A stretch of DNA of 62,912 bases, filler included, from Pelomyxa schiedti (Eukaryota > Protista > Evosea), in the NCBI GenBank assembly GCA_020536535.1. It is 9 parts of 9 records of this genome, joined end to end, with 100 filler letters (N's around TTAATTAATTAA, not from the genome) between each part and the next. Parts side by side here need not be neighbours in the genome. Positions count along the whole stretch, not along the records: positions 1 to 14,047 come from JAHLWZ010000019.1; 8 more parts are not named here. One strand, written 5' to 3'. The translations under genes and the position numbers were made by a program. Within the stretch, counting starts at the first letter, position 1, and the number at the start of each line of letters is the position of its first letter. The notes under the pieces were generated by a model. It did no database searches and was not told the DNA's origin. It saw nothing but the letters and a program-made list of their open reading frames with translations. Positions 1 through 62,912 of this stretch are shown here, in pieces.

Positions 1-33
1 ACTTATTTCTTTTAAAATAAAAGAAGTAAGGGT

Positions 34-249
34 ACCTCCGTGACGCAGTTGCATTGTGGTCGGTGATGCGGCCGAGTCACCGAGGGTGCTGGACACGTCG
101 CACCCATAATCCGCGTCCACGACCTGCAGCGAGCACGACTGCGCCGTCGCCCACCGCGATTCCGCGAACGTGGTGCTGGCCGCCGGCTGTCCAATCGCCA
201 ACAACAAAAAATACACACAACCCACCACCTTCAACCGGGCTTCATTCAT
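34..249 (-). CDS. First exon of a probable secreted protein; gene continues off the window
   Basis: ATG at 249 reads MNEARLKVVGCVYFLLLAIGQPAASTTFAESRW... (signal-peptide-like), then a GT donor at ~33 and AT-rich intron-like sequence. Confidence 0.4.
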
Positions 250-331
250 CCCAAGCAAACACGTACGTATCTTTGTTCGCCTTTCTTGGAAACGAAATGA
301 TGGGTTGGTGTGGTGATGAGGGTATTAGTGG

Positions 332-2960
332 TTATTCCATGTCCATGCTCTCAGCCCCAGAAGTGGTTCTAATGATACTGCCGTTAGTTTTCTTCTCCTT
401 TTCCTTGTCATCCTCATCCTTCTTTTTTTGCTCCTTGTCCGTCTCTTCTTCAGCCCCCTCATCCTCGTCCTCATCATCCTCATCAGAGCGGAGCTCGTCG
501 GGGGCATATTGTTCAAGCAGCTTGGTTGCTATTGAGACGAGGGGGTGGCTGCTGTTGTGGGCCCACAGTGCGCTCACGGCATCCAACAGGCAAGAATTTG
601 TTGCCCAAATCTTGTTTGGAGTTTCTGTGTCTGTGGCAAGAATGGTTTGAAGTGCCTGGCATTTCCAGTTAATGTATTTGAAGAAGTGAATGGGGGCAAG
701 GAACGCATACTGTGAGCATGGCAACAAGGAGTTTGGCCTCGGCTGCATTGTAACAGTCATGCTCCAGGAGTTCCGCAAATGGTGCGACTATTCCCAAAGA
801 AATCATGTACCTGTCGGAATGTGATCACCCTTTGTGGTTGAAATACCAGCACGGTGCGGTGCTGGTATGGTCATACTGAATTATTTCGGGGTTGTTTGTT
901 TCAATGCAGTTGCAGATAACCCAGCACGCTTCACGGCGAATCACCATATCGCCTGATGACAAGCATTTCACAACGTGTGGAACAACCCCACTTTTGCAAA
1001 GCGTTGCCACTTGTTCCCTGTGGGCGGTGAGGATATCATTGGTTGTATATTATTATTATTTCGAAAGCATACATTGTGCCACTGGCAAGGTTTGAGAGCT
1101 GTGTATTGCGGATGGAAAAGATCAGATCATATCAGGACAGAGAAAAGAGTGCGGGGGTGTTTTTGTGATGATACACACCACCCAGCATGACTCCTTCTTC
1201 AGATCTTTCTTGCTCCCGATCAGACTGCATGCAGAAAAATAAAAGAACAGTAAGAAGAAGGATGCAGTTTATACAAGGGTGTAACAGCCTGAAAAATCCC
1301 GGCGTCAATCAGGACCTGTGTGAGAAACTTGTGATTGAATCGAAGGAGTAGATGATGTGTTGTTGCTTTTCTTTACCTGAGCTTCTTCAGAACTGTGGAG
1401 TTTGATGTTAGCGGCGTTTGTTGTGAGTGTGAATTGAAATTAAATAATTAATTTCACAAAGGGATGAATGTATTTATTGAGTTTGGAGTGATGCAAACCT
1501 TTGGGTGGCAACATCTCCCAATGCTCGCAGAGCAGGAATTTGCAGGTTGTGATTGTTTACCTGGTTGTAGAATGAGTTAAATGTGATAAGGATAAGTTGG
1601 TAATTGCATACGGAAAGAATCTGGACAAGTGTGGGTATAATTCTCCCAGTGGATATGATCAACTTGACACAGGGAAGAGAATCGGACAAGTAAGACAAGG
1701 CCCTGGCAGAATCCATTTGGGTTAATGCTGTCACATTATTTTTTTTTAGGGTGTTGTCTTTTACCAGATAGCATCTGTAATCACGTCCACATCGTTGCAT
1801 TGGAGCAGAGCTTCAAGCGTGGGCATAAAAGAAACTGATTCACCAGGACCTATGAGCCTCCTTAAAAAAAGAAAGTGAACAACGAAGGCGCACTTGGTTG
1901 GAAATAGGAAACATCAGGAGTTGGCTTCCCTCGGCAACCATTGGAAAGAGCCCATGTCTGGAGGGGAAGATAGTCCAAGGAAGTCATGTGGAGGGGTATG
2001 GTGCATACTGCATTCCTCAGGAATGTCATTTGATTCGGGAATCTGATCATTGCTTTGAGCAATGCCGGGAAAAAACCCAATTGAATCATGTAATCCCTCC
2101 GTGCAATACCGTCTCCACAGATGTTTCCCAGTGCCCATGCTGCCTGTGTGTGTTGTGTTAATAATGGTGCTTAGGCATAACGCGCGATTGTTGGTTGCGT
2201 ACGGACCTGTTCACAAACATTCACATTCGGACTTGAGGAGAGCAGGGCAATGACTTGTGGCCCAATTCCACATTTGATCACTTCCTCTGTCTGTTCTGTG
2301 CTGCCACTGCAAACTTGACAAATTAACACACCAGTGGTTGGTTAATCCGAGTGAAATTGAGAGAACAGAAGTACAGACTATTTGCCAAGGCCCAAAGAGC
2401 TTCACATTGAAAATTCGGATCATCTGACTGAACAATAAGTACGCTGTATTTCAAAACACACATACACACCAGAGATAAAAACTGAATGAGACGCGGAACA
2501 ACGCCGGACTTGATGACTTCGTCAATGGGTGGTTCTACAACTACAAAATAATAATGTTCATCACCAATTAATTGTATTATATACATTTGCAATGTTCAAT
2601 AACAGTGAATACCACTTGGGGAACTGAGCATCTTTCTGATTTGAACAGTTCCAGTGAACGCGACGTTGCGATCGCTGGAGTTTGCCGACAAAGCTGCCCC
2701 AGCAACGGTCGTCGTTGGTGCAAGTTCCACCATCCCCGACGTGACCGTGGCTGTTGTTGTTTGTGAGCCTGTTGCATCACCACCACCAGATCCAGATCCA
2801 GATCTCGTGGTTGCATTGCCTCCACCACCATCTTGTTGCGTTTGTCGTTGTCTGTGTTGCTCGTCCCCCCGCTGTTGCTGTGGCGCATTTCCGGAAGCCT
2901 CCTCGTCAAATCTTCGTATTTATTGTTAGTTTGTCTCCCTCTCGACATTGAATCTAGCAT
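332..2960 (-). CDS. Importin-alpha-like ARM-repeat protein, copy 1 (multi-exon, no IBB domain, start uncertain)
   Basis: Spliced exons give PPIDEVIKSGVVPRLIQFLS, EALWALAN, AAWALGNICGD, TWALSNGCRGKPTP, ALSYLSD, PALRALGDVAT, REACWVICN and an acidic tail. The ATG seen in copy 2 (MDEEE) is TTT here; the next in-frame ATG is at 2733. Confidence 0.85.
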
Positions 2961-3008
2961 CTGTTACGCCCATCATCACAGAACAACGACTTTCCCGAAG
3001 AACAAAAA

Positions 3009-4454
3009 ATGTCGTTTCGAGTGACGGGGTGCGTTTCCGCTCGCGACCAATTCGTTGCGTTGGCTGTGGTCCTGGCTTCATCGTCGTCGTCGCGTCGTCG
3101 TTCATCGGCAACATCATCAGCACCAGCAATAGAAACAGCAACCACAACCCCAGCCACTTTGTGCAGTACTGCTGAAAATGTGGGTGGTAGTAGTGGTGGT
3201 GGTGGTGGTGGTTGTGTTGCATTGAATGAGAGGGTACTAGTACCATCAGCATCAGCAGCAGCGAGGATGCTGCCATGGTCTGTGATGGCCCGCATTGGCC
3301 GCGAGTGGGTCACTGCAACGGCGAGGAGGGTGGCCCTGAAGATGCTGTGTGATGATAGCACGGTGTCACAGTACCACATGGTGTGGGTGGTCGTTGGGGT
3401 GTCCCACACCCTCGGGGTCACTGAGGGGCCCAGGGCTGTGGATTACCTTGGCATGTTCAGCCTCGTGTGTGGGTTCATGGCTCATGGTCGCTCGGCTCTG
3501 GTCTGCAGAACTGGGTTCTGTCCCGGTCTGGATGTGATGGTGACTGATGCTGCTGCTGATTCTTGTGGTGCCGGTGGTGTTGGTGGTGGGAGAGGGGCAA
3601 AGGGGGAAGTTGGTGTGACTGGAGTGGAACTTGGGGTGAGGGAAGAACAAAGGAGGTCTCTCTCTGTGTGTTCTGATTTGTTGCTGCACTGGTTCTGCTG
3701 CAATGACAGGTGGGTGGTTGCGCGGTTTCCGGGAGTGGATGAGCTGAGTGTGTGGAGGATGAGTGGTGGTTTGTTCCCAGTGACTGTTCATCCACTCCAG
3801 GTGAAGTTTCCAGAAATTCCTTGCAGAGAAGGTGACAAGTTGAGGATGAAGTTCACAGTCACACAGAGAGGCGGTGTGATTGGGAACGGAAATGAGCTGT
3901 GCGTGCTGAGGGGACTCCAGTATGATTGCTGGAGTATTGAAGTTGTGGACCTGGAGAAAACATACAACAGTGGGAAGATGGTGGTGGTGTGGAGTACAAG
4001 CATTCAGCTTCCCTACTCTGCTGGTGATTTCCATTTCTACATCATGAGCCCAAACCAAGGCGGTCTCTTTGTTCTCTTTTACACAACAGGAGACAAAGCA
4101 GTGCTCGTGGATGTGATGTCAGGCTCAATGTCAGAGTTCAGCAGTTTCTGTGTCCAGCCTGTGAGTGATTCTTACATCCTTGTTTTCAAAACCGCAAGAC
4201 ATGCTCAAGTCTTTCACGTTGCTGATGCGCAGCAGCAAAGGAACCCAGTGAAGGATTGGCTGATAACAGACACCACCATGCAGCTGGGATCACGCCTTGG
4301 CATGGTGTTCACATCAACGGCTGAGTCCTTCAGTTACAGGAACACAGTCAAATTCTATGATGCGCCAACTGGATTCTTCATGTTTTCACTGTACTCGAGG
4401 TCCTGTGGCACTCGTCCAACTGTTTTCCTTGAGGTGGATTCTGACCATCACTGA
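3009..4454 (+). CDS. Intronless family member A1 (481 aa), N-terminal F-box/SOCS-like motif plus beta-rich domain
   Basis: Single ORF with family motifs ARDQFVAL, IGREWV, VSHTLGV, NDRWVV, VVDLEKT, YDAPTG. Confidence 0.85.
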   Translation: MSFRVTGCVSARDQFVALAVVLASSSSSRRRSSATSSAPAIETATTTPATLCSTAENVGGSSGGGGGGCVALNERVLVPSASAAARMLPWSVMARIGREWVTATARRVALKMLCDDSTVSQYHMVWVVVGVSHTLGVTEGPRAVDYLGMFSLVCGFMAHGRSALVCRTGFCPGLDVMVTDAAADSCGAGGVGGGRGAKGEVGVTGVELGVREEQRRSLSVCSDLLLHWFCCNDRWVVARFPGVDELSVWRMSGGLFPVTVHPLQVKFPEIPCREGDKLRMKFTVTQRGGVIGNGNELCVLRGLQYDCWSIEVVDLEKTYNSGKMVVVWSTSIQLPYSAGDFHFYIMSPNQGGLFVLFYTTGDKAVLVDVMSGSMSEFSSFCVQPVSDSYILVFKTARHAQVFHVADAQQQRNPVKDWLITDTTMQLGSRLGMVFTSTAESFSYRNTVKFYDAPTGFFMFSLYSRSCGTRPTVFLEVDSDHH

Positions 4455-4634
4455 ATAAACCAAATTGATTATTGCTTCAATGGCTTCTTAGTGACACAAC
4501 TAAGTACTTGCAACCTTTGCACCCAAAACTGAACGTTGGGGGTGTGTACAGTTCGTTCTGTTTGCAACACTGACAGAAGTGGGTCTTTCCCTCCCTGTGC
4601 AGTTGGCTGTAGCTCCTGGAGGGAAAAAAAAAAG

Positions 4635-4772
4635 TCCGGCAGCTGGGACTTGAACCCAGGACTTCCAGCTTTGGACTCTGGCGCTCTTCCTGAACATCCC
4701 GATTCAATCAGTGGCCTCGAAGAGGTGTCGGTTGGATTGGTTGGGGACTGGCGTTCACTGAGCTACTGCCGG
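4635..4772 (-). ncRNA. tRNA-like gene (CCA at anticodon position) with a ~65-nt hairpin inserted in the D-loop
   Basis: Minus strand: CCGGCAG TA GCTC [73-nt D-loop] GAGC G CCAGA GTCCAAA GCTGG AAGTC CTGGG TTCAAGT CCCAG CTGCCGG A, then C and T10. Acceptor 7/7, D 4/4, T 5/5 paired; A-box and B-box intact. Confidence 0.8.
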
Positions 4773-4935
4773 CATGGTTTTGGGTTTTAACGCCGTTAGT
4801 TTAACCACCAGTTTTTTTCAGGATGTGAATTGTGGGGACCGATACTCTCAAATTAAGCAAAGAATTGGAACTCGGGTTTGATGGGAAAACACTTTCTCCG
4901 AACATCGAAAACCCACTGTTTAGTTAGCTGTGGCC

Positions 4936-5657
4936 ATGTCGTTTCGAGTCACCGGGTGCGTCTACGCTCGCGATCAATTCCTTGCATTGGCCGCGGTCAA
5001 CCTAGCTTCGTCGCAGTCTCCGTCGACGACGTCATCGACCACAACAGCCGCCGCCGCCGCCGTCGTCATTCCATGGTCGGTGATGGCTCGTATTGGCCGG
5101 GAGTGGGTCACCGCGACGGCGAGGAGGGTGGCCCTGAAGATGACGTGCGACGACGACCCATCGTCGCCGTACCACATGGTGTGGGTGGTCGTGGGGGTGT
5201 CCCACACCCTCGGGGTCACAGAGGGCCCCAGGGCCGTGGATTACCTTGGCCCAGGCAGACTCGTATGTGGGTTCATGGCCCATGGAAGCTCGGCCCTTGT
5301 GTGCAGAACTGGGCTGAATCCTGGTCTGGATGTGATGGTGACTGATGCTGCTGCTGATTCTTGTGGTGTCGGTGGTGTTGGTGGTGGGAGAGGGGCAAAG
5401 GGGGAAGTTGTCGTGACTGGAGTGGAACTTGGGGTGAGTGATGACCAGAGGAAGTCTCTGTCATTGTGTTCTGATTTGTTGCTGCACTGAAATTTCCAGA
5501 TACTCCTGGCAGAGAAGGTGACAATTTGAGGATGTGGTTCACAGTCACACAGAGAGGTGGTGTGATTGAGAATGGAAATGAGCTGTGTGTCTTGAGGGGG
5601 TTGCAGTGCGATTGCTGGCGTGTTGAAATTGTGGACCTGGAGAAAACATACAGCAGT
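4936..5657 (+). pseudogene. Intronless family member B1, disrupted by a 112-bp deletion creating TGA at 5488-5490; runs into a scaffold gap
   Basis: Near-identical to 9455-10774 but lacks the segment equivalent to 10003-10114. Its last 121 bp match 13381-13501. Confidence 0.8.
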
Positions 5658-5757
5658 NNNNNNNNNNNNNNNNNNNNNNNNNNNNNNNNNNNNNNNNNNN
5701 NNNNNNNNNNNNNNNNNNNNNNNNNNNNNNNNNNNNNNNNNNNNNNNNNNNNNNNNN

Positions 5758-7427
5758 AAAAGAACAGTAAGAAGAAGGATGCAGTTTATACAAGGGTGTA
5801 ACAGCCTGAAAAATCCCGGCGTCAATCAGGACCTGTGTGAGAAACTTGTGATTGAATCGAAGGAGTAGATGATGTGTTTTTGCTTTTCTTTACCTGAGCT
5901 TCTTCAGAACTGTGGAGTTTGATGTTAGCGCTTGTTGTGAGTGTGAATTGAAATTAAATAATTAATTTCACAAAGGGATGAATGTATTTAGTGAGCTTGG
6001 AGTGATGCAAACCTTTGGGTGGCAACATCTCCCAATGCTCGCAGAGCAGGAATTTGCAGGTTGTGATTATTTACCTGGTTGTAGAATGAGTTAAATGTGA
6101 TAAGGATAAGTTGGTAATTGCATACGGAAAGAATCTGGACAAGTGTGGGTATAATTCTCCCGGTGGATATGATCAACTTGACACAGGGAAGAGAATCGGA
6201 CAAGAAGACAAGGCCCTGGCAGAATCCATTTGGGTTAATGCTGTCACATTGCAAGAAGGGAATTATTTTTTTTAGGGTGTTGTCTTTTACCAGATAACAT
6301 CTGTAATCACATCCACATCGTTACATTGGAGCAGAGCTTCAAGCGTGGGCATAAAAGAAACTGATTCACCAGGACCTATGAGCCTCCTTAAAAAAAGAAA
6401 GTGAACAACGAAGGCGCACTTGGTTGGAAATAGGAAACATCGGGAGTTGGCTTCCCTCGGCAACCATTGGAAAGAGCCCATGTCTGGAGGGGAAGAAAGC
6501 CCAAGGAAGTCATGTGGAGGGTATGGTGCATACTGCATTCCTCAGGAATGTCATTTGATTCGGGAATCTGATCATTGCTTTGAGCAATGCCGGGAAAAAA
6601 CCCAATTGAATCATGTAATCCCTCCGTGCAATACCGTCTCCACAGATGTTTCCCAGTGCCCATGCTGCCTGTGTGTGTTGTGTTAATAATGGTGCTTAGG
6701 CATAACGCGCGATTGTTGGTTGCGTACGGACCTGTTCACAAACATTCACATTCGGACTTGAGGAGAGCAGGGCAATGACTTGTGGCCCAATTCCACATTT
6801 GATCACTTCCTCTGTCTGTTCTGTGCTGCCACTGCAAACTTGACAAATTAACACACCAGTGGTTGGTTAATCCGAGTGAAATTGAGAGAACAGAAGTACA
6901 GACTATTTGCCAAGGCCCAAAGAGCTTCACATTGAAAATTCGGATCATCTGACTGAACAATAAGTACGCTGTATTTCAAAACACACATACACACCAGAGA
7001 TAAAAACTGAATGAGACGCGGAACAACGCCGGACTTGATGACTTCGTCAATGGGTGGTTCTACAACTACAAAATAATAATGTTCATCACCAATTAAATAA
7101 TTGTATTATATACATTTGTAATGTTCAATAACAGTGAATACCACTTGGGGAACTGAGCATCTTTCTGATTTGAACAGTTCCAGTGAACGCGACGTTGCGA
7201 TCGCTGGAGTTTGCCGCCGAAGCTGCCCCAGCAACGGTCGTCGTTGGTGCAAGTGCCACCATCCCCGACGTGACCGTGGTTGTTGTTTGTGAGCCTGTTG
7301 CATCACCACCACCAGATCCAGATCTCGTGGTTGCATTGCCGGCACCATCTTGTTGCGTTTGTCGTTGTCTGTGTTGCTCCCCCCGCTGTTGCTGTGGCGC
7401 ATTTCCGCATGCCTCCTCCTCGTCCAT
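5758..7427 (-). CDS. Importin-alpha-like protein, copy 2 (3' end lost in gap; in-frame ATGs at 7427 and 7487)
   Basis: Close copy of 1241-2960 with small indels. N-terminus MDEEEACGNAPQQQ...RNVAFTGTVQIRKMLS, no IBB. Confidence 0.85.
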
Positions 7428-7525
7428 CCTTCTCGTATTTATTTCGACTTGTTGGTTTTTCTCAACTCTCGATATTGAATCTAGCATCTGTTACGCCCAT
7501 CATCAACTTTCCCGAAGAACAAAAA

Positions 7526-8968
7526 ATGTCGTTTCGAGTGACGGGGTGCGTTTCCGCTCGCGACCAATTCGTTGCGTTGGCTGTGGTCCTGGCTTCATCG
7601 TCGTCGTCGCGTCGTTCATCGGCAACATCATCAGCACCAGCAATAGAAACAGCAACCACAACCCCAGCCACTTTGTGCAGTACTGCTGAAAATGTGGGTG
7701 GTAGTAGTGGTGGTGGTGGTGGTGGTTGTGTTGCATTGAATGAGAGGGTACTAGTACCATCAGCATCAGCAGCAGCGAGGATGCTGCCATGGTCTGTGAT
7801 GGCCCGCATTGGCCGCGAGTGGGTCACTGCAACGGCGAGGAGGGTGGCCCTGAAGATGCTGTGTGATGATAGCACGGTGTCACAGTACCACATGGTGTGG
7901 GTGGTCGTTGGGGTGTCCCACACCCTCGGGGTCACTGAGGGGCCCAGGGCTGTGGATTACCTTGGCATGTTCAGCCTCGTGTGTGGGTTCATGGCTCATG
8001 GTCGCTCGGCTCTGGTCTGCAGAACTGGGTTCTGTCCCGGTCTGGATGTGATGGTGACTGATGCTGCTGCTGATTCTTGTGGTGCCGGTGGTGTTGGTGG
8101 TGGGAGAGGGGCAAAGGGGGAAGTTGGTGTGACTGGAGTGGAACTTGGGGTGAGGGAAGAACAAAGGAGGTCTCTCTCTGTGTGTTCTGATTTGTTGCTG
8201 CACTGGTTCTGCTGCAATGACAGGTGGGTGGTTGCGCGGTTTCCGGGAGTGGATGAGCTGAGTGTGTGGAGGATGAGTGGTGGTTTGTTCCCAGTGACTG
8301 TTCATCCACTCCAGGTGAAGTTTCCAGAAATTCCTTGCAGAGAAGGTGACAAGTTGAGGATGAAGTTCACAGTCACACAGAGAGGCGGTGTGATTGGGAA
8401 CGGAAATGAGCTGTGCGTGCTGAGGGGACTCCAGTATGATTGCTGGAGTATTGAAGTTGTGGACCTGGAGAAAACATACAACAGTGGGAAGATGGTGGTG
8501 GTGTGGAGTACAAGCATTCAGCTTCCCTACTCTGCTGGTGATTTCCATTTCTACATCATGAGCCCAAACCAAGGCGGTCTCTTTGTTCTCTTTTACACAA
8601 CAGGAGACAAAGCAGTGCTCGTGGATGTGATGTCAGGCTCAATGTCAGAGTTCAGCAGTTTCTGTGTCCAGCCTGTGAGTGATTCTTACATCCTTGTTTT
8701 CAAAACCGCAAGACATGCTCAAGTCTTTCACGTTGCTGATGCGCAGCAGCAAAGGAACCCAGTGAAGGATTGGCTGATAACAGACACCACAATGCAGCTG
8801 GGATCACGCCTTGGCATGGTCTTCACATCAACGGCTGAGTCCTTCAGTTACAGGAACACAGTCAAATTCTATGATGCACCAACTGGATTCTTCATGTTTT
8901 CACTGTACTCGAGGTCCTGTGGCACTCGTCCAACTGTTTTCCTTGAGGTGGATTCTGACCATCACTGA
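7526..8968 (+). CDS. Intronless family member A2 (480 aa)
   Basis: Identical to 3009-4454 apart from one Ser codon and a few synonymous changes. Confidence 0.85.
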   Translation: MSFRVTGCVSARDQFVALAVVLASSSSSRRSSATSSAPAIETATTTPATLCSTAENVGGSSGGGGGGCVALNERVLVPSASAAARMLPWSVMARIGREWVTATARRVALKMLCDDSTVSQYHMVWVVVGVSHTLGVTEGPRAVDYLGMFSLVCGFMAHGRSALVCRTGFCPGLDVMVTDAAADSCGAGGVGGGRGAKGEVGVTGVELGVREEQRRSLSVCSDLLLHWFCCNDRWVVARFPGVDELSVWRMSGGLFPVTVHPLQVKFPEIPCREGDKLRMKFTVTQRGGVIGNGNELCVLRGLQYDCWSIEVVDLEKTYNSGKMVVVWSTSIQLPYSAGDFHFYIMSPNQGGLFVLFYTTGDKAVLVDVMSGSMSEFSSFCVQPVSDSYILVFKTARHAQVFHVADAQQQRNPVKDWLITDTTMQLGSRLGMVFTSTAESFSYRNTVKFYDAPTGFFMFSLYSRSCGTRPTVFLEVDSDHH

Positions 8969-9215
8969 ATAAACCAAATTGATTATTGCTTCTTAGTGTC
9001 ACAACTAAGTACTTGCAACCTTTGCACCCAAAACTGAACGTTCAGCAGTTGGGGGTGTGTACAGTGTGGAGTTCGTTCTGTTTGCAACACTGACAGAAGT
9101 GGGTCTTTCCCTCCCTGTGAAGTTGGAAAACGAGAACACGGAACTGCAGCTTACAAAGTACTTTTCCTGGTACGACTACCCCTGTATCACTGCAAGCGGA
9201 GGGGGAAAAAAAAAG

Positions 9216-9323
9216 TCCGGCAGCTGGGACTTGAACCCAGGACTTCCAGCTTTGGACTCTGGAGCTCTTCCTGAACATCCCGATTAAATCAGTGGCCTCG
9301 AAGAGGTGTCGGTTGGATTGGTT
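9216..9323 (-). pseudogene. 5'-truncated copy of the D-loop-insert tRNA-like gene
   Basis: Same 3' half and most of the insert as 4635-4742. The 37 bp carrying the 5' acceptor strand and A-box are deleted between TGGTT repeats; G26 is changed to T. Confidence 0.75.
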
Positions 9324-9454
9324 CTGGGTTTCCACGCCGTTCTTTTAATCACCAGTTTTTTTCAGGATGTGAATTGTGGGTACAGAGACTCAAATTTATC
9401 GTTTGAGGAACACTTTCTCCGAACATCAACAACCCACTTCTAGTAGACGTGGCC

Positions 9455-10774
9455 ATGTCGTTTCGAGTGACGGGGTGCGTCTACGCTCGCGATCAATTCC
9501 TTGCATTGGCCGCGGTCAACCTAGCTTCGTCGCAGTCTCCGTCGACTACGTCATCGACCACACCAGCCGCCGCCGCCGCCGTTCCATGGTCGGTGATGGC
9601 TCGTATTGGCCGTGAGTGGGTCGCCGCGACGGCGAGGAGGGTGGCCCTGAAGATGACGTGCGACGACGAGCCATCGTCGCGGTACCACATGGTGTGGGTG
9701 GTCGTGGGGGTGTCCCACACCCTCGGGGTCACAGAGGGCCCCAGGGCCGTGGATTACCTTGGCCCAGGCAGACTCGTATGTGGGTTCATGGCTCATGGAA
9801 GCTCTGCCCTTGTGTGCAGAACTGGGCTGAATCCCGGCCTGGATGTGATGGTGACTGATGCTGCTGCTGATTCTTGTGGTGCCGGTGGTGAGGGTGATGG
9901 GAGAGGGGCAAAGGGGGAAGTTGGTGTGACTGGAGTGGAACTTGGGGTGAGCGATGACCAGAGGAGGTCTCTGTCATTGTGTTCTGATTTGCTGCTGCAC
10001 TGGTTCTGCTGCAATGACAGGTGGGTGGTTGCGCGGTTTCCGGGAGTGGATGAGCTGAGTGTGTGGAGGATGAGTGGTGGTTTGTTCCCAGTGACTGCTC
10101 ATCCAGTCCAGGTGAAATTTCCAGATACTCCTGGCAGAGAAGGTGACAATTTGAGGATGAAGTTCACAGTCACACAGAGAGGTGGTGTGATTGAGAATGG
10201 AAATGAGCTGTGTGTCTTGAGGGGGTTGCAGTGCGATTGCTGGCGTGTTGAAATTGTGGACCTGGAGAAAACATACAACAGTGGGAAGATGGTGGTGGTG
10301 TGGAGCTCGAGAATAAAGCTTCCCTTCTCTGCTGGTCGTTGCCCTGGCGATTTCCACATCATGAGCCCAGACAAAGGCGGTCTCTTTGTTCTCTTTTACA
10401 CAACAAGTGACAAAGCAGTGCTCGTGGATGTGATGTACGGCTCGGTGTCAGAGTTCAGCAGCTTCTGTGTCCAGCCTGTGAGTGATAGTTACATCCTTGT
10501 TTTCAAAACCGATCAGCATGCTCAAGTTTTCCACGTTGAGGATGCCTCACAACAGCAAAGGCACCCAGTGAAGGATTGGCTGATCACAGGTGCCACCATG
10601 CGACTGGGATCGCGCCTTGGCATGGTGTTCACATCAACAGCTGAGTCCTTCGCTTACAGGAACACAGTCAAATTCTATGATGCGCCAACCGGATTCTTCA
10701 TGTTTTCACTGTACTCGAGGTCCTGTGTCACTCGTCCAACCGTTTTCCTTGAGGTCGACTCTGACCATCATTGA
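9455..10774 (+). CDS. Intronless family member B2 (439 aa)
   Basis: ARDQFLAL, IGREWV, VSHTLGV, NDRWVV, IVDLEKT, YDAPTG; paralog of A1/A2. Confidence 0.85.
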   Translation: MSFRVTGCVYARDQFLALAAVNLASSQSPSTTSSTTPAAAAAVPWSVMARIGREWVAATARRVALKMTCDDEPSSRYHMVWVVVGVSHTLGVTEGPRAVDYLGPGRLVCGFMAHGSSALVCRTGLNPGLDVMVTDAAADSCGAGGEGDGRGAKGEVGVTGVELGVSDDQRRSLSLCSDLLLHWFCCNDRWVVARFPGVDELSVWRMSGGLFPVTAHPVQVKFPDTPGREGDNLRMKFTVTQRGGVIENGNELCVLRGLQCDCWRVEIVDLEKTYNSGKMVVVWSSRIKLPFSAGRCPGDFHIMSPDKGGLFVLFYTTSDKAVLVDVMYGSVSEFSSFCVQPVSDSYILVFKTDQHAQVFHVEDASQQQRHPVKDWLITGATMRLGSRLGMVFTSTAESFAYRNTVKFYDAPTGFFMFSLYSRSCVTRPTVFLEVDSDHH

Positions 10775-10949
10775 AATTTAAAAAAAAAAAATTGCGTGGT
10801 TCCAATTTGAAACTGGGGCGGATCGGTCCTGACACTTATAATCAGCCACTCACAGGTTTTCCTAATCACGGAAAAAGTGTGTCGGAACCCTGCAATCAGG
10901 ATCTTCTAGATTCCCACTCTGAGTTTTCATTGACTTGCACCTCAGCAAG

Positions 10950-12047
10950 ATGTTGGGTGGTGCCATTACCACCACGAGTTCATGTTGTTGTTCTGTTGTT
11001 GATAGTTGTTCGTTTGCAAACGTGAATATCGGCGAGTGCATCGCGGAGGGCATCGTTCGTGGCACCAACGACTTGGCGACGTTGGTTGCACTCGATCGTG
11101 TGAATAAGCTGTTTCACTCGTTTGCTGCCATGTACGAAGCTCCACTCTCTCTCTCAGTTCTTTTATTTCTCACATTTACGTTCTTGGCTTTCAAGCAAAC
11201 TGAAGACACTTCGATTGCAGCTCGGTGGATTTGGTGTGAAGTGGCTGACAGAACGTTCAGAGTCTGTTGATTGTGATGGGATCGCAGCACAGCACGGAAT
11301 CGAAGTGTGTGTGATTGGTGCCAGTGGAACTGGAAAAACATGCATTGCACAAAGATTCATTGGGAAGAACTTCTTCGAATTCCAAGAGTCCACGATTGGT
11401 GTGGATTTCTGGATTACAAAAGCGCCTGTCAGGGGCAGCAGTGTCAAGCTGTACATTTGGGGTATGCCATTCCACAGTTATTCCTTTTCTTAAAAACAAA
11501 ACAGATACAAGTGGAAAATGCAGATACAACACAACTGTGTGTGTTTCTTTTTTCCCCCCTTTCCTCAATGCCTCTCAGTGGAGCTGCAGATCAGCAGTGA
11601 TTCTGCTTGTCTATGATATCACCTGCCTTTCTTCTCTCAATTCACTCATTGTAAGAATCGCTGAAATTCGTGGATTTAATCATGTTGGAAAGGTGAATGA
11701 CAACCCCCACACCAAAACTCATCACCCTCACACTCAACACACAGTTACTTCTGTGTGGAAACAAGGCAGATCTTTTTGACAATCAACAGAGCTCTGCAAC
11801 AGCCTGTGTGGCTTCAGCAAAAACTATTGTCACATATTCACAAGGGCTTGAGTTTGCCAAAGCCAACCACTGTGATGGATTCGTTGAGGTGTCAGCAAAG
11901 ACCATGAGGAACATGCCTCAACTCATCACAGCCATTGGTCTCCTGGCACTTGAAGGTGCTCCTTCTCCTGTTGATTACCATACTTACCCACTTGGAGGTG
12001 TAATTACAAAGAAGAAGAGCCGCAAACCTGAATGTGCATTGGCCTGA
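10950..12047 (+). CDS. Rab-like small GTPase with N-terminal F-box-like motif and CaaX (multi-exon)
   Basis: Exon 1 ...NIGECIAEGIVRGTNDLATLVALDRVNKLFHSFA. Splicing (GT 11133 to ttcaag) joins in frame to GASGTGKT, STIGVDF, WDTSGK, GNKAD, EVSAK and C-terminal CALA*. Confidence 0.75.
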
Positions 12048-12243
12048 CTCAAGTGTCACCTTCTGTGTATAAGGTTATTTTATTCGCATCGTCGACACCA
12101 CCCACTACTTATGTTTGATGTCATTGTTGTTTGGTTGTAACTCCTCTTGCTTCTGTTGCGGAATTGCAGCCTCATTTTATGTGAAATCAGATCATGGAGC
12201 ATCCATTATTATCAGCATAAGCAAGGTTGCCGAAAAATTGAAA

Positions 12244-13280
12244 ATGAGCAGCAAAGGGCGACAGGGCAAAGTTGCAGTGATGGGAGCGAGTGGTGTTGGA
12301 AAGACCTCGTTGGTTGAGAGGTATGTTCGTGATAGAATCACCGTCGTTTCTTTTTCCGTGGAATGTTTTGTTGTACACTACAACATTTTACTTTGAAAAG
12401 GTTCTTGCTTGAGTACTGGAGCCCAAGTGGATATTGTGGTGGATCCGAATACGAGGTATTTGAAACCACCAATTAAAAGACATTCCTCGCACACTCACTC
12501 TCATCAGTGCAGGAAACGAGTTGTTGTTGATGATGTTACTGTTGAATTGGAAGTGCTCGATTGGTGTGTATGTGCGTGCGTGTCACCACCACTGCCCTTT
12601 CACACACTCAACTGTGGTTGTTGCTGTTACCTTCCTAATACAAATTACTTACCACTGTGTGCAGTGCTGGGACTGAACAATTTACAGCAATGAGAGACCT
12701 TTAGTAAGTGTTTCCTACCTAGAAGACCTTTAGGTTCCCCTTTTTTTTCCTCATTTATAGCTTGCCGCCAGTGTAAAAAACTCCCACATTGTGCTACTTT
12801 GTTTCTCACTTGTGGATAAAGCCTCCTTGTCAGAAGTTCTCACAGTGCACTATTCCAACATCAGGGAAGTGTCCCCCGAGGTTTTAATCTGCTTTTTCTT
12901 CTTAAGTTCATTGTCAACACTCACTCAGACCATTGTTTTCCTTGTTGGTTTGAAAATGGACCTCGTTGTCACAACCTCCTCATCAGTTGTAACTTCTGTG
13001 GTTTGCTTTCCTTCTTCGTTTTGGGAAAGTGTAATCACTCTCCCCTCCAGGTCACCGTGCAAGAAGCAGTTTCCATGGCCAAAAAAATGAATGCCTATGG
13101 TTACTTTCAATGCAGGTAAGGTACCATTATTCCACTCAGCTTTTGATTCCACCAAATCGCACTCAAAAACCACGAAAAGTTCCAAGCTTCAAGTTGGTGT
13201 TCAGGAGTTATTTGACACAGTTGCAAGAGTTGGAGTGCTTACATCCTCTCCTATTGCTGAGAAACCAAAGAAGACCGGCT
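12244..13280 (+). CDS. Divergent Ras-superfamily GTPase (Rap-like switch II, Rho-like C-terminal half); 3' end in gap
   Basis: GASGVGKT; LD(C)AGTEQFTAMRDLY; IVLLCFSLVDKASL; FLVGLKMDL; CSSKLQVGVQELFD. Confidence 0.75.
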
Positions 13281-13380
13281 NNNNNNNNNNNNNNNNNNNN
13301 NNNNNNNNNNNNNNNNNNNNNNNNNNNNNNNNNNNNNNNNNNNNNNNNNNNNNNNNNNNNNNNNNNNNNNNNNNNNNNNN

Positions 13381-13993
13381 GTTCACAGTCACACAGAGAG
13401 GTGGTGTGATTGAGAATGGAAATGAGCTGTGTGTCTTGAGGGGGTTGCAGTGCGATTGCTGGCGTGTTGAAATTGTGGACCTGGAGAAAACATACAGCAG
13501 TGGGAAGATGGTGGTGGTGTGGAGCTCGAGAATAAAGCTTCCCTTCTCTGCTGGTCGTTGCCCTGGCGATTTCCACATCATGAGCCCAGACCAAGGCGGT
13601 CTCTTTGCTCTCTTTTACACAACAAGTGACAAAGCAGTGCTCGTGGATGTGATGTACGGCTCGGTGTCAGAGTTCAGCAGCTTCTGTGTCCAGCCGGTGA
13701 GCGATTCTTACATCCTTGTTTTCAAAACCGATCAGCATGCTCAAGTTTTCCACGTTGAGGATGCATCACAACAGCAAAGGCACCCAGTGAAGGATTGGCT
13801 GATAACAGGTGCCACCATGCGACTGGGATCACGCCTTGGCATGGTGTTCACATCAACGGCTGAGTCCTTTGCTTACAGGAACACAGTGAAATTCTACGAT
13901 GCACCAACTGGATTCTTCATGTTTTCACTGTACTCGAGGTCCTGTGTCACTCGTCCAACCGTTTTCCTTGAGGTTGACTCTGACCATCATTGA
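13381..13993 (+). CDS. 3' part of an intronless family B-type gene, probably the true continuation of B1
   Basis: Shares the KTYSS variant and a 121-bp overlap with 5537-5657; ends EVDSDHH*. Confidence 0.75.
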
Positions 13994-14047
13994 AATTAAA
14001 AAAAATTGAATTGTGTTTCAAGTCAAGTGGAACAAGGTTTTGTTTGA

Positions 14048-14147
14048 NNNNNNNNNNNNNNNNNNNNNNNNNNNNNNNNNNNNNNNNNNNNTTAATTAAT
14101 TAANNNNNNNNNNNNNNNNNNNNNNNNNNNNNNNNNNNNNNNNNNNN
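14048..14147. other. Artificial contig linker (N44-TTAATTAATTAA-N44); also at 42184-42283, 52998-53097, 55556-55655, 57425-57524, 59219-59318, 60578-60677, 61735-61834
   Basis: Identical six-frame-stop spacer embedded in N runs. Confidence 0.98.
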
Positions 14148-14212
14148 ACCACAAAGGTGTTTGACGTAATGTTCACAAACAAGATATTTATGCTTATTTA
14201 GAAAAGGAGAAA

Positions 14213-16338
14213 CTACTGCAGGGAGCATGAGGCGTTAAGTGGATCACTGCTGGATGCAAAGTCCACAATGGCCAGGTTCCCATTGTACACACCAACAGCG
14301 AGGGTGGTTTCCGACCTGTGAATACACCGCACAATGTCCCCAAACTCCCTCAGTGTGTGCAGGCTTGGCCCAGCCTCCGACCATACCTATATTTTGTGTT
14401 AGGAATTTGTACGGTACATAATATGCTTGATTACCTTGATTGAGCCATCAAAGGACCCGGTTACAGGGAGCCCTTGAGCAAGTGATAGAAGTGCCACTGT
14501 ATTGGTGTGCTCCTCATATTCCCTCAGAATTGTGAATGTCCGGACATCCCAGAGAAGTGCCTGCAAAAAGTTTCTCTTGGAATGTTGTGAAATTTGGAAA
14601 TAACCCTAGAGCCACTGCCGGCCCCAATTGTGTGGCAGAATCCATCAAGAGTATAAACAAAATTAGTGCATGCTAGGCTTTGAACGGGAGCTTCCTGCCT
14701 GAGGTCCCATATGAGAACCTTATGTTTGTCAAATGTGCATAGGGCTTTGTATGAGTACCTTTTTATCAGCACCACCAGTGAGGATCAATCCGTTGTCAGG
14801 TTGCTTAATTGTATTGACCTGACGGCTTGCTTAGTTGGTTTGAATTACGGAAATGAAGCTAAAACCTCTGTTGTGTGAGCAGTAAAACTTCGCGTTAGCT
14901 CTCCTGTGTGCAAGTCCCATACATTGCAAGTTGAATCACGAGATGCACTGGCATAAAGTCCAGCGGAGTGCAAGTGAATTCCTTTTGGTTATTATGTATG
15001 TTTTTCGATAATTAGGAAATTACCTGTAACTACACCGCGTTTATGGCCGATCAACTGTTGTAGACATGCCCCTGTTGTTGGGTCCCAAACTCTGAGTGTT
15101 TTGTCTCGTGAGGTACTGAAAGAAAAGGTAAGTGACCGCAGTGATGGTAATTTAGTCCTGACCTGACCAAGCAGTGGCCATCTCTTGAGAAGGATACATC
15201 AGTGACAAAATCCGTGTGTCCTTGAAGGTGATGGCGGTGGGTGTGATTTGGAAGATCCCATAAAATCGCTGAAGAATCATAGGAAGCTGTTGCGAAAGTA
15301 TCGCCATGAATGGCTGAGGAGTTGACATACCGTTCATGCTTGTTCATTGTGTGAAGCACCTGCCCGGTAACTTTGGAAACCATCTGAATCGCAAGTCAAT
15401 GAGGAACTCGATTCACAAAGGTGGTAGATAAGGTACTTTGACGGAATTGTCCAGGCTCGTAGTCACCCAGTATTTGTCCCAAGGAGTAACGCTGGTGATT
15501 CCCTCAAGATGCGGCCGGTATATTGTCCGTTTGTACTTTCCCGCTCTCCACCGTAGTACTAGTGCCGGAGTATGTTGAAGTGTTTCTCTCCAAGTGGCAG
15601 CCCACCGCTTTACACCAACGTGATGCACTCCACATAATCTCATCCATAGTTCCTACAATGGACTTAATAACCAACNNNNNNNNNNNNNNNNNNNNNNNNN
15701 NNNNNNNNNNNNNNNNNNNNNNNNNNNNNNNNNNNNNNNNNNNNNNNNNNNNNNNNNNNNNNNNNNNNNNNNNNNAGTACTAGTGCCGGAGTATGTTGAA
15801 GTGTTTCTCTCCAAGTGGCAGCCCACCGCTTTACACCAACGTGATGCACTCCACATAATCTCATCCATAGTTCCTACAATGGACTTAATAACCAACCAAG
15901 TAATAGTACGAGGAAATTTAAAAAAAAAAAAAAAGGCACCAGGACCAGGATGTACTCTGTGTCTATTATTACAAAAAAAAAAACAAAAAAAAAAGGGAGC
16001 GGGGTAAAAAAAAGATATTGGGGCGTCCTGGGAATGACACAACAACTACGACTGACCTCTTTGCAGGAAACGGCGTGCCAGTGGCGGCACACCATCCCAG
16101 CCCCGCACAAGTCCCTCAACGACAGGTCCCCAAAAACAACAACAAGCACATCAACCGGCAGACTGCCGTACCCCGTGGTGGTGGTGCCAATGGTGCCAAT
16201 AATTGTGGTAGGAGTGGCCACCACGACCTCCTCGGGGGTAGGAGAGGTGGCTGAGGTGGTGGTGGATGAAGAATTATGGGTTTCAACAACCCCGCTGTCG
16301 ATGGTGTCCGAGGGAGGCAATGAGCCGTCGTCCGTCAT
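14213..16338 (-). CDS. F-box/WD40-repeat protein ending in CaaX (CSLQ)
   Basis: F-box LPVDVLVVVFGDLSLRDLCGAGMVCRHWHAV; WD repeats (TASYDSSAILWD, GHTDFVTDVSFS, VLIWD); last exon ...DFASSSDPLNASCSLQ*. Confidence 0.85.
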
Positions 16339-16527
16339 CGTCAAACGACGTTACTCGAAAGTTGGTTCTTTGAAAAGCCGAAACTGTGTTCTGTTCACTG
16401 AATGCAGAGCCCTGTCGAACAGGTGTTGCATTGGGAATCAGGAGTAACCGTTATCGCGGACTATCGGAATCTCAACCCAGAGAGGGCTAGAGGACCCATT
16501 CACGTAACAGTTCCTCGAAGCGATCTG

Positions 16528-17825
16528 ATGGGAGACGACGGCGAATCGTCCGAGGGTGTTGGTAGCAAGAGAAAGCGGTTGCGAGGTGACAGCACACAGG
16601 GCGATGCGTCCCATAATCTCCAGGCTCCTCCAACTGACGAACTCAATTTCGCTGATCAGCTGACCTCGGGTAGGGAGCGCATAGAGATTAATAATTAATG
16701 AATTGCTTCCCCTTAGGGCTCTAACAAACACAAATTCAAGAAAACTGTCTGGATGGAACTGGATTTGATGGTGACGAGAATAACGATTGCGATGAACAGG
16801 AGCCGGTTGTGCACCATGGCAGATTCTCGGTGTGTTGACATTTGTACTTTGTATTTGCATTGCAATGCAAATTGTGGTACAAAACCTACTCTGGATTTTC
16901 ATTCCGTCGACAGATATTTCCGTATTGGGCCGATTCGCCGTCGGAACAGCTGAGGAAACCCATATTGTGAGTGGTGTGTTTGGCTGTTGTGATCGAGGTC
17001 ACTATGAGGGAATTTTAATATCATTGGTGTACTAGGGGTGTGGAACAGGCCACGGATATTCCTAGTTGTGATTTAGCATCAGCTCTCTCTGGGGAAGAAC
17101 CACCGGAGGCTCCACCACCTGAGTGCACTGTCGCAGAGCCACAAGTGATTCCTCGAAACTCTCCACCACAAATACCACAACAAAAACCACCCACGAGAGA
17201 AAAGTCACCAAACCCAATCACTATGGAGCCGCGGCAACAATCTCAGCTGACGCAACAATCTACAATAACTCAACTACCACCTCCAAAAAAATTACAACCA
17301 CCAAGTATGATGCCAAAACCCAACAATAACTCCCTCAATCAATCTGGTCCGGCTGCTCCAACTGCTCCCGTATCCACAATTTCCGGAATACCAAGACCCG
17401 GGTCTGCACACAGGTGCAACTGTGAAGATACAGTGAAGATGCTGCAACTCGTACAAAAACCAAACAAAAAAAAGACACCCTAAGTAACAATCGCAAGGAA
17501 GTTGCACAACTGAAGCAAGATATGGCCAAACAACAGAAACTCATCTCAGAACTTCAAACCGTAAGTTTGGTCTCCCAAAGCAGACTCTAATTAGTATTAC
17601 AGAAACATGATGCAGCCATTGCACGCCTCACAGCGGAGGTTCAGAAGCTCTCACCACAACCAACTACATCCTCCCGGCCGGCTACATCAACCACAACAGC
17701 CGCGGTATTTTTATTCAATCCTTTCTCAACTACTATTACATTTATATGTACAATCCACTATGAATAATCATTTGTAGAAACGAACCACTGCACACCCACC
17801 TGTAGCTTCCCGCTCGCATCACTGA
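16528..17825 (+). CDS. Hypothetical Pro/Gln-rich protein with a short coiled coil (multi-exon)
   Basis: MGDDGESSEGVGSKRKRLR (NLS-like), P/Q-rich exon 17040-17450, EVAQLKQDMAKQQKLISELQ heptads, consistent GT-AG introns. Confidence 0.55.
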
Positions 17826-17885
17826 CACTATTCCAACTGAAAGAAAAGCAATGAACTTCAAATAATTCATTACTGTTGTGGTTTG

Positions 17886-20533
17886 TTAGGATTTTGGCCT
17901 TCTGTGAGGGAAGAAGCAGTACACAATGGCGGCAAAGGTATCAGATGTTTTCGGTGAGTAGGAAATGGGGCCGCGGCACACAGCACAGAAGTGGGTAGAG
18001 GTCTGCACGTTCTTGAGGCAAGTGGCACAGTAAAGATGTCCGCAGGAAAGAACTTGGGCTTTAGAACACACATCAAGGCATATGCAGCATTTAAACTGTG
18101 TCTCAAGTTTCTTTTAACTCCGGTTAGTTGTGAATATAGTTCGGGAAAGCGGGAATTACCTTCATCAGCTCCACTTCAGTCACTTTTTCATCAAGGCAGC
18201 TTTGTATCAGGTCTTTGGCTGTCTGTATTTGAGTGCTGGAGTCTTCCGCTATGAGTGGTTCGAGTGACTTGTAGGGCGAAACCCAAGCACTTACGGTCTT
18301 CTTAGGGGCAGCGGCACTGCTGGGCTTGGTAGATGATGTTTTTGTTTTGTCCGTGGTACTAGACTTCCTACTACGCTTTGCACTTGGCTCTGTGGACTCC
18401 CTCTTCTTTCCTCTTTTTGCTGGAACCTTGGGCTCCTCTTCCTCTTCCTCGTCCTCGTCTTCATCATCATCTTCTTCCCCACTACTGTTACTGGAGTCAC
18501 TGCTGGACTTCTTCTTCTTTGATTTGGACTTTGACTTGGCCTTTGACTTTGATTTCTTTGTTGATGACTTTTTTGTGGATGTCGTTTTGCTCTTAGATTT
18601 TGTGGGGGTGGATTCTGTTGGTTCCCAATCCTCTTGTTCCCACGGTGCGGGTTCTGGATCGTCACGGCGAAGAAGGTATCTCCAAACAATGAATCCAGAC
18701 TGCCCTTTTTCTAAGGAAAAATCAGAATAGGAAAGTATCAATGCAAACCAACCTGGCCAGAAGTCAACCACTTTATAGATGCCATCATATCTGTAGCCTT
18801 CTCTTGGGGCATATTGACCATGATCAGTCCGAGCCAGTTTCGCTGATCTCACTACACGAACTGGTTTCCCTTCACGCCACTTACCTAGGCATGCCTCACA
18901 AGCTTTTTTTTCTGTGCAAGTTTTGCACTTCCAATGAGCGGGGCAGTTCTTGGCCAAGCCCATATTTGCCTTCGTTAACTTCTGGTCAAATGTCTGTTCT
19001 GAAGTACGTTTGTTCCCTGTCTTCAAGTCTCGGCCGCCACTTCCTGTGTAGAAAATTTCGTTTCCAAGATCTTTGTCCTCCGGATAACCACCCCCAACTA
19101 CTATGGATTGACACCCCCGCTCAGACCCGTGTATTCCAGCAATTAGAGGCCTGTAACGAAAAATCAATATTCATTGAATATTGTGTGATGAGGAAGAACC
19201 TGTGAATTCCAGCTTCACTGAGTTGTTTGTGGTATGTGCAACTGAAGCCTACATGATACCCAGGGATAGCCCCGTAGTGGTCCACAGGGACTGGTGGCTC
19301 CGCACTCCTCCCGGAACATGACACTCCACCACCCCACTTCTTCTTGCACAGGTTAGCTTTGCTCATCTTCCCTCCCTTTGTGTCTGCGGCGGTGAAGGCC
19401 TTCTTGGTAACCTTGGGATCATTGAAGCAATCAGGGCAGTACCAATCTCCATCAGGAATTGCGGCAAGAGGTGGCTTGAGACAGTATATGTGGAACCCTT
19501 CATCACATTCATCACAGAGCAGTGTTTTATCAGGGTCCTTAGGGTCACGGCACACCCGGCACAGTGTATCCTTGTATTCTTTTTAAATGTAGGATTGGCG
19601 TTAGGTTCCGGGTGATACAGCTATTGGCTTAGTACTTAAATTGCTACCATAATTTCAACTTAACGATTCATAAAAATATTAGTATTTAAAAGTGCGGGGG
19701 CGGCGGTGGGGCCACAAGCACATACTCTCCTCTAGTTCCTTGTCCTCAGCCTCCTCGACTGCTTTCCTCGTATCGTCGTCCATCTCCTCGGTCTCGTCCT
19801 CGATGTCGTAGCTGGGCTTCCCCTTCCCCTTGCCCTTCCCTTTCCCTTTCCCCGTGGCGGCATCGTCAGTGTTCATCTTGCTCTTGCTGCTACTGCTACT
19901 GCTGCTTCCTTTGCTTTTTGTTTTGGATTTCGATGTCGACGGGGTGGTCTCTTCTGCTCCCGCCATCTCCTCCTCCTTTTCCTTTTTTGCGCCACCTGCA
20001 CTAGCAGCAGCTGCTGCCGATGACGTCACGGCCGTGGCCGCCGTAGAGTCCATGTCCGTCGTCGTAGTCGTAGTCGTCGCCGCGGGCGCCTCCGCCTTGC
20101 CACTACTACTACTACTACTACTACTACTAGCCGCCGTTGTTGTCGTTGTTGTCGACGATGTTGTTGATTCGCCTGCGCTGTCGCCCTCCGTGGCCTTTGG
20201 TGGTGTGGATGTGGCTGCTGCTGCTGTTGTTGTTGAGGATGATGGTGATGGTGATGGTGTGGCCCCGTCTGGTGTTGTTGGATCTGGGCCTCCGGCTTGC
20301 AGCTGGGGCTTGTTCTTTGGCATGATGAGGACGGTGCAGTTGTCCTGGAGGTTGCAGTTGTAGACCTTGGCGGCGTCGTCGGACAGGACGCGGCCGCGGT
20401 AGAGCATGCGGAAGGAGGCGGCGTCGGCGCCGGACACGCGGGCGAGGGACGCCCTGAGGTCGCCGATGGTGTCGCTCAGGCTCACGTCCACCGGCCACTC
20501 TTGGCTGCCGAGCCTACCTTTCACCACGACCAT
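17886..20533 (-). CDS. UHRF1: UHRF1-like protein: UBL - low-complexity linker - PHD - SRA/YDG - acidic/basic linker - RING
   Basis: UBL ([12 protein letters not shown]); PHD (CRVC...[19 protein letters not shown]...DWYCPDC); SRA (GIHG...[28 protein letters not shown]...[10 protein letters not shown]); RING (CCIC...[10 protein letters not shown]...CAVCR). Confidence 0.9.
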
Positions 20534-20709
20534 CCTGTTGTTGTAGTTCTTTCGAATCTGTTATCTGTAACCCACACGACTTCGCCAGGAGACTGAGAAC
20601 GATTGGGGGATTGAGAGTTAAGAAATCAACTTTTGGAAAGGTTACCATGTGGGAGTTTGAAGAGGAGTGTGGTGTGGTGATTGGCTTGTTTAGGTGCTTT
20701 TTTTTTTTT

Positions 20710-21734
20710 TTAGGTATTGTCATTTCCAATGAACCTGTTGCCTTGGGACTCCTTTCCAACGTATTTCTTGTTTTATGGTGAGTTCTTCTTGAGGATAGGA
20801 AGGAAGAAGGAAACATACGTAAGATTGGCGAGTGTATACTGAGTTGTAGGCCTTGCCGGCTTCCACCGGTGGAGGAAGTGGACTGTAGGTCGATACTGGT
20901 GCCGATACCGGTTTCTGTTTACCGGGAAAAAAGAGATTATAAAACAAGTCTGTGAATTACAGAAGGAGAAAGGGCGGTACCGTTGATGCAACCGGCTTGT
21001 TTATTTTACAAAATTCACCTCGCTTTCTACTTTCTGCTCTCTCAGCGGGTGTTACTGGGATTGAATCGAGAATCATGAGTGAGGGCAAGCGATAAATTAC
21101 ACGCATTCTTAGAAAAGGAGTAAGTAAATATAAAGTCTCATTCAGGTACCGGTAAAAACTGTAGTCTTTCTCATCTCCAAAGAAAGGACACGCCGGATTG
21201 TTAACAAGGCCCAGGTTTGTTAAATTGGGTAACCGGGTGCTTACAATATCAAGGAATTCTTCCAGGTCGTTGACCTGTTTTGCAGGTTGAAAGGTAGTAT
21301 GTATGATGATGGTAGTGGTGTACTATACGTTGTTTTTATTCAGGGAAAGAAGTTTCAAAGTTGGGCAATTTGGAAGATGTGAAACGTCGCTGATAGTGTT
21401 ACCATCCAGAGTCAACTCCTTAAGTGAGGTGAAATGTTGCAATCCCTGTGTGGATCTAATACTTACCATTAAAAACAATACATACAGTAACAACTCAAAA
21501 ACCAAAACAAGGAAGCAAATCAGGCATGTACACCCATAAGTGCGCATACACGAGTGAGTTTGAGCTCAAGTCGAGCTCGTGCACGCGCGACCCCATCGCA
21601 ACCAACGGGGCGGGAATCTCAACGAGATCTCGTCCCCCTGCCACGACAACACCGGGCCGAACGACAACAAACTCGACGGCCGTCCCATCATCGCCCTCCG
21701 CGGGCGCCTCGCTACTCGTGGTTGTAGTGCTCAT
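20710..21734 (-). CDS. LRMDA/C10orf11-like leucine-rich repeat protein
   Basis: LDLSSNSL, LKELTLDGNTI, LKLLSLNKN, LVNNPACP and C-terminal YVGKESQGNRFIGND matching the LRMDA tail. Confidence 0.75.
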
Positions 21735-21903
21735 TCGAGAATGGATGTCTGACTAGTTGCAGACCAAGGTGGCGGGACCCTCACGGTGGCGCTGTGATGT
21801 TCTTGTGTTTTGATTTTGATCCTTCAAATGCCGATTCCTTGCAGTGATCAAACCAAAGGAAAAAAGACGGAACGAGTTGGCTATGAACGACTTGTTGGGA
21901 AAA

Positions 21904-22717
21904 ATGGGGTCGCTGCGGGCGTCGACAACGAGGATGGTTGTTTGTTGTTATGGGACATTCGTTTGATTGGTCTGTGGGTTGCTTATTTTTTTGTTTTTTG
22001 TTGTTGACCGTTCTTATTAAGTTTAGAATAACTGTAATACAGGAGGATCTGACGCCAGAACAAATCGAGGAATTCCGGGAGGCATTCTCAATGTTTGACC
22101 CTGATGGAAGCGGGACAATCACAGTCACTGAAGTTGCTGGCGTGCTGAGGTCGTTGGGTGTGTTAAATGCTTATTATACTGATGCACAATGCTAACTTGA
22201 ACAGGTTTACATCCTTCGGAATCTGAACTTCAAGCACTGATCAGGACAGTCGATACAGGTATTTATACTTGAATTGAAAAAAATAACACTAAAATCAAAG
22301 TCGTAACTGAATCTCAGTAAACACAAGATGGAAGTGGGACGATTGAATTTCCTGAGTTCTGCATGATGATGTCTAAGAAAATTGTTGAAGAAGATAACCC
22401 AGAGGAACTCAGAGCCGCCTTCAGGGTACTAAAAACAAAACAATATAAAAGTAAATAGGCACTATGTAATAAAATGTTAATGTAACGAAAGGAAGTGTTT
22501 GATAAAAACGGAGATGGAGAAATAGACATGGAAGAACTCCGCCGGGTTTGTTTTTTCCTCTGTAACAACCATCTTCTAAATCTTTCACAAGGTCCTTCCC
22601 ACACTAGGAGAGACTCTCACTGATGATCAAATCGTGCAAATGATAAAGGAGGTCGATGTCGATGGTGATGGCAAGATAAGCTTTGATGAATTTGTGCAGA
22701 TCATGACAATTCACTAA
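21904..22717 (+). CDS. Calmodulin-like EF-hand protein (start at 21904 or 21934)
   Basis: [58 protein letters not shown]: four EF-hands over short exons. Confidence 0.9.
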
Positions 22718-22882
22718 ATACCAAAATACATTAATGCCAATAATAACAACCTTATGGGAGCCTGTTAGTATTTGCACTCCCAACTTGGCCAAGTTTGTGG
22801 ACCTCTCCAACTTGTTAGTTTTCTACAACGAAACATAACATATTTTAGATAACACAACATTGTTTTATCTAAAATTGAAAAG

Positions 22883-24034
22883 ATGTCTGTGGAGAAGAGC
22901 TGCACCTGGGGAGACTCACGTTCGACACTCCCACAACCACAAAACGTGGCATGGGCGCGAGACCAAATCGTTGCCTTGTGCACTGGAGTACTTGTTGGGC
23001 GGTGCGCGTCGCAGTCGCCGCTGCGGGTGCTGCCCCACCACGTTCTCTTCCACGACATCGGCCGGAACTGGGTTATGGGTGTTGCCAGGACGGCCATCGT
23101 CAGTGTCGTCCGCGCCGAGGAACCCAACAGCGGCTGGACGTCGTTGTGGTGGTTTGTGAGTGTGTCGCACACACTGGGTGTTGTTGGAATCCAGGTTGAG
23201 GACCCTGGCCTTGGATGTGACCCCAGAAGCGTGTGTGGGTGGGTTGACAGCACTCACATCGTCGTTGCTGGGTGGTCGTCACACAGAATCATCATTATTG
23301 AACTGGCCCCCCGCGGAAAGTTGCTGGCTGAGGTCGAGTTTGCGTCTGCTGAAAGTGATGGGTCCATTGATGGCTTTAAGAGCAACGCGAGGTGGCAGTT
23401 GGTGCACTGCAACAGTTCGGGGAGGATTGTGATGTGGCCAAGGCCACTCCCTGCAACATCACCGGGTGAATCGGTCAAGTCAATCTCCTTGAAGAGGGGT
23501 GAAAAGCTCGGCTGGATTGATGTAACGGATGGGAACACGGCAGTTGTGTCAGTGGTGAAGGGGCGTGAGAATGTGTTGTGGTTTGTCGACTTGGAGAAAA
23601 CTCACCAGAAGGGTGTATTTGTCATCAATCAGGAGTTCCACCTTCCTGCTAAGTGCACTGGCATTTATTGGTCTGCAGAGCATGGTTTCATTGTTTCCAT
23701 CAAGAACAGTGGGAAGGGTTCTGGGTTTATGATCCTGGCCACACGCCAAGTGCTGCAGGAGTGCACTGGGACCCCTGTCAAGGTTGATGACAGCCACTTT
23801 CACGGGGAATCTTACCACCCAATTCAAGTGTTTTCGCTGACTGACTGTGAGTCTTCCTGCTGTGAGTTCGACACAGCCAGTTGCATTGCTGTTGCTGTGT
23901 CCAATGGCTTCGTTGTTCGACACATAGAGGAACACTATGAACTAGCTGATGCAGTGTCTGGCCGTTTATTATGGTCTCAACCTTTGCCCCCATTAATAGC
24001 AACCTCAATCCCCATGACATTCAGCTCATTCTGA
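22883..24034 (+). CDS. Intronless family member C1 (383 aa)
   Basis: ARDQIVAL, GRCASQSP, IGRNWV, VSHTLGVV, NARWQL, FVDLEKT, DAVSG. Confidence 0.85.
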   Translation: MSVEKSCTWGDSRSTLPQPQNVAWARDQIVALCTGVLVGRCASQSPLRVLPHHVLFHDIGRNWVMGVARTAIVSVVRAEEPNSGWTSLWWFVSVSHTLGVVGIQVEDPGLGCDPRSVCGWVDSTHIVVAGWSSHRIIIIELAPRGKLLAEVEFASAESDGSIDGFKSNARWQLVHCNSSGRIVMWPRPLPATSPGESVKSISLKRGEKLGWIDVTDGNTAVVSVVKGRENVLWFVDLEKTHQKGVFVINQEFHLPAKCTGIYWSAEHGFIVSIKNSGKGSGFMILATRQVLQECTGTPVKVDDSHFHGESYHPIQVFSLTDCESSCCEFDTASCIAVAVSNGFVVRHIEEHYELADAVSGRLLWSQPLPPLIATSIPMTFSSF

Positions 24035-24106
24035 ATCTCCTCAATGAAGATTTGTGTGATCATAGTCGTGGTACCAGAAAAGAAGGACTTCTCGGAATAA
24101 TTACTG

Positions 24107-25300
24107 ATGGAAGGAGGTGCCGAAGGTGACGTCGTCGATCTTGGGGAGTCAAGTGCCAACGTCGATCCCTGGCACTTGTTGCTCCCTGCTCCTGATCACG
24201 TCGAATGGGCACGTGACCAATTTGTTGCCTTGTGCTGCGCCGGCATTGTGGGACGGTGTGCCTCGCGGTCGCCGGTGGGGTTGGTACCGCCCCACGTGTT
24301 GTGCCATGAAATAGGGCGGAAGTGGATCATGGGAGCGCGTGGGAGGGCCTTGGTGGGCTCCGATTACTATTCCCACGAGAAGAAGCGACTGTGGTGGTTC
24401 ATTTGCGTGTCGCACACCCTGGGTGTTGTTGGAATCGAGTACGAGACTTTTACCAACTGCCATGACTGGAGATTGGTTTCTGTGGTTGACCAGGGGCACA
24501 TGGTCATTGGCGGGACACAACATTTGGGATTGTGTGTGATGGTGGCGATGCCAACGCGGAGAGTGGTCGCCCGCATGCGCAAAATCTCGTACTACGAAAA
24601 TAGGGGTGTTGGAAATGAATTGTGGCAGTTGGTGTACACAAGGAATGCGATTGCAATGTGGCAGAAACCTCTGCTGGCAATAACTGGAAATCCAGTTAGG
24701 GAAGTGTCACTGGCAGAGGGCGAAACCCTGGAGTGGATCGACACATTGTATGGCAATACCGCGGCAGTATCAGTGTTGAAGGGAGGCAAGCACGTGCTGT
24801 GGTTTGTTGACATGGAGAAAACTCACCAGCAGGGTTACTTCTTCATCACCAAAGAGTTCCCCGTGGAATCCAAATGCACTGGTGTTTATTGGTCTCACAG
24901 GGATGGTTTCATTGCCACACTGAAGAGTGCAGCATTAAGACGGTACTGCCTGATGAGCCTGACCACTCATCAAGTTCTTCGGAGCTGCCCAAAGAATGTT
25001 CTTCCAGAAAAAGTCAATGACACACACTTCCTCGAGTTCACTGACGTTGATGAGGGAACCGTCAACGTGTTCTCCACAGACGACTGTGGTTCTCCCTGCC
25101 GTGTGCTCCACATTGGTTACGGAAGCTTCTTTGGAGTTCCCCGTGGCAGCTGCTTTGCAGTATGCAATGGAATGATTGCCTTTAGAAGACGGGGCCGTGT
25201 AGAACTCGTTGATGCAGTGACTGGCCGTTCATTGTGGTGTCAGCCTGTTCCTGATGACTGGAGCTCCTGCAGCAGTTCCCTCACACTGTATGCTTTCTAA
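24107..25300 (+). CDS. Intronless family member C2 (397 aa), tandem paralog of C1
   Basis: ARDQFVAL, GRCASRSP, IGRKWI, VSHTLGVV, FVDMEKT, DAVTG. Confidence 0.85.
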   Translation: MEGGAEGDVVDLGESSANVDPWHLLLPAPDHVEWARDQFVALCCAGIVGRCASRSPVGLVPPHVLCHEIGRKWIMGARGRALVGSDYYSHEKKRLWWFICVSHTLGVVGIEYETFTNCHDWRLVSVVDQGHMVIGGTQHLGLCVMVAMPTRRVVARMRKISYYENRGVGNELWQLVYTRNAIAMWQKPLLAITGNPVREVSLAEGETLEWIDTLYGNTAAVSVLKGGKHVLWFVDMEKTHQQGYFFITKEFPVESKCTGVYWSHRDGFIATLKSAALRRYCLMSLTTHQVLRSCPKNVLPEKVNDTHFLEFTDVDEGTVNVFSTDDCGSPCRVLHIGYGSFFGVPRGSCFAVCNGMIAFRRRGRVELVDAVTGRSLWCQPVPDDWSSCSSSLTLYAF

Positions 25301-25409
25301 AACTGTCATCACTGAAAAAAAACAACACCAGTTTCGATTTAGAAGACGTAACACTCCATCAAGTGCACCCTTGCTGGTACTCAGCTCCCATGTATGTTTG
25401 CTGTGGTTC

Positions 25410-25481
25410 TGGGAGGATTGTGATGTGGCCAAGGCCACTCCCTGCAACTGCACCAGGTGAATTGGTGAGGTCTATCTCCTG
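25410..25481 (+). pseudogene. Short relic of a C1-like gene
   Basis: ggaggattgtgatgtggccaaggccactccctgcaac...ggtgaa aligns to 23421-23490. Confidence 0.6.
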
Positions 25482-27333
25482 GGTCAATGCAATGCCCGGA
25501 AACACGGCCAACAAGCGTTGGTAGTTACACAACAAATCAAAAAAATTTTTTTGTGGAGATATTGTGCCACCTTGTAAATGGAGTTTGCTGTTGTTGTTGT
25601 TGTTGCTGGGAAGAAGTTGCTGGGGTTGCTGGTGGTGGGTTCCCCCAGATCATGCAGAGCCAAGGGGTGAAATTGGGTTGTGCAAAGTGGGGTGGGATTC
25701 ACATTCCTTGCACCACCACTACCCAATAACTCCCCAAAGAACTCCATCACCGGCGGTCCTGCACCGATTTCGCGGAGATTTTGCTGTTGGGGGTTTTGAT
25801 GTCATTTGATGATGGATGGCAATTCCAAATCGGGCTCTGAGATATGAGCTCTCTCCTCTGTGATACAATGTTAGCTTGGAGTGTAATTTTCGAAAACACT
25901 GATTATACCTCTTTTATGTTGTTGTCAGTGACCATATGTATGATGGTATATGCATCATCTCCATTCCTGGTGGGTGCACTACGTCACATACACAGACGAA
26001 GAGATATAAATTGGAGTGTGGCTTACCTTGGTACTATTTGTTGCCGAAACAGCGACTCTTTAGGTGGAGGCAACATCACATGGATTATTCCCGTACCGAT
26101 CGGAAAAAAGACAACAAATTGGACAGCGCGGTGATGAGGAAGTGGGTTGTGGATTGTGGGTTGGATGGTTCATCGCCGAAGACGTGGTTATTGTTGAGGA
26201 ACTTGTTCGTGCGACGTGTACACCACGAAGCGGTGCCGTTATGGGATGCCAGGGCGGAGTGGTACGTGTGCCTGTAGTATCTCGGCACGTGGTTGGCGTG
26301 GCACCCTCGGCGGTGGGGTTGCGCGATCTGCGTTATTCGTCAGCGCGTCGTGGTGCTCCACACACAAAAAAAAAAAAAAAGGTGGGGAAGGGAAAAGAGG
26401 GGGGAAACGAAGGTGTGTAGAGGTACCTGTTGGTTACACCGTCACCATGTGTGCGTAAAAGCGATCTCACGGTCGTGTCGCCGGTAGTGCCGGCACTCGT
26501 GTGTGGTTGTTATTTTTTTTTTTTTCGTCTAGTTGGTCAGATTTTTCTTGGAGATCTGGGATTTTTTCTGTTTTACCTGCAACTGCAACAATTGCTTCGG
26601 ACCAGTGTAGTGTATATGCGCAGAGACTGGCTCTAGGACTCACCTGCACAGTGATGGGCTTCCACTTCCCTCAGACTCTGGGAGTCCAGGACTGGTCCGA
26701 GACTGGGACACCAGAAGGCTGGATCTGCCCGAAATAACGCAGAATGTTTCGCCGGGTTGTTGTAACGTTGCAACGTCGGGGGAAACTGCGGAACGAAGGC
26801 ACAACGCACCCGCTACGGTGACAAGTGAATGCGCGTGTAGTAGCAGTCGTACTCGTACTCGTACTAGTAGCAGGGCCGTGGAAAGGATGTCATCCCACAC
26901 TAAAAGGGGAAAAAGGTGCGTTGTATGTTTGTTTTTGAGTTGATGCGTGAGGCCACATGTGTGTACACCAACAACCTGTTGGGTCCAGAGACGTTGCATT
27001 GCGATAATTGCTGAGGGCGAGGGACCTTAACACCACTAATCACCCCTTCTTTTTCTTGGCATGACACACAACCAAGCAACACAACCGCGATTTTGTTGTT
27101 TAAATTTAAACTTAGCCGAAACAGCCTTTTCTTCTAAATTGTCATTTGATTGAATCGGGAGGAGTGCAGCTCGCAGGGGGACGACGAGGGAATGACCATC
27201 GCGCCTGAGGGGTGTAATGACAGCGATGACTGTGGGCAACCCATCCACTGGCTGGGCTTCCTCCGTCCATTGGCACTGTTCGGCGAAAACCTCTGGTTGA
27301 TGAGTTACGCATTCTAAGTCGCCACGTGCCACT

Positions 27334-28285
27334 GTGGTCCCACTACAACTACAACAGCAAAGTGATGGTTACTCACCAGTGGACCACGATACCCCGGCAC
27401 CATCATCAGACCCGACCTCACACGCTGCAGACACAACAACATCTACAAAAGAACAACAACAACAAACAGAAGAAGAACCTAATCCCGTCGCTGTCGATTG
27501 CAGCCTGAGGGCTGTTGACCAGGTCGTTGCACTCTGTGGGTTGTCCATCGACAGGTGCTGCGGAGCGGAAGCCAGTGTGTCGGGCAGGGCCGTGTGCAGA
27601 ATTATGGGCCGGCGGGGCTGCCCAACGCAGGTTCGTCCTCGTGACATCCACTGTGGGCAGGGAGCTGGCACCGTCGTTTGGGCTGTCACCATTGTTGCTA
27701 TCCGTGACGCCGTCACTGGATGGAATCTGATTCCTCTTGAGGAGCTTATTTCCAGGCAATGTACCTGGTGATCTCCAAGAAACAGGAACCAGTTTTGAGA
27801 AGGCAGGGAAAGGTAAGGGATAAAAGAGTGGGCCAGAGAGTGGTTCTGTAACTTGAATTGATGTGGTGCCCACTGAACAGAGTCATTCAGCTGTGACATC
27901 AGTCCACTTCTGCAGCGTGAGATTTCAGTTGAAGTGCCTGTTGTTGCATCCAAAGAAAAACAGAATCCGAATCCACAATGAAAACCAGAGCCCCTGTTTT
28001 CCTCCTCGTCATAAGAACTCCAAATAAGGAATAATCAGGTTGATATTGAGTGGTGCTCTGAACACTCAACTCTTTTCTCTCAAAGGCCGGGTGAATCGGT
28101 CAAGTCAATCTCCTTGAAGACGGGTGAGAAGCTCGGCTGGATCCGCGCAATGCACGGGAGCACTGCAGTTGTGTCAGTGGTGAAGGGGCGTGAGTCTCCC
28201 TGCGGTAAGTTCGAGACTGCCAAATGTGTTTTTTGCCTTTGGGGTGTCCAATGGCTTCATGGTCCGACTCAGGACACATAGATGA
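27334..28285 (+). pseudogene. Frameshifted family relic(s): a divergent 5' half plus a C1-like 3' fragment
   Basis: AVDQVVAL...DRCCG in one frame, ELW...FGLSPLLLSV in another. 28088-28285 matches 23462-23569 fused to 23852-23935. Confidence 0.65.
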
Positions 28286-28450
28286 ATTTCATTAAAGGAA
28301 AAAGGATCATTCCATTAATTTGTTTTCGATGTCCCACAAGAATGGTTTCATTGCCAATCCTGCTTCCTCCTGAAAAGCCATCTCTCGTTCTGGTGCGTGG
28401 CTGATTGATTGGTGGACTCTGTGTAGAGTGTGTCAAATTGGTTTGTTCTA

Positions 28451-29689
28451 TTATAAGACCGAGAAAAGGGTGGCGAGGACGAGGGCTACGAGTGCGACTT
28501 TGGTGTATGACCCGCTAGAGTAAGCCATCTGTGTTGTGGTGTTAGATCGTTGCAGGAAAGGGAGTTCACTACCTGGACTTTGTTTCCGGAATGTGTAAAT
28601 GTAACTGTCTCTCCCTCTAGTTTGTAGTATGTCACGTAGAGCCTACGCAAATTGGTGAGAAAAAGATGGAATCAGGAATGCAGAGGTAATAATACTTGGA
28701 GCCTTCGTCCATTGTCTCTGAGCTCACACCAACTGCAATGTTTCATTAGCTTGCATGATAGACTAGACAATAGTTACCTTGGAATGGATTGGCTTTGTCC
28801 CCAAAGTAAACTCTAGAGATGCCAAGCCAGCCAGTGCCCTTTTCGGTTGAAGTCTTGTTCCCATTTGTGGTGTACACGTACTCTTGTTAGTGAATTAACT
28901 CTCAATGGATGATTGGAAAATTGAAATACCAGCAATCAGTGAACTGTTGGCCTTCTTGATCTTTTTGGGTTGTTACAAATAATGAAGATGAGCCATAAGA
29001 GTACCTTGTAGTCCTGAATCTGGAAAACCCAAGTGAAGTATGTGTTGTTTGATGTAGTTTTGTCAGTAACGGTCGGTGTGTAGGAGATCTCCGTCATTCT
29101 GGGGTCTGTCTCGTTGTACTTGGAGCTCATCACAAAGGTAATCTTGTCCGTTTCCTTTCCTTCAGGGAATGAGTTCCGGAGAAAAGTAGTTTAGACTTTA
29201 GACTCATAATGCATACCGGGTGTGGTGAATTCCCATGGGCGATCTGTAAATGTGACTTTCGAATCTTGTACCGCAGTATCCTACAAGTGTTGAGTTCAAA
29301 TAGATGTAAGGGCAGTCTTTACCTTTGAAGGATCATATACTTTCCGGCCCTCACCGAGCTCGGACTCGAACAAAGATACCAACCGAAGTGCATACTGTGT
29401 GTCCTCGAGACGTCGCAAAAACCATGAAAACTGTGGCTCGCCAGATTCTGCCAAGCAATGAGCCAATGAAAGATAATGGAAGAAAGGACACACCTGATGT
29501 GAAAGCGATCGAGATAGCAGACGAATTGACAATGACTCCTGTCGGTTATATGTTGGTAATAATAAATAATGTTATTATTAACGTGACACTGGAGAATAAT
29601 AAGGAACCGTTTTCAGGTGTGTCGTCGTACGTCAGCTTAGCACAAACAAAGACCACCAACTGAAGTATCAACAGGATACTAGTACTCAT
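28451..29689 (-). CDS. Hypothetical secreted, membrane- or GPI-anchored protein (multi-exon)
   Basis: N-terminal MSTSILLILQLVVFVCA signal peptide, beta-rich exons, hydrophobic C-terminus VALVALVLATLFSVL*. Confidence 0.6.
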
Positions 29690-29929
29690 TTGTCGATGTC
29701 GCTGCAGACCACAAAGGAACGTACTGCTGCTTCTCAGTTTATTTAAATTGTGTCAACGATCTTCTCTTCACCTTAAAATAAATGAGCGCAGGGGAATTGT
29801 GCCACATGCCAACATGCCAACCCGTCATTGTGATTAATTTCCAGTTCGCCCGTTTGATGGGCAATCTTCGAATATTTTTGTTTTTTATTTTTCGTTCACC
29901 GAGATCCACGTGTCAGGTGCGGCGATACG

Positions 29930-31576
29930 ATGAAGAAAGCGCACAAACAACAGCAAAAGAAGAAGACCAGCAAGCTGCGTGTTGCATTCTTGCACCCAGA
30001 TCTCGGCATTGGTATGAACTCACTTCACTTTGGTTTGTGGTGACGTACCAATGGCTTGAAAGGAGGTGCAGAACGACTGGTTGTTGATGCCGGTCTCGCG
30101 TTGCAATCGAAACTGTGCGATGTTACAATGTTTACTTCACACCACGACCGGACTCACTGCTTCCCTGAAACATTGGGTAAGTTTGTGCTGTTTCTTTTTC
30201 TTCTTTGGGACAAATCCCAGGCAGGCTGCCCGTGAGGGTTTACGGCGATTGGATGCCTCGCCACATTTTTGGGAAGTTCCATATTTTATTCGCTGTATTG
30301 AGGTCATTATGGCTTGCCCTGGCCTTATGGGTAACTTGCGGCTCTCGCGGTTTTGATGTACTCGTCGTGGATCAAGTTTCGGCCTGCGTGCCGTTATTGC
30401 GACTTCTTATGCGGGCAAAGGTACAACCAATAACTCGCAACAAGCTAAATTCACAAACAAAGATTTTGTTCTACTGTCATTTCCCGGATAAACTTCTCTC
30501 TACAAGAAAATCCCTTTTCAAAAGAATTTATCGACTTCCCTTCGACTTACTTGAAGAATTTTCAACAGGTTCAAATTACATTTCCCAAATAGATTCTTGA
30601 CAATTCTTAAGCTATGGCGCACCGCGTTGCTGTAAACTCTAATTTCACTGCTGAAACATTTGCAAGGGAATTTCCTCACATTCACAGTCACCCTTGTGTA
30701 ATTTATCCCTCCATCAACTGTTCCAAGTATGATGAAGTTCCTCCCGAAACCACATGCCCCTTACCTGAGCTTCCTCGGTATTAACACTCATATATGAAAC
30801 AACTTACCCCTTTTTAGAGAAGCGACAATATTTTTATCCATCAACCGCTTTGAAAGAAAGAAAAATGTAATGCTAGCCCTGGAGGCATTCAATCTCCTTT
30901 TGAAGGAAAAGATAGAATGGCCAAACCCACTGGTCCTTGTTATTGCGGGTATGGGAAAAGGTACAGAAGCCACGTCCTAAAAGTCTTTCTCCCAAGGTGG
31001 TCACGATCCCCGTGTTTCAGAGAACGTAGAATACCTTGCCGAATTGACCAAGAGAGCTAAAGAACTTGGTATTTTATCTCAGGTTAGGCTCACTTTGTTT
31101 ATATCTCAGTAAATGCTCTTTAGGTAATCTTCGTTCCAAATTTTACGGATGTTCAACGCAACTACTTGCTCAAACAATGTGTATGCTTGTTGTATACTCC
31201 CTCCCATGAACATTTTGGCATTGTGCCAATAGAGGCCATGTATTGTAGAGTCCCAGTAGTGGTATTATTCAACACTAGTAAAATATTGACAAATGTTAAT
31301 CGCTCCAAGGCTGTAAATAATGGAGGACCACTCGAGACTGTTATAGATAAAGAAACTGGATTTTTGTGCAATTCAACACCTCAAGTACTACCAACTCCCA
31401 CTCAACATCAAACTCTAACCAAGCTGGGACAGGACTTTGCACGTGCAATGTTCACAATAGCAGAAGACCTGAAAGCCGCCAAAGCCATGGGAGAAGCCGG
31501 CCGACAGATGGTCATTGACCGCTTCTCCTTCGCCAGCTTCGCCGACCAACTCCACTCCGCCGTGACTTCCCTATGA
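29930..31576 (+). CDS. ALG2: Alpha-1,3/1,6-mannosyltransferase ALG2
   Basis: [69 protein letters not shown]. Confidence 0.95.
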
Positions 31577-31696
31577 TCACCACCCTCTCAGAACCCTGAA
31601 GCCTGTTTCTAATTCATTTCTAAGAGCACGGCTTTTTTTCGTTTTCCAACAGATACGCGCTTCGCAGTTGCACATCAATTAATTAAACACCCGAGA

Positions 31697-34600
31697 ATGG
31701 GCCGAAAGCACGCCAACAAGACACACAAGCGCAATGCCGGCACCACCACCAAGGCAACACCTGTCAAAGTCAAAACCGAACTCGCCGACGATCCGATAGA
31801 AATCGCTTCCCCCAACAACACTCAAGCCAGCAACAAGGGAGGCCTCCCATCCACGGCGGCTGCGGCCCCCGACGTAGCCGCGGTTGCTGCAGCGCCACCG
31901 CCGGCGGCCCCGCCGGCGCCCCCGCAGACGTTCAAGCGCGGCACGCCGGTGAACGACGCGTTCGGGTTCCTGTCGAAGGGCGCCAGGTTCGACAAGCGGC
32001 GCTACTCTGACGACGTGCAGATGTTCAAGAACACGTTCGTGGGGTCGACGTGGCTGGACCCCGACACGGCCAGGGCCCCCAAGTCGGCGTCGGCCGCGTA
32101 CCCCACCGTCGTGCCCGTTCCCCCTTCCCACGTTCCCAAGCCCCCTGAGGACCAATCTGGATCCACGGCAGCTGCAGGGGATTCCGAGAAAGATGCTGGG
32201 GAAAAAACAGAGAAGGATGGTGAGGAGGAGGAAGACGAAGACGAAGAGGGCGGAAAACTGCCGATGAAGCGGGGCGCTGCGTCGAAGGACGCGGGGATGG
32301 AGAAGCAGGCGAAGAGGCCAAAGAAAGCAGCAAAGGCGGAGAACAAGAAAGGTGCGGCCAAAGTGAAGCCGGAGGACCAGGAAGAAGAGGAGGCGTCCAA
32401 CTCTGATTATAACGATGCTGATGATGAGGACGCGGGGGAAGACGCCTACGATGTGCAGTCACTCCCTCGCGGTGAGGGCAAGGCCGAAAAGGCTGAGGCG
32501 GCAGATCCACACCTGCCGGAGACCATACCCATAATCAAGCCCGGCGCATCCGACAGTGCACCGGCTCTGTTTTCGTCGGTGCCTGTTATGTCCCATACTC
32601 CGCAGATGGTGAAGCAGGCTTATGAGGACGTGAAGCCCTTGTCATCGGTAGAACCTCACATCCAGGCTATTTTTGATGCGTATGAAACTCACGGACTATC
32701 TATGTTTCATTGAAGAAGCCTGATCAATCTTTAGGAATGAGATCACTGTGCAGGGTGTTAATATTCCGGATCCTGTTTCCACCTTTGAGGACGTCGTTGA
32801 CCGATACAACCTCCCTAAATCTGTACTTATCAACATAAATACCTCTGGGTGGCTGTCTCCGCTGCCAATCCAAGTAACCCTTCACCTCAACCCTGCTTCT
32901 ATTTCCTCACCGTTTTGTAAGATGGTATGCCTCCCACTTTTACTGGAAAGCAGGGAAGTTATGGGAATCGCTCCGACTGGTTCAGGCAAAACTGCTGCAT
33001 TTGTGTTACCAATTTTGAATAGGCTCAAGGAACACAAGAACGGAGGTATTCGAGCAGTAATTCTTGCTCCTACAAAGGAGTTGGCACAGCAGACATACAG
33101 GTTAACTCACAGAATGTCTTTAGCCTTTTGTCTAAAAAAAATACAATTCTAGAGTTATCAAAGAGCTAAGCAGGGGAATTCCCTTTCGAACCTGTGTCTT
33201 GACACGAATTGATCCTACTAAAAACGATAACGTGGATGCTAACTTCGATATCCTTGTGTCTGCTCCACTGAAACTAGTTCAGCTGATACAATTTCGCGTA
33301 CTCCTCTCCACTATATCTCTATGAGATAATCAAGAACAGGCAGTAAATTTGAATAAAGTGGAATTTCTCATTCTGGACGAAGCAGATCGTCTGTTCTCAG
33401 ATCAGTATATTCATCATGTACGTACTTCTTCATTCCTCTGTCAAATGTAACGATTTCACCCAAGGTGGATAAAATTATTGCTGCATGTCAGGGATTGATA
33501 TCTGCCAGGAGGGAGTCCTCGGGAGAAAACAAAAGTACTCTGCAGGCCAACAAAAAACTCTCTACAATCCAAGTGTGCATGTTTAGTGCGACAATTTCCC
33601 CAGAAGTCCAAGAAATGTGCCACACTGTGATGTCTGATCCTGTGTTCGTGATGGTTGGAAAGCCAAATACTCCAACTCTCAATGTAGATCAGAAGCTTCT
33701 ATTTGTTGGAAGTGAAAGGGTTTGTTTACTCCTCAGAGTTCATTGCAATATGATTAATTCCCTATAGGGTAAATTGTTGGCAATTCAGGAATTTCTTGTG
33801 AAAGGGATTCCTCCACCCGTGCTCATTTTTGTGCAAACCAAAGAGCGTGCAGTCGAGTTAGCCAAAGAGGTAACTATTTCTGTTGTGTCTGCTTGTTGTT
33901 GAATTATTCTCCACAGCTATCGTTTTTTGGAGTCAGATCAGATGCAATGCATGATAGTAGATCACCACAGGAGGTTCTTAACTCGCGTTGGCAAGTACCT
34001 ACTGAAACAAAAATAGAAAGATGAAGTACTGGATAGATTTCGGCAAGGAAAGATTTGGATGTTAGTTACCACAGATGTACTGGCCCGCGGTAAAGCCGAA
34101 TTTATAATTCTTCATTCAACTTACATGGTCAAGGTATGGACTTCAAAGCCGTGCGAGTTGTAATCAACTACGATTTCCCGGACAGCGTTGTTGACTACAT
34201 CCACAGGCAAACCCTTTAAGTGGCCGCTTTATAGAAGCCTAACATTTCCCACAGAATCGGTAGAACCGGCCGTGCAAACCGGCAAGGAAGAGCCATTACC
34301 TTTTATACTGAGGATGAAGTAGCCGCTGTTGCCGCTGTGGCCGGGAGTATGAGACAGGCAGGGTGCGTGGTGCCCGATTGGCTGGTGGAACTGGGAGGAG
34401 AGTATGTCGACACACCTGCCATGAGGATTAGGGGAAGCATCTCCATGCAGGAACCGGCGGTCGTGAAGGTTCCTACTAGAGAGCTGCGCGGAAGAGGAGG
34501 GAGGGGAGGAACAGACAGAGAAGAAAGAGGAGGGAGGGGGAGAGGCCGCGGTCGCCGCGGCGATGTATCAGGAGTTATAATAGGAGGCGACGCGGTGGCC

Positions 34601-34978
34601 AACAAAACCGACCCTGAGCGAGGTGATAGGGTGATTCTGGGGGCAGAAGGCGTATCACGCAAAGGTGTCATTGTGGGAGGCAAGGGGTTCACCATGCCAT
34701 TCACTCAACGGCAACAACAGGAAGAAGAACCACAACCACAACAACCACACACAGACCGGGACATCAACACCACACAAGGAGCCTTGAGAGGGGTACGGGG
34801 CAGAGGAGGGCCAGCCCAACGAGGGCGAGGCAACAACAGCAGCATCAGAGGAACAAGTACAATTAACAGAGGAACCAGAGGAACTGGCACAAGGGGAAGG
34901 GGAAGAGGCATAAGCAACACAAGGGGGAGAGGTAGTAGCACTAGAGGAAGAAGAGGAACAAGAGGGAGGGGTCAATAG
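31697..34978 (+). CDS. DDX52: DEAD-box RNA helicase DDX52/ROK1 with long charged N-terminus and RG-rich C-terminus
   Basis: [72 protein letters not shown]; N-terminal [12 protein letters not shown]. Confidence 0.9.
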
Positions 34979-35044
34979 GAAAGGGAGAACCCCACTTCTT
35001 TTTCTAGTGAGTGGTCCAACCATGACAAAACAAAACAAAAAAAG

Positions 35045-35124
35045 GTATCAGATGGTGATGCATGTTTGAATGAAGTTGTGTTCATTTTCATGTGGTTTCA
35101 ATACCGTAACTTTTGTCATCATAC
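35045..35124 (-). ncRNA. Box C/D snoRNA, U33/SNORD33/snR55-like (18S Um1269 in yeast numbering)
   Basis: Box C ATGATGA (35122-35116), box D CTGA (35051-35048), short GTA/TAC terminal stem. Guide CATGCATCACCAT pairs with conserved SSU UGGUGGUGCAUG (one G-U), and the D+5 rule targets the second U. Followed by a T-run. Confidence 0.8.
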
Positions 35125-35229
35125 GGTTAGGGCAACCCTAATTCCAAAACCCTAAACATTTCGGGAGGATTCGGTGAGGCACACCGCTGTAATCAACTTG
35201 TGGGAAAGAAGATGACGGTGTTAGGGCTA

Positions 35230-36550
35230 TTAGGCTACATCGATGGTGAACTCGTCCACCCAGGAAAGCATAGAGAGCTTGGGTGGAACCACAGAGTCAT
35301 CGAAGGTAACCGGTTGCCAGTACTGGAAGTCATGCCCCTGTTGTAATACAATAAGCAATTGAGAAAAGTCCGCGATAGGTACCTTGAGACCGTCAGGGGC
35401 ACTGCCCCACAAATCACCGGTCCAAACCCAGGTTATTTTTGACTGGTCCTCCTCGTAACCAGTGATCTTTATGAAGCCGTTCTGTTGTGCTGGTATCACA
35501 TGGCTTGTAACATTGTGCTCTACAGTTATTTCCGGGTTTATATCGTTTCCGGAGTACTATTTATTTGGTCAACGCGTAAATAAGAAGAGGTGTAAACAGT
35601 TTACCTCCCAAGGTTCAAGTGGGTCTTGAGCTACCCACACTGCCGCATTGCCGCCCACATTGCAGAAGCAGCACACGGAACCAAATAGTAGGTAATACCA
35701 CCCAGAGTATTTGATGAGGGCAGGAGCTTCATTTCCGCTCTCACCTATTTCTCCGCTATTGAAAAGTGCTCCTTTGCTGCTGAGGTAGTCCGAGTTCAGT
35801 TTCTCAATGGATACTGTGTGCCGGTTATTATAGGCGTCGTATGCGATGTAAGCTGACCCATCGTCGTCTACGAGTAGGGCAAAGTCACCAGGATTGCCGT
35901 ATCTTGTCTTGACATCATTGTTTTGTATTACAAATGGGCCTGCGGGAGTTGTGGAAGTTGCCGTTATATATGTTGAGTTGAAGAAGTCAGGTTTCAGTTT
36001 CTTGCCAACAAAGTTGACCCAGAGAACAAACAGTTTGGTGGCGGCATTATAGACTACTTTTGGGCGGAAATATATTCCCTCAGGACGCTGCTCAAAGGGC
36101 AGAGCTTCCCCCACAAAATGCCAATTAGAAAGGTCGTTGGACTGGAAGATGCCAATAGTGTGGTTCGTTAAGAATCCGCAGCCTTCAGCGAGGTCAAAAT
36201 CACCAGCACATCCCCATAGCGACTCTTTGCATAATCCGTAGCCCGCTCCATACCGATAATACGTGTACTCGCTCACACCAGAACTCTAAAAAAAGAGTTA
36301 ATTCACGAGAAAACAAACAACAAAATAAGAAGCGCAATATTGTATGCATAAAAAAAAAAAAGCGCCGGAGAAAAGGGTGTACGGGAAGGGGCCACTGCAA
36401 CACGTTGCCGTCGTGTACGTCCATTATAACACCCGCGTCGTCAGTCCGTGGCACAACGTTACTGATAACCACCGTCGACGTAGATCCAACGCAACAACAT
36501 CCGTACAGCACAACCACAAGCCCGGCACTAAGACCCAACAACCACCTCAT
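35230..36550 (-). CDS. Secreted glycoside hydrolase family 43 (five-bladed propeller)
   Basis: Signal peptide; MDVHDGN, SNDLSNWHF, RPKVVYN, GDFALLVDDDGSAY, NEAPAL, WTGDLW. Confidence 0.85.
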
Positions 36551-36703
36551 GTTTGGTTGCACCTTTCTTTCAAAACCTTCCTCAGTAGAAGTTGCTTTAC
36601 GAAGACAATACAGGCCAAGGTGTGCAACAAAACATGGTTGTTGCGTCTTGGTGAACTTCTCCTTTTTTCGGTGTTGCGAGCTGAATTCTCTCTAATCAAA
36701 AAA

Positions 36704-37160
36704 CCAAGTTGGAGAACGCAGAACCGGTCTCTGCGACATCGCATCACAGGGTGAAAAAAAGAAGCAAGTCGTGACTAGATGAGGATTTTTTGTAAAATGA
36801 TGACGGGCAGGGTTATTGCCCTTGAGATGCATGAAAGTAAAGTCTGCTTTGATTGAGGCACAACAACAGGTAATGGACCTTTTGGCAATGAAAAAAGTTG
36901 CAGTACCATCCTCGACGCCACAAATTCGACAGGTTCCTGGTGCAACTGCACCACCACAGCTGTGTGTTGAATGTGACAGCGAGCCAATATCCAAGGTGTT
37001 CCAGCCCTGTGGCCATGCTGTGTGTTCCAATTCTCCTAACTATTCTATATTGTAATTGCAATCGCACTCTCACTCATCGTACCCGTAGTGTGCCAACACA
37101 TTCAAGAAGTGCCCTCAATGCCGCTCCCTCATCGTTACACGCCACGACAAATCCTCTTAA
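36704..37160 (+). pseudogene. Relic 3' end of a coiled-coil plus C3HC4 RING gene
   Basis: CVEC...PCGHAVCSN | CANTFKKCPQCR; the intron needed to join the RING halves lacks a GT donor, and no valid first exon is seen. Confidence 0.45.
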
Positions 37161-37295
37161 TAATAGTGGTGGCTGACACAATGCAACAGGATCCACACAA
37201 AGCCACAACCACGGCACCTTCATTTATTTTTGAACAGTGTTCTTCAAACTATTTTTCGCTGAATCACAATGACGGGGACACAACAACCAGCCAGA

Positions 37296-40200
37296 CTAGC
37301 AGATAAGACAGTCCTTCTTTGGGTTTTGTTTTGTTGATGGGGTGAGTATTGGCAGTCCTCTGTACTGCAACAACACGTGAGTTGCCACCTTGAAGGCCAA
37401 ATCCACGTTGTAACACATGCGGCTGCTTGTTTCAACGTAATAAATCTGATCCTCAGAGCCCCCTTCATCTTGCAATTCGGTGCACAGTGCGGTTATCTAA
37501 ATACAGGGGGCCCAGTTAGTAGGAGGAAATGAGGGAGGCGTTTCTGTGGAGTTTGGTGGTTCGGGAGATACATCTGTCGTTGTAACTGCGTGATTTGGTA
37601 AGTCGGATTTCATTCCAACAAGCACTACCCGTACATTCTTTTTCAGGGGTTAGTGATAGTATAGTGTCAGATAGGTTTCTGATACCTCGGAGGCATATCT
37701 TTGCACCTCGCGGAACCAATTCTTAACGTTGTCAAATGTCTCCCGATCTGAGGGGGGAATTAAATAACGGGAAAATGGAGGGGGTGGTCACCTGTCAAAT
37801 CAAAGCAAATCATTATTAACCCAGCCCCGCGGTATGGATTGCGGTTGTTGACGCGGAACCTATCTGGAGTATGCTTCCACACTTGCGAACATTTACTAAA
37901 GATATAGTCAGAAAAGGGGAACCTTGGAGTTTAATAATCTGATAGTGTGCGTTAATAGGTAGTTGCGCAATGGACAAGAAATAACCCGTTCATTGCACTT
38001 GACAGTTTTCACCACAAATTCAGGATTTTCAGAGTTTTGGAAAGAATGGCGGACAAAACATTGCATCAATTCCTTTTTACCAGCTCGGATATCCCCTGGA
38101 AAGAGTTAAACAGGTGCATCAAAGAAAAAAGCTTACAAACCAATGAGTAAGAATTTGAAGAGGTAATCATATTCCGGTGCGGAGCCCACAGGCACTGCAG
38201 GGGGATCTGGTTGCACGAAATCTTGGATCCCCACCGAAAATTGGCGTAACATTGCAGCGGAGTTAACATAACACTCTTTTGAAAGTTTGAGATTTGACCA
38301 ATAACTTGGCCGTGCAATAATTTCATCAGCGAGAATCCGAAAATCCTAATACCAATTATATTCGAGTAATTGTTTAATGACTTGCCTTGCAAACTCTTCG
38401 GCATCTGTACAAGTCCCTTGGGGGCAATAAGGCCAGGATTTCTGTCACAGTATACACCGGGATCACCAGTGTCTTGTTTGTGAAGTGTTAAAATTGGTTT
38501 TGGTTTGAATTATTCATTCAAGTGATCGGTTGCCTGTTGTGCATTGCGAAACGCTTCAATCCATTCAGGGTATCCTGTTTGCATGACCATCTCCAACGGA
38601 ATTCCAACCGAAGATTGCAACTGTCACAGCACAAAGTAACGTTATGTCGGGGAAATTTTGGAAAAGCAACACACAGTGGGACTGGCTCCATTTGCCTTGA
38701 AGAGGGGAACAATTCAGTGGAATCAGTGAGAGAAAGCGGGTCATACCAGCAGAAGTTTTGCCATTTCAAAATTACGTGAGCACACTGCAATGTGCAACGG
38801 TGATAATCCCCGAGAATCAAAGGTATTCGGATTCATTTGGCAAGTGACAAGGAGTTCATTGAGCGCGATTAAATTCGCAGTCTTCGCAGCGAGCAACAAG
38901 CAGTGGTCACCTTGTGTGGTGTTAATCTGTGTCAACGGAGCGTGTTACCGACAACCACTGCTCGAAGGTGCTTTGGGATCGACACCAGACTTGAATATAA
39001 TGTTAAACACTGTGCGGTAGCTTTCGTTCTGCAGACCAGACGTGGATTTCAGCTTGCATAAATAATGCAGGCCGTGCGTCCCTTCATCAGAAGTGACTGT
39101 AGGATCGGCTCCTTTGTGAAGCAACAAAAGAGCAATCTGTGTTGGTTGTGAGTGTCGGTTGATATCAACGAAAACCCACATCAGTGTGCCCATTGCTGAG
39201 AGCGGAAAGGAGAGGAGTCCACCCGTGCTTGTCTGCGCTTTCCAAGTTGGCACCTTTCCCAAGAAGCCACTTCACAAGAGGAAAATTCCCAGAATGTCTG
39301 AAATGCCCAAGAGAGGTTGTTATGAGTGAGAGAGTGTGTGTATTTTGACAGTCAACAGTACCCGGCAGCGTGAAGAAGTGTCGTCCCGGTCATATCAGCT
39401 TGGTTAACTCCACCAGGTCGTGCAAGGCAACCTGAGATGTTTCTTTCCAATTCTGGAGTCAGTGTGGCTGGAGAGGCTTCGATAAGTTGTATGAGCCCTG
39501 CCAGCTTGCCATCAACGACGGGTTGGGCAAAAGCCAACCAATCCACGTGAAACTCGCTTTCCTTCATTGGACAACGTGAGTACACACATAAAATCGCACT
39601 ACACGTTAATTACACATAAAGTTGGCACACTCACCCAGTCAGGCCCAGGAATCACTTGAAATCCGGTTCTTGATACATTGGAGATGGACGACTGAGGTAT
39701 CTTGTGGATGGCTGAATTGGAATTCGTTTGAGAAACCCAGGCAGTTATCCTTGGAGTTTCCGAAAATGGCTTGGCAAACAATACTGCAGCTGAATTTCTC
39801 GTGCCACTGGCAGATGATGTTAACACTGCCGGTGTCTGATGAAGGCGAGTTCTGCCACTTTCAAAAAAAGGAGTTTGTGTGGGGAGTGATCGCAGTACAT
39901 CTGTTTCAACAGATAAGTCACTTATCATCACCTAAGGGAAAAAAAAGGATAAACCTTGCAAGCATGCCTTCAATTGATTTGAAACTGCTTTTTCTCTTGC
40001 CACCAGCTGCTTTTCTTTGGAATTCCACAAACACAAAATAATACGTTATGATCAGCATTAAGTTTGTTAAAGAAGCAAGAAGAGATACTGATATCAAGTT
40101 TATCACGCAAACAAGTGAGGACAGCCTCCATTCCCAGCGATTCCTTCTGGTTCTCAGCCAGCTGCGTTGTGTTTCCGTTTAAAATAAAAACAAGTTCGCG

Positions 40201-40454
40201 TTAGTGCGCAACGCACCTGGTCTTTCAGAGCCTTGTTTTCCTCCCTCAGCCGTTGTAGTACCTCCAACAATTCACCTCTCTCCTGTCCAAAAAAAATGGT
40301 TGGCGGAACTAGCCAGCGGCTACCTCCGTGGCATCTCACGTGCGCATACCTCGGCGACGTTGGCATCTTCCTCCTGTGGATACGGCGACCTAACTGGATC
40401 TGAGGCGAGGCCTCCATCGTCGACGACGACATCCTCCGTGGGTTTGTACGACAT
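37296..40454 (-). CDS. Coiled coil - ankyrin repeats - F-box - degenerate Rab-like GTPase - CaaX fusion, copy A
   Basis: Start MSYKPTED; ankyrins (GTTLLHAA, GWTPLLSA, GLSPLHIA); F-box IPVYTVTEILALLPPRDLYRCRRVCK; YDYLFKFLLIGDIRAGKK; TFDNVKNWFREVQRYA; VGMKSDL; YVETSS; KKDCLIC*. Confidence 0.75.
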
Positions 40455-40630
40455 GTCGGTTGGAAGTTGAAAATCAATGGTTCAACACGCACGCCGGCTT
40501 CTTGATTGAACTCATCACTCGCCTGGTTCCTGTAATCCGCTAAAGCAGTGTCTCTCTCATTTTTTGCTTTTCAAATGTTGTGAACAACTCAAAGTGCCCA
40601 TAATGACTCTCCCTCATCACCACTGTGAGA

Positions 40631-42183
40631 CTAACAGATAAGACAGTCCTTCTTTGGGCTTTGTTTTGTTGATGGGGTGGGTGTTGGCTTTGGTGGTAGT
40701 CCTCTGAACTTCATCAACACGAGAGTTGCCATCTTGAAGGCCAAATCCACGTTGTAACACATGCGGCTGCTTGTTTCAACGTAATAAATCTGATCCTCAG
40801 AGCCTGATGCCTCTTGCAATTCAGTGCACAGTGCGGTTATCTACACATGAAAAGGCGCTGTTAGAAGAAATGGGGAAGGTGTATGTTGGGAGGTTGTCAT
40901 GCACTTCCGGGGTTGTAACTGCGTGATTTGGTAAGTCGGATTTCATTCCAACAAGCACTATCCGTACATTCTTTTTTTGGGGGTTAGTGAAGGAGACACT
41001 GTGTTGTGGGTGTTGCGTTTTAAAACGATACCTCGGAGGCATATCTCTGCAAGTCGGCGAACCAATTCTTAACGTTATCAAATGTCTCCCGGTCTGGGTG
41101 ACGGCATTAAATACCGGAGGATTATCATAATGGAGGGGGTGGCTACTTGTAAGATCAAAGCCAATCATTACTAACCCAGCCCCGCGGTATGGATTGCGGT
41201 TGTTGACGCGGAACCTATCCGGAGAATAGTTCCACACTTGTGAACATTTACTAAAGGAAAGATATGGTCGGAGAAAAGGGAAACCTTGGAGTTTAATAGT
41301 CTAATAGTGTGAGTTAGCAGGCAGTTGGCTTCAATGGACAAGAAATAACCCGTTCATTGCACTTGACAGTTTTCACCACAAATTCAGGATTTTCGGAGTT
41401 TTGGAAAGAATGGCGGACAAAACATTGCATCAATTCCTTTTTACCAGCTCGGATATCCCCTGGAAAGAGTTAAACAGGTGCATCAAAGCAAAAAGGCTTA
41501 CAAACCGACGACTACGTATTTGAAGAGGTAATCATATTCTGGTGTGGAGCCCACAGGCACTGCAGGGGGATCTGGTTGCACAAAATCTTGGATCCCCACC
41601 GAACATTGGCGTAGCATTGCAGCGGAGTTAACATAAAACTCTTTTGAAAGTTTGAGATTTGACCAATAACTTGGCCGTGCAATAATTTCATCAGCGAGAA
41701 TCCGAAAATCCTGATGCCAATTATATTTTATATTCAAATAAGTTTCCGGAGAACTCACCTTGCAAACTCTTCGGCATCTGTACAAGTCCCTTGGGGGCAA
41801 TAAGGCCAGAATTTCTGTCACAGTATACACTGGTATCACCAGTGTCTTGTTTGTGAAGTGTTAAAATTGGTTTTGGTTGAATTATTCATTCAAGTGATCG
41901 GTTGCCTGTGCATTGCGAAACTCTTCGATCCATTCAGGGTATCCTGTTTGCATGACCATCTCCAACGGAATTCCAACCGAAGATTGCAGCTGTAACAGCA
42001 CAAAGTAACGTTATGTCGGGAAAATCTTTGAAAGGCAACACACAGTGGGACTGGCTCCATTCGCCTTGAAGAGGGGAACAATTCAGTGGAATCAGTGAGA
42101 GAAAGCGGGTCATACCAGCAGAAGTTTTGCCATTTCAAAATTACGTGAGCACACTGCAATGTGCAACGGTGATAATCCCCGAG
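40631..42183 (-). CDS. Tandem paralog (copy B) of the ankyrin-F-box-Rab-like gene; 5' end cut by contig end
   Basis: Exon-by-exon similarity to 37296-38813; YDYLFKYVVVGDIRAGKK, WNYSPDRFR, KKDCLIC*. Confidence 0.8.
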
Positions 42184-42283
42184 NNNNNNNNNNNNNNNNN
42201 NNNNNNNNNNNNNNNNNNNNNNNNNNNTTAATTAATTAANNNNNNNNNNNNNNNNNNNNNNNNNNNNNNNNNNNNNNNNNNNN

Positions 42284-43012
42284 AGAGTTGCTAGACTTAC
42301 TTGATGTCGCTCCAGAGTGAACAACCGAGAATTCTAACATCAGTACCGGGAACATCGCAGGAATCACAGTCAAGAAATACAAAGTTCGCGATGGAACTCT
42401 GCAGCTGCCTCAATTTTTTTGTCACATCTTCAATTGTTGTGCCGTACCTCGTTGCGAATTAGGTTTTTGTTTCATGGAAGTTGAAAGTACCCTTCATGAT
42501 TTCCGTACACAAAGAACACTGCCCTTAAATCAGGATTATTCAGGTGAAAAGTAGCAATACTTCTGCGGTTTTATAATACATAAAATTCCAGCCAATCATT
42601 CAATAAGTATGCATTTGCCTTAAAAAAACAAAACAAAACAAAAAAAAAAGAAAAACCAGTGTGTGGCAGCGCGGTGTTTCATCCAAAACCTATATTCATT
42701 AACACATTATATAGGTTAATGTCCAGGCGTTCGTCTCCCTCTTTTTATTTACCTGAACATAGAGCACACCTTGAGAATGAAGGCATGGAGCTGGTCGAAG
42801 CGCTCATCGCAACACAGCCCGATGTCGCCCAACAACGCCAAGTACGGCGCGCTGGGAACCACGTCCACTACCCCGTCAAACTCCAGGTGCGTGTCTGAAA
42901 GCACCTGCAACTCGAACAACTCCTTGCTCCTTTTTTCGGGAGCACCGCTCCCATAACCGCCGCTGCTGCTGCCGCTTGATGACGCTGTCGAGGGAGCGTT
43001 CGCGTTACCCAT
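42284..43012 (-). CDS. Calcineurin-like metallophosphoesterase (3' end cut), possible N-myristoylation
   Basis: MGNANA; LSDTHLE, LALLGDIG, VYGNHE, ILGCSLWS. Confidence 0.8.
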
Positions 43013-43121
43013 CAATGTGTCTTTGGATCTGCGAATTGTTTTTTCCGATTAAGTTCTTGTGTACACAGCTTTACAAGGCAAACGGTGTTGTTGGGGCTTT
43101 CCATGAAGTACCAATTTGGGA

Positions 43122-43633
43122 ATGGGCTTGACACCTGGATTGATTTCACAAGCAGGAATGTATTCCAAGGTAAGCCTGCCTGAGAATTGACAACAGTGGC
43201 TTCGAAGCTAACAACCCTCCTTTTGGTGTAGAGCATGCGCGCACAAATCGGTCTGCCTCGAAAAGTGGACGGGGTGACTTTTTGGGATGGTGGATGTTTT
43301 GGGATGGTGGATGTTTGAAACTCTTTTCACACAATTTGATTGTTTTGATAGATCGATCTGTCCGACTGTTTTAAGGGCAGCCCGGAACACAACCTGGTGG
43401 AGGTGCAAGTCTGCACTGGGTGGTTGTGATTTGAAGTTGTGAGTGAGGAGGCTGCTGGTTCGCAACAGACAGTTGAGAAAAGTAGTCACCAGCACGTCCA
43501 CCAACACCACCACAAGCACTGCCACAAACACTGCCACAAACACCGCCACAAGCACCGCCACGAACACCGCCACGAACACTGCCACGTGCACTACCACGAA
43601 CACCACCACGAGCACCACCCTTTTCCCCACTGA
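43122..43633 (+). CDS. Small four-exon protein with a (His-X)22 C-terminal tail
   Basis: Three phase-0 GT-AG introns join MGLTPGLISQAGMYSK|SMRAQIGLPRKVDG|IDLSDCFKGSPEHNLVE|TVEKSSHQHVHQHHHKHCHK...HPFPH*. Confidence 0.5.
43487..43619 (+). repeat. Degenerate 6/12-bp tandem repeat (CACNNN)n
   Basis: 22 units with invariant CAC. Confidence 0.85.
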
Positions 43634-43923
43634 GCAGTCCACCCCTAGCTCCACCACACACGCAACTAATGTCTTACATTTCCGAGCCGTGATGGGAGTT
43701 GTGATTCGCAGATAGTGATTAGACCATCACTGTGCACGTGCGATTCTCCGATTGTGAAGGACCTTCTGTGCTTCTATGGTCTTCCACACAAAAATGGTAT
43801 GTAGTCCATGATAAACTCTCTTACACTCCTTATTTTGGTAGGTAGTCCAGGTTTTGCCCCCGTCCAGATTAGGAACAGATGCTCTATTATTGCGTTTCCT
43901 TCCATTCGATGCTGGGTGTGGGA

Positions 43924-45824
43924 TCAGAACGTGGCAATTGATGTACATCTGTGTGTTTGTTCCTGCATTGGATGCCGTATGTAGGCCTTGTGGTATTGTG
44001 TCGTTGTTGGGCACTGAATATGGTTGTTATTCTCGTTGACAGTGAAAAGGTCCCACATGATGATCTTGGAGCCATCCTGGATTCCAGCAAGAATGGTGCC
44101 AGAGTAAACTGTGAGAACTTCAAGTGGTGGTGAAAAAGGGCAATCCAAGGAGCTGAGGGGATCACCGGTTTCACTGTGGAATATCTGTTTGTGTCTTTGA
44201 GTGAAGAAAATGGGAGGATTGTGGGCACATACAACTATTTGAGGGGCTCCGTTTGGTTGAATGATTTGGGCGAAGATGCAACCAATCGAGGAGGCCACAG
44301 ATGATGCGTGCCGTGAGAGTATCCTGTGTGAACAGTGTCTCTGGTCAAACAATCCTGTGAACAAATGCAGAGAACCAGGGAAGATTGTGGGACTGGTCTC
44401 GTGGATCAACACAGCAATCGCCTCTGCGTGTGTTTGGTGTGCTGCTGCCCGGTGATGCACAGGTGAAATAGTGACATCACCGTAAACGGCACCAAGGAAC
44501 TGTCTTGAAAGGAGGATGGCTTTTCCCTCCTCTGCCTTAATCGGGCATGGTGAATTGTGGGTGTTGGGTGANNNNNNNNNNNNNNNNNNNNNNNNNNNNN
44601 NNNNNNNNNNNNNNNNNNNNNNNNNNNNNNNNNNNNNNNNNNNNNNNNNNNNNNNNNNNNNNNNNNNNNNNGGTGATGCACAGGTGAAATAGTGACATCA
44701 CCGTAAACGGCACCAAGGAACTGTCTTGAAAGGAGGATGGCTTTTCCCTCCTCTGCCTTAATCGGGCATGGTGAATTGTGGGTGTTGGGTGAAGGCGGAA
44801 TTACACAGAGAAGCAGGTTTCCGTGTACCACACCAACGAATGCATTTGGCCCTAGCCATGCAACAGATGAATAAGCAAAGTCACTGAATTCCGGCGAGTT
44901 CAACCTGAATAAAGGTGACATGGCCGGGAATGAGTACACTGTCACGTCCGACGAACGGGGCGATGTAGCTACGATCTTCCCATCTGTGAGTATAGTATTA
45001 TTAGACCGGTTATTAATAACCACGGGGTTTCATTTCTTACCTTCGCTTGGAGTCCGCGGTGGCCACAGTGCCAAATCACCAAAGTTGTTTGAGTAAATAC
45101 CAGTCCTTGGCAATTGAAACCGCTGACCAGTGATTGAGTCCCACACGAAAAGATCGTGGTAATACGTAGCCATGACCACAGCGAGCCTGCCAAACAAACC
45201 CCCAATGGCCCTGTCACTAAGCCCACACTCATGGGTCCACCTTGAAACCACACCGTCACAGTCAAAAATCCCCCACCCTGCGCCCTGAAAAACACCCAAA
45301 AACGCCGGCCTTGGCCTCAAAAAAACGCCCACGGCCCTCACCATCTCCCACAGCACCCCACACCCCACAATCGCGTTTCTCCCGGCACCCCCGCTCGCAT
45401 CCGGCGATGGATCCGCGGCTTCTGGTGAGGCGGCGTCGCCAGAGATCGCCCTCACCATGGTGCTTGCGCGGCCGGTCCTTTTGATCAAGCACGCGGCGAG
45501 TGCCATCATCGACGCCTTCCACTGCGTGACCGTCGGCTGGGGCGCCGCGGCGGTGGCTGGGCCCAGGTGCTCCAGGATCTGCGCCAAGGTAGTGAACTGG
45601 CACCACGCATTCCTGTCCCTGGCCATCAGATCCGCCCTCACGGCGCACCGCTCAGTCTTGAGCCTCGTTGGCGCGGCTTCTTCGATGATGATGGGTGGTT
45701 GTTGTGGTCCACCTGGTTTTGGGACGGTGGTTGCAGTCGCCGCAATTGAGGCTTGTAGTCGTCGTAGTCTGCGTCTTTGGTACTTTCGTTTCCTTATTCC
45801 CCTTCGCGCAGCATCCTCGTCCAT
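43924..45824 (-). CDS. Intron-containing beta-propeller-like protein carrying a variant of the family N-terminal motif
   Basis: KASMMALAACLIKRTGRAS...VLWEMVR followed by WD-like blades (LFVWDSITG, IFHSETG, IIMWDL); two introns; spans the gap at 44572. Confidence 0.6.
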
Positions 45825-45959
45825 CAATTGGTTTGGCGAAACTGATTTGAAAGACAATAACAAATTATACGTGAGTTGAACCCCCCTGCGCCTCCATAGA
45901 AACAGAAAGCAGCCTTTTTTTTTTTTTTTGCTTGGTTCCAGTTGTTTGGCACTGTCCTT

Positions 45960-47233
45960 TTAGGAAGTGAAAAAGAATTTATAGGAGTTGAACCTGGAAC
46001 AACGAAGAGACACAGAGATGATAATTGATGAAGTTGTTGGTGCAAGCAGAGTGGCCTCATTTTCACAGAATAAGCAGATCACACCACCACCTGCATAAAG
46101 GTTGCTTGGGTAAACATCCCCCAGTGTTTTGATTGTGTTGACAGCCACAGGGAATGACAGGATCACGTTGCCATCAAACACGCTCTGTGCACCCCTTGTT
46201 TCTGTGTAAACACCAAAGAGCCCATGTCCTATGTCAAAAGCAGCCGGGTACCAGGCATGTGAGGTGCACGAAAATTCTGACAGCGTGCAGCCATACTTTA
46301 CACTGAACAGGGACACAATGCGGCTCTTCAGGTCCAGTGGAACAAGGAAATCATCTTGTTGTGGGATTGACAAAACTTGCATTGGGTAAGAGTACGGCTC
46401 CAGCAGCGGGACTAGATGGGACCTGATTACAACTGCTTGTAATGGATCCAAAGGATTTGGTGTGGTTGATTTCCAGCTTTGTTCCAAATCAACCACCACA
46501 AGGGCTCTCTCATCAGGAACCGCAGAATACAGCAATGCCACCAATTCATTTACACGATCCCTTCCACCACCGCAAACTTCAGTCATCAACTTCATCCACC
46601 TGCACTGCACTTCGCTCCCAGTGCGAGATTGGTCAGAGAAGCTCAGCTTGACTCCGACGCCAGCTTCCACAGTCCCCGGATCCAGCCTCCACACCATCAG
46701 CTTCCTGTCTCCTTTCCAGCCACCCCCACCGTCAAACACCATCCACCTCTCATTCACATGCACCGACTGCTCTTTCGGAGCCCCGACATCATGCTCGGCC
46801 CTGTGGATCACCTCGGCGGTCTCGACGTTCTTCACGGCGATGACGTCATCCCTTGTAAACACGCCGGTGCCGGCGCCGGGCCCCCAGCCCGACACGCTCC
46901 AGTCGTCCGCGAACGAGGACCAGATTATGGGTGGGCCCAGCACGCCCAGGGTGTGCGAGACGGGCACGACCACGGCCACGTTGTGGTCCCCGCCGTCCAG
47001 CGTGCAGGGGCGCACGCGGCCAAAGTGGACGGCGGCGTGGCCGGCCAGCCCGAGCGCGTGGCGGCGGCAGATCCGGGCCAGCAGCGCGGGGGCCAGGAGC
47101 CTCGCGGGGCTGCCGGCCCCGCAGCGCGGCGAGCACGGCGCCGCTGCGAACGCCGCGCACTGGTCCCGCGCCGCGATGTTGTGGACCCACAGAACACGGA
47201 TGTGACGAACTCCTCCGTCCTGTTGGATGCCAT
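45960..47233 (-). CDS. Intronless family member D; the only nearby ATG (47233) is out of frame with the body (frameshift or error)
   Basis: ARDQCAAF, PRCGAGSP, VSHTLGV, NERWMV, VVDLEQSW in one long open frame that has no in-frame ATG before ARDQ. Confidence 0.7.
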
Positions 47234-47311
47234 TTTCTTTTTCTCTGAACGTAGAACGATTGATTCTGGCGTTTGAAGAAGACGAAAGCTGGCATCAAAC
47301 AGAGGCAGATA

Positions 47312-49766
47312 ATGGCACGACGCCGAGGAAGCCGTAGAAGGGAGGCAGAAACCAATTCGATGGCGACTAGTACGACGAAAGAGGAGGAGACAAAGGAGGA
47401 GGAGGGGGCGACGATGAGCGTGGGGGAAGCGGCTTCGGCGGCCAATTCGAGCGACGGCGGGGTTGCTCTGGCCGGGCTGCGTCAGCTCAGGCTAATTCTA
47501 AGCGCACAATGTGAGGTTTCTTAAATAAAGAGTATTGGTGCCTCCTGCCTGCTTCCTTGGAATGTGCATTCTTGTGCATTCTTTTTTTTTTTTGTTGTTG
47601 TTGTTTTATAGTTTTCCTGGAATGTTGGGATTTTTCTTTTAATTTATTCTCCTTTGTTTGTATAGTACCGCCCATTGATGAGGTGATCAAGACTGGTGTT
47701 GTCCCTCGTCTCATTCAGTTTTTATCCCTGGTATTTTACTTGCTGGTTGGTTTGTTGCCAACTATTATTTCCGCACGCAGGGAGGCAGCGATCCAAAATT
47801 TCAACTTGAAGCCCTGTGGGCACTTACAAACAGTCTGTCTGGTGTCTTTGCTGTTGAACATCATTTTAACGACCCGGTACAGTAACCAGTGGAAATACAA
47901 CGCAAACAGAAGAAGTGATCAAATGCGGAATTGTACCGCCAGCGATTGCCCTCCTCTCCTCCCCAGATGTGGATGTCTGTAAACAGGTTTGTAGAAATAA
48001 ATTATTATCATTATACACTATGTTTCCATACATCAGGCAACATGGGCACTGGGAAACATCTGTGGCGACAGTGTTCCATACAGGGATTATGTTCTCCAGC
48101 TTGGCTTTTTCCCGGCAATCCTCAGAGCAATAGCCAGAATCCCGGAATCAAATACAAGTTTTTTCAAAATCGCGGTATGACCAAAGCACAATACCCCACC
48201 AGACACCAACCAAAATCACAAACAAACAAATTTGACCTTGATTTCTTGTAGGCATGGGCTTTTTCCAATGGCTGTCGAGGAAAACCGGTTCCTGATGTTT
48301 CATATTTCCAGTCAAGTATCTCCCACAGTCGCACTTTAACATTTTTAAATCTCTGAGTTCATGACAGTTGCTGGTGAGTCAATTTCCATGTTATTCTCTA
48401 CACTGTCAAAGATCCTTCTCTACAATGACCTTGACGTTATAAGTTCCTCTGTCTGGTAAATAGAAAAAAAAAGGGAGATTACCTGATCACAGTCACTGTA
48501 TGTCTTATCTCTGACTCACCAAAACTTTCCTTCCTTCCAGGGCTGTATCATATTTGGCATCTTCCGCACCTTATGTTAGCCTCATTATTTCCTCCGGAAT
48601 AATACCCCTCATTATCCCATTTCTCCAGGTGTGTGTACGTGCAGTGGCACCGTTTTTGCTTTTTTCCTTCTTGACCCACCCCTAGGTGAACCGCACTGAA
48701 GTCCAAGTGCCAATTTTAAGTATCTTGGGAGATATTGCCTATGGAAGGTAACACTCACAAAAACTGAATTACTTTTCTCACTCCAAGCTTTAGCCAGGCT
48801 GAATCTCAGGTTATCTCCCTCCAACCAATAAAACTTGGAGAAAACTCACCAGCTTGTTTTCATCTTTCTCCTAGTCTCTGATTGATGCTGGAATTTTTCG
48901 TGCTGTTACTCCATTGTATGTACAACTCAATCTGCCACTTTTTGTACCTAATAATATGCATAACGTAGGCTTCAAGGAGGAGCCAAAAGTAATCTACAAA
49001 AGACCGTTTGTTTGCTGGTATGTGCACCAGCCATGATTTTTTTCTCATCTTTTCACTGTAAGCTCTCCAACATCGCAGCAGGAGCCTCAAGGTAGTTGTT
49101 CCCCACCCAACTACAACAAAGCTTTTGGGAAGTTGGTAACGCAAATCAAATAGCCGGCAGCAGGAAGCCCTATTTATGAGCGGAGTTATACCACTTGTTG
49201 CCAGAATATTGTCGAGTTCGGTTGACACTGATATCCGCAAGGAGGCCTGTTGGGTAGTGTGCAATTCAATGCAAACGGAAAACCTGGTGCACATTGAGTA
49301 TGTGTCTGTAAAGAACATTTTTCACTTACCAACAAAATATATCCACAGCCAAATTATTTCATTGGAAGTGCTGGAACCAATGGCAACACTCATGGATTTG
49401 GGTTTGGAACTGAAACTTATTGTTGCCATTCTTGAGGTAAAATTCCCACCCCCAGATTTATTCAAAATGTCATCCCTCACACAGAGCATGAAGAAAATTC
49501 TGGCCAGGAACAAAGGAGAAATAAGAAAGTACTGGACAGAAACAGTTGCCAGTGCTGTGGGTCGCATGCAGCGCCATTCTGATAGTGGAATTCGCGGGCT
49601 GGTGGCAAGTTTGCTTGAACAATATGAACCCAACTTTCTGCAGAACCGCAATGAGAACACGCCTCAGGTAAATAACAATCTGGAGGAAAGGAGGCCATCC
49701 AAAAATGCACTGCACCCTTCTGCACTTAGTGGTACTGACGAAGAAATGGATACCGATGAAGAATAA
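47312..49766 (+). CDS. Importin-alpha-like protein, divergent paralog 3 (only a short basic N-terminus)
   Basis: PPIDEVIKTGVVPRLIQFLS, EALWALTN, ATWALGNICGD, AWAFSNGCRGKP, KEACWVVCN; intron positions in the 5' half correspond to copies 1 and 2. Confidence 0.85.
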
Positions 49767-49827
49767 TAATACAGGAGCGATTTTTCCCAGTTCCTTTGTG
49801 ATAGTCTGCGAACCATCAGTTCAGTCG

Positions 49828-50976
49828 ATGACGGACAGTCTGGCCCCAGCAGCGGTAATTCACATTCACACCTCGGCGAGGAGCCAATTCATCGCCATCG
49901 GAGCTGGCGTAATTGTGGGACGGTGCGGCGGAACCAGCCCGATATCGACTCTCACGCCCTCTCTGCTGTCCCAACTTGGCCGCGACTGGGTCGTCACTCC
50001 CCGCTGCTCGAAAACAGACGTCGCCGTCATCGACCTCGAGGACGCCACAGTGTCCAACTCCCACAAGTACGTCTCGTTCGCGTTGTCGCCAACCCTGGGG
50101 GTCGTAGGAACCCCGGCCGTAGATTCGTTCTGCGGAACTGATGCCCAGAAAGGGAGGGAATTCCACGGGTGGGTTGGCCCTGAATCCACCGGGAAAAGGT
50201 TCGCTGTGACATCACTGTGTGTAGTTGGCCGTGTGGAAGTCATTGACACTGAAGCATGTGAGTGTGTTGCAACTCTCAACAAGTCACTTTACAACAAGTT
50301 CTGCATCAGCAGGAGGTGGGGTGTGGTGATGCCAGTGAGGTGGGCACTCGCAATGACACTGTGGAGCTTCGATTGTATTGATAATGGTGGGGTTATCTGT
50401 GTTCCTGAGATTGTTCTGCCTTGGGATGTGGGTAACATGGCTTTTGATGGTGCCTGCTCCCTTGTTATCACGCCTGAAGTAGCTAGGGGCAACAACGATG
50501 TGATGGTTATTGACCTACAGGCCACGATGGAACAAAGGAAGCTGATTGGGAGAGCCTACACTTCATGCATCAAGAGGGGCTCTCGTTTCATGGAAATATG
50601 GTGTTGGAGTGGAATGACGTATGCAACAGCCGAAAGAGAAGAGGGATTCTTGTTCTGCCTTACAACTGGTCAAAGGTTTGAACTGACAGGAACACGCAGT
50701 GTTGCCACCCCAATTGGTGGTGAATTCTTTGTGACCAGCAAACAAAGTGAGGACGAGGGACAGGTTATACAGGTGTTCAGTGTGAGGGATCCAACGCACT
50801 TGCGTTGCACACACAGAGTGGGACACCGGGAGACATTACATGCTGGGCACGGGCTGCTGATCAGGGATACTGGAGGTTATGGGAGACCAATCAATGCCCA
50901 AGTAGTTGATGCTGCTTCAGGGGTTGTCATCCTAAATCTCACACCTATGTGGTTAGTTGTAGCAAGGGTGCTATAA
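49828..50976 (+). CDS. Intronless family member E (382 aa)
   Basis: ARSQFIAI, GRCGGTSP, LGRDWV, LSPTLGVV, SRRWGV, VIDLQAT, VDAASG. Confidence 0.85.
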   Translation: MTDSLAPAAVIHIHTSARSQFIAIGAGVIVGRCGGTSPISTLTPSLLSQLGRDWVVTPRCSKTDVAVIDLEDATVSNSHKYVSFALSPTLGVVGTPAVDSFCGTDAQKGREFHGWVGPESTGKRFAVTSLCVVGRVEVIDTEACECVATLNKSLYNKFCISRRWGVVMPVRWALAMTLWSFDCIDNGGVICVPEIVLPWDVGNMAFDGACSLVITPEVARGNNDVMVIDLQATMEQRKLIGRAYTSCIKRGSRFMEIWCWSGMTYATAEREEGFLFCLTTGQRFELTGTRSVATPIGGEFFVTSKQSEDEGQVIQVFSVRDPTHLRCTHRVGHRETLHAGHGLLIRDTGGYGRPINAQVVDAASGVVILNLTPMWLVVARVL

Positions 50977-51080
50977 GAGATGTTGTTTTAGCAAACAAGC
51001 ATAATGATTTGTTTTGAACACTTTTGGGCAACAACAATTCTTTCAACTGTGTTGAAAAGCCATGACTGTATCATCGTCGT

Positions 51081-51468
51081 TCAAGTGTGTTGCTGCTTTG
51101 ACACACCAACAAGGTATATTACACCTTCATGTGAAAACTTCGCCCAGGCCATTGTGCCACAGTTTGACCAGTTGTGGGGGTCAGTGTCCCTCATCCCAAT
51201 GACAAACACTTCCCCATTGAATGCATGTGACAGATGCTCACACACCTTTTTTTTTTTTTTTTTGTTAAACAACCAAAAAAGAAAAGAAACAAACGGCCAA
51301 GGCAACCAAACAACGAAGAAAAAGCAATAAAAAGCGCAAGCGCATGCCACCACAAACCTTAGAAGGAGTGTCAGGTTCCCGTAGTTTGTCCTGGAAACCC
51401 ACTAATGCACGTTCGATGGTATCCACATCCGCCGCACTGATTTTCGGCGACCGGTACTCCTCCTTCAT
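51081..51468 (-). CDS. Small two-exon hypothetical protein (~91 aa)
   Basis: MKEEYRSPKIS...PDTPSK | VCEHLSHAFNGEVFVIG...GVSKQQHT*, joined by a phase-0 GT-AG intron. Confidence 0.5.
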
Positions 51469-51513
51469 CAGTCAATCACAAACAAAAAAAAATCGTTCAA
51501 ACGAAAAAAAAAA

Positions 51514-52980
51514 ATGTCGTCGACAACCAACAGCTACCAGAAGAAAAAACACCGACGTTCACATACACAAAACAACCACTCCACAACCACCACAATGACA
51601 GCACAACAACCGCCGTCAAAAACACAAACCGCCGGCGTTGATATTTTGTTGGATTCGCGGCTCCAGTTTGTTGCCTTGTGCTTTTTCTCGCACCAGAGGT
51701 GTGGATACAATCGCGGCAGAAGCGGCATAAGCATTGGAGGTCGTCGTTGCGGTGCGGAAGGCAGCTCTCGCGGTGACGAGGATGTAGAATGTTCTCATGC
51801 AGTGATGAGTGTGATGTTGGCTGTGAGGGTTGTGTGGGAGTGGGCGATTTCCAGCGGGCCAGTGAGGTTCTTCAGTGTTCTGGGGAGGTTCCTGGACGGG
51901 CCGAACCCACCCGTCTTGATCACGTTTGGAGTGTCACTGGTTACACTGGGTGTTGTTTCAAAACACACGAGGTTTTGGGTGTACAATGGCTGGCACACTG
52001 GGGGGGTAACGCCAGTGCATGGGGCAAACAGCACACATGTTATGGACTGCTGGTTCAGGGATGGTGAGACTGAGTCATTGTTGATTGCCAGGAAAACACA
52101 AGTCCCCCAACTAACTCATGGAGATGATTTCAAGTGCAGAAGTCATCCAAGAAATATGGATGTGGGGACAAAGTTCACTTTTTCATGCACTGGAGTTTGC
52201 TCCTCTGTTGGGATGAACAACAAGTGGCTTGTTATCTGTGACAGTGTCAAGGGAAAACTGAAAGTTATTAACCTCCAATTGGAGGATCAACAGCCTGAAC
52301 CAGGAGGAGCTCCACTACTACAACAACAAACAGTTATAGATATACCAGGATATCATTATGCCCTCGTTTACGATGTTTCCATGGACCAGACCCGTGAAGA
52401 TGAAGCTCTTCTGAGAGGAAGGGATCTATTTGACGCTCCAGTAGTTTTCATGGTTCTTGTCCCCCTGGCGCAACTATGGTCACAAGACGGATCAGTCTCC
52501 ACAATCAGTTGCACTTCCATCAATCTGCCCAGCTCTAGTTACAAAAAGTTGTTGGTTCTTCACACGGAATCAAACGGGCGGGCCTTCATTATCCTCTCTT
52601 CATTGTGTGAGACTTCCTTCATTGTCCAGCACTTCACTGAGAACAATTGCGCCAGTCCAGTTCACTCACACACCTACAACAACATCAAAGGGGATGTGTC
52701 ACTATCACAGATGAGTGAGAGGCTTTACTGTGTATCGTATTGCAACAAAATTGAGCTTTGGGACTGCAACAGTCCATTCAGTGCTCTGCGCGTTGTTGAC
52801 AGCCATGTCAATTGCTGTCCGCTGGTGATTGCTCACTCAGGGTTCCTGTTCCACCACCAAAACAACAATGAGAAAATCCTGGTGACCGACAACGAGACCG
52901 GTGCCAAGTTGCTGCACCTGCATTTTGGTGGTGGCGGCCCTCAATTCATGCTTGGAACCCATTTCTCCTTCTTGTTGTGA
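51514..52980 (+). CDS. Intronless family member F (488 aa from the first ATG; 51595 is an alternative start)
   Basis: SRLQFVAL, HQRCG, VWEW, FGVSLVTLGVV, NNKWLV, TDNETG. Confidence 0.8.
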   Translation: MSSTTNSYQKKKHRRSHTQNNHSTTTTMTAQQPPSKTQTAGVDILLDSRLQFVALCFFSHQRCGYNRGRSGISIGGRRCGAEGSSRGDEDVECSHAVMSVMLAVRVVWEWAISSGPVRFFSVLGRFLDGPNPPVLITFGVSLVTLGVVSKHTRFWVYNGWHTGGVTPVHGANSTHVMDCWFRDGETESLLIARKTQVPQLTHGDDFKCRSHPRNMDVGTKFTFSCTGVCSSVGMNNKWLVICDSVKGKLKVINLQLEDQQPEPGGAPLLQQQTVIDIPGYHYALVYDVSMDQTREDEALLRGRDLFDAPVVFMVLVPLAQLWSQDGSVSTISCTSINLPSSSYKKLLVLHTESNGRAFIILSSLCETSFIVQHFTENNCASPVHSHTYNNIKGDVSLSQMSERLYCVSYCNKIELWDCNSPFSALRVVDSHVNCCPLVIAHSGFLFHHQNNNEKILVTDNETGAKLLHLHFGGGGPQFMLGTHFSFLL

Positions 52981-53771
52981 AGGAAGGAATGGGTATCNNN
53001 NNNNNNNNNNNNNNNNNNNNNNNNNNNNNNNNNNNNNNNNNTTAATTAATTAANNNNNNNNNNNNNNNNNNNNNNNNNNNNNNNNNNNNNNNNNNNNTTT
53101 AAATACACAAAATCCCTTTTCATTTTTGAATGAATTACATCAGTGTTGTTGTTGCACTTGCCACTTTCCTCTCCCATCCAACAGCGGTTGTTGTGCCTCC
53201 GCATCACCATCGCTGTCATTGTCATTGTCATCCTCACCATCACCACCCTCACTCACACCGGCGTTGTTAGTATTATTGTTGTTGTTTCCACCACCGCCAA
53301 CACCAGCACCATCATATTCATCATCCTCACCCAGGATAGCACTCCCAAGTGAAGGTGGAGTGTATCCACGTGGGATGCTGGTGGGATTGGCCCCCACGTA
53401 ATCAGCAGTACTGTCGCCCACCGGTGGGATGCTGATGTTGTCCGTGTTGGTGTTCTTCCAGTGCGGGATTCTGCCGCTCCCGCCGCCCTCGACCTCGTAG
53501 CTGAGCGCGCTGTCTGTGCTGTCGGTGCTGTAGCTTCTTGTGTACTCGCCGGAGCTGGTGAGGGGCTGCTGTTCATTCGCCGTGTCATCACTGTCACTGT
53601 GTGGCTCCTCTTCGTCGCTGTGGCGTGTCNNNNNNNNNNNNNNNNNNNNNNNNNNNNNNNNNNNNNNNNNNNNNNNNNNNNNNNNNNNNNNNNNNNNNNN
53701 NNNNNNNNNNNNNNNNNNNNNNNNNNNNNTTTAAATACACAAAATCCCTTTTCATTTTTGAATGAATTACA

Positions 53772-55555
53772 TCAGTGTTGTTGTTGCACTTGCCACTTTC
53801 CTCTCCCATCCAACAGCGGTTGTTGTGCCTCCGCATCACCATCGCTGTCACTGTCATTGTCATCACCAGTATTGTTGTTGTTGTTTCCACCACCGCCAAC
53901 ACCAGCACCATCATATTCATCATCCTCGCCCAGGATAGCACTCCCAAGTGAAGGTGGAGTGTATCCACGTGGGATGCTGGTGGGATTGGCCCCCACGTAA
54001 TCAGCAGTACTGTCGCCCACCGGCGGGATGCTGATGTTGTCCGTGTTGGTGGTGTTCTTCCAGTGCGGGATTCTGCCGCTCCCGCCGCCCTCGACCTCGT
54101 AGCTGAGCGTGCTGTCTGTGCTGTCGGTGCTGTAGCTTCTTGTGTACTCGCCGGAGCTGGTGAGGGGCTGCTGTTCATTCGCCGTGTCATCACTGTCACT
54201 GTGTGGCTCCTCTTCGTCGCTGTGGCGTGTCATGATGACATGAGGCCGGACTGGTGGCGATGTCGACGATGTTGGGGTGCGGTTCCGCGGGTTGTTGCTG
54301 TTGCTGTTGCAGTTGCTGCTGGTGTTGCTGAGTGCTATTCTGCTTGCGAATTCGCTGATTTTGCCGGAAATGGAACCGGAACCGGAGCCGGAATTGTTGT
54401 CAGGGGGAGGTGCTAGGTCCGCGGGATTGGTGTTGGTTCTCAGGAGGTCACTTTTGACCTTGTCAGATTCCCGCAGAGGTGGCAGGCCTCGGGATGACAT
54501 CGCGGAAAGCCGTTGTAGAATAGTATCGAATGAGGGCCTATTTGGAATTTAGAAGAAATAGGAAAATAATGAAAGCGGGAAAACCGGTCTATGGGCTCTT
54601 CTTGCCAACACTCGGTTGTGAGTCTGGCATACAGGGGATGAACTCCTCTTGGCAGGTCTGGTCTGAGCTTTTCGTTTGCTACGCCAAAAATTACAGTATA
54701 NNNNNNNNNNNNNNNNNNNNNNNNNNNNNNNNNNNNNNNNNNNNNNNNNNNNNNNNNNNNNNNNNNNNNNNNNNNNNNNNNNNNNNNNNNNNNNNNNNNN
54801 AAAACCGGTCTATGGGCTCTTCTTGCCAACACTCGGTTGTGAGTCTGGCATACAGGGGATGAACTCCTCTTGGCAGGTCTGGTCTGAGCTTTTCGTTTGC
54901 TACGCCAAAAATTACAGTATAGGGAGAAATTCCGCGGTATGGGTCTTCCCTTGCAACGCATTCCCACATAACAACCCCGAAACTGTAATGTGGAAATGTT
55001 TATTACGCGCCATGGAAAGGAAATACCTGCCATTACCTGTAGATATCTGCTTTTTCCGAGTAGAATACTCGGCGCAGTACCTCAGGTGCAGTCTGGACCT
55101 GTTAGTAACAAAGCCAATACTGAAATTTAATATACCCAACTCGGTGTTCCACAAGCTGTCAGCGTTGTTGTCACGTTTTCGAATATTGCACTCAGTCCAA
55201 AATCACAAACTTTCACTCGCCAGTTTTCATCAACCAAGAGATTATGACTCTTCAAATCCTAGATGCGGTTTCAGTGTTGCCCTATTTACAGAAATTTACT
55301 CTATGTAAAATCGGAGGAGTGCAACTGTGTAGGTAGTGACAACCCCTTGCTGTATCTTTTAGTATGGATAAGATGCGATCCCTTGACAAATGGTTTTTTC
55401 GGATTTAGACTTCGGGGAACATACATTTCAATAGTAATTGTGGGGTTATGCAAGATCGAGTACAAGCTGCCTTTTGGCATATATTCCATTGCAAAGCACA
55501 TGTCTGGAGGATCCATGCAGCATCCAAAAAATTGCAACACATTGGGGTGTCTCAG
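53772..55555 (-). CDS. TKL (Raf-like) protein kinase, C-terminal portion with a long low-complexity tail
   Basis: LRHPNVLQFFG, MEYMPKGSL, ILHRDLKSHNLLV, VCDFGLS, WECVAREDPY, ECWQEEPIDRP. 53098-53629 is a variant duplicate of the tail. Confidence 0.9.
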
Positions 55556-56078
55556 NNNNNNNNNNNNNNNNNNNNNNNNNNNNNNNNNNNNNNNNNNNNT
55601 TAATTAATTAANNNNNNNNNNNNNNNNNNNNNNNNNNNNNNNNNNNNNNNNNNNNGAATCATTGCGAAAAATAATGACATAGCTTTAGATACTCTATCAG
55701 GGGGGAAGAAATCGCACAAAAGTGAAGGTGCGACAGCGGAAAAAGCAGCTATTTTGTGTAAGATATGGACCAAAAGAGAAGTGAGCGAAAACCTGACCCA
55801 ATGCCAACAAATACCGTCGCGAAAAGGAGAAACCAGAAACTCTCAGAGAAAGCAGTAACGCAAGATCCCACAGAAAATATAAAAAGGGAGCCCCACCGAC
55901 AAACGGCAGCCCCGCATCGCTTTGGTGTTTTATTTTATTTTGTTGTATCGGATCTTGGGGAAAGGGTCTGAATGAGCCTGATATCAGAGATGTAGGTGCA
56001 GACACATCGACCAGGACATCAACCAAACCCGCGTCCCTGTACGCTGTTCAAGATCCCTCTTTTCGCTTTTTATTGTAA

Positions 56079-57236
56079 ATGGAGGTTGTTGCGCGTATCG
56101 ACGCGCGGAAGCAACTTATGGGATTGATGTGCGGAGGACACAGACGGTGTGGGGCTGGGAGTGCTTGTGGGGTTGTGGCCGTCGTCCCATCACTCATGCG
56201 ACTGCTGGCCCACCGGTGGGTCACGTGCGCCGAGAGGCTCTGTTCGTTCATGCTGTGTGACGACAGGGACGGAGAAAACGTGTCTGGTCACACCAGGCAA
56301 TTATGGGTGAGGATTTCGCCAACTCTCGGCGTCGTGGACAGCGGCTGGTTTGACCTGCATGTCCCATCATTCCCGGAGGAGAGTATTTCTGTTGTAGGCA
56401 ATATAGGCACTGATTGGTTGGTGGACTTTGGCTACCAGACACTTCACATAGTTGGGCTCGATGGCAGGTGCCAAATGTCACACAACACTCAAAGCCCTTC
56501 GACGCAGATTAGCTCCAGCTCAAAGTGGCTTGTGGGAGTCGAATACACGTTGCTAATATGGAAGGTGGGCCTTAATTCTGATGGGAATCGCCCGGGACTG
56601 ATGAACAAGCCCGTTAGTGTTGAGATGATTCCTGGCACTTCCATAGTCAGTTCGAAGTTGGACAAGAGTAGTGATGATATCTTTATGATGCTCTGTAGGA
56701 GCCCGCGTGATTCCTTGTATCGCGTTCTGTTCATTGACCTGGCTGCCGCGTTTGCGAGGAAGTCATTGGTAACTGTAAGGGAATTGCAGTTCCAGTGTGA
56801 GGATGGATGGGACCCAGAGGGATTTCTGGTGTCAAATGGCTTGCTTTGGGTGGTTGTTAATCGGTATCCTATGGGTTACGGGGTCCTTTGTGTTGCCACA
56901 GGAGTGTGTTACTTGTTCCCAGAGGAGTATGACACCTTCCCTGCCAGGGGAAGCATTAAGACCCTTGGGAGTGACCACTTTTGTCAGTACCAACGACTTC
57001 ACCCTTCATCATGCACAGTCTACAGTGCTTCCCAACCACCAACAGCCATAAGCTTTTTTGAGAAGCACTGCGAAATTTCCCCCCAACGTCAATTCTTGGA
57101 TGTGGGTAGCCTTGCAACAGGGAAATCAATAGACTCATCATCTCGTCCCCCTATTGTCACAGTGGTTATTAGTGATTCGTTCAGTGGGACTACTCTGGCG
57201 TTTGCCAAGTACCCTCGTGGGTTCTATTTGATCTAA
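56079..57236 (+). CDS. Intronless family member G (385 aa)
   Basis: ARKQLMGL, HRRCGAGS, LAHRWV, ISPTLGVV, SSKWLV, FIDLAAAF, SDSFSG. Confidence 0.85.
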   Translation: MEVVARIDARKQLMGLMCGGHRRCGAGSACGVVAVVPSLMRLLAHRWVTCAERLCSFMLCDDRDGENVSGHTRQLWVRISPTLGVVDSGWFDLHVPSFPEESISVVGNIGTDWLVDFGYQTLHIVGLDGRCQMSHNTQSPSTQISSSSKWLVGVEYTLLIWKVGLNSDGNRPGLMNKPVSVEMIPGTSIVSSKLDKSSDDIFMMLCRSPRDSLYRVLFIDLAAAFARKSLVTVRELQFQCEDGWDPEGFLVSNGLLWVVVNRYPMGYGVLCVATGVCYLFPEEYDTFPARGSIKTLGSDHFCQYQRLHPSSCTVYSASQPPTAISFFEKHCEISPQRQFLDVGSLATGKSIDSSSRPPIVTVVISDSFSGTTLAFAKYPRGFYLI

Positions 57237-57524
57237 GGTGGGACTCTTGGGCTTTGGGAGTGTGAGTCTCTGGCCTGTGTCGGTTCCAAAATGTAAAAAA
57301 ACCAAAAGGACTTCTGTATTTAGAAAGAAAAGAGTCCTTTGCCAACGCTCACAGTGTTCCATTGAGGGAACGTCACAATGAGAACTTGCCGACCAGAGAG
57401 CACATCAGAAAAAACAACACCCGCNNNNNNNNNNNNNNNNNNNNNNNNNNNNNNNNNNNNNNNNNNNNTTAATTAATTAANNNNNNNNNNNNNNNNNNNN
57501 NNNNNNNNNNNNNNNNNNNNNNNN

Positions 57525-57733
57525 GCAAGAGCACACAACACAACCTCTCATTGGCCCCACTGTGTATGCACCCCGCATCATTCCTCACATTTGTTACACC
57601 AAACAACACAGGTTTGATGGACCCCACAACTACCTGCTGGATGACGACATTTCACACAACATTGTGAACACAATCCAAACTGAAATACTAGAGCAATATG
57701 ACATGTGTGGGTTCAATCCAGGTGTTTTCTGAA
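57525..57733 (+). CDS. Probable terminal exons of an unidentified gene
   Basis: Intron ending aacacag, then FDGPHNYLLDDDISHNIVNTIQTEILEQYDMCGFNPGVF* and an AATAAA downstream. Confidence 0.35.
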
Positions 57734-57993
57734 TTGAAAATAACCAATAAAATAAATGGTCTTACGGACTTACCTTTGGAATGAGCCAATCAAGCTTGGA
57801 TAAGAACGTACAACACACAAAGCACACCAACAAAACATGTGAACCACACTGCCACAATTCACCCACACACCACCCAAATAACGCACGAGAGTTGCTCCTT
57901 CTCTTCTAGAAGCTTCACCAACAAATACATGGGATGAGATACACATAAGAATAAAAAGAGCATTAGTAGTGGTGTATTTTAAGCTATTTTTCT

Positions 57994-59218
57994 TTAGCTT
58001 GTCTTGGAGTATTTGGGTGCACCTTTCTCCCTTTTATCTTTCAAAACCTGAAGGCCACAAAGTGCAGCAAGGTAAAACAACCGGTCAACATTCTCACCAG
58101 TGTAGGCTGAAGTTTCAATCCAGGCAGAAGCACAAATGTCTGTGGCCATATCACTGGCAGCTTGTTGTGGCACTTGTCGTTGTGATTCCAAATCCATTTT
58201 TGTGCCACAAAGGATCACCTGTACAACACAATGTGTATTGTAAATAAGGCATGCAGAACACACCTGTGCACCTGGGCAATGTGTGTGATATACTTCTACA
58301 ACTTTGCGAAAATCTCTAAATTCTTCAATTGAAGTGGTATCATAAACAAAAATTAACACAGAGCAAAGCCGAGCATAGAGTATATTCTACTAGCAAGTTG
58401 GAGGGAAATAAATCATGAAGTAAATCTTACCCTTTCTCTGTACCTTTCCTGCCCAGCAGTATCTTGAAAAAGATAAATAAATACAAGGTTTACATGACTT
58501 GAGAGGGTTGTGTACCCCAAATTTGAAGCACACAGTTTATCCCATGAACATCTACTCGTTTTTGGCAAACATCTACACCAACAGTAATAACTGTATCAAG
58601 AAATTTCCCTGTTACAAACCGACCAACTAAGGCTGATTTCCCTGAGGCTCCTTCATTCACTACACATACTGTCACACATACTTCTGCACCACTGGCAAAA
58701 CCAAAGTTGGTATCACCCATATGTCTAGTGTGATGCACAATAACACTTGGGATCTCAACAGAAAATGAGGAGTTTCTCAAGGAATGTAACATTGCCACCA
58801 ACAGTGATGGTTCATGTAAATGCCTCGAAAGGTTGTTGACATCATCTCTGATATCAGCTTTAAAGATGTGTTTCATAAGCAGTAGTCTTAACAACATGTC
58901 GGGTATTGTGGTCTTGTGGTAAATGCAGCTCAGTAAAGATATATCTGCTGGTGTGAACTTGGGTTTCCCAGAGAGAATGGAGTTAATGGCATCTTTCTCT
59001 TGTGCAGTCAAAACAAGTTGACCATGGAGGTCTGTATGTTTGGAGCATTCAAGAAAAAGATGCATCAATAGCAGCAGTACTGGTGAGAAAAATGGTTCCG
59101 CTTTCAGAGCTTTACAAACCGCCAACCGACCTGCAGTGATGTCTCCATCATCACATTGCAGGTGGCACATTGCCTTCATTGTGAAGTGCACAGCCCTGGC
59201 ACCTTTTTTTGTTTTGTT
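57994..59218 (-). CDS. Rab-like GTPase with a long unrecognised N-terminal domain; 5' end at contig edge
   Basis: At least 165 aa of helical-looking sequence, then VVNEGASGKS, ITVGVD, QIWDTAGQERY, CGTKMD, IETSA; no C-terminal Cys. Confidence 0.8.
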
Positions 59219-59318
59219 NNNNNNNNNNNNNNNNNNNNNNNNNNNNNNNNNNNNNNNNNNNNTTAATTAATTAANNNNNNNNNNNNNNNNNNNNNNNNNN
59301 NNNNNNNNNNNNNNNNNN

Positions 59319-60536
59319 GGGTCCTACTGTTCTGGGGAAATTAACAGGCACAGCAAAGATTCGTTTATCTGTGGATCGTACCTTCCTAGCAGACCATTCC
59401 GAGTGCCAGAGGTATTGGTGTGTGGGGTGACTCACATCAGATGCCATGTATACCTTTGCGAATTTGTCCCCTGCTGAATCTTGGTGCAACACCGCAAAGT
59501 GTCCAGGTGAGATGGAGTGCATCCAATTCGCATTGGGGAACAGTGTCTTCTCTCTGGTCTTGGTGTTGTATACGCCGGCGCCAGAATCAGCACGGTTCAT
59601 TGTGAGGATAGTGTCAGGAGCAGCCCAAATGAAGTCAAACACCCAATCTTCTGGAAGTCGGAGAGAGTTGGTAATAACCACCACCCCCGCTTCAATGCTC
59701 TTAACAAGGTCAACAAAATAAAGGCAGGGGTCAGAGAAGTAGTGCTCATTCCCATCAGAAAAAACAAGCTCGTCTCCAGAAGGATTGAAAGGTGAGAACA
59801 TTGAGCCAAAGCACTTTATCGTTACCTCGGAGTTCAAACAAAGGCCGTCACCAACAGGGAGAGCCCTTTCAACGTCCATCCTCCACACAGTGAGCATGTG
59901 TTCATGCTCAACAAGAACCAGCCACTTGTTATTCCTCACCCAGAATCCCCCGGAAATATAAATCCAAGAAGGAGGGTCACGCCGTTTCAACTCAACAACT
60001 CGGGGCAGTGAAACAGCTGAATCCAACCTGGGATTGGCACTCCAATTCCCACCGCAACCACACGACCCAACGTCGATCACGCAGCCGGTCCTCTTGTTGT
60101 ATTTGCCCTTCATCAGGAACATCCCATCGGCTCCAAGTGGCATCTCAACCACCCAGTTGCCTCCGATTATCGGCGTCGTGCATGTCCAGCACTTGCACCA
60201 CACGACTCCCAGAGTCGCGCTCAGGCCCATAATCACCGCCACCCTGGTCGAGTAGATCCACAAGTCCTCGCTTTCGCCGGCGGGATCACCACGCTTGACG
60301 GCGAGGGTCGCGCCAACCTGCCTCGCGCACCCGGCGACCCACTGCCGGCCGAATTCGGCCAACAGCGCGGGGTTCCCGTCCGCGAGGGAACGAGCCGCCG
60401 GGCTGCTCCTCGCGCACCTTTCTATGGACGCGCATGCGAACGCAACGAACTGCGATCGTGCGTCGACGACGGGGTCGATAGTGGCGCTAACCACAATCTT
60501 CTGCATCCTGGTTGATTCACCTGTGGTGATTCTCAT
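59319..60536 (-). CDS. Intronless family member H (3' end cut by contig end)
   Basis: ARSQFVAF, ERCARSSP, FGRQWV, LSATLGVV, NNKWLV, FVDLVKS. Confidence 0.85.
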
Positions 60537-60777
60537 CTTTGGATCTGATTGTCGGAAAAAAAAAAAGACAACCGACGNNNNNNNNNNNNNNNNNNNNNNN
60601 NNNNNNNNNNNNNNNNNNNNNTTAATTAATTAANNNNNNNNNNNNNNNNNNNNNNNNNNNNNNNNNNNNNNNNNNNNTCATGCGCACCGACGCCTGGAAA
60701 ATGCGGGGAAACACTTTTTTAACCTGTTTAACACTCTGTGGGACCTCTGGTTGGAGTTTTTGACTGCAGGATGCAAA

Positions 60778-60877
60778 GTGTAAAATGACCGCCCCGGGTC
60801 ATTTTACACAGGAAATGATAGGTGACCGCCCTAAATGACAGCATGTGGTTTTTCCTCTATGTAAAATGACCGCCCCT
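60778..60877. repeat. Perfect 13-bp inverted repeat plus direct copies of TGTAAAATGACCGCCCC (MITE or transposon-end-like)
   Basis: GTGTAAAATGACC-gccccg-GGTCATTTTACAC at 60778-60809; TGACCGCCC at ~60823; TGTAAAATGACCGCCCC at ~60860. Confidence 0.6.
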
Positions 60878-61127
60878 GGGCTCCAGATATGCCCCTCCTC
60901 TTATGGAGTCGTATCTACGATTGTTTCTTTCTTTCACCTTTGATTGTTTCTACTCACAATTTTTTGTCCTACGCTCACCGCAGCGACTCCTTTATCTCGT
61001 TTCTTCACCTCAGTGTAGTGAGTGGGGTGGATGAGTGAGTCATTTCGGTCCCCACTGGTCTGCAAAGATTTTAGGGGTGGTATACCCACGAGACGACGTG
61101 TCGCACCAAGCCTGTGCACAGGCCATC

Positions 61128-61483
61128 ATGACAAGTGTGTTTCAGGTCGGGCCTGTTGATGTGTTGGTCAGCACCACCGTCCGAGACCAGATGGGCGCCC
61201 TGGCCGCGGCGGCCACGATCGGGCGGTGCGGGGCGGGGAGCCCCATGGTGGCCGCCATGGGCCGCGGCCACGCCGCCTGTCTCGTCCGCTCCCTGTGGTC
61301 CGACCTCGTCCGCCCCACCCTGCGCGCCTGTTTTTGGTCGACGTGACCGGGGTGTGCCGGCAGGGACCAGACACCGCCCGCAGGGTGCCCCAAGGCGCCT
61401 CCTTCCGGCTCTCCCCGCTGCTCCTGGGCGTAGCACAAACAGTTGAATGGGAACCTCGTTTCTGCTGGCGGGACTTCCGAAAT
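61128..61483 (+). pseudogene. 5' fragment of an intronless family member, frameshifted and truncated at the tRNA gene
   Basis: VRDQMGAL, GRCGAGSP, LWSDLV; FRLSPLLLGV after a frameshift in the T-run at ~61331. Confidence 0.7.
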
Positions 61484-61573
61484 GCTCTGGTAGCTCAGTT
61501 GGTTAGAGCGCGGTACTTATAAGAACAGTATTGAGTCATGCTGAGGTCGTGGGTTCGATCCCCACCCGGAGCA
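61484..61573 (+). tRNA. tRNA-Ile(UAU) with a 16-nt canonical intron (61522-61537)
   Basis: GCTCTGG/CCGGAGC acceptor, GCTC/GAGC D-stem, CGGTA-CTTATA[intron]A-TGCTG, GTGGG-TTCGATC-CCCAC, then a T-run terminator. Confidence 0.95.
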
Positions 61574-62912
61574 TAATTTTTTGTGGAGTTCGGTGGTGGT
61601 GTTCAAAATGTTTGATTCTCTATTCACGGTTGATTATGAATCAATGCGGGATCAATGAGACACAGATAAGACAGTATCAACAGCCTGCTATGAGCATGAA
61701 TGGTTGATACGAGAAGAGAAGAAAAACCAGTTCGNNNNNNNNNNNNNNNNNNNNNNNNNNNNNNNNNNNNNNNNNNNNTTAATTAATTAANNNNNNNNNN
61801 NNNNNNNNNNNNNNNNNNNNNNNNNNNNNNNNNNGGTCACTTGGGGCCGAGAAAACCAATGAGGGAGGTACAGGTGTTTTGTAACTTTAATACCACCCAA
61901 ATAACACATAATCCACAGTCACCACAGGGTGGATTACTCTCACTCTGCACTGTACCACACTGTCTAGTGACGATATCCCTCCTTTTCGAGGTCCGTCCCA
62001 GTTCGCTCTATCCCCTCAGTGGTCTATTTTTAGGTTTGTCAGAATTCAGCCGATCAATTGAGTTGTCTCTCATAGCAGGCATGCCTCCCCACTTTTATTC
62101 CTCAGTCTTATGTGTAGCGCCGGTATCACCCCCAATGTTTCTCAGAGTGCCGCCACAGGTCCGTCCCCCTGTTCCATCTACTTTCTCCCATGTGTACTTC
62201 AATCTCAACGTTGAAATTCGATCTGATCTGGATTTGTCAGCGGCAATAACTCTCAGGTCTCCAGCGACCCTTTTCCCGCAATTTTTATTGTTGTGCTTAG
62301 ATTACATTGGTGATCATTGAGAGCACGGCCTAAATCCTACGGTTCAAATATTCTTCGTGTTTAGTTTATGCTTACTCGTAAACAGCAAAGCAACGAATGA
62401 TTGTCGTGTTCTCATTTCTTCCTGTATTATGTTTGGATGGTGGACAACAACACAAGATATTATCATCTCTTCCTCCTATCAAGGTTTGTAACCTTGTTGT
62501 TGCTTCATCTCAAGATTTCTCACAGATTAGAGTGACGTTGGGGGTTGTTGTTGTTGACTGCTCGAACCCCGAGATCTACAAGGATTTATCGACAAGAATT
62601 TCAAGATCATCCATCCATCCATCAACAACTCGACACCACACACACACACAAAGGAATGCGGTGCATTTCCCTACCCGCGTGAGTGAGCCGTATCGCCGGC
62701 GGGGTGATGATCCCACCTTGTCACATCCGGCCTTGAGCAAGCCGGTGCGGTGAGGTGGCACCGTCTCACCGGTTTAAGGTGTGACTCGCCCGCGTGAGCA
62801 GGAGGTGTGACCTCGCCCTGTCGCAGGCTCAGACAGTCACCACGCTTTGCTGATGCTAAGTAAATCATTGTGACTTGTGTTCTCTCCGGCTCAGATACAC
62901 CAAGAGTGCTGG

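Follow-up and report, generated by a model that had tools for sequence, protein, structure and literature searches.

A 138-nt tRNA-shaped gene of Pelomyxa schiedti is probably a member of a small conserved family of Pol III tRNA mimics in which a 67-nt hairpin domain is appended within the D-loop. The gene lies on the minus strand (4772->4635) of the window, the whole joined stretch of 62,912 nucleotides that was analysed, and its features are collected in Table 1. The contig that carries it, C19 (JAHLWZ010000019.1), belongs to a 52-Mb, 5337-contig assembly of an uncultured protist. An earlier note on this DNA had left the choice between a new kind of tRNA intron and a tRNA mimic with an added domain. 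By virtue of a hairpin that is retained in the RNA, a canonical set of tertiary nucleotides and a promoter with an upstream sequence element (USE), the second of these has gained ground while the intron is disfavoured, and the favoured identity of the family is that of a tRNA-derived Pol III non-coding RNA.

Read along the minus strand, the unit is laid out as CCGGCAG-UA-GCUC-AG-(67-nt hairpin)-GGAA-GAGC-G-CCAGA-GUCCAAA-GCUGG-AAGUC-CUGGG-UUCAAGU-CCCAG-CUGCCGG-A. The architecture first described for it is present throughout, with perfect acceptor (CCGGCAG/CTGCCGG) and D (GCTC/GAGC) stems, a T arm of CTGGG-TTCAAGT-CCCAG, intact internal A and B boxes, a T10 run and a D-loop of 73 nt. That loop consists of AG, the hairpin from TGAAC to GTTCA (4757-4691), and GGAA. 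None of the four intact copies of the gene found in the genome has a mispair in its acceptor, D or T stem. The result is a 7/4/5/5 cloverleaf, including a T-loop of the UUCRA kind, in which the nucleotides of tRNA tertiary structure are all canonical in sequence (U8, A14, G15-C48, G18 G19, A21, G26, G46, U54 U55 C56 A58). Across the family the variable loop is 4-5 nt, the fold is 7/5, and the anticodons are CCA or CUA. The gene nevertheless falls outside the canonical tRNA pattern of a D-loop of 7-11 nt, a 5-bp anticodon stem, a 7-nt loop and a pyrimidine at position 32. Its anticodon arm reads CCAG(A)/(G)CTGG around the loop GTCCAAA, and the A31.G39 mismatch, the G32 and the CCA triplet reported for it earlier are there in the sequence, the first two of them in all copies. 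Since the A31.G39 mismatch closes the loop, the arm amounts to four stem pairs and a loop of 9 nt.

Standard detection methods pass over this combination. ARAGORN called no tRNA gene at the unit, and Rfam gave no match there at gathering score. At a relaxed threshold, the Rfam tRNA model RF00005, whose cut-off is 29 bits, produced a partial match at 4643-4695 from the 3' strand of the D stem through the T arm (24.9 bits, E = 0.0077). The relaxed Rfam search yielded no match to the Vault model at E<=10 within 4400-5000.

Table 1. Features of the tRNA-shaped gene and of its deletion derivative, in window coordinates.
Feature	Position	Strand	Basis and remarks
Transcribed unit, CCA subfamily	4635..4772	-	Sequence; covariance model, 173 bits; RNA contigs 4646-4773; C1 = 4772, A73 = 4635
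Irregular hairpin of 67 nt, inserted in the D-loop at 16/17	4691..4757	-	MFE fold; RNAalifold consensus; column variation; junction-bridging RNA contig
'Anticodon' loop GUCCAAA, CCA triplet at 4674-4672	4670..4676	-	Sequence; copies on C372 and C202 read GUCUAAA (CUA)
T10 Pol III terminator, one base (C) past A73	4624..4633	-	Sequence; T5-T9 runs at the equivalent place in other copies
G at -1, probable Pol III start site	4773..4773	-	Kept in all intact copies; RNA contigs end there
A/T-rich TATA-like box TTAAACTAA (-32 to -24), putative function	4796..4804	-	Sequence; TTAAATTAA or TTTTAGTTTAA in other copies
USE CCCACAAT (-64 to -57), extended form CCCACAATTCACATCC	4829..4836	-	Conserved in the five copies with upstream sequence
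Deletion derivative, second copy in tandem duplicate	9216..9355	-	Covariance model, 100 bits; direct repeat D15/D16

The hairpin itself runs, in order, through (U)GAAC/GUUC(A), a 4-nt bulge, GUCCC/GGGAU, a 4x4 loop, CAAUC/GAUUG, a 9x5 loop and CCUC-UUC-GAGG. These are the four helices that had been picked out earlier from the sequence, and they coincide with both the MFE fold of the single sequence and the RNAalifold consensus of the four copies. The position proposed for a removable insert, at 16/17, also stands; its length is better given as 67 nt including the closing pair, the 65 nt reported previously being the count that keeps U16 and A17. The energy of the structure by itself proves nothing, since the MFE z-score is only -1.65 and 12 of 200 shuffles fold equally well. 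Rather, the structure exceeds chance because of its conservation, with 38 of 38 modelled pairs holding in each of the four intact copies and two acceptor pairs showing compensatory change. Conservation of the hairpin equals or exceeds that of the tRNA body, the identity between the two subfamilies described below being 93% for the former versus 86% for the latter. Nine of its ten variable columns are unpaired (1 of 36 paired columns varies versus 9 of 32 unpaired; Fisher p = 0.005), a distribution which suggests that the hairpin is under selection. A guide-RNA identity for this domain was considered and dropped, as inspection by eye found neither a C box nor an ACA box spaced as a box C/D or H/ACA guide requires, and Rfam returned nothing at E<=10.

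As had been proposed for the unit, a covariance-model search of the genome uncovered further copies with compensatory changes. Using BLAST and a family covariance model (R1) built in this analysis and run on the whole 52-Mb genome, four intact copies were located: the unit on C19 and others on C2236, C372 and C202. To these are added one deletion copy in the C19 part of the window (9216-9355) and one copy truncated by the start of contig C372. The next-best matches of the model are ordinary tRNAs of 72-74 nt scoring <=55 bits, so that the insert is found nowhere else in the genome. Three copies form a CCA subfamily with the loop GUCCAAA and the acceptor CCGGCAG/CUGCCGG, and three a CTA subfamily with the loop GUCUAAA and the acceptor CCUACAG/CUGUAGG. 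Among the four sequences of this one genome on which covariation could be judged, the subfamilies differ by two compensatory acceptor pairs (G3-C70 to U-A and G4-C69 to A-U), and, further, a hairpin pair has changed from G.U to A-U and an anticodon-stem pair from C-G to U.G. Outside of the genome, metagenome contigs scanned once with a boundary pattern offered a single chance match, on a GC-rich bacterial contig, and no homologue. The ORF that adjoins the C19 unit has no Pfam match and no credible Atlas neighbour; it is missing beside the other copies and hence is not linked to the RNA gene.

A multicopy gene with an anticodon arm that is defective by tRNA standards might be nothing more than a transcribed, functionless tRNA-derived repeat, in which an insertion entered a tRNA-Tyr pseudogene whose later copies arose much as those of a young SINE or a segmental duplicate do. 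The surroundings of the C19 unit do form a recent tandem duplication, and the 9216-9355 copy within it is visibly decaying: about -11 to +33 is gone (5' acceptor strand, D 5' strand and box A), AACCA stands at both edges of the deletion, and the USE and the 3' two thirds are retained. Such an origin is nonetheless quite unlikely in light of how the copies compare. There are only six of them, each ending at its terminator and lacking both a tail and a LINE-like 3' part, and the SINE hallmarks of high copy number, dispersal, a 3' tail and an unconserved upstream flank are not those of this family. The genes are 86-96% identical between copies while their flanks stand at 51-60%, which is approximately the apparent score of unrelated sequence under this scoring as judged without a shuffled control. 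The exception is the 80 nt upstream, conserved within each subfamily; retroposition would have left this promoter behind. Changes are either compensatory or confined to loops, the insert does not recur elsewhere, and the RNA is far more abundant than that of the neighbouring gene. A dispersed repeat or MITE lodged in a dead tRNA was likewise rejected, the insert occurring only inside family genes by BLAST and covariance model over the whole genome. The earlier note had named three findings that would leave only a dead tRNA struck by a small insertion, namely no transcript, no other intact copy and an insert matching a dispersed repeat; each turned out the opposite way, with a transcript, additional intact copies bearing compensatory changes and an insert that is no dispersed repeat.

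Upstream of the gene, every copy with upstream sequence (five copies) shares the form CCCACAAT(T/G)CA at -64, and the start site is flanked in the copies by ...atg|CC or ...tcg|CC. Comparable elements accompany other small RNA genes of the genome. The U6 genes carry ACCCATAATTCA, placed between about -66 and -61 relative to the matched start (at -66 in four of the six), along with T/A-rich runs near -30, the 7SL genes have CCCATAAGTATTC upstream, and the sole tRNA-Sec gene has ACCCATAAG at -65. By comparison, the 28 ordinary tRNA genes examined all lack a USE in the corresponding place; with its USE at -64, the family does not share the type-2-only promoter of those genes. For several Diaphoretickes lineages, the USE of type-3 (SNAPc-dependent) promoters has been tabulated as ACCCAYAW, ACCCATAA and AACCCRTAA (PMC8287931), a class into which the upstream motif of the family fits. 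Judged from these motifs, the promoter type is that of the U6 and tRNA-Sec genes and not of ordinary tRNA genes. When the whole genome was searched for a USE with a box A at 40-70 nt, 13 matches were obtained, of which the class was read for seven only: four are the family and three an unrelated non-tRNA repeat, as judged from one reading. The tRNA-Sec gene itself escapes the pattern used, a USE followed by a TRGCTCAG box A. On the strength of this one search, with 7 of 13 matches read, the family is the only tRNA-shaped gene with a USE besides tRNA-Sec.

Together, the promoter and terminator features point to transcription by Pol III. A type-3-like external promoter, comprising the USE at -64 and the A/T box at -30, would drive the gene; SNAPc/Pol III transcription would begin at G-1 or C1 and end at the T-run just past A73, giving a transcript of ~139 nt. 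As an external type-3 promoter is joined to A and B boxes and a T-run, the combination is that of tRNA-Sec and vault RNA genes.

Transcripts were sought in two random-primed single-cell RNA-seq runs from the same study, labelled 'protist metagenome' and consulted as contigs, not reads. Over 4300-5060, the contigs of four runs were compared, two being runs of one sample and two being RNA-seq runs, with partial cover. RNA contigs cover 4646-4773 only, with summed word depths of up to 538 and 774, and the flanks at 4430-4637 and 4794-5060 have zero RNA depth; as both flanks read zero, the signal is not DNA carry-over. The adjoining ORF has a depth of 2-8, and among small transcripts of the single cells the RNA ranks with the more abundant ones. 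Contigs of the CCA subfamily end at 4773, while one of the CTA subfamily proceeds from the hairpin into CCUACAG and then the reverse complement of the template-switch oligo, with one extra G. Since contigs either abut this oligo or stop at 4773, the 5' end of the RNA is placed at -1/+1. The accumulating RNA keeps the hairpin: a contig at 4652-4732 spans the junction of the hairpin and the 3' body without a mismatch, 40 nt on each side, and a CTA-subfamily contig spans the same junction at a depth of 199. Moreover, the hairpin unitig common to both subfamilies has a depth of 243, close to the sum of the junction unitigs (198.6 + 51.8), and there is thus no pool of excised insert.

These data bear most directly on the main rival to the mimic, an intron-bearing tRNA. 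According to this alternative, the hairpin in the D-loop would represent an ectopic intron cut out by the tRNA splicing endonuclease or by another activity, the products would be 73-nt tRNAs with the anticodons CCA and CUA, and RNA-seq would see the unmodified precursor only. End-matured, intron-containing pre-tRNAs are normal intermediates, which fits a 5' end at +1. Furthermore, random-primed contigs under-represent modified mature tRNAs and drop rare variants, with the 3' end outside of their coverage, so a spliced 73-nt product could go unseen. As it stands, the contigs of the two RNA runs hold no joint of a spliced form, nor does one appear among the loose ends listed, besides which three more exist; the 3' body is shallower than the hairpin. 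With the hairpin removed on paper, the D-arm becomes a textbook one (GCUC-AGUGGUUA-GAGC in the CTA copies) and no tertiary nucleotide is missing, and the CTA copies even contain a look-alike of the bulge-helix-bulge (BHB) motif made up of a 4-nt bulge, GAAC/GUUC and a 2-nt bulge. The look-alike is missing from the CCA copies, and a cut there would leave AGUGAACGC|GUUA without G18 G19. The BHB scanner that recovers the 37/38 intron of the genome's tRNA-Tyr found no conserved 3-4-3 motif in the family; a relaxed scan, which allowed bulges of 2-4 nt and one mismatch, gave a great deal of noise, and only strict logic and conservation between the subfamilies were used.

There is precedent for ectopic D-loop introns in the nuclear tRNA genes of Cyanidioschyzon merolae (PMC3728597). 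Like those of C. merolae, of nucleomorphs and of Archaea, the family has a tRNA gene that would be normal but for extra sequence within its D-loop (PMC3728597). The known introns, however, are BHB-flanked and removed, whereas the family has no conserved BHB, retains its insert and uses a promoter other than that of tRNA genes. About 70 other tRNA genes of the genome are without an ectopic intron, and the USE is foreign to the 28 ordinary ones compared above. In addition, conservation is higher in the hairpin than in the body, and changes in the hairpin largely fall outside its stems. The intron is therefore disfavoured relative to the mimic and is, overall, unlikely.

If the hairpin is permanent, the question becomes whether the RNA decodes. 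Several attributes of the unit, including U33, A36-A37-A38 and the full tertiary set, are equally expected of a decoding tRNA and count against a mimic. A mimic that does not decode is still the most likely reading, because the L-shaped core is selected while the anticodon is free to differ, because of G32 and the open 31:39 pair, and because a ~20-bp arm at the elbow would be expected to clash with the ribosome. Decoding needs are already served elsewhere in the genome. As the earlier note had advised, a normal tRNA-Trp(CCA) was looked for, and canonical genes are present on C372 and C725; an intron-bearing tRNA-Tyr(GTA) gene exists as well. Given these genes, the RNA is not needed for decoding, and the idea that it represents the sole tRNA-Trp of the genome was discarded. 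Of the Tyr-type acceptor identity claimed for the unit, what holds is that C1-G72 and A73 are common to it and to the genome's tRNA-Tyr, making a Tyr-like origin plausible.

Turning to the possibility of a specialized decoding role, the family could consist of dedicated suppressor or recoding tRNAs, in which the CUA form reads UAG and the CCA form, with its opened stem, reads UGG or UGA. Like tRNA-Sec, such tRNAs would be driven by a USE, and a dedicated enzyme or factor would recognise them by the enlarged D-arm as a handle. The D-arm of tRNA-Sec is the discriminating element for its kinase, and the family shares with tRNA-Sec alone, among the tRNA-shaped genes read in the search above, the possession of a USE. 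Three structurally intact copies carry the CUA anticodon, and the genome encodes a second, divergent eRF1 (TASCIKS, YLCDSRF). Anticodon stems of 4 bp favour stop-codon reading in other systems (PMC13092985), and the family has such a stem. Opposing this are four HSP70 stretches of 420-460 codons with no in-frame stop, a canonical eRF1 (TASNIKS, YLCDNKF) that is also encoded, the misreading of UGG to be expected from a CCA tRNA with a Tyr-type acceptor identity, and the probable clash of a retained hairpin with the ribosome. The stem, too, is opened in a different place. The stop-reading tRNAs of Blastocrithidia and Condylostoma (PMC13092985) resemble the family in their CCA anticodon and in having only four Watson-Crick pairs in the anticodon stem, but the Blastocrithidia type is opened at the top, at 27:43, and keeps a 7-nt loop, while the family is opened at the bottom, at A31.G39, with a 9-nt loop containing G32. 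Unlike in that type, a normal tRNA-Trp coexists here, and the four long HSP70 exons and canonical eRF1 give no sign of stop reassignment. A suppressor role is accordingly very unlikely. Its most elaborate form, in which the two subfamilies would be a natural recoding pair with a giant D-arm as identity handle, making up a second tRNA-Sec-like system to which the divergent eRF1 (TASCIKS) could belong, is highly improbable.

The tRNA-Sec gene and the family both have a USE/PSE at a like distance (ACCCATAAG at -65 for the tRNA-Sec gene, CCCACAAT at -64 for the family), an internal B box, a start at or beside position 1 and an atypical D-arm. The family, in contrast, is without the 9/4 acceptor/T arrangement, the long variable arm and the UCA anticodon of tRNA-Sec, and its D-arm is enlarged by a 67-nt hairpin instead of having a 6-bp stem. 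The Rfam tRNA-Sec model matches only C1146 in the genome.

Returning to the tRNA mimic, it is proposed to have a full tRNA fold, of probable tRNA-Tyr descent, with a permanent 67-nt hairpin at the solvent-exposed 16/17 position. The RNA would adopt the L shape with the hairpin projecting from that position; the tRNA body may engage tRNA-type processing, export or binding proteins, while the hairpin may serve as a specific handle for a partner. Viruses, bacteria (YrlA) and a few transcripts of animals provide known examples of molecules that imitate tRNA. In YrlA and similar Y-RNA-like mimics, mascRNA and viral TLS elements, a tRNA-like module is combined with another helical module to which a specific protein binds, and the family would share this plan of a tRNA body with a handle. 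The nesting is reversed relative to YrlA, where the tRNA-like part lies within the Ro-binding stem, whereas here the hairpin lies within the tRNA. YrlA furthermore belongs to another domain of life, and no sequence relation between it and the family was found.

The most concrete candidate for a partner is the vault particle, because the genome encodes both MVP and a TEP1-like TROVE protein and a vault RNA was not found. MVP repeats occur on several contigs, and a TEP1-like gene with TROVE, DUF5920 and DUF4062 domains is located on C807. In the whole genome, neither the Rfam Vault (RF00006) model nor the Y_RNA model has a match. The RNA could be the vault RNA of the lineage, the link being circumstantial. 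It resembles vault RNAs in its probable transcription by Pol III, a length within the ~90-140 nt of vault RNAs and within a wider range of ~80-150 nt, tRNA-like A and B boxes, upstream elements, pairing of the 5' and 3' ends and a T-run, and differs in that the RF00006 model does not match the family. To our knowledge, none of the known vault RNAs is a complete cloverleaf with conserved tertiary nucleotides.

Two further identities were set aside along the way. A retroelement primer tRNA was rejected because no complement of the 3' end plus CCA occurs anywhere in the genome. Telomerase RNA came into consideration on account of the USE and a C/A-rich stretch, CCCCAACC; that stretch differs between the co-expressed subfamilies (CCCCAACC versus CCCAACCC).

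In the literature searched, no equivalent description of such an RNA was found. The combination that appears undescribed there is that of four properties: all of the tRNA tertiary elements, a conserved helical domain grafted into the D-loop, a promoter of the U6/tRNA-Sec type and high abundance, in an RNA that is eukaryotic, chromosomal and multicopy. Since standard tRNA finders and Rfam at its curated thresholds miss the family, other protist genomes may harbour genes of this kind that have gone unnoticed. The broader meaning depends on the role of the RNA. Were it spliced, it would represent a BHB-independent tRNA intron, and were it decoding, a new recoding system. If it is instead the TEP1-bound vault RNA of the lineage, vault RNAs would gain a direct connection to a tRNA ancestor.

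The RNA gene on the first contig of the window lies within a tandem duplication (window 1241-14047) with a period of ~4.51-4.58 kb, in which an ORF of ~480 aa that lacks introns is represented by at least four paralogues. These ORFs had no match in Pfam, and a search with Atlas gave no credible neighbour. RNA contigs derived from an ORF paralogue cover positions 4300-4412 at low depth.

Coordinates of the ORF family in the window and of a further site on contig C372
Feature	Sequence	Position
ORF paralogue (~480 aa, intron-less)	window	3009-4454
ORF paralogue (~480 aa, intron-less)	window	7526-8968
ORF paralogue (~480 aa, intron-less)	window	9455-10774
ORF paralogue (~480 aa, intron-less)	window	13091-13993
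ORF fragments, same paralogue family	window	4936-5657
Further site, on the contig of the two CTA-subfamily copies	C372	13998-14069

In the assembly (G000; C-numbers are its contigs and L-numbers stretches read from them), U6 is encoded by ~20 genes that fall into five sequence variants, and HSP70 and MVP each have many paralogues; the assembly may represent either a highly duplicated genome or more than one closely related genome. Even so, the CCA and CTA subfamilies of the tRNA-shaped RNA each occur in both the DNA and the RNA sample, and C372 carries two CTA copies (1-58 and 11669-11806) ~11.6 kb apart. Two eRF1 genes were found (G000:C1215:2744-3022 and G000:C424:18043-18231; L087, L089), one canonical (GTASNIKS, YLCDNKF) and one divergent, with both stop-codon-recognition motifs altered (GTASCIKS, YLCDSRF). 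The latter could be a paralogue of altered specificity or the gene of a second organism within the assembly.

For the vault, a candidate partner of the tRNA-shaped RNA, major-vault-protein loci lie on contigs C810, C516, C352, C518, C850 and C93, and a TEP1-like gene with TROVE, DUF5920 and DUF4062 domains is located at G000:C807:26546-29300 (L093). Neither vault RNA nor Y RNA was recognisable by Rfam models.

Ordinary tRNA genes are densely clustered, with up to 7-8 genes per 2-3 kb (C1662, C913, C237, C213, C2891; L063-L070), and C1662 bears two seven-gene clusters as a palindromic pair. tRNA-Tyr(GTA) contains a canonical 14-nt intron and is mis-called by ARAGORN as 'tRNA-???'. A repeat at G000:C147:448-735 and C75:16730-16796 (L075-L077) opens with CCCACAATCCACTTCC, resembling the upstream sequence element (USE), with GGATGGCTCAG following 59 nt downstream. 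The repeat does not resemble a tRNA, and on C147 some of the sequence separating the copies is masked as N. The genome has one tRNA-Sec gene (G000:C1146:9231-9316; L086:1501-1586; 67.9 bits), which is preceded by ACCCATAAG at -65 and whose terminator is T14. It follows that the organism decodes selenocysteine and that its tRNA-Sec gene is USE-driven.
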